Shown piece by piece: positions 1 through 64,000 of a stretch of 64,000 nt of DNA. The notes beneath the pieces are model-generated. The model was not told where the DNA came from and did not search any database. It saw nothing but the letters and a program-made list of their open reading frames with translations. The position numbers were made by a program, and so were the translations under genes. Position 1 is the first letter of the stretch; each line of letters starts with the position of its first letter. The DNA comes from Eledone cirrhosa (taxonomy: Eukaryota): contig CAXHJY010000307.1 in assembly GCA_964016885.1 (NCBI GenBank), forward strand, positions 62,001 to 126,000. The letters are read 5' to 3'.

Positions 1-12593: not shown

Positions 12594-13802
12594 TATTGGA
12601 AGATGATTCTATTAGTAGAAATGGGGGAGGGAGTTGTGTGTATATGGGTGTTATGTGTGTGTGTGCGAGTATGTTAAGATGGAGAGAATATATATTTTGT
12701 GTGTGTGTATATATATATGTGTGTAGGAAAGTGGTTCTATTAGTAGAAATGGGGAGGGAGTTGTGGGTGTGGGGGTTGCTATGTGTGTGTATGGGTGTTA
12801 TGTGTGTGGGAGTATGGTTAGCATGTTAAGATGAAGAGAATATATATATATATATATATTGTGTGTGTGTGTGTGTAGGAAAGTGATTCCTTTAGTAGGA
12901 ATATTTTTGAATGAACATATTTTCCTTACTTATTCGTGTTTGCTGTTGTATTGCCAGTGCAAACGTATGTTAAGGTTTATTTAGTTCGGGTTTTTATTTT
13001 CTAAAGTAGAAGGTGTTATGTGTGTGTATGTCATATTATGGTGTTGACATAATGTATATTAAACCTTATTTAATGTTGGTCTATATTTTTGAATAAACAT
13101 ATTTTCCTTATTTATTCGCATTTATTCTGTTGTATTGTTAGCGCAAAGGTAAAATGGAAAGACTTGGAATTTGGGTGTCTTATTACTTGCGCAAATGTCT
13201 AGATGTGCACTTAGTGGTATCTGTCTCGTGGTTGGATCTCGTAATTGTTGGCGATGAACTGTCATTCTGTTTCTGAGTGTGAGTTTAGTTTGTCCTATAT
13301 AATCTTCATTGCATCCTTTACATTTAATGGCATAAAATAGATTTTTTGATGAGCAAGTGAAGTGATTTTTTACAGTAAAATTTTGTCCTGATTTAAATGT
13401 ATACGTGTTGCCTTCAATGAGGTGAGTGCAGGTTCCACGATTAGAGCGACCACATTTTTTGATACTTGGTTGTGGGTTTGTGGTAGGTAATTTGGCATTG
13501 GTGAGTAATGTTTTCAGTGATTTTGGTTGTCTTTTGCTTTTGATTATTTTGTGTGTTTCAAGGGCTTTTTTCATTCTTGGGTTTTGTTTTAGTAGTGGGA
13601 TGTTATTGTGAATAGTGTTGAATTTCTTGGGTTGTGTGTTGAGATATATGATAGAATATTGGACGTACCTTGAATTTGTTTCTGTTTCCGTAATTCATCA
13701 ATGCCTATTGCTTTAGCCCTTTCTATTCCATTATTTATTAGTAATAGTGGGTACTCTCTCTCGAGTAGAATTTCCTTTAATTCTTGAAGTCTTTTATTTC
13801 GC
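11513..13802 (-). mobile_element. 5'-truncated Penelope-like element: linker + GIY-YIG endonuclease + internally duplicated 3' region/pLTR
   Basis: CGRSNRGTC...FTCSSKNLFYAIKCKGCNEDYIGQT..LRNRMTVHRQQ; flanked by (TA)n; hammerhead motif near the 3' end. Confidence 0.85.
11653..11690 (-). ncRNA. Minimal type I hammerhead ribozyme motif, U3-A8 core variant
   Basis: CCUU-UUGAAAA-GCAG(aagaa)CUGC-GAAA-CCGG-UA/AAGG: stems I and II pair; palindromic ACCGGU stem III typical of Penelope HHRs. Confidence 0.7.
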
Positions 13803-14361
13803 GTACACATATATATATATACACATATATATACACACATATATATATGTGTATATATATATATGTGTGTGCATTTATATATCATCATCATCATCATCGT
13901 TTACCGTCCATGTTCCACGCTTGCATGGGTTTGGACGGGAGTTTTCCAACTTGAGGCAAGAGTGGTTGACTTGCTCGCATAGGACTGTCTGGCAGGTTTT
14001 CTACGGCTGGATGCCCTTCCTAACACCAACCACATTTACAGTGTGGGACTGGGAGGTTTTTACCGTGTTACCTACACGGCCACATTACAGCGTGGCCTGT
14101 GTGTTTTTTTGTCGTGACACCTACACGACCTCATTTGTTTCGGACTGGATGTTGTGGTACCAACATAACCTTACATTGAAAGGGGTGGGGGTAGTGGGAC
14201 GGGGGTGTATTTTTGTTAGAGGTGCCTACTGACTGTAGTAGGTTTCACTTTGTACTTATATATATATATATATAGTAATAATAATAAATTTGAAGACTAA
14301 AATCCAAAGAGGGCTCGATAAGGATAAATATATATCAAATATATAAGGACCGTAGAGCAAA

Positions 14362-14497
14362 TATTTATTAAAATAACAGATTAAAATTTAAGCAAAGAAT
14401 CGCTGCTTTCACCCTTAACGGGATCTTCTGAAAGATCCCTTTAAGGGTGAAAGCAGCGATTCTTTGCTTAAACTTTAATCTGTTATTTTAATAAATA
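14362..14497. repeat. Palindrome, 66-bp arms, 4-nt loop, 2 mismatches
   Basis: tatttatta...cccttaacgggatctt-ctga-aagatccctttaaggg...taataaata. Confidence 0.9.
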
Positions 14498-15451
14498 AAT
14501 AAAAAAAAAATATATATATATATATATACACACACACAAGGTGAAGGCACATGGCCTAGTAGTTAGAGCATTGGTCTTGCAACCAAAAAGTTGTGAGTTC
14601 AATTCTCAGACTGGGTGATGTGTTGTTTCCTTGAGCAAGACACTTTATTTCACATTGCTCCAGTTTACTCAGCTGTAGAAATGAGATAGGACTGGGGTCC
14701 CTACCATGCTACTGCAAAGTGGTCGTGGAGGTGTCATGGCAAAAAAGCACCCAGCCCATACTGTAAAGTGGACGTGTAGGCACCACAGACAAAAAGCACC
14801 CAGCACTAATTGTAAATGAGGGTTGGTGTTAGGAAGGGCATCCAGCTGTAGAAATCAAGCCAGAATCAGTTACCGTATGAGCAAGACAAGGTCAGCCGAT
14901 ACTGCCCACAACAGGAAGAACGGAGGTAAAACAGTGATGATGATGTGTGTATATATATATAACCATCCCACCATTGCAAGCAGGGTATATATACATGCAG
15001 TTGTACAGAAGACCAGACTGATATTGCATACAAACCTACTCAGTAGCACCATAATCCAATGTACACCCAACCCCACACACCCTACCCCATCCTCCGGTTC
15101 CCATTCCACTGTGTCGATGACACAACAGTCCGCACTGTAAGGTGGTCGTGTAGGAGATCAGGTAAAAAGGCTCCCAGTCCACACTGTAAATGTGGTTGGT
15201 GTTAGGAAGGGCATCCAGCTGTGAAAAACCTGCCAGAGACACTTCCGTACGAACAAGACACGGTCTCCCGACCATTCCCGCATCAAATGGAACAAAACCG
15301 TCTAACCCATGCTAGCGTGGAAGATGGACATTAAACGATGATGGTGATGATATATATATATGTGTGTGTGTGTGTGCATATATATGTGTGTGTGTGTGTG
15401 CATATATATATATATGTGTGTGTGTATGTATATATATATATATATATATAT

Positions 15452-17870
15452 TTAAGTATGGATCATCAGCTCGGTTTAAAAGCTGATTTCCGTTTGAGGT
15501 GAAACAAATTGTTCACAGAAATGGTGTATTAATGGTGCATTTATTTAAGAAAAAGGAATAGGCAGGATGTTAGGGAGGTAAGTCTTTAGAGAACAGAGAA
15601 ATTTGAGATATGGGTAGTTTAGAAATAGAAGTAAAATAGTCTCTTATGGGTGACTTTAGGGGTCATTGTTCATTCTAGTTTTAGTTTAGTCCGAAGTTTA
15701 GACCATTTAGTAGAGGTTAGAATTTGTTAATGAAGTATGTTTACTTATTAGTGCGTTAGATGAAAGAAGCGTTGTCTATGAATTTGTAAATGGGGAAAAT
15801 TCTAAACTTTGGTAGTTAGTCAGGTGCACAGTTGGCGATATGTTCACTAAAAGCAATCTTTCTGTATTCCTGTATTTTGATTTGTGATCTTTGGATGGTC
15901 ATACGTTGTCGGAGGCTGCTTTTTGTCTGTCCTGTGTAGTGTTCTTGACAACCTGAGCAGGTCAAAACATAGATTAGGTTTTCAGATGCACATGTAAAGT
16001 TGTATTTAACTGTGAAATGTTGTCCTTGTTTAAACTGGAATGATGAACTTCTATTAGATTTATGCATATGCCACAGTTAGGCCTTTCGCATTTTTTTACT
16101 GTAGGGTTCATTGTGAAGGTTGGCTGGATTTTGACTTGTGTGTGGATTTTTTTTATGGATTTAGGTTGTCTTTTGCTCTTTATGATGTGTGTGTTTGGAG
16201 GATTTTATTCATTCTTGGCTCTCTTTTTAGTAAAGGAATGTTCTGGAGGATGGTGTTGAATGCCTCATTGTTGAGGGGTGGTGTGTGGAGATGTATGGTA
16301 GAGTTTTCTGTTTTGGTTCATTCCTTGGTTTGATTCCTGGATGTTGAGTTTTAGGGCACGTTGGAATCCATTGTTGATTAGGGAAGGTGGGTAATTTCTG
16401 CTAAGAGTGTTCTTTAATTCTTCTAGTCATGTGTAGCATGTGTATTTATCAGAAACTATTGTACAGATCCTTTGGGTTAGGTTATAAGGAATTGCCATTT
16501 TGGTATGGCGAGGGTGGCACGAGTTAAAGGGAAGATATTGTTTGGAGTCTGTGGGTTTATAGTATATGTCTGTTTCTATTTTGTTATTTTTCTTGATGAG
16601 GATGTCAAGGAAAGGGAGTTGTTCATGGCTGTATTCCATTGTAAATTGAATGTTTGTGTTGAGTCCATTTAGAAGTGTTTTAAACTCAATAAGTCTTTCT
16701 ATACTTTCATGCCAGAGGATGAAGCAGTCATCCAGATATCTCTTCCAGTTTTTTTCTATGTTTAAGTAGAAGGGGTTTCCGTATTTGTCTAGAACTTTTC
16801 GGTAGAGAGTGGTTTCCAAATATCTCATGACAACGTTGGCTTATGAGGGGGCAGTCCCTGATTTCTGTCTGTAGTATTTGGCATTGAATTCGAAGTAGTT
16901 ATTCTCCAAGATAAATTTGAGACCCTCCATCACAAATTCTTTAGGGATGCGCTGTGGAAGTTCATTAGGGTAATTTTCAAGCCAGAATTGGATTGCCTCT
17001 ATACCTAGGTTGTGTGGGATATTGGAATAAAATTGATTACATCAAAGGATTCTAGTAGGGTATGTTCATTATTAAGTGTTATTGGGAGGTGGTTGAGCAT
17101 ATCCAAGTCGTCCCTTATGTAGCTTTTAATGTGTTTCAGGAATGGTTTAAGCAGGATATCTAGGAAGTTGCTTAGGCGGTGGGTTTCACAAATGGTACCT
17201 GATATTATGGGTCTTAATTTGAGGTATTTAGGAGGGGGGATATTGATGAAAATGTCTGTGGCTTCCTTGCAGGTCCTGCCTATTTCTTCGCTTTTGTGTA
17301 TCTTTGGGATACCGTAGAAAAGGCTGTGTCTGCTTTTGAAGTTAGTGATGTAGATATATGTAAGACCTTCTTTGTAAAGGGTTGTTAGAGATTTTAGCTT
17401 TCTCATTATTTTCTGTTGGCTGTAGTGTTGAGCCTTTTCGTAGTATGCTTCGTTTTCTAGAGTTCAGAGTACTAAGGTTGTGTAGTAATCTGTCTTCATA
17501 AGGACTACTGCACTCCTTTTATCTTCCTTTATTTCGGCGTAGTTTGGGTGTTGGGGAGTCAGTGTAAATTTCAGACCTTTGGGGAGTATGTTGATTTGGT
17601 CTGTTGTTAATTCTTTAGGAGTTAAATTAACGATTTTTATTTCATTTAGTATCTCCTGTATGTTTTGTGTTATCTCGTTACCCTGTGTCTGTGTGCTATG
17701 TCTAAAAAATGACTACGGAAGTTGTGGTGGATGTTGAAGTTTGGTTGTCTCTTATGGTTGTATTGACCCCTGCTGTTGTTGTTATAGGGTGTGTAGCTGT
17801 GGTGGTTGTTGTGTGGTGTTTGGGTGGTGATTGGGTTTTCTTGTTATTTTGGTTTTAATATGTTCTTTTT
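15452..17870 (-). mobile_element. Near full-length degenerate Penelope-like element (RT + GIY-YIG)
   Basis: FYGIPKIHK, LRPIIS, SFDVIN, RYLDDCFILW, QLPFLDIL, YYKPTDSKQYL..SCHP, FTCASENLIYVLTCSGCQEHYTGQT; frameshifted. Confidence 0.92.
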
Positions 17871-17999
17871 GCATTAATTTTAACTCTTCTTATTAATAAC
17901 TGCATTGTTTCTTTCCAGGAACAATGTTGAAAAATAAACCTAATTTAGTCATTCTATGAGTATCTTGGTCAGCCTATGAACTTTTCAGCTAACCCTCAT
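17871..17999. mobile_element. Mariner-type MITE half overlapping the TPR-TIR stop codon
   Basis: Highly similar to the right half of the complete element at 34005-34204; TIR tatgaacttttcagctaaccctc. Confidence 0.75.
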
Positions 18000-20145
18000 T
18001 GGTTAAAAAATTTAGAATATTTTCAATATCATCTATGCATCCACTTTTGCATTTCACTTGAGGAAATATTTTCAAATGTTGTGGCATGTCCATGTTTTCA
18101 TAGTTATTTATAATAAATAGTTGTCCAAATTCTTGTTGTCGTTCTGCCATGGCTTGTTTGGCATATTTTGTATGTTTTAAATACTCTTCTGACATATTAT
18201 TGGACTTTTCTAAAAGGATACCAATATTGCAACTGTTTAACAATATTCTGTGAAGATTTTCATTTTTAAGTTTTCCCAATATATAGTCTTCGTTACCAAA
18301 TGTAGTTCTCAAACCAAAATATTTTTCCAGATTATTTCCAATACTATTAGCCAGTTCTTCACTATTTGGGGATGTTACAATATAGATATCATAAAGAAAA
18401 TTTATTATGTTGTCATTATTTGAATGTTCTGGCATTAATTCATTACTGGATTCTGACTTATAGCAATGATACAGATCATAACACTTTCTGAAGTACATTT
18501 TACTAAATTTAATTTGTTTGGAAAGGAAATGCTTAGCTAAATTCATATAAATTTCTTTCTTGAGCTTTATGTGAATTTCATGAGGCTTATCTGTTAACTT
18601 CAGATACATATTAGCTTTAACATATTCCTTGTTTTTACAGAACTTTTTTATCTTCCGTGAAAATTCACTCTTTTCACATTTCTGGAGAAGTTTATCATAA
18701 AGTTCTCCATCAGGCAGTTGTTCTACTGACTGAATTATTTCCAAAAGATGACTATTATATTCCTGACAGCCATTTTCATATATATTAGTCATCATTTTCT
18801 TTATTTGCCAAATGTCTTTCAGCCTCTCTTGGAAAGGAAGAAATTCTATAGCAGCATTAACAGCCGTAAGAAACATATCTGCTCCGTCAACTTTTAATTC
18901 TTCTTTTATCTCGTCATTGTTTTCTTCATCTGCTTGTAAATAATATAATTTACCCAACACAATGTAAAATTTAACAAAATCTACTTCATTATCTGGTTTA
19001 TATTTTTCCGAGTACTTCATAGCATTTTTATATTCTTTCAGAGATATATATAATAATAACAAATCATAAACAACAGCTGAATTTGCGGGACCAATTTTAA
19101 GAGATTGTTCATAATGATATTCAGCTTTGTCAATAAATGTATCTCTTTTAAACACCAGGAAGTCTTCAGGACATTTAAGTAAGCGTCCAATCAAATTTTC
19201 TTCATTTGAGAAATTTGGCTTTTTTTTGAAATAAGAATTTGGATTTGATTTTTTTATATACAATAAGCCAAGATGATGATGGGAATATGACGTTTCATTA
19301 ATTTCAATTGCTTTTTGAAACAATTTTTGTGATATTTCAAAGTTATGATTAATTCTATAAAATTCAGCAGTTTTTTCCAAAACAAAACGATCATTAGATG
19401 AAATATGAAGAGCTTGCTGAAAGTAGGGTTTGGGTTGAGAGGATTTTTCATGAAATAGCCATCTTGTCATTTTAAACAAACCCAACAGTGTTAATGTTCG
19501 TGCCATTAGAGTTTTGTTAACATTGTGGGGGTAAGCCTGTCGTATTTTCTCTAAGCACTGGAATGCCTCTTTAGTATTTTTAATTTTTTCGTCTTTATCA
19601 AGTGATTTTTTATCCATGCGATAGTGTAACAAAGCTATTGAAAAAAGGTTTTTATATTTGTTTGGACAAACATCAGAAATCTCTTTCAAAATTTTAAGAG
19701 CAATATTATAACTCTTAAATGATGATGACCTACTTAAACAGTAACAAACATTACTTTTACCTTCAGCTTCTAACTTTGCAAAATCCTTTCTTTTCTGAAG
19801 TTTCTCAAGATGATCCAAAACCTCAGTTAGTTTATTTATATTTTCATTGTACAAATGAATGAATGCTAGATTAGTTAATGCCACTAAATTGTCTGGATTT
19901 TTCTTTTGAACTTCAGTGGCTAATTCTTCAGCTGCAGTTTGTTTCTTTGTTTCCCACATAAGAAATACTTTGAGATTTATCAAATAAGTCTCATCTGCTG
20001 AATCCAATATGTCAGAATTTGATGAATTTTCAATTTTTTGGTAAAGGGCCAACCAAGAATCTTTATTGAAATCAAATGTATAACTCATTATATTTGGAAA
20101 AATTATAATTCTTTCCCGGTACAATTGTAGTGCACTTTCAATATC
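17989..20145 (-). CDS. TPR-TIR protein (IFIT/TTC22-like TPR array + C-terminal TIR), copy B, large exon 2 (718 aa)
   Basis: 2.2-kb open frame in AT-rich DNA. TPR helices (NPDNLVALTNLAFIHLY; AEFYRINHNFEISQKLFQKAIEI; YSHHHLGLLY; AEYHYEQSLKIGPAN). TIR box pattern YDIYIVTS...LANSIGNNLEKYFGLRTTFGNEDYILGKLKNENLHRILLNSCNIGILL. Polypyrimidine acceptor at 20146-20147. Confidence 0.9.
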   Translation of the reverse strand, partial: DIESALQLYRERIIIFPNIMSYTFDFNKDSWLALYQKIENSSNSDILDSADETYLINLKVFLMWETKKQTAAEELATEVQKKNPDNLVALTNLAFIHLYNENINKLTEVLDHLEKLQKRKDFAKLEAEGKSNVCYCLSRSSSFKSYNIALKILKEISDVCPNKYKNLFSIALLHYRMDKKSLDKDEKIKNTKEAFQCLEKIRQAYPHNVNKTLMARTLTLLGLFKMTRWLFHEKSSQPKPYFQQALHISSNDRFVLEKTAEFYRINHNFEISQKLFQKAIEINETSYSHHHLGLLYIKKSNPNSYFKKKPNFSNEENLIGRLLKCPEDFLVFKRDTFIDKAEYHYEQSLKIGPANSAVVYDLLLLYISLKEYKNAMKYSEKYKPDNEVDFVKFYIVLGKLYYLQADEENNDEIKEELKVDGADMFLTAVNAAIEFLPFQERLKDIWQIKKMMTNIYENGCQEYNSHLLEIIQSVEQLPDGELYDKLLQKCEKSEFSRKIKKFCKNKEYVKANMYLKLTDKPHEIHIKLKKEIYMNLAKHFLSKQIKFSKMYFRKCYDLYHCYKSESSNELMPEHSNNDNIINFLYDIYIVTSPNSEELANSIGNNLEKYFGLRTTFGNEDYILGKLKNENLHRILLNSCNIGILLEKSNNMSEEYLKHTKYAKQAMAERQQEFGQLFIINNYENMDMPQHLKIFPQVKCKSGCIDDIENILNFLTNEG

Positions 20146-21733
20146 CTGAGTGAAAAATAGAAAGTGTATTAGATATATCATTATTTTTATCAATCTCATA
20201 AAATATATTTATCAGATATGATTTTGTTTATTAATTGAAACAAGGTTAAACCCTTTTTGTATCTGATAGAGCTGATGTACTCTGGGGACCAAAATAATAG
20301 GGGGGGGGGGGTGAATAAGCAGAGGAGCTGGAATAAATGGGGTTGTTGAAAAAACAAAGGGGGAGCTGGAAATCAGTAATTTTTCTAGGTTGTCTCCATT
20401 GATTTTTTTTTAAAAACTAGAATTAGTCGTTTAGTTTACATATTGAGACCACCCCAACTCATCCTATTTATTTCATGACATACGAGATTTCTAGTAATGT
20501 AGTTTTTTGTCATGTATAATTTAGCTGGAATTAGATTAACAGAATTTAATAAGCATGGGGGTGGGGTGGAAAAATTTGAAAAATTAATAAGTGGGTGTGT
20601 GCGGGGGGTGGCATTATTCGAGACCCGAGAGTTGTTGATGCTCTTTTTAGACTTCTACAATTTCATGTCAAAGTGGGAAGAAATGGAGTGCTAGACAGTG
20701 CAAGTTTTGGGATAGAAGGATTGGTTAGAATGTTAAGTACTATCTAACATGTATGTTGGTGTGTATGTGATTATTTCTAATAATGTATATGTGTGTGATG
20801 ACTACTATATTACTCTATATATGTGTGTGTGTGTTTTTAGATCCTTGACAAGGTCTTGGTTGGCAAATTTGAACTCATTCCATGATCTTCGCCACTCTTC
20901 CTTCAGATCAAAGTTAATCTTTAACAGATATTTTTTTGTCCAAATAAGGATAATGGAAATTTTTTAGGCAAGCCAACATGTTCGCAGCATTACCACGAGT
21001 GATGGCAAGGCTAAGGCGCTGAAACAACAAACTTTAATTCAGACAGTATTTATAGGATTTTGCTAAATATTCTTACCCCAGCACATTAGCCACAAAATAG
21101 ACTGATAGACAAAGAATACCGAAAATAAAATACGGTAAATTTATAGAAATATATCTTCACCGATTTTCGTGGAAAATAATTATTTTTTAATCGTGTGCTA
21201 TCAATTAAACTTACCTCCTAATATGGCGCAAAGGAGTTTTTGCCCAGTGAAAAGGGCCGAGGGGATAATCCTCAAACGTTTCACCCCGCCGTCCCGGAGT
21301 TTTCTTTACCATTTTTTTCCCCTTCCTTTTTCTGAGTGCTACCTCCTAACATGCTTGCAAAAGAAGGAAAATGGAGGGACACACACGGCATTGTTCCCAC
21401 ACCCTCCTGGTGTTTTCTTTATACCCTAATCCTAACCCTAACTCAAACCCCTATTCTAACCTAATCCCAATTCTAACTCAGGGGCTTTACAGCATGTTTG
21501 GAGGTAATATTAGTTGGTAGCACACGGAAAAAAAGGGGGGGGGGAGTTGAACGAGACTTCCCGGGGAAAAGTCCTTTGTACCATATTAGGAATTAAGTTT
21601 AATTGATAGCACACGATGAAACAAAACAAAACAAAAAAACACTCACACAGAAAATAAATTATTTCCCGCTGAAATCAGTGAAGTCATTTTTCTATAATAC
21701 AACTTAAAATACTGTATGTATTCGGATACTTAC

Positions 21734-21787
21734 GAGAAATACTAATTCTTGTAATTTTCTGGCGATGTTCTCTGTTTCTTTCTCCAT
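21734..21787 (-). CDS. TPR-TIR protein copy B, short coding exon 1 (MEKETENIARKLQELVFL)
   Basis: ATG at 21787, 54 nt, gtaagt donor at 21733; phase 0 splices in frame to DIESALQ at 20145, giving 736 aa. Confidence 0.75.
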
Positions 21788-22876
21788 GTTTTTGGTATTA
21801 ATAAAATAAGGAAATAAAAACACAGCTCGTGGCAACAAAAACTTCTGTCTGTCTTGCTTTCTTCTTACACACTTTTATTCTTTTCTAAGACATAGAAATG
21901 TATAGAAAAGATATATAGTAACTTAAAATACGATCGAAATCTGTGTTTTATAAAAGTTTGAAGTAGAAAATAACAACAGTGTAGTAATACTTATGTATCT
22001 TTTTATAAGTGTCTCTTATCTGAAATTAAACGAACATTAAATTGAGAGAAAAATGCCAACTACCTTAAATCAATCTATGTAAAGACGGAAGTGAAAATAC
22101 GTTTTCCGGATAATGGGTGGGATACTAAGTTTTAAAATGTCTCCTAGCTACTTTCATTTTATTGTTTTGCTAGTTTCAATTACTAGATTGTGGCCATGCT
22201 GGGGTACCGATTTAAAGCGATATAGTCGATCATTTAAAATCCTCTCCCAAGTTACCCCCCTGAAAATTCGCATTATGAGATTGTTGTTGTTGTTATACTC
22301 TTTTACCTGTTCCAGCCATCTGGCTGAGGCCATGCTGGGGCACCGCCCTTAAATAAGTATCATTTTAATTATATTCAGTTTTCATCGCCAATATACTTTC
22401 TTGACAGCTTCAAATAAAACCAGAAAGTTGCAACTTTAATAAAGATGAAAAAAAATAATAATACAAAACAAAATAATTGTTTCTACTTTAGGCACAAGGC
22501 CAGCAATTACCCAGTGCATTACTGGTACTTTATTTTATCGACCCGGTAAGGATGAAAGGCAAAGTCAACCTCGGCGGGATTTGAACTCAGATCGTAAAGG
22601 GACGTAACTATGCTGGAAAGCATGGCGTCCGACCCTCTACCGATACTGCCAATCCACCAAAATAATTAAGACTTGTTTGATTCACAGAATTCACAAAGAA
22701 AAGGCACGCCTTCTTACCTTTACGAACATCTGACTATGTTAATGCCCACATTTTCTTACTATTTCTAGTGATACTGCTATTGATAAATAATTACGACAAT
22801 AAAATGGGAAGAGTAATTCTTCTCTCGCTGTTTCTTTATTCTGTGTTTATGGTTTATGTTAATTGTTATATAAATA

Positions 22877-25853
22877 GAGTTACCGCCCTTTGCCGATACA
22901 ACTCCAACAAGGCGTGATGAAGTGAGGGACTAAAACAACTAAGAATGGAAATGACTAGGTCATTAAAAAAAAATGGAAATACCATTCTACAGATTCCAAT
23001 TATGAAAATATATAAAAGACTAAAGAAAAGGTTTAAAAGGTAAATAAAACAAGCCAAAAATTATTTCTGGGCTAGCAAAGCTAACCTGGAGTCCATGGGT
23101 GATATATGTGACATATACAACTCAATGATCAAACCCCACAAAACGGATCAAGAGTTATTGATACATAACCACAATGGTGAGGTAATCTCAGACACTTCCA
23201 AACTCTCTTCGATATTTACAGAATCATTTTTTGGCAATGCTTCATTTACAGAATCCACTACCTATTACAAAGCTTCTGATCCTTTCACTCCAAACACAGA
23301 TCTCCCTCCCATTATTGAACAAGAACTACTAGCAATTATGGATGAATTAAAATGGAAACAGCCACAGGCCCAAATGGAATCATAAATGAAACATGGAGAG
23401 TAATACATGAAATAGTGCTAAACTTATTTAATAGTATAATTAAATTTCAACACCATCCAGATATATGGAAATTTACTCACACGTCAGTAATACCGAAACC
23501 AAATAAATATAACTACCACTCTACCAGATCATACCATCCAATAGCTTTACTAAGCAATCTTTCTAAAATACTAGAAAAAGCTTTAGGCAATAGATTATCT
23601 TACTTAGGAGAGGCAATGAACATTTTCCCCAAATCCCAGTTTGGATTTTGAGTAAATAAAAACACTGAGAACTGTGTACATGAAATAACCATATTCATCA
23701 GAAACTCAAAACTCTTGAAAAAATGGACCAGCTTGATCTCACTAGACATAAAGTGAGCTTATGACAATTTGGTTCATGATACTCTAGTAAAAAAATTATA
23801 TAAATTTGAAATCCCAAAATATCTCTCTAACTGGGTTGAAAGCTTTCTCACTCATCATAGTACAAGTCTGATTTTTGGAAATGAGAAAAGCAAAAACATT
23901 TACCTTTTAAAGGGTCTCCCACAGGGATCGCCATTCTCACCCATTCTCTTTCTATATTACACAACAGACTGATCTCTAAATAAAATTGTAGAAGTATCAG
24001 ATTTTGCAGATGATATCAACTTATATACTTCATCCAGTTTCATCAACAACAACTGCAACTGAATGGGCAAAAGAAAAACACAACTGGTTCATTTCCATAA
24101 TCCTGAATTCATCAATTATCAATGCAATGAAATATGCTGGATGAACCCACTTCTGATACCACAAAAATCCATCAAGACACTAGGCATTTGGTTACAATCT
24201 GACTTGAAATGGGAAACTCATCTCAAACACACACTAAAAAAATGACTTCAACATGGCATGCAATTAAAGTAATCTCAAAGAAATTCCAATGTCTAACATA
24301 CAACCACTTGAGACTGTATAATAAGGGAGTCATCATCACTCAATTGTTGTATGGCAGCTGGGTTTGGAGTCACATAAGTACTAGTTGTCTTCAAGCTATT
24401 GATAGATTCCGTACCGAAATTGGCAAAAACTATACTGGGATGCCTAAGATCTACTCCCAAGATAGCAAGTTCTCATGAGCAGGGTTAACCTCAACTCACT
24501 TGTTGATAGAAGATTCCAGGAAACATAAATTGCTAACTGCTCAGTTTAAATGCAGCATGATACTTGGCTTCTTCCATGGAAGAAGCCAAGTATCATGTTG
24601 ATTTCTTTTGCATTTAAACTGAGCAGTTAGCAATTTGCATTTCCTCTATCAACAAGCGAGTTGGGGTTAACCCTGTTTTAAAGTAATGATCAAAAGCACA
24701 AAAGAGGAAACAAAGGAACTCCATAACACTATCACAGAATCAATCTCTTTTAACAGTTGGCTCTGCTACACAGATTGGGGACATTCAGACAAGAGAGTGG
24801 GTTGGGAAGGCACTTGGTCTTTCAAAAGTAATTATAAAGATATGAACTTCAGATTACATCGGGATTACACTATATTTGATGCAGAATTGTGGGGAATTAC
24901 ATTATCCATAGATTCAGCTAAGGAATTTCCCTGGAAAAATGGTTTTCTATTTACTGACAGTCTATCAAACCTAGAACTGCTTCAGTCAAGAAAAAGGGGT
25001 CGGGTTAGAGATATTGAGAACTCTCTGCTAAAAATAGATAACTACCTCCCAGAAATTAATAAAGAATTAACAGTGATTTGGATAGTGGGCCATACAGATA
25101 TTAGAAGTAATAGGAAAGTAGACAAATTAGCAAAAGAAGCACAAAGGAAAATAATAAATATAGACTCCATCCTAAATCTTTCACAGGTAAAATCATTTAG
25201 CAAATAAATAATTAGTCAAGTGTGGGAAACATTTTGGAAAGAATCCAGAGATAAGCTCACAAATTTCAGTTCCCCACTTTCTCAACCAGATTTGACAACA
25301 TTCAAAACTTATCGATCATTGAGTAATGCAAATAAAAAAAGACTATGCTGGCTTCCAACTGGACATATACCTTTCAAATACATTCAATCAAGAACAGGTT
25401 GTAGAGATTCACCTCTATGTTCTTGTGGTGATTCTCCAGAAACTCTTTGGCATTATTTGTTCCCATGCAGAAACTATCAGTCTGAGAGAGAGGCCATATT
25501 GAAACCAAGATTGTAAATTCAATATTTGATTACAGGTCTACCAAATATAAATAAAATCTTTGAGTACATGGAAGCTATGAAAAGATTCAACAAGAGAAAC
25601 TTCTAGCAGTTTTACAGCTTCCCAGTTTCCTATTTTCTTTTTCGTTTTCTTAGGCATAATCTGCCTTCCATTGGCCTTCAATATTTGAAATGTTATTTTA
25701 TTTTTTCTCCCTTTTCTCTTTTTTTATTTTATTTTTATTACTTGTCTCATTAGCTCTTTTTGATTACCAACTGTAAAGAGTACTCGATACTTCCCCGAGA
25801 CTGCATTGGCTTACTAGCTCTATACAGACGTTTAAATTGAATAAATAAATAAA
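22877..25853 (+). mobile_element. Duplicate of the RT-RNase H LINE relic
   Basis: Same ORF fragments as 4676-7652. Confidence 0.92.
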
Positions 25854-27257
25854 GTATATATATAAATAAATATAATATTGAGAGGTGAATACACAAAACA
25901 ATGTGTTTTCAATTACAGTGGGTATAAGACCACTAGAGTGAAAAACAAACTACAAAAGGCTTGGGAAATACATTATAATTAAAAAGATAAACACAAGTTT
26001 TTAACTCCATTGCTTCATTTGATATATATATATATATATATAGATATATATTCATGTATATACTTGTGTAAAAGTTGAATCTTTTGGACCATATTTTAAG
26101 GTTAAATTTATAGGCTTGACTGTTACATGTCTACTAGTTTTGGGGATATTACTATTTGAAATTCAAGCTAGAATCCAAAGTACCATATCAGTAGCAAAAG
26201 CTCAACTTATCTCTAAATGAATAAAAACAAAGACACATTAAATTAGTGTTACTTCTATGTGCAGGATGATACCTTGACCACAAATGTTGACCAGTTATAC
26301 TAGGATTGACTTATGAAAAATTCCAGATTTTTTTAGCCAAAAATAGGACGCCGACTTTTACCTGAGATCAACCAATACTCGAGTGTACATCGTATACAAG
26401 GTATGTCAGAAAATAAATAGGACTGGGATCATAAAAAATATTTCAAATCCAAACTACAAGTTTTCCCCTTCGAAATAATCCCCCTTGAGTGTAACACACT
26501 ATCCTTCTCCACCACACCTCCATGCACTTCTGGAAGGATTCTCTGCAGCTCTATCATCTGGGACATCCTGATGGCTTCCACATCAGAAAATGGGTCCCCT
26601 TAATGACCCTCTTGAGCTTGAAGAAAAGGAAAAAAAAATCACAGAGCCTAGTCGGGTGAGTAGGGAGGTCGTTCCACCATGGCGATGTTCTTCTCAGTCA
26701 AGAACTGCCAGATGCTCAGGGTGCTGTGTGCTGGCACATTGTCATGGTGAAGCAGCCACAATTTGTCCTGCTATAACATTGAACAAAGCGATCGCTGCAG
26801 GATCTTTTTGTGAACATACTGGTTGATTATCAGGCCCCATAGCAAAATCTTCATGTAGTTGATTCAAGAATGTGATCAATATGAGTTTTGTCTTTGGATT
26901 TCAACTGTCTTGCTTTTTTTTGGCCTCGGCAAATCTGGACTCATCCACTGAAGACTGTGGGTCATACTCGAAGATCCATGGTGACTCACCCCAGCAAGTC
27001 TGGTTTGGTTTCAAGACAATCTAAGATGTCTTGACATCTCTATATCTGCTGCTCCTTCTGGTCATTGTTCAACACCGACTTCGCACAAATCTTCCGTATG
27101 TCCAAATCTTCAGTTATAATCTTACAAAGGCTGTTGTGGTTAATGCCCAGCTCACTCACGATCAGTCAGCAGTTTAAATATATATAAACATATAAATATA
27201 TATAAATTATTTCCTCAGTGCTTTCATAAGTTTGAAAATTTGAGCTTCACATGCAAC

Positions 27258-27294
<37 letters not shown>

Positions 27295-28509
27295 AACGAT
27301 CAACTTTCGTCAAATCGAACCGGAAAAACAATGTTTCCATTGATCTTTCCAATTGCTAATACTATCTATTGGTCGCAACTCCAGGTAGAAGGAGCAACGT
27401 GAAATAATGTGCCTTGCTCAAGGACATAATGCATCGCCCTGTCCAGGAATCGAACTCATAACCTCACGATTGTGAATCCGATTCTCTAACCACTCAGCCA
27501 CGCGCCTCCACACACACACACACACACACACATATATGTTAATTTCAAATATGTTATTGAAATTAATATATAACAGCTGTGTGTGAATATGTATGTACGT
27601 GTGTGTGTGTGTGTGTATATATCATCATCATTACTATTTAACGTCTATTTTTCCATTTTCCATGCTTGCATGGAGACAATGTGAGACAAGTCAGATGAAA
27701 TAATCATGTTTTGCTCACACAGAACTGTTTCTGGCTTTGTTTCTGCAGCTGGATGTCCTTCCTAATGCCAATCACATATACAGCATGGACTGGATGCTTT
27801 TTATCATGGCATCAAATGTGTATGTGTGTGTGCATGTGTATGTCTGTGTGTCTGTGTGTATTAGCATACTACATTTCAAAAGAGTTCATGGTAAAAATAT
27901 ATTAGAATTAATTCCTTGATTAAAACATTCTATGTAATGCTGTCCGAATCTTTGAATTTCCTTTTGTCATTCCAGCCATTGCTAAATTTAATATTACATT
28001 CAATAATGTTATTGTATACTTTCTGTAATTGTTTTCAAACCTATATCCATTAAATATTCATGATATTGTTTTACTGAGATATCAGTCTTTGGACTGCTAT
28101 TGAGATTCATACTCTGTTGTTGATCTTGTTCAACATAGATGAATTGGTAATTACAGTATAAATAGATAGCTATAGATAGACAGTCAAAAAAACAGATAGC
28201 CAGGCAGGCAAATAGATATAAAGATAAGTAGGGAGACAGATAAAGAGACAGGGAGTCTCACAATTAGGTTGGTAGCTAGACAGATAGATACATGCATACA
28301 TAGATATATATATTCACACACACACATAGATAGACAGCCAAGATGGCTGGATAGGTAGATAGATAGATAGATAGGTAGACTGTTATATAGATATACATAC
28401 ATATCAAATGTGTTGTTTTTATTGTCCGAAGATATTTTTGTTTATATAAATACTTATGTATGAATAAATAATATATGCATGTATATATAAATATATGTCT
28501 CTCCATAAA

Positions 28510-28835
28510 GGGTAAAGACCCCCTTTGGTCAGGAGTGATCATGGGATTGGCACCTAGAAATTTCCTTCCGAGGCACAAGTCTGAGCAAGGTTGTATGTGG
28601 AAGACCAGCAGTTGTCCATGCATACTAATCTCCCCTCTCCATGCCACAAATGATGTCTGAGAAAGACAATGGCCAATACAGCTTGACACCAGTGACGTCG
28701 CAACTCATTTCTACAGCTGAATGAACTGGAGCAACCTGAAATAAAGTGTCTTGTTCAAGAACACAACGCAAAGCCTGGTCCGAGAATCAAACTCACAATT
28801 GTAAGCCTGATGCTTTAACCACTAAGCCATGCGCC
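28510..28835 (-). mobile_element. tRNA-derived CORE-like SINE family 2 (5'-clipped copy 10304-10620; relatives ~9170-9306, 14540-14690, 27376-27508)
   Basis: ggcgcatggcttagtggttaaagc A-box head, gtgttcttgaacaagacacttta CORE-like motif. Confidence 0.75.
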
Positions 28836-30038
28836 TATATTTATATATGCATATATAAATATATGTTGATGACAAAACAAACAGCTAATATTTACTGTTT
28901 ATCTCTGAATATTGATACTGTGACACACACACATGAAAAGTAAGAGAGAAAACCATGCTAAGAGCTCTTGATTTTTTTCCCGTTCTTTTGTTATTTTTTT
29001 TTTAGTATTTTGCACATTACACAAAGTAGTTAATACATGACCCTAGTGTTTTATTATAATAGATATATAAAGGAAAAAACAAAAACCACACCACACAGAT
29101 TTCATAGCAAGTTTTAATTGAAGGAATAAAATTTTTAAGTAACTAAAACAAAAAAAAGTGAAACAATATCACAGTGAGAAAAAAAATAATAACCACAACA
29201 ATACATGAAATGTGGGCCTAAACAACTATTAATTGATATTTAAAATAGAAAAATAATCAACTAAATAGAAAATTAATGTTTCACTGCCTAATTCATTTGA
29301 TGTGTCAATTTAATGAGTATATTTCTCAACTGTATAAAGGTGGATAGCATAGTATATAAGGTGTTCGACTCATGATAGCAAAGTCTTGAGTTCAATTCAC
29401 AGGACTGCATTGTCTCCTTGAGCAAGACACTATATTTTAATGTTTCTCCAGTCAACTTAGCTGGAGGAAATGAGCAACTGTACTTATACTTCAAAAGAGC
29501 TAGCCAGGTTTCCCTGAGAACTACATTAAGGAAGGTGTGGGTGGGGCAGATGCTCAGCTACTTATAATGGTTTCTGATTTAGGTACAAGGCCGGCAATTT
29601 AGGAAGGAGAGGAAAGTTGATTAAATCAACTCCAGTGTGTTACTGGTACTGTATTTCATCAACGACCTTTTAAGAATGAAAGGCAAAGCTAACCTTGGAG
29701 GGATTTGAACTCAGAACGTAAAGGGCCGTAACTACATATCACAAAACATGTTGCCCGACACTATCGATTAATACCAATCAACCGCCGTTCAGCCACTTAT
29801 AATATATAAGATGGTCTGTATCTGTAATTCTAAGGTCCAATCTTGTCACACACTGTGTCATGCTGAATCTCCCTGATAACTAGGTTAAAGGTAGACGTAA
29901 CTGTGGAATGCTCAGCCACTTATATCACGACACAAGATGGTCTGCACCTGTAATTTTAAAGTCCAACCTTGTAACACTGAGTCTTGAGAGCTATGTTAAG
30001 TGACTGAGCATTTAATGTGCTGATAATGATGATGATGA

Positions 30039-30104
<66 letters not shown>

Positions 30105-31724
30105 TACATATATATAAATAATATATATATATCCATATATATATATAGTATATGTTTATATAATATATTATTTATATATCCATATATATATATAGTATAT
30201 ATTCATTTATATATGTGTATATATGTGTGTGTATGTATGTGTGTATGTGTGTGTATATATACACATACATATATGCTTTCCAGTATGTTAGTTTTAAATT
30301 TATTTAAGTAGATAAACTCAATATACTATTCATTAAGATACTTACTATTTAACATAAAAGATGTTTATAGTATCTTTATCAGTGGACAGCTTGTTGTGAA
30401 AATGTGTTGTTAAACAGAAGCTTCAACATTTAATGTGATGCAGTCATAGTGTTGGCTTGTACATCCCAAAAATAACTTGCTCATGTACTTACATGTGGTT
30501 TGTTAATTCAAATGTTTATAGTATCTTTACTAGGGGACAGATCGTTGTGAAAATTTGCATCAAACTAAAATAACGATTTTAACTTTTAACGCAATGCAAT
30601 TAAATTATTTTTGTTTTTTTAAGAATGTTTTTCTAATGAGGTTTTAAATGTTTGCAGTATCTTTACTAGTGGACAGATCTTTTTGAAAATTTGCAATAAA
30701 TTAAAGACTTGTAGTACACCTGAGCACTGTACACAATAAATTTCATTTCATTATATAATTGTTTCTACTTTTAGCACAAGGCCAGCAATTATCCAAGTAT
30801 ATTACTGGTACTTTATTTTATCGACCCCGTAAGGATGAAAGGCAAAGTTAATCTCGGCGGGATTTGAACTCAGACTGCAAAGGGCCGTAACTCTATGCTG
30901 CAAAGCATGGTATCTGACCCTCTACTGATACTGCCAATCCACCCCCCATTTCATTATATAATGCAGTTTCATTAAAAATGCTAATGTGATCTCATGTGGT
31001 AAAGAACACACTGTACAATATATGACTTGATATAAAAAATGTAACGCGTTGGTCAAGGCTGGAATCCCTTTTTATCATAGATAAGCTCAATCAAAGCTAA
31101 TCTCGGACTAAACAGAAAACAACAATGATCTGAATGTTATGAACTAGTGAGGGAGATTATTATGTGGTTGTTTGATATATTAGAATTAGCAGCCATATAA
31201 GTTATCACCTCAAGTTATCACCCTATGGTTTTGAAAGAAACATACAAAAACAAAAACAAAAGCACACAATGTGTAGAATATGTATATGATGGGGAAGGGG
31301 AAGGCAGCTTTAATCATAGACATGCTCATTCACAGAGATGACCCAGGGCGAAATAACAACATCATCATCATCATCATCATCATCAATAACGACATTGCTG
31401 CCGCCAAAATGTTTGACATGGCTATGACGGTAAAGATAAAGAGACCATGTGTTGGTGGTGTTGTTATTTGATCCCTGGATCAAAGTGTATTGGATAAACC
31501 AATCAGAAAAATTGCACTTGACATAATGAGCCTGGTTATTTAGGACTACAGTAGCCAATATATATATATATACTTCCTTGTTTAAGTTGATTGGAAGGAA
31601 ATTTGCTTGCTATTTCTAGCAGGTCGAACACGTGAAAAAGGCAAGTAGCATGAAAAATACATTCTACCAATATTCTGCAATGAGGTTATATAGAAGCAAT
31701 GTGGCATATAATTTATACTAATAT

Positions 31725-31737
31725 ACATATATGTAAA

Positions 31738-31770
<33 letters not shown>

Positions 31771-32019
31771 TTATACATATATGTACACACACACACATAT
31801 GTATATATATACATGTTTATACGTATATATACACACACACGTGTATATATATATATACATGTTTATACATATATGTACATGTATATATATATAATATGTT
31901 TACATATATGTACTTACAGGTATGTATATGTAGATGCATGTATATAGATGTACCTGTATATATATATATATATATAACCTCATATATGTACTTACATGTG
32001 TATATATGTTCATACAAGT

Positions 32020-32054
<35 letters not shown>

Positions 32055-32084
32055 CTCTACAAATATATATATGTACACATGTAC

Positions 32085-32115
<31 letters not shown>

Positions 32116-32126
32116 TTACATATATC

Positions 32127-32157
<31 letters not shown>

Positions 32158-32396
32158 CATACATTATACATATATATGTATATATATATATATACATACA
32201 TTACATATATATATATATAAATATATACATTATGTATTTGAAAAGGAGGTACAGTTCTAGACAAAACAGAGGTTATAGAAAAAAGAATGGGTGTAAAGAG
32301 AATCCTTTTTCTTCTTTAAATATATTTCCGTGCTGTTTACATCCTACCTTTTTCTATACATTACTTAAATATATATATATATACGTATATATATAT

Positions 32397-32433
<37 letters not shown>

Positions 32434-32514
32434 CATATATATATATATATATATATATATACATTACACACACATATATATGTATGTTCATACAATACAA
32501 ATATAAATATATAC

Positions 32515-32575
<61 letters not shown>

Positions 32576-32775
32576 CACATACATTATATATATATATATT
32601 ACATATATACGTACATATATACATTACACACATATATATATATATACATACATTTCATATAAACATATATATAGATATATATACATATATATATATAGAT
32701 ATAAATATATACATACATACATTTCATATAAACATATATATACATATAACATACATTTCATATAAACCTATATAC

Positions 32776-32815
<40 letters not shown>
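31725..32815. repeat. Compound (TA)n/(CA)n microsatellite
   Basis: Direct inspection. Confidence 0.95.
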
Positions 32816-32818
<3 letters not shown>

Positions 32819-33027
32819 AAGAGAGATGTGTGAGTGTGTATGTCCATACTTTGTATGTTTTCCCCGATGCTTACCACTTGTTTCAATGCCATCAATGGAT
32901 GGTGTAACAGGTGGTGGAAAAAGCTTCCAGTCTGGGGTGTGATGAGGTGGGGGTGGGGGTGTTTCTCTGGCCAACCAATTGTCTCCGCTTCATGCCCTTG
33001 GCCAGCCGGTTGTCTCCTCTTGTTTTC

Positions 33028-33188
33028 TTAGTCGAAACTGCCAAAACTACCAAAACTTCCACAGCTGCTAAAACTGCTCATTGAACTCAATGAACTCCAG
33101 CTGCCCCAACGCCCGAGACCCCACCCACCACCCCAGCCACCCATCATTGTTGAAGCTCCATGGGCAAGAAGTGCACCACCTGCAATAC
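33028..33188 (-). CDS. PLEKHB2: PH-domain evectin/PLEKHB-like protein, last coding exon (GIAGGALLAHGASTMMGGWGGGWGLGRWGSWSSLSSMSSFSSCGSFGSFGSFD*)
   Basis: cag acceptor, phase 1, TAA at 33030-33028; IALGIAGGALL parallels the evectin LALGMLAGAATG segment. Confidence 0.85.
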
Positions 33189-33288
33189 CTGCAATGATAA
33201 ATATGATAATAATGGTAGTGTTGCTGGTGATGATGAAAGCAATAATGATGGTGGTGATGATGATGATAGCAGTAATGGTGGTGATGAT

Positions 33289-33590
33289 GATAGGGCTAAG
33301 ACCCTTATCATTAAAACAGCTGAGAAACCCCTTATGATTTTCAACCCCATAGGAAGCCAGCTAAACCTATATAGGTGGGAGTTGTAGCAACAACAACATG
33401 ATAGGGCTAGGACCCCTATTATTAAAACAGCTGAGAAAACGCCTATCAAATACACCCCTTTAGGAGAGCAGTTAAACCTACATAGGTGGAAACTATAACA
33501 TGATAGGGCCCTTATCATTAAAACAGCTGGAAAACTCCTTATCTAATACAGTCTCATGGAAGGCCAGCTAAATCTACATAGGTGGAAGCT
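33289..33590. repeat. Three degenerate ~100-bp tandem repeats in the last PLEKHB-like intron
   Basis: Recurrent gatagggc..ccttatcattaaaacagctg..ctaaacctacataggtgg. Confidence 0.7.
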
Positions 33591-33777
33591 TTAAATTTCA
33601 TTTCAATCTCACCCATAATGATTCTTATAGTATGAAGTAAAATAAATCATTAAAATATATATAAATAAAAAAACAAGATGCACTCACACACACACACACA
33701 CACACATGGACACATACATAAACATATCCAAACAAACACACAACGATAAACACACAAAATACATGCACACATCTTAC

Positions 33778-33942
33778 CTAAAGCTATTTCTCCATAATTA
33801 TTCTTCGACTTTTCTTTAACATGTATCACTTGAGGGTTTCCAGTGTTTCCATAATAGGAACCCTGCTGAGGATAATATCCGGGATAAGTTCCAGCGTAAC
33901 CAGGAGGTGGTGGTGGTACAGCAACTGCCTGGCCATAAGCAC
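33778..33942 (-). CDS. PLEKHB2: PLEKHB-like exon (GAYGQAVAVPPPPPGY...PQVIHVKEKSKNNYGEIAL)
   Basis: ag/gtaaga boundaries, 165 nt, phase 1-1; resembles evectin QVIIRERYRDNDSDLALG. Confidence 0.88.
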
Positions 33943-34004
33943 CTGACAAATGGAAAGCAAACATTGTACGTTATATAAATATTTCAGGATTATCGCTATG
34001 ATGT

Positions 34005-34204
34005 TACGAGGATCAGCTGAAAAGTTCATGGGCCGACTATGAAGCAATGATGCTAGAGCTGTGAAATCTTGCATACATTAATTTCAATTTTTCTTATTAA
34101 TAACTGCATTGTTTCTTTCCAGGTACTATGTTGAAAAATAAACCTCATTTAGTAATTCCATGAGAGTATCTTAGTCAGGCTATGAACTTTTCAGCCGATT
34201 CTCA
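34005..34204. mobile_element. Mariner-type MITE
   Basis: TIRs tacgaggatcagctgaaaagttcat / atgaacttttcagccgattctc. Confidence 0.75.
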
Positions 34205-35359
34205 AAGCATGGTTGAACTGAGGGAAGATTGTGCTGGTATGGACATGTGATGGGTATGGATGAAGATGACCACTGGAGTGTGGATGTACCAAGAGGTAAC
34301 ATATCAGAAGTAGGAATTCTGTAGTAGAGGAGGATCTGGGCAGAAGTGTTGAGAGCTGAACCATGTGATGGAGATAGACTTCTGTAATGTCACTGTCTGT
34401 GTGTTGGATGTGTCATGTCAGTGAACTGAGAGGAAAAAAAACTGGGCATAAGAGGTAATGTAGAGTACAAGAGAGAAGATTGCGCTGCTGTGAACCTACG
34501 ATGCATGTGGATGATGATCACAAGGTGAAGAAACACCAAGAGATCTCAGTGGAAGGAAGTTTTAAAAGTTTTGTGCTATTATTCTTATTTAAACCTAAAT
34601 AAATAATTGTTTCTACTTTTGGCACAAGGCCAGCAATTATCCCAGTGTATTGCTGGTACTTTATTTTATCGACCCCGTAAGGATGAAAGGCAAAGTTAAC
34701 CTAAATTAATAATGTTAAAAACAATTGAAATAGAAACAGTAGCTTTGCTGTAACATTCACTAAATAATTGTTTCTACTTTTGGCACAAGGCCAGCAATTA
34801 TCCCAGTGTATTACTGGTACTTTATTTTATCGACCCTGTAAGGATGAAAGGCAAAGTTAACCTCGGCAGGATTTGAACCCAGATCATAAAGGGAGGTAAC
34901 TATGCTTCAAAGCATGGTGTTCGACATTCACTAAATTATTGTCTCTACTTTAGGCACAAGGCCAGCAATTACCCAGTGCATTACTGGTACTTTATTTTAT
35001 CGACCCCATAAGGATGAAAGGCAAAGTCAACCTCGGCGGGATTTGAACTCAGATCGTAATAAACCCACGGAACGGATAAAGATAGGTATCAGCTTCATTA
35101 TTAGACTATATTAGTCAATGTTACGGTGAAACTTCTATTTCTATTTCAATTCTAAACTTCGCTCGTTGCATCCTTTGTTAAAAACAATATTTTTTAATTT
35201 CCTCCTTTTATTGGATGCTGTATTATGACAGAGATGTAAACTAAAAGTACTGTATAAAGCAGTCAAAAAGTCTAAAGTCTGTGAATAAAGTAGTTTAGTT
35301 AAATATAAAGCATTGTGAGATACGCAATGAATGATTGGACTTAAGAAAGCTGGTAGTAT

Positions 35360-35745
35360 GCAGTAGAAATATATAAAGGACAAAGAATGACAAATAAAAC
35401 AAAACAGAGTAATGTTTTTACCCAGTATAGTTCAACATAATATTTCAGGGTTATTACCCTCTTTTCAAATGTGAAATGGAAATGATTCAAAACAAAAACA
35501 AACAATCGATATGTTCTTCCTTAACTGGCCCAAGTGCGTGAATTGTGCATGCGTGGAGCAGTAACAGAAGCTCAACATGTGCACACCTGGACCAGTTAAA
35601 GAAGAACACATCGATTGTTTGTTTTTGTTTTGCATTTGAAAAGAGGCTACTAGCCCTGAAATATTATGTTGAAATACACTGGGTAAAATATTACTTTGTT
35701 TTGTTTTATTTGTCATTCTTTGTCCTTGATATATTTCTGCCATGT
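35360..35745. mobile_element. Foldback MITE with ~170-bp imperfect inverted arms (half copy at ~43810-43965)
   Basis: gaaatatataaaggacaaagaatgacaaataaaac... is inverted at ...gttttatttgtcattctttgtccttgatatatttc. Confidence 0.75.
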
Positions 35746-37144
35746 TGTACTGGTGCTTATCCTGGTTTCCATGGTGTTAAGTGACTGAGCATACATGACT
35801 CTCTCCTGGATAGGAGTTAGTCCATCACAGGGTTAAACTCCCAGCTACTGCAGTTATTCATTTTCTGCTGAGTATACTGGAGCAACATGAAATGAAATGT
35901 TTTGCTCAAAAATACAATACACAACCCAATCCACAAATCAAAGCCACAACATTATTATCGTTAGTCTAACACCTTTACCACTAGGCCACACACCTGAACA
36001 AAACAAGGTGAAGAGTAAATTTAATTTACAAAAGATTCCACAGGCTTCTTCTAATCATCGTTTCCACATACAGTGGAATATGATGCGTCATGTATATATT
36101 TTGATTGGTATTTGAGAATGTTCATGATCGTCTTTCTTAAGGCCAATTACTTCCAATAGGAGGCCTATTTGCTGCAAGTTGTAACACCTGGGTAAAATAT
36201 CACTGCTTTTCTGGTGACAGTAAGCAGGATTTGAACTCAGAATGCACAGAGCTGGAACAGATACTTCAAGGCATCCTATCTGACACTTTTAACTATGCCA
36301 AACCACTGCCTTTGAATAGGTACTATGTTTTATCGACTGCAAAGGGATGAAAAGCAAAGTTGACCTCAGCTGAATTTGAATTCAGAGAAAATAGGTCTAG
36401 AACAATTGCCACAAAACAATCTGGCATTCTACAAACTTTGCCAATTCACTTTTTGCCAGTAAACAAGATTCAAAACATTTGGATTTCCTACTTTCAAGAA
36501 AATTTCCTACAAAGAGAATTTCACAGTAATATGACAGGGAAAAAAAGTCTATTAACCCTTTAGCATTTAAACTGGCTGTATCAGGCCAGAATTCTCTCAT
36601 CTCTTTCTGTTTAACTGGTCATAACCATCCGTTCATACCGATGTTAAGGTATTGTTCTCAAAATAAATAATATCAAAATCTCGTAGATTCGATATTATGT
36701 GAAATAAAGCCTTTTCTGTGAAAATACAATAGTATATATAGAGTAATGTGAATGCTAAAGGGTCAATGAAAGTAGTTAGTAACAAGGAGGCATGCAGCCA
36801 ACTATAAAAACAAATATTCCAATCAAAGAAAAAACAATTAGTATTGAAAAAAAAATGCAATCCATTTTTTTAGTTGATGTTAGATCAAATCAAGGTAATA
36901 ATGTTTCCATTGGTCTTTCCATTACTAATATTATCTACCAATCATACATAACTTCTGAAATCAGAACATACAGAAACAGATCAGATACCTGAAAGTATTC
37001 CAGCTGACTCATTAACAATTCTGCCACTCTACCATTTCTGTACTTTATTTATCAAACATGATAGTTAACCCTGACAGGATTTAAACACAGAAGAGAGATA
37101 GCTGAGTCAGATACCACCACTGGACTGGCAGGATTTGAAGACAG

Positions 37145-37223
<79 letters not shown>

Positions 37224-37732
37224 GAGTCAGATAGCACAAAGCATCCCTTCCAACTCTCTGACAATTCCACCAATCTACTGCCACTTTATTGGAACTTTAT
37301 GAAACATGAAAGGATGAAATACACAGTTGACTTTGGCAGGATTTGAACTCAGAGTGCAGTGAGTTAGAAGCAAGGTATTTAAACCAATGTTTTAACGACT
37401 GTCAATTCATGCTATACTGGCATGGAAAAATTAAGTGAAAAACAATCAAATTACCAGCTTGGTGGATAGGGGTAGTGTTTAGGGTTGAGGTGAGGATGAA
37501 ATTCAGGGCTCATGTTACAAGTCACAGGTTAGTGATCTAGGAGGGGTTCAAAAACAAACAAAATGTTCAATACCAAATGTTAGTCAGACAACGAAGGTGG
37601 GCCTTGTGAATGGGAAAGTAGTGAGTGGGTACAACCAACGTTCCCTCTAAACTGCAATCCTTGAATTTGGTACCATGCACATTAAAATGTTGCTGATCAG
37701 TTGCTTGGAAATGTTTCCAATGAAATATAGCC

Positions 37733-38236
37733 TCTCAGTTGCCAATGAAATGTTGCCACTCAGTTGCCAATGAAATGTTGCCACTCAGTTGCCAATGAAA
37801 TGTTGCCACTCAGTTGCCAATGAAATGTCGCCACTCAGTTGCCAATGAAATGTCGCCACTCAGTTGCCAATGAAATGTCGTCACTCAGTTGCTTTGAAAT
37901 GTCGTCACTCAGTTGCTTTGAAATGTCGTCACTCAGTTGCTTTGAAATGTCGTCACTCAGTTGCTTTGAAATGTCGTCACTCAGTTGCTTTGAAATGTCG
38001 TCACTCAGTTGCTTTGAAATGTCGTCACTCAGTTGCTTTGAAATGTCGTCACTAAGTTGCTTTGAAATGTCGTCACTAAGTTGCTTTGAAAAGACGTCAC
38101 TCAGTTGCTTTGAAAAGACGTCACTCAGTTGCTTTGAAAAGATGTCACTCAATTGCTTTGAAATGTCGCTATGCAGTAGTTTTGAAATGATGCTACAGTT
38201 GCTTTGAAATGCTGCAGCTCAGCTGCTTTGAAATGC
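37733..38236. repeat. 24-bp minisatellite (ctcagttgctttgaaatgtcgtca), about 20 units
   Basis: Direct tandem units with no spacers; produces the SKQLSDDI pseudo-ORFs. Confidence 0.95.
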
Positions 38237-38632
38237 TGCTGCTCCGTTTCTTCTTCTTCACCCACTTATTCCTGAGAGGGTCATGGGGGCAGAGTCCACA
38301 AACACTCCCTCCAGTGGGTCCAGTTGGAAGCAACCAACTCCAACTGATCTGGCTGGATCCCCAACTGAGACCAGCCAAGCTCATGGATGTAATCCAACCA
38401 TCTTGCTCGAGGTCTACACCTGGGTCTCCTGCCAGTCGCTTTGAATTAAAAATATTTTTGCTCAAAGCATCAAACATTCTGCTGAGTTGTGGGGAAGAAT
38501 TAAAAGGAACGTTGGGTGAAATTCTAAAGGAAGAATGAAAAACTGGGCAAAACTGAGTGAATGGAACGCAAAAAAAATCAACACAATATTTGTTGGTGAA
38601 AAGTTGCTGGGTGTGGTGGTACATCATCTCAC

Positions 38633-38692
38633 CTTGTTGGGCATAATACCCTGCTTGTGGTGGGGGATAACACCCAAATTGTTGAGGGTATC
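38633..38692 (-). CDS. PLEKHB2: PLEKHB-like exon (GYPQQFGCYPPPQAGYYAQQ)
   Basis: ttcag/gtgaga boundaries, 60 nt, phase 1-1; same composition as neighbouring exons. Confidence 0.8.
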
Positions 38693-39310
38693 CTGAAACG
38701 GATGAGTAGGAGGAACAAATATACCTTTAGATTCATTTAAGAAGTTTTTGTAAAGCAGCAAAAGGTGTTCTCTCATTTTAATTCTTAACATCCTATATCA
38801 CATGAAACTGCATTAGCTAGATAATTTTGAAAAAGTACAAAACATACCTATGACTGCATCACATTAAAAATTAAAGCCTTTATCAAATACTGCAAATTTT
38901 CACAAAACCTCTTCTTAACTAGTGAACTGTTTACTATAAACATTTGAACCAACAAACTACATGAAACTGCATTAGTAAGACATTTTTTAAAAGTATAAAA
39001 CAGCACTAAGACTGTATCACATCAAAAACTGAATTTTTTATAATACTGTAAATCTTCACAATGATCTGTCCACTGGCAAAAACATTATAAACATTTGAAG
39101 TAACAAATGTGCTTTTAGATATTTTCTGCTAAATCATTTAAACATGTTAAGAGTTAAGACATAGGGTATGATTTGAGTGAGCTTTGCTTGCTATATCTAG
39201 CAAGTTGAGTAACTACAAAGAGGCTCTCTGTGAAGTGCTAATAGACATCAATAACATTCAGTGAGTTTATCGGATCAAAATATTCAAAAGGGCAGGGTGC
39301 ACATACTTAC

Positions 39311-39574
39311 CAGCTTGCTGAGGATAATATGCTTGCTGTGGGTAGGCAGCTTGTTGAGCAGGATAACCAGAGTAGGCAGTTGGTTGTGGGTAACCAGCTT
39401 GTTGAGGGTAACCAGCCTGCTGATGTGGGTAACCTGCTTGTGGGTAAGCTGCCTGTTGTGGATAAGGTGCCTGTTGTGGATAAGGTGCTGGTTGGTACCC
39501 ATGTGCACTGGTTGGATAAGCTGGTGCATTAGAAGGGTGAGCTCCTTGGGTATATGGGGATGGTGCAGATGACA
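39311..39574 (-). CDS. PLEKHB2: PLEKHB-like exon with YPQQA(G/P/A) repeats
   Basis: ttttag/gtaagt boundaries, 264 nt, phase 1-1; ORF 39267-39575. Confidence 0.88.
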
Positions 39575-40004
39575 CTAAAACAGAAAATACATACCCAAAG
39601 TGGAAAAAAATTTTTTTTTAAACAAACGCAAATAAACAGAAAACAAACAAACAATTCCTTATATTGCGGCCTCAGGGTTAAGCCAGCAAGCCTAGATAAT
39701 GTGTTATGCTAATAATGATGTGTTTTTTTGTGAGAGAGTTGGGGGTGGGTGGGGGTGATTTAGATAAGAGCTTTTCAAAATCTTCATGTAAGTGCAGGCA
39801 TGGCTGTACGATTAAGAAGTTAGCTTTGCAATCACGTGGTTTCAGGTTTAGTCCCACTACACATCAACTTGATCAAATGTCCTCTACTATAGCCTCAAGT
39901 TGACCAATGCCTTGTGAGTGAAATTTGGTAGATGGAAACTGCAGAAGGCTGCCATGTCATCATCATCGTATAACATCTATTTTCCACACTAGCATGGGTT
40001 AGAC

Positions 40005-40366
40005 CAGGCATGTCAAACTGAAGGTCCCCCAAGGGCCACATGGGTCACATATGTGTGTTTGAGGGCCACACGTGACAACTAATTGTGCACATTACAACTA
40101 ATATTTTTTATTTTATATTACGCTCACGCTGTAAAAACTTTTGTGTCGGCCGCAGGTGTGCTTGTAATGGGCCGCAGGCGTGCTTGTAATGGGCCGCAGG
40201 CGTGCTTGTAATGGGCCGCAGGCGTGCTTGTAATGGGCCGCAGGCGTGCTTGTAATGGGCCGCAGGTGTGCTTGTAATGGGCCGCAGGTGTGCTTGTAAT
40301 GGGCCGCAGGTGTGCTTGTAATGGGCCGCAGGCGTGCTTGTAATGGGCCGCATGTTTGGCAGCCTG
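40005..40366. mobile_element. hAT/Charlie-type MITE containing a 22-bp tandem array (~9 x ggccgcaggcgtgcttgtaatg)
   Basis: TIRs caggcatgtcaaac / gtttggcagcctg; 8-bp TSD ggttagac/ggttagat. Confidence 0.8.
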
Positions 40367-40876
40367 GGTTAGATGGTATGTATATGTAAATGGTGATAAG
40401 AAGGCCATCCAGTCATAGAAAGCTTGCCAAACAAAGAGTTAGTAGGACCCTTTAGTTGTGTCAAGGACATGACAGCCATAGAAAGCTTACCAAACAAGGG
40501 GGTTAGGAGGACCTTTCTGTTTGTGACAAAAGACAAACAACTTTTCTTCTGCACTCGATATGACTGTACGTAAGTGGGATACAGATCCCTCGGCCTGTCA
40601 GGAAGGTCAGTAGCCTTGCTTCAGTACTGACTTGGTCTATGTAGATCCGTCCAACCTTTCCTAGAAAGGAGAGCGGATGTTACCACACCACACCAAATGT
40701 CACCAAACCATACCACATGTCTCCAAACCATACGATGTCACCAAACCATACCATATGTCACCAAATCATACCACATGTTTCCAAGCTATACCATGTGCAA
40801 CCAATCCTATCGTGTCTAAACAAATACACATACACACAGAAATGATATAATAACCAGGTGAGACACTGTCACTTAC

Positions 40877-40985
40877 CTGAATATCCAGCCATTACAGTGT
40901 TAGCTGGATTTGCCTGCATAGTTGGGTATGGTGCTGATACAGCCGCTGGTTTGCCCTGTTGTGACTTGCGAGGAGCTGGCGGTAA
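40877..40985 (-). CDS. PLEKHB2: PLEKHB-like exon (LPPAPRKSQQGKPAAVSAPYPTMQANPANTVMAGYS)
   Basis: tttcag/gtaagt boundaries, 109 nt, phase 0-1. Confidence 0.85.
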
Positions 40986-42258
40986 CTGAAAGATTACATA
41001 ATTAACATGAAGGGGTGTAGCTTAAAAGTTAGGGTGTTGGGTTTCGTCTCACGATTGCTGAGTCAAGTGGCTGATTCACAGACAGTGCAATGATTTGTGT
41101 CCTTGAACAAGACACTTTAATTATATAATAATTGTTTCTACTTTTGGCACAAGGCTAGCAATTACCCAGTGCATTACTGGTACTTTATTTTATTGACCTC
41201 ATAAGGATGAAAGGCAAAGTTTACCTTGGCGGGATTTGAACTCAGAATGGAAAGGGCCATAACTCTATGCGTCAAAGCATGGCGTCCGACCCTCCACCGA
41301 CACTGCCAATCCACTTTAATTATATAATAATTGTTTCTACTTTTGGCACAAGGCTAGCAATTACCCAGTGCATTACTGGTACTTTATTTTATTGACCTCA
41401 TAAGGATGAAAGGCAAAGTTTACCTTGGCGGGATTTGAACTCAGAATGGAAAGGGCCATAACTCTATGCGTCAAAGCATGGCGTCTGACCCTCCACCGAC
41501 ACTGCCAATCCACTTTAATTATATAATAATACTGTCTAGGATGCATATTACTAAACCTTAAAGGATCACAAATTTGTATAATTGAATTAAATATATAATA
41601 ATTACCTGCAATCAATAAATCACTAAACATATTTACTGCATAGAAGTATCTATATGTAAATTTCTGTGATTCTGTCACAACACGTAAAGAGAGAGGAGTA
41701 GTACCTCATACTACTCCTCCTCTTTATGCCTGCTGCCTGTGTGAATGTATGGGTGTGTAAAAGGAAGGAAGGGGATGGTGAAAAACTACGTTGTGTGTGT
41801 GTGTGTGTTTGTGTAAATGTCTGTGTGTGTGTGTGTGTGTGTGTGAATGTATGTCTATTAGTGTGTATTTTTGTAAGCGTGTTTGTGTTTGCACATTTAT
41901 ATTTATATACTCATACATATAAATGTATGCACATACACGTTAGCGTATGGAGAAAAATTCTAGTTGTGGAATTATCTAAAGCAGTGGTGAGGTTCATACA
42001 GATTTAAGACCTGAAATATGATTTGGCATGGGTGCATGTGGACTGTATAGTAGAAAATGCAGGTTTGTGGTCAGAGCAAGAAGTGTCAACTGGATTTGTC
42101 AATTGCCAAACTGTAAGTTTGAATTATATTATTTGGGAGAATGGGACATAAATTGGTAGAAGGGTACACCGATTGCAGGGTTAGGTTAGGGTGTTAAATA
42201 CCCAGGTGTTGTCCTTGTACACACATAAAGAGTTTAACAGAGAGATAGTAATACTTAC

Positions 42259-42286
42259 CACACTGACAATGGCAGACATCCATGAA
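42259..42286 (-). CDS. PLEKHB2: PLEKHB-like 28-nt micro-exon, PH C-terminal helix (SWMSAIVSV)
   Basis: tttttttcacag/gtaagt boundaries, phase 2-0; supplies the conserved PH tryptophan. Confidence 0.82.
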
Positions 42287-42471
42287 CTGTGAAAAAAAAT
42301 GTTATTAATAACAACTAAATATATATATATATATATATATTGATTAATCTCATGAAAGAAAAAAAGCGCTAGATTCAAATTATAAACATTTTATAAAATT
42401 GTTTTACCCGAGTGATAAACAGTGTTTTACTACTTCTTTGGACAATTATACTTTATTTATATACATAGATA

Positions 42472-42523
42472 CAACACACACACACATATATATATACACA
42501 CATATATATATATATATACACAC

Positions 42524-42558
<35 letters not shown>

Positions 42559-42591
42559 TATATATATATATACACACATATATATATATAT

Positions 42592-42622
<31 letters not shown>

Positions 42623-42675
42623 CATACACACACACACATATATATATATACACACACACACACATATATATATAT

Positions 42676-42708
<33 letters not shown>

Positions 42709-42771
42709 CACACACATATATATATATATATACACACACACACATATATATATATATATACACACACACAC

Positions 42772-42802
<31 letters not shown>

Positions 42803-42933
42803 TATATATATATATACACACACACACACATATATATATATATACACACACACACATATATATACACACACACATATATATACACACACACATATATACA
42901 CACACACACACATATATACACACACACACACAC

Positions 42934-42974
<41 letters not shown>

Positions 42975-42976
42975 CA
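42472..42976. repeat. Compound (CA)n(TA)n microsatellite
   Basis: Direct inspection. Confidence 0.95.
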
Positions 42977-43023
42977 TAAACAAATAAATAAGCAAAGAAA
43001 AAAAAAAGTGATGATACACTAAC

Positions 43024-43187
43024 TTTAGTTCGGCGTCATCGTGGAAGAGAAACCATATAATCTTGGCACGGCTGCTAGGTTTGACTGGAATAGCCAGAAG
43101 ATGGTCTAGTTTGGCACTAGCTGGCAAATCAGGCTGGTCTGGCATGCCATTTGTGTACTGGCCAACAGAAAACCATTTGCAAACCTC
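43024..43187 (-). CDS. PLEKHB2: PLEKHB-like exon, PH domain (EVCKWFSVGQYT...IIWFLFHDDAEL)
   Basis: cag/gttagt boundaries, 164 nt, phase 0-2. Confidence 0.85.
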
Positions 43188-45101
43188 CTGTATTAAAAAG
43201 AAAAAAAGAAAAACAAAATAAGCACCCAAAACAAATACCACAAAGTATTTTTCTAATGTTTTAACATTTCTCCCCATCAATAATAATTGTTTCTACTTTT
43301 GGCACATGGCCAGCAATTACCCCAGTGCATTACTGGTACTTTATTTTGTTGACCCCGTATGGATGAAAGGCAAAGGCTGTAACTCTATGCGTCAAAGCAA
43401 GGCGTCCGACCCTCTACCGATACTGCCAATCCACCGCCCATCAATAATAATAATTTAAGAATCAAAGAGGCCATTATCATCATCATTGTTAAACATCTAT
43501 CTTCCATGCTAGCATGGGTTAGACGGGTTTGTCCCATTTAGAGGCAAGTTGGGTCGAGTGACCGAGTCTCACTCATATAGGCCTGTTTCCAGCTGGATGC
43601 CCTTCCTAATGCCAACCACATTTACAGTGTGTGCTGGATGCTTTTTGCCGTGTCTTTTACACTACCACTTTACAGTGTGGGCTGAGTGCTTTTTGTTGTG
43701 ACACCTACACGACCATCAATGAGAAAAAGCCAAAGATAAATAATAGATTGGAAATGCATGAAGCAGATTGGCTACTATAAAAGCTTCACATGTGTATTTC
43801 AGACACGTAGACCAGTTAGGGAAGAACACATTGATCATTTGTTTTTGATTTTAACCTGTCTGTTTCATATTTGAAAAGAGAGTATTAACCCTGAAATATA
43901 CTAGGTAAAATATTACTTTTTTGTTGTTTTATTTGTCATCCTTTGCCCTTTATATATTTTTACATGCTGCAAAGTGGTTGGTGATATGAAGGGCATCCAG
44001 CCATAGAAAGCTTGTCAAACAGAGTTGGGAGGACCCTTTAGTTATGTCAAGGATATGACACCCACCCCTAGTGCTGGTGATCTACACAATACATGCTGTA
44101 AAGAGGTTAGTGTTAGGAAGGGCATCCAGCCGCAGAAAGCTTGCCAAACACAGGGTTAGGAGTATCCTTCAGTTTGTAGCAAAGATATGACTTCTCCTTT
44201 GCAATTGATAATGACTGTATGTAAGCAGGAGACAGATCCCCTCCATGCAAGGATGGAAAAGAAACATTTAACAGTGACAATGGTGATGATGGTTGTATCA
44301 TGGGGGGGGGCTCATATATAGGGATGTAATTTATTCTCGATTTCTTTATTAGCTACAGAAACAGGATTCATATATTCAAGATGTACGTATGGGCAGTGGA
44401 TTGGCAGTATCGGTAGAGCATCCGACAACATGCTTTGTGGCATAGAGTTATGGCCCTTTACGTTCTGAGTTCAAATCCCACCAAGGTTAGCTCTGCCTTT
44501 CATCCTTACTAGGTCGATAAAATAAAATTGATTTAATCGACTTTCCCCTCCCCAAAAATTGCTGGCCTTCTGCCTATAGTAGAAATGATTATGTATGTAT
44601 CCAGGGTGTAGAGTTATGGGCCTTGGTTAACTTTGCCTTTCATCCTTACAGGGTCGATAAAATAAAGTACCAGTAATGCACTTGTGTAATTGCTGGCCTT
44701 GTGCCAAAAGTAGAAACAAATATGTATGTATGCACGAATCCACAACTCCTGATGGAAGTTGTAGGGGTACCATAGTGACATACAACATGTCTTGGGTAGT
44801 TTAAACCTGACAGAGCCCATCCCCTCTCCAGGTTTGAACACAGCTGATTTCTTCCAGAGAAGGATGGATAGAGAGATAGAGAGATAGAGGGGGGGGGGGG
44901 CTAGAAAGATAGAGAGAAGAAGTGAGAGAAAGATATTGAGGAGAAATCAATCCTAGTAGTGGACTGGTACTTCTTTATCGACCTCAAAAGGATGAAAGAG
45001 AAAATTGAACTCAGAATGGCGCAATCAATACTACAAAGCATTCTACCCAACTTTCTAACAATCCCAGCAATTTGCTGTCTGAAAGAAATATGGTAACTTA
45101 C

Positions 45102-45217
45102 CTTCAGTAGAATTTCTCCTTTGGAATCAGAGCCTGTCTGTTTCTTATACCACTTCAAGACTGAATTATTATGTAAAACAACCCAGATTTCTTTCCAGCC
45201 ACCATCCAGGAAACTTT
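45102..45217 (-). CDS. PLEKHB2: PLEKHB-like exon, PH domain (KSFLDGGWKEIWVVLHNNSVLKWYKKQTGSDSKGEILLK)
   Basis: poly-T..cag/gtaagt boundaries, 116 nt, phase 1-0; WK.W.VL....L.WY PH pattern. Confidence 0.88.
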
Positions 45218-46689
45218 CTGATGTTAGAAAAAAAAAAAAAAAAAAAAATGCAAATGTGCTATTTATAGTTTATTCTTTTATTTTACTGGTTTCAATCATT
45301 TGACTGTGGCCATGCTTGGGCACCACTTTCAGGAGGATGGCATTCTTCCACCCTAAAGACCTGGCATGAATGCTTGTAACACAAGGGAACCCTCTGCAAA
45401 AGCTGGTGATGGGGGTTAAATAAAACAATCGATTAAGTTTACCACCCAAGTAGATCATAGCAGGATTTGAACTCAGAACGTAGAAAGTCGTAACTAAATA
45501 CCATAAAGCATTTTTTTGTTTAATACACAACTGAAGCCATCCTTAATAAGGATAATATTAATAATCATTTCTGATATAGGAACAAGGCCAACAATTTTTT
45601 TTATGGAGGGGAAAGTCGATTAAATTGACCCCAGTGCATTACTGGTACTTTATTGTATCAACTCTATGCTGCAAAGCAGAGTGTCCAACACTTTACCAAT
45701 ACTGCCAATCCACAACCCTGATCAATAATAATAATTTTGTGAAATGGACCAAACAAAAATGTGGGGTTTGTGATATTGGTTCCAAGGAGAAGGCAAACTC
45801 AGTTCACAACCAAAACAATAACCACTTCTAACATAAACACCAGCGATACTTTATTTTATCAACTCTGGAAGGATGCAGAGCAAAGTTGACCTCTGTGAGA
45901 TTTGAACTCAGAACATAAAGCACCAAAACAAAATACAAACATTTTATACAAAAGTGTTACATAAAAACTGATGTGGTGTAGTTGTTGGACCTTTGTTGGT
46001 TCTGAAGACCAGTGTTCCAGTTGTTTAGTAAATACAACAGCCTGCTTGTGAGATTAACATGCAAGTGGCTAAGCATTCTACAGACAAATACACTATGTTA
46101 TGCGGAATCTCAGTTAGATTCAGCGTGACAATGGGTATAACAAAGCTGGCCTTTGAAACCACAGGTACAGCTCATTTTTTTCCAGTTGAATGGACGGGGT
46201 ACCGTGCAGTATAGTATCTTGCTCAAGTAGACAAGGCACCAGTGGGAATCAAATTCACGACGTTACAAGCATGAGGTGAACACACTAACCACAATGCCAT
46301 ACACCTGTTGGAATGTACATATAGAATAAATGAGGTAGGAACAGAAAGTAAAACATGAAAAGAAAGGGACCACCACCTACTGAGGATCAGAGCTACCCAA
46401 GTCCCTAACAATCTTACACTATGGGCAGAGCCAGAACTATCATTAAAGCTAATTAGGTAGCAGTCAAGGGCACAGACCTCAGGGAGGCACATTACTAGAT
46501 CTTAAAAGGCCACAGTTTTATACAAATTTGTATAATTAAATAAAATATAAATCTTCTTCTTTCTTGTGGCACTAAACTCCGCCAGTTGCAAACTGCACAT
46601 CAACATGAGATATTTTTCTACATATCAACATGAGATATTTTTCTCCAAAAAGTTTGATCACCAGCAGCAGAGTTTAAAGAGCAAAGATC

Positions 46690-46990
46690 AAGTTTAGTCC
46701 ATAAGTTGACATTATCAAACCATCATTTTGGTCTCTTACCAGCCAACCTTCCTTCCTTCCACCCATCACGAGTTGATATTGTTATATGACAGTATAGTTT
46801 GAGTACTCTTGCCTTGACAATTGATGTAATTGGTCTAAGTTTGGTAATGTTAAGCAGCTCACTGATACAGATACGGTCACTGAGCTGCTTGCCAGTCATA
46901 AGTCTCATGATGTGGTTCTGGAATGTAGAGAGCTTCTGAAGTGACCTTGTCGTCCAATTAATACAGTCAAGACCATATAACACAGGTAGG
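46690..46990 (-). mobile_element. RTE-like LINE 3' fragment
   Basis: LYGLDC..KLSTFQNHIMRLMTG..DRI...IVKARVLKLYCHI..GKRPK. Confidence 0.7.
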
Positions 46991-47286
46991 ATGTAATATC
47001 ATTTGATATATCTTCATTTGATATATCTTCTAAAATTCAATAAATATATCATGAAACATTATTATGGAAATATACAAAGCAGTGGAAGGGTCACATGCTG
47101 TTATGACATGTCACATGATTTGACATGGGTGAGTGAGGGACTTGTAGTGGAAAATGCAGGCTTAGTGATTTTCTTAGTGTGCTCAAAACAAGAAGTGTCA
47201 AAGTGTAATCTAGAAAATATTATATTTCAGAGAATGGGGTAAATAACTAGGAGGGGTGCATAGAATTGTGAGGTGAACACCTTCAC

Positions 47287-47336
<50 letters not shown>

Positions 47337-47353
47337 CAACATGAGATATATAT

Positions 47354-47388
<35 letters not shown>

Positions 47389-47430
47389 CATATATACATA
47401 TATTTATATACCCATAATATATATACATAC

Positions 47431-47480
<50 letters not shown>

Positions 47481-47743
47481 AATACATATATACGTGTATA
47501 TATGTATGTATTTATATATATATATATACAGAACAGTGCATTGAGCCGATGCTTATCTCGGTTTCATGGCATGAAGGAGTACAAGACTTTTCCCTGGACA
47601 GGATGCCAGTACATCGAAGGGTTAAACCCCCAGTTATTGCTGGTAGAATCAAATCCACATGCCTTCACTCATATATACATATATACATACATACATATAT
47701 ATATTTAATAAAATATTTTAGTCTTGAAATTTATTATTATTAT

Positions 47744-47817
<74 letters not shown>

Positions 47818-48044
47818 TGATAGGAAGAAAGGAGCAAAGGAATCTTCCTTTTCTCCTTTCTTCCTATGACTTCTGTGAGCCAACACACTTCTAGCTGCTG
47901 ATTTCTGTCCTTTGAGGTAAATTTTACCAGACGCAGCCATTGACAGCATTTTGCTGTTTTAACAGCTCCCTTGCATTGAGTTTTTCCCATTATCCGACGA
48001 GTTATATATATATGTGTGTATGGAAAAGTAGATGGGAAAATGAT

Positions 48045-50777
<2,733 letters not shown>

Positions 50778-51149
50778 GGGGGGGGGGGGTTGACCGCATG
50801 TTGTAGAGTGTGGTGGAGGGGGAGAAGATATTAAGGAGCGGGAATTAAGAGTTTGAAATAATAACAAATATATTTAAAATATTGTATGAGAGAAGAATAG
50901 GTTTAAGTGAGATCCTCGAATTTAACAAACAAAAATACAAGATTTGTTTAGTAAAATACGCCAAAAACTTTCGTATTTAACATGAAATGACGAAATACAA
51001 GATTTGTTTTGGAAAATACGAGATAGGATACATAGGAAATAGGATGGAATGGCTAGTAGTGAAGAAGAATTGGAATGAGGATAGAAATGCTATAGGGTTT
51101 GGAAGGACTATGAAATTAAGCGGATGTTAGAAAAGTTAGAAAAATATGA

Positions 51150-51226
<77 letters not shown>

Positions 51227-51240
51227 GCATATAATAATGA

Positions 51241-51275
<35 letters not shown>

Positions 51276-51504
51276 AATTATTGCGTACAGTGCTCAGGTG
51301 CACTACAACTCATCAAAGGTGCACGTATAGTACATAGAATAATGTACAAATGTATATGTAGAAAACCTGCCAGACAGTCCTATACAAGTAAAACAACCAA
51401 TCTTGCCTCAAGTGGGACAATTCCCGTGTAAACCCATGCTAGCGTGGAAGATAGACGTTAAACGATGATGATGATGGATAGATATATATGCATATATATA
51501 TATA

Positions 51505-51549
<45 letters not shown>

Positions 51550-52044
51550 AAGAGTATCTTGGTCAGTCAATAAACCTTTTGGCCTATGAACTTTTCAACC
51601 GACATTTGTATGCATGTGTGTGTGTGTATGTGTGTGTGTACGTATGTGTGTGACGGAGTGAATAGAGAACTGGTACTTTAACTTGGACATAATGTGTCAT
51701 ATGTAAAAGTCATTAAGAACTTTGTCAATTTTAAAAGCCACCAAGGCAACTAATTGGATATGAGCACAATTGAGTCTTTAATTAATTCAGACTGGCTGAA
51801 TATATACTTAATTTAATTACATTTAATTACTGCTACGTACAATACTAGAGCCATGTTCATCTTGGTGCCATGTACTCTCAAGTCCCAAATAATGGAGAGG
51901 GGGGGGGGGGATAAGCAAGAGGGTGCAGAAAATCGATAATTTTTCTAGGTTGCCTCCGTTCATTTTTTTTTTTTTGAATACCAGAATTAGTAATTTAGTT
52001 TACATATTGAGACTTCAACTCATCCTATTTATTTTGTTTTGTTA

Positions 52045-53515
52045 GAGTTGCCTACTGACTGTAGGTTTCGCTTTGTACTTAGGCAAGGCGGGTCTTCCGT
52101 ATTACTGTGTAGCGCCAAAGATCTCGGTCCAGTGACATTGTCTTGGAGAGGTGTAAGTGTGTGAGGTCGGAATTTATCAAGTCGTCCCAGGTTTTTCTGG
52201 GTCTGCCTACTCCGTGGCTACCGTCTATTTTTATCGCCCTGCACTTTTTTTATACAGCTGTCGTCTTTCATGCGCATCACGTGACCGTACCAACGTAGTC
52301 TTCTCTCGAGTAAACAACATCTGATCCCTCTTGTTCCTAATTTCTCCCTTAGTTCGTTTATGCTCTGCCGTTCACGTATATTACTATTACACATCCAGCG
52401 GAGCATGCAAGCTTCGTATATCCTCTGCACACAATGCCCAGGTCTCACTGCCATGTAACATTGTTGTTCGTATGCAGGCATCATACATCCTGCCTTTCAT
52501 TTTTAGAGAGAACCCTTTAGCGGCCAATAGTGGTATAAGCTCTCTGAACTTTTTCCATCCCATTCTGACTCTAGCTACTGTACTTTCAGAGCACCCTCCC
52601 CCACTGCTGATTTTGTCACCCAGGTAACGGAAGGTGTCTACTATTTCTATAGAACCATCTGTGCAATGGAATGAGCTAGTATTCTGTGGGCACTTGCTGC
52701 TACTTATTGCACCAGAACACCGGCCACATATAAAATCTATATTCTTAGTTAGCTTACCTGTGATCCCACTACATCTTTTATGCACCCATACTTTGCATTT
52801 GGGACATAAAATGGAGTTTCTGCCTACTCCTTTCCTACACACTGAGCATGGCCATTTCCCAGATGGGACCGGTGCCCTATTTTCCTTCCTACAAACTAGA
52901 ACTTTAGTCTTAGACAAGATAACTGTAAGGCCTTTTGATTCTAGGCCATGCTTCCATGTTTGGAATTTCTTCTCTAGTTCAGCCATTGATTCAGCTATGA
53001 GCGTTAGATCATCTGCATATAGGAGTTCCCATGGGCAGCCGATCTTGAACTCCTCTGTTATAGCCTGAAGGGTAATAATAAATAGTAGGGGGCTAAGAAC
53101 GGAGCCCTGATGAACACCAACTTTTACGCTAAACTCTTCACTATATTCGTTGTTAATTCTAACCTTGCTGACTGTTTCTTTATACATGGCTTGTATAGCT
53201 CTCACAAGCCATTCATCAACACCTAGTTTTCTAAGCGCCCACCAGATAATGGAGCGGGGGACTCTGTCAAAGGCTTTCTCCAAGTCGACAAAAGCTAAGT
53301 ATAAGGGTTTACTTTTAGCTAGGTACTTCTCTTGTAGTTGTCGTACAATGAAAAGAGCGTCTGTGGTACTTTTACCTGACACAAACCCGAACTGCATTTC
53401 ATCTAGATCAATTCGTTCTCTGATTAGTTGCGCTATTACTTTTTCTGTGACCTTCATGACCTGGTCGATTAATTTAATGCCTCTATAGTTACCCCTATCA
53501 AGAGCATCGCCTTTA
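52045..53515 (-). mobile_element. 5'-truncated RTE-clade LINE (RT with Cys-rich PHD-like insert)
   Basis: MQFGFVSGKSTTDA, FVDLEKAFDRV, GVHQGSVLSPLLF, LLYADD, RRLRWYGHVMR; one frameshift near 52410. Confidence 0.95.
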
Positions 53516-53561
53516 CATATATATATATATATAAACGTTTAACCATCTGGCAGGAAGGTAT

Positions 53562-53604
53562 ACGTTGCTGACAATAGCTAATAAGCTTGAAACTAGTACA
53601 GTGT
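53562..53604 (+). ncRNA. Decayed minimal hammerhead motif
   Basis: ACGUUG-CUGACAA-uAGCU(aaua)AGCUu-GAAA-CUAG-UA/CAGUGU; core G8 has changed to A. Confidence 0.45.

Positions 53605-64000: not shown

Follow-up and report, generated by a model that had tools for sequence, protein, structure and literature searches.

IFITs have been described as an innovation of jawed vertebrates that arose together with interferon, and in mammals their first exon codes only for the ATG and 2 nt, with the genes arranged in tandem clusters (PMC3688568). Invertebrate chains uniting TPRs and a TIR domain are represented by a "TIR-TPR" class already listed in the oyster (PMC4346834) and by the ecTIR-DC families of cytosolic TIR proteins (cited in PMC6321704 and PMC5549309); the accessible parts of these sources, which include molluscan examples, present them by domain labels, without a link to IFITs or a function. 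Oyster TIR-STING and SARM1 likewise join a sensor and a TIR in one chain, with a different sensor domain, and their TIRs are reported to act on NAD+. In bacteria, TIR-TPR defence proteins (BcTir/Tpr, 10.1101/2023.05.26.542521) combine TPRs with a TIR in anti-viral defence, using generic TPRs and consuming NAD. No description of an IFIT-TIR protein was found in the literature searched.

Here, we describe a gene at positions 17989-21787 of a 64,000-nt stretch of Eledone cirrhosa DNA (the window), which is spliced and encodes a protein predicted to consist of a complete IFIT fold and a TIR domain; with a probability that we put at about 0.55, this protein acts as a cytosolic sensor of RNA 5′ ends that signals by TIR-TIR assembly. 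The invertebrate host supposed in the preliminary description is indeed a mollusc, and it is not known to have a vertebrate-type interferon system.

The gene comprises two exons on the minus strand (21787-21734 and 20145-17989), joined in phase 0 and encoding 736 aa; the reading frame and the splice sites agree with the tiny ATG exon and giant second exon described previously. The intron acceptor directly before 20145 reads ...TCACTCAG. Contig 26, from run X4, reads across the predicted junction; within this run the depth of the spliced contig was 60.6 compared to 2.1-3.9 for four intron pieces among those listed. X4 was judged to be RNA-like because of the presence of this spliced contig, no sequencing run being on record as RNA. 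The contig carries the allele of four sister copies and not that of the 17989-21787 copy; at the five substituted positions no allele specific to the latter was seen in X4, whose contigs drop rare variants. The transcript expected across 21734/20145 was hence found as the sister-copy allele. Since the end of a contig is not a start site, the 5′-UTR length in Table 1 is a lower bound. The IRF/ETS-like pattern found upstream has 22 matches within the window. The highest 19-residue hydropathy window of the exon 2 product is 1.41, therefore the protein has no clear transmembrane segment, as had been supposed. With regard to the IFIT-like exon layout also proposed, two exons with nearly all of the coding sequence in one are shared with IFIT1/IFIT5, whereas an exon 1 of 18 codons ending in phase 0, instead of the ATG plus 2 nt of mammalian IFITs, leaves a loose likeness.

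Table 1. Features of the IFIT-TIR gene and its surroundings (window positions; residues in exon-2 numbering).
Feature	Positions	Strand	Basis or remark
Neighbouring tandem copy, 732 aa type, cut by window start	1..3586	-	one of four identical upstream copies
TIR domain, residues 585-718	17992..18393	-	separate fold prediction, structure matches
Exon 2, coding part, 718 codons + stop	17989..20145	-	stop codon 17991-17989
Segment joining the IFIT fold to the TIR: extra helices (to ~residue 560), low-confidence linker (564-578)	18394..18657	-	predicted model
IFIT-fold TPR region, residues 6-496	18658..20130	-	predicted model, profile, Foldseek
Intron, GT-AG, 1588 nt	20146..21733	-	skipped by X4 contig 26
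Exon 1, coding part, ATG + 17 codons, 54 nt	21734..21787	-	phase-0 GT donor, GTAAGT
Exon 1, 5′-UTR part, at least 288 nt	21788..22075	-	contig 26 of run X4, covering 21736-22075
IRF/ETS-like 10-mer	22087..22096	+	12 nt past spliced contig end; a weak lead

Five copies of the gene, this one included, stand in tandem, a further likeness to the clustered IFIT genes, and one distant paralogue is present besides. The preliminary description does not mention the tandem copies. Exon 2 of the 17989-21787 copy differs from that of the other four by five substitutions, all of which change the residue and which are too few for inferring selection; in addition, the BB-loop residues Asp-Tyr-Ile 620-622 (exon-2 numbering) are present in this copy alone, the three residues being missing in the other four. 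The four upstream copies are identical across exon 1, intron and exon 2 within a contig of 144 kb, as might be observed if the array were partly an assembly artefact, which would concern the copy number and not the gene. We regard this as unlikely: the units are unequal in length (spacing of 17.8-19.1 kb), their flanks are 98.7-99.9% identical rather than 100%, and in three DNA-like runs, all from one sample, the allele of the 17989-21787 copy makes up ~1/5-1/4 of the contig depth (a weak measure) at position 19442. Tandem amplification and the large sets of paralogues would fit an immune gene.

The predicted model of the protein (pLDDT 87.6) contains an IFIT-type TPR fold over ~450 residues, including the N-terminal subdomain. 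The whole fold aligns end to end with that of the IFITs, residues 6-496 of the model being superimposed on residues 9-471 of IFIT1 with a Z of 21.9 and an rmsd of 4.2 over 421 aligned residues. The VIA Z was 18.8-21.9 for 12 IFIT1/5 entries and did not exceed 15.2 among the other TPR proteins, and ranks 1-12 of the Foldseek search were all IFIT1 or IFIT5. A family profile built on 56 sequences found IFIT5 (E 1.5e-32) and IFIT1 (1.7e-32) as its top natural matches in the PDB, followed by OGT (1.3e-16), with the best stretch against IFIT falling at the IFIT N-terminus; sequence identity to the IFITs is only 14-18%. In the predicted model, the N-terminal ~510 aa are thus an IFIT fold and not generic TPRs, and the earlier proposal that the TPR part is nearer to IFIT than to generic TPRs holds (Z 21.9 vs 15.2 for the best non-IFIT TPR). 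The ~590 aa of TPR helices originally reported are helical, although they are now divided into the ~510 aa of the IFIT fold and ~65 aa of extra helices and low-confidence linker. These helices and the TIR domain distinguish the octopus protein from the TPR-only IFIT chain.

The octopus protein also retains part of the RNA-channel residues, including those of the core. The positions matching the IFIT5 contacts K150, R186, R260 and H287 are occupied by R139, R176, R264 and H290 (exon 2; 157, 194, 282 and 308 in the full-length protein) and are among the most conserved columns of the family: all four residues are kept in 38 of the 56 members and three of them in another 14, counts in which the residues of the octopus protein are favoured, since it served as the query for collecting the family. 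At 14 IFIT5 RNA-contact or binding-mutant positions, mapped by eye from the alignments, seven residues are identical or conservative (K150/R, Y156/Y, R186/R, Y250/F, R260/R, H287/H, L291/L), at an eighth, T37, Lys stands where IFIT1 has R38, and six are changed (E33/A, Q41/S, R253/E, Y254/K, K257/E, Q288/H), R253 being important for 5′-ppp binding in IFIT5. With several contacts altered, the octopus protein may bind a ligand other than the 5′-ppp RNA of IFIT5.

These changes, together with an IFIT part without net basic charge (69 K+R vs 72 D+E), would also agree with a TPR part that binds a protein or another non-RNA ligand, the whole acting as a TTC22-like TIR adaptor in Toll-type signalling. 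In a language-model feature search with a TIR-less Octopus relative, TTC22 clusters appeared at ranks 7 and 14 with near-equal similarity (0.96, compared to 0.97 for IFIT), so that the kept residues could be a shared signature of the fold; the likeness to TTC22 is one of features, and the TTC22 clusters listed (496-514 aa) are TPR families without a TIR. Yet the IFIT clusters slightly outrank TTC22, and the conserved basic columns of the family coincide with IFIT RNA contacts: K/R make up at least 70% in only eight of the 718 columns of the alignment, five of which map to K150, R186, Y254, K257 and R260. We consider the non-RNA adaptor quite improbable.

As for the C-terminal part, folded alone it gave five strands with helices (pLDDT 91), and in a structure search of 48,161 chains the top 17 matches were TIR domains, with Z up to 14.9. 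The family profile matched the TIR of chicken TLR15/TLR2 with an E of 1.8e-8 over this part. The last ~135 aa are accordingly predicted to fold as a TIR domain, whose first strand begins at 18393, in keeping with the TIR placed at ~18396-17992 beforehand. The Pfam scan of the octopus protein returned TPR models and no TIR, and TIR_2 was found in seven of the 56 family members, the octopus protein not being among them. In the last 143 aa, three weak Pfam matches with E of 0.05-0.16 were dismissed as noise. Family TIR domains carry the box-1 Asp in 51 of 66 cases, and the box-2 Asp and Gly in 40 and 41. A BB-loop Pro-Gly is a hallmark of the TLR/MyD88-type adaptor TIR; the proline position holds Leu (Leu-Gly) in the octopus protein and Pro in 25/66 family members.

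NAD+ cleavage, which the preliminary description had kept as an option for the TIR, is unlikely because the position of the NADase catalytic Glu (helix alphaC) is occupied by His658. An NADase role, in which the TIR would answer a triggered sensor by producing a signal or by killing the cell, as it does in SARM1, TIR-STING and the bacterial TIR systems, is in our view very improbable. SARM1 and oyster TIR-STING have TIRs of similar fold, with Z of 14.2 and 13.9, at most 1 Z below the best match, and catalytic TIRs are reported to be common among non-TLR animal TIRs; in all the reported cases considered, however, activity depended on the catalytic Glu, and the octopus TIR has no Glu at residues 655-664. 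In the family, two of 66 domains have a Glu in the catalytic column, which was anchored on a member aligned to TLR6; the alignment is gappy in this helix and a Glu stands at column 660 in 15/66, so a shifted Glu is possible in some members. Bacterial TIR-TPR clusters scored 0.87-0.89 in the feature search, under the lead level of 0.9, and are an analogy.

Under the main reading, that of an RNA 5′-end sensor, the IFIT channel of the protein would take up foreign single-stranded RNA by its 5′ end, as we infer from the conserved contact residues; binding may then release or cluster the TIR, which would signal as a scaffold through TIR-TIR assembly and not through NAD+ cleavage. Animal TIR adaptors work by MyD88-type recruitment leading to NF-kB/IRF output, and by analogy a MyD88-type adaptor could be recruited here with the same output. 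A role as a receptor would follow from this scheme.

The gene is no lone oddity but belongs to a widespread family of invertebrates. Relatives with both the IFIT fold and the TIR are present in gastropods, bivalves, a hemichordate and lancelets, and the C-terminal TIR is kept in 66 of the 117 proteins examined, across molluscs and deuterostomes. Several Octopus paralogues lack it. These have the length of an IFIT (474-510 aa) and share a common end point in three Octopus species; in a tree of 34 proteins, a quick version with SH-aLRT only and a midpoint root, for which proteins with an organism name were mostly picked, they are nested among members that carry the TIR. This nesting indicates that the TIR-less, IFIT-length relatives arose within Octopus. 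Two word-indexed protein searches (7 and 10 matches) returned Octopus proteins, bar one generic TPR protein. A scan of 21 representative matches for further fused domains, 19 of them lacking the TIR and two having long C-terminal extensions, detected no Death, CARD or caspase domain at E 1e-6; six of the 21 were generic TPR proteins outside the family.

The TIR-less paralogues would fit an antiviral effector of the IFIT kind, which captures the 5′ ends of RNA and prevents translation, while the TIR is only a localiser, a decoy that dampens Toll signalling, or dispensable. The divergence of the TIR, which escapes Pfam in most of the family, and the BB-loop deletion in four of the five tandem copies, including one seen as transcript, point the same way. 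Against it, the retention of the TIR across molluscs and deuterostomes with conserved box-1 and box-2 residues indicates selection on this domain, and we hold the effector to be unlikely, if the least so of the alternatives to a signalling sensor.

The predicted shape of the octopus protein suggests that the IFIT type predates the vertebrates. A complete IFIT fold in molluscs, a hemichordate and lancelets, conserved RNA channel included, would place its origin in the bilaterian ancestor, and the TIR fusion suggests that it started as a sensor wired to signalling. More tentatively, and with odds that we place below even, IFIT-TIR proteins would be ancient bilaterian cytosolic receptors of RNA 5′ ends signalling via TIR, from which vertebrate IFITs, and perhaps TTC22, descend by a loss of the TIR that was repeated independently in Octopus. 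The octopus gene offers a concrete candidate mechanism by which molluscs may sense the ends of viral RNA and, although they lack interferon, mount a response like that to interferon; the TIR-bearing, BB-loop-deleted and TIR-less forms in octopuses are natural variants for comparison. A sea-urchin match, P0029, retains one of the four core pocket residues and has a TLR-like TIR with the Glu and a long branch; therefore no echinoderm membership is claimed. By language-model features, an echinoderm TPR+TIR cluster reaches 0.97 and serves as a lead.

The focal gene lies on the minus strand, and the layout proposed in the preliminary description, a tiny ATG exon followed by one giant exon, was confirmed: 18 codons are joined in phase 0 to exon 2 across an intron of 1588 nt, giving a product of 736 aa. 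A contig of the sequencing run X4 (2515 nt, depth 60.6) spans 17961-20145 and then 21736-22075, with two letters in between, a jump that matches the predicted exon junction, and the four intron pieces listed for this run reach depths of 2.1-3.9. From this pattern of spliced contig and low intron depth we consider X4, a run carrying no RNA label, to be RNA-like. The gene is real and spliced; however, the contig bridging the expected 21734/20145 junction shares two deletions, of 9 nt and of 3 nt, with the sister copies, and therefore documents transcription and splicing for the gene family, not for the focal copy itself.

The nearest proteins, from Octopus bimaculoides and O. sinensis, align over the full length with 53% identity and are annotated as uncharacterised; they place the host among the octopods. 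The focal protein alone gave weak matches to IFIT1/IFIT5 (E 4e-4 to 7e-4, the top 5 of 9), and the 56-member family profile matched IFIT5 with E 1.5e-32 and IFIT1 with 1.7e-32, far ahead of OGT (1.3e-16) and preceded only by an engineered consensus TPR, its best-matching stretch being the N-terminal 190 residues of IFIT. For exon 2 as modelled by AlphaFold2 (mean pLDDT 87.6), Foldseek placed IFIT1/IFIT5 at ranks 1-12, and structural alignment gave Z 18.8-21.9 over 12 IFIT1/IFIT5 entries, the best covering 421 residues end to end; the highest-scoring non-IFIT TPR protein reached 15.2, and IFIT2 15.0. The TPRs are thus nearer to IFIT than to generic TPRs, as had been supposed, and the TPR part is, in the predicted structure, an IFIT fold. 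The gene itself is not classed as an IFIT, because it has an extra domain and a different intron.

The C-terminal domain was missed by Pfam in the focal protein, and Pfam TIR_2 was found in 7 of 56 family members; the family profile matched the TLR15/TLR2 TIR with E 1.8e-8. Modelled on its own (pLDDT 91.2), this part retrieved the TIRs of Hydra TRR-2, IL-18R-beta, MyD88 and MAL with Foldseek, and in VIA the top 17 among 48,161 chains were all TIR domains (Z 14.9 to 11.9), in agreement with the TIR assignment made at first sight. After placing helix alphaC via a relative alignable to TLR6, His658 (676 in the full protein) was found at the catalytic Glu position, a column with Glu in 2 of 66 family TIR domains. 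According to the accessible part of a preprint (10.64898/2026.04.20.719644), animal TIRs require this Glu for cADPR production. The domain is a TIR lacking the catalytic Glu, and its action as a NADase is very improbable; since fold matches to adaptor and enzyme TIRs are about equal, the scaffold reading rests on the absent Glu. As judged from models and sequence, the focal protein combines an IFIT fold with a predicted non-catalytic TIR in one chain.

Fourteen IFIT5 positions, drawn from the accessible parts of PMC9677429 (including Table 5) and PMC13197388, were mapped by eye via HMMER alignments: seven are identical or conservative in the focal protein, one is Lys, at the place of R38 in IFIT1, and the remaining six differ. 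Among these six, the R253 position has Glu followed by Lys, and the K257 position has Glu, with K/R in 75% of the family. In exon-2 numbering, R176 (IFIT5 R186) is Arg in 51/56 members, R139 (K150) and R264 (R260) are K/R in 49/56 and 50/56, and H290 (H287) is His in 50/56, counts to be weighed against the collection of the family with the focal protein as query. Eight of 718 alignment columns are at least 70% K/R, and five of these fall on IFIT5 contacts. The net charge of the IFIT-fold region is not basic, which counts against an RNA channel. Our best reading (probability about 0.55) is that the protein senses RNA 5' ends in the IFIT channel, as the sequence suggests, and may signal, by analogy, via a TIR adaptor. 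From the conserved contacts, single-stranded RNA would enter the channel 5' end first; once bound, it would cause the TIR to be released or clustered, and the TIR, as in animal TIR adaptors, might recruit an adaptor and lead to NF-kB/IRF-type transcription. The same fold could instead serve an IFIT-type translation blocker with the TIR as accessory or decoy, a rather unlikely option, and a TTC22-like protein-binding adaptor seems more doubtful still (feature scores TTC22 0.96, IFIT 0.97).

Searches of the genome (3.0 Gb, 1796 contigs) agree on six matches: five tandem copies on the focal contig, spaced by 17.8-19.1 kb, and one paralogue on contig C17, with 40-44% identity and the C-terminal domain present. 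Exon 1, intron and exon 2 are identical among the four sister copies (732 aa), from which the focal copy differs by one exon-1 and five exon-2 substitutions, an additional Arg and three additional residues in the TIR BB loop. Since the focal BB loop agrees with both Octopus orthologues, the deletion in the sister copies is probably derived. The deleted allele is the one observed as transcript in X4, and could have altered signalling or act as a decoy.

Features of the window and of the C17 paralogue locus (stretch L014)
Feature	Position	Strand	Remarks
Open reading frame	17989-20208	minus	739 codons
Exon 1, coding part	from ATG at 21787	minus	18 codons; closes at GTAAGT donor
Exon 2 acceptor	immediately before 20145	minus	pyrimidine-rich, CAG at end
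BB-loop residues absent from sister copies	18281-18289		include conserved box-2 Asp
Tandem segmental duplication	1-10620 and 18186-28826; G000:C334:750-90826		five units of ~18-19 kb, 98.7-99.9% identical, each with an intact gene copy
Broken retroelement pieces	13122-17712		directly downstream of the gene; one with GIY-YIG domain (Penelope-like)
Separate X4 contig	16500-17911		depth 164
RNase H fragment of decayed retroelement	24671-25207 and 6470-7006		duplicated along with the repeat unit
Short interspersed repeat	22472-22659		very high-copy; ~400 nt upstream of spliced contig end
AT-rich microsatellite	47900-50900		~3 kb; GC 0.09 across 48001-50000
LINE-type frame	52387-53538		383 codons; reverse transcriptase and PHD-finger
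Similar LINE-type frame	L014 923-2098		close to C17 paralogue
C17 paralogue frame	L014 4941-7130 (G000:C17)		729 codons directly after likely acceptor, one codon off focal-gene position; 13-residue insertion following first TIR strand

A search of the representative set returned 110 proteins. An iterated profile from three octopus seeds, built from the same 117-protein set that it was applied to, detected the C-terminal domain in 66 of the 117, query included, against 16 in the first round. An organism was assigned for 22 of 30 proteins examined: gastropods, bivalves, Octopus, a sea urchin, the hemichordate Glandiceps and two Branchiostoma proteins. The four core pocket residues are all present in one lancelet protein, with three in the other and in the hemichordate protein; the sea-urchin protein, with one of four, was rejected as a member. 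The family spans molluscs and invertebrate deuterostomes. In the accessible text of PMC3688568, IFITs are confined to jawed vertebrates, lancelet and acorn-worm BLAST matches having been rejected by a neighbour-joining tree, with maximum likelihood similar.

The novelty of the family, put forward for testing in the preliminary description, holds in part. In the portions available, a 'TIR-TPR' class is named in oyster (PMC4346834), the label recurs in PMC9334734, and ecTIR-DC families, of unknown function, are cited by PMC6321704 and PMC5549309; no invertebrate IFIT-TIR protein occurs in the corresponding portions of PMC7075850, PMC6723221, PMC11103948 and 10.1101/2023.05.26.542521. Full-text literature searches, with most subscription journals outside their coverage, yielded no description of one, and supplements (PMC4346834, preprints) may list members. 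The TIR and TPR labels are hence partly known already, and no published mention of the IFIT identity or of its evolutionary significance came to light.

TIR-less relatives (474-510 aa) likewise occur in Octopus species; they end where the IFIT fold ends, and several bear the automatic name 'IFIT-like'. A quick, midpoint-rooted tree of 34 proteins places them inside the octopus clade and leaves the TIR-bearing C17 paralogue outside their group (support 99), a nesting that points to secondary loss of the TIR. A Batillaria relative, P0012 (1941 aa), holds two full IFIT-TIR units in one predicted protein, which may be a fused gene model.
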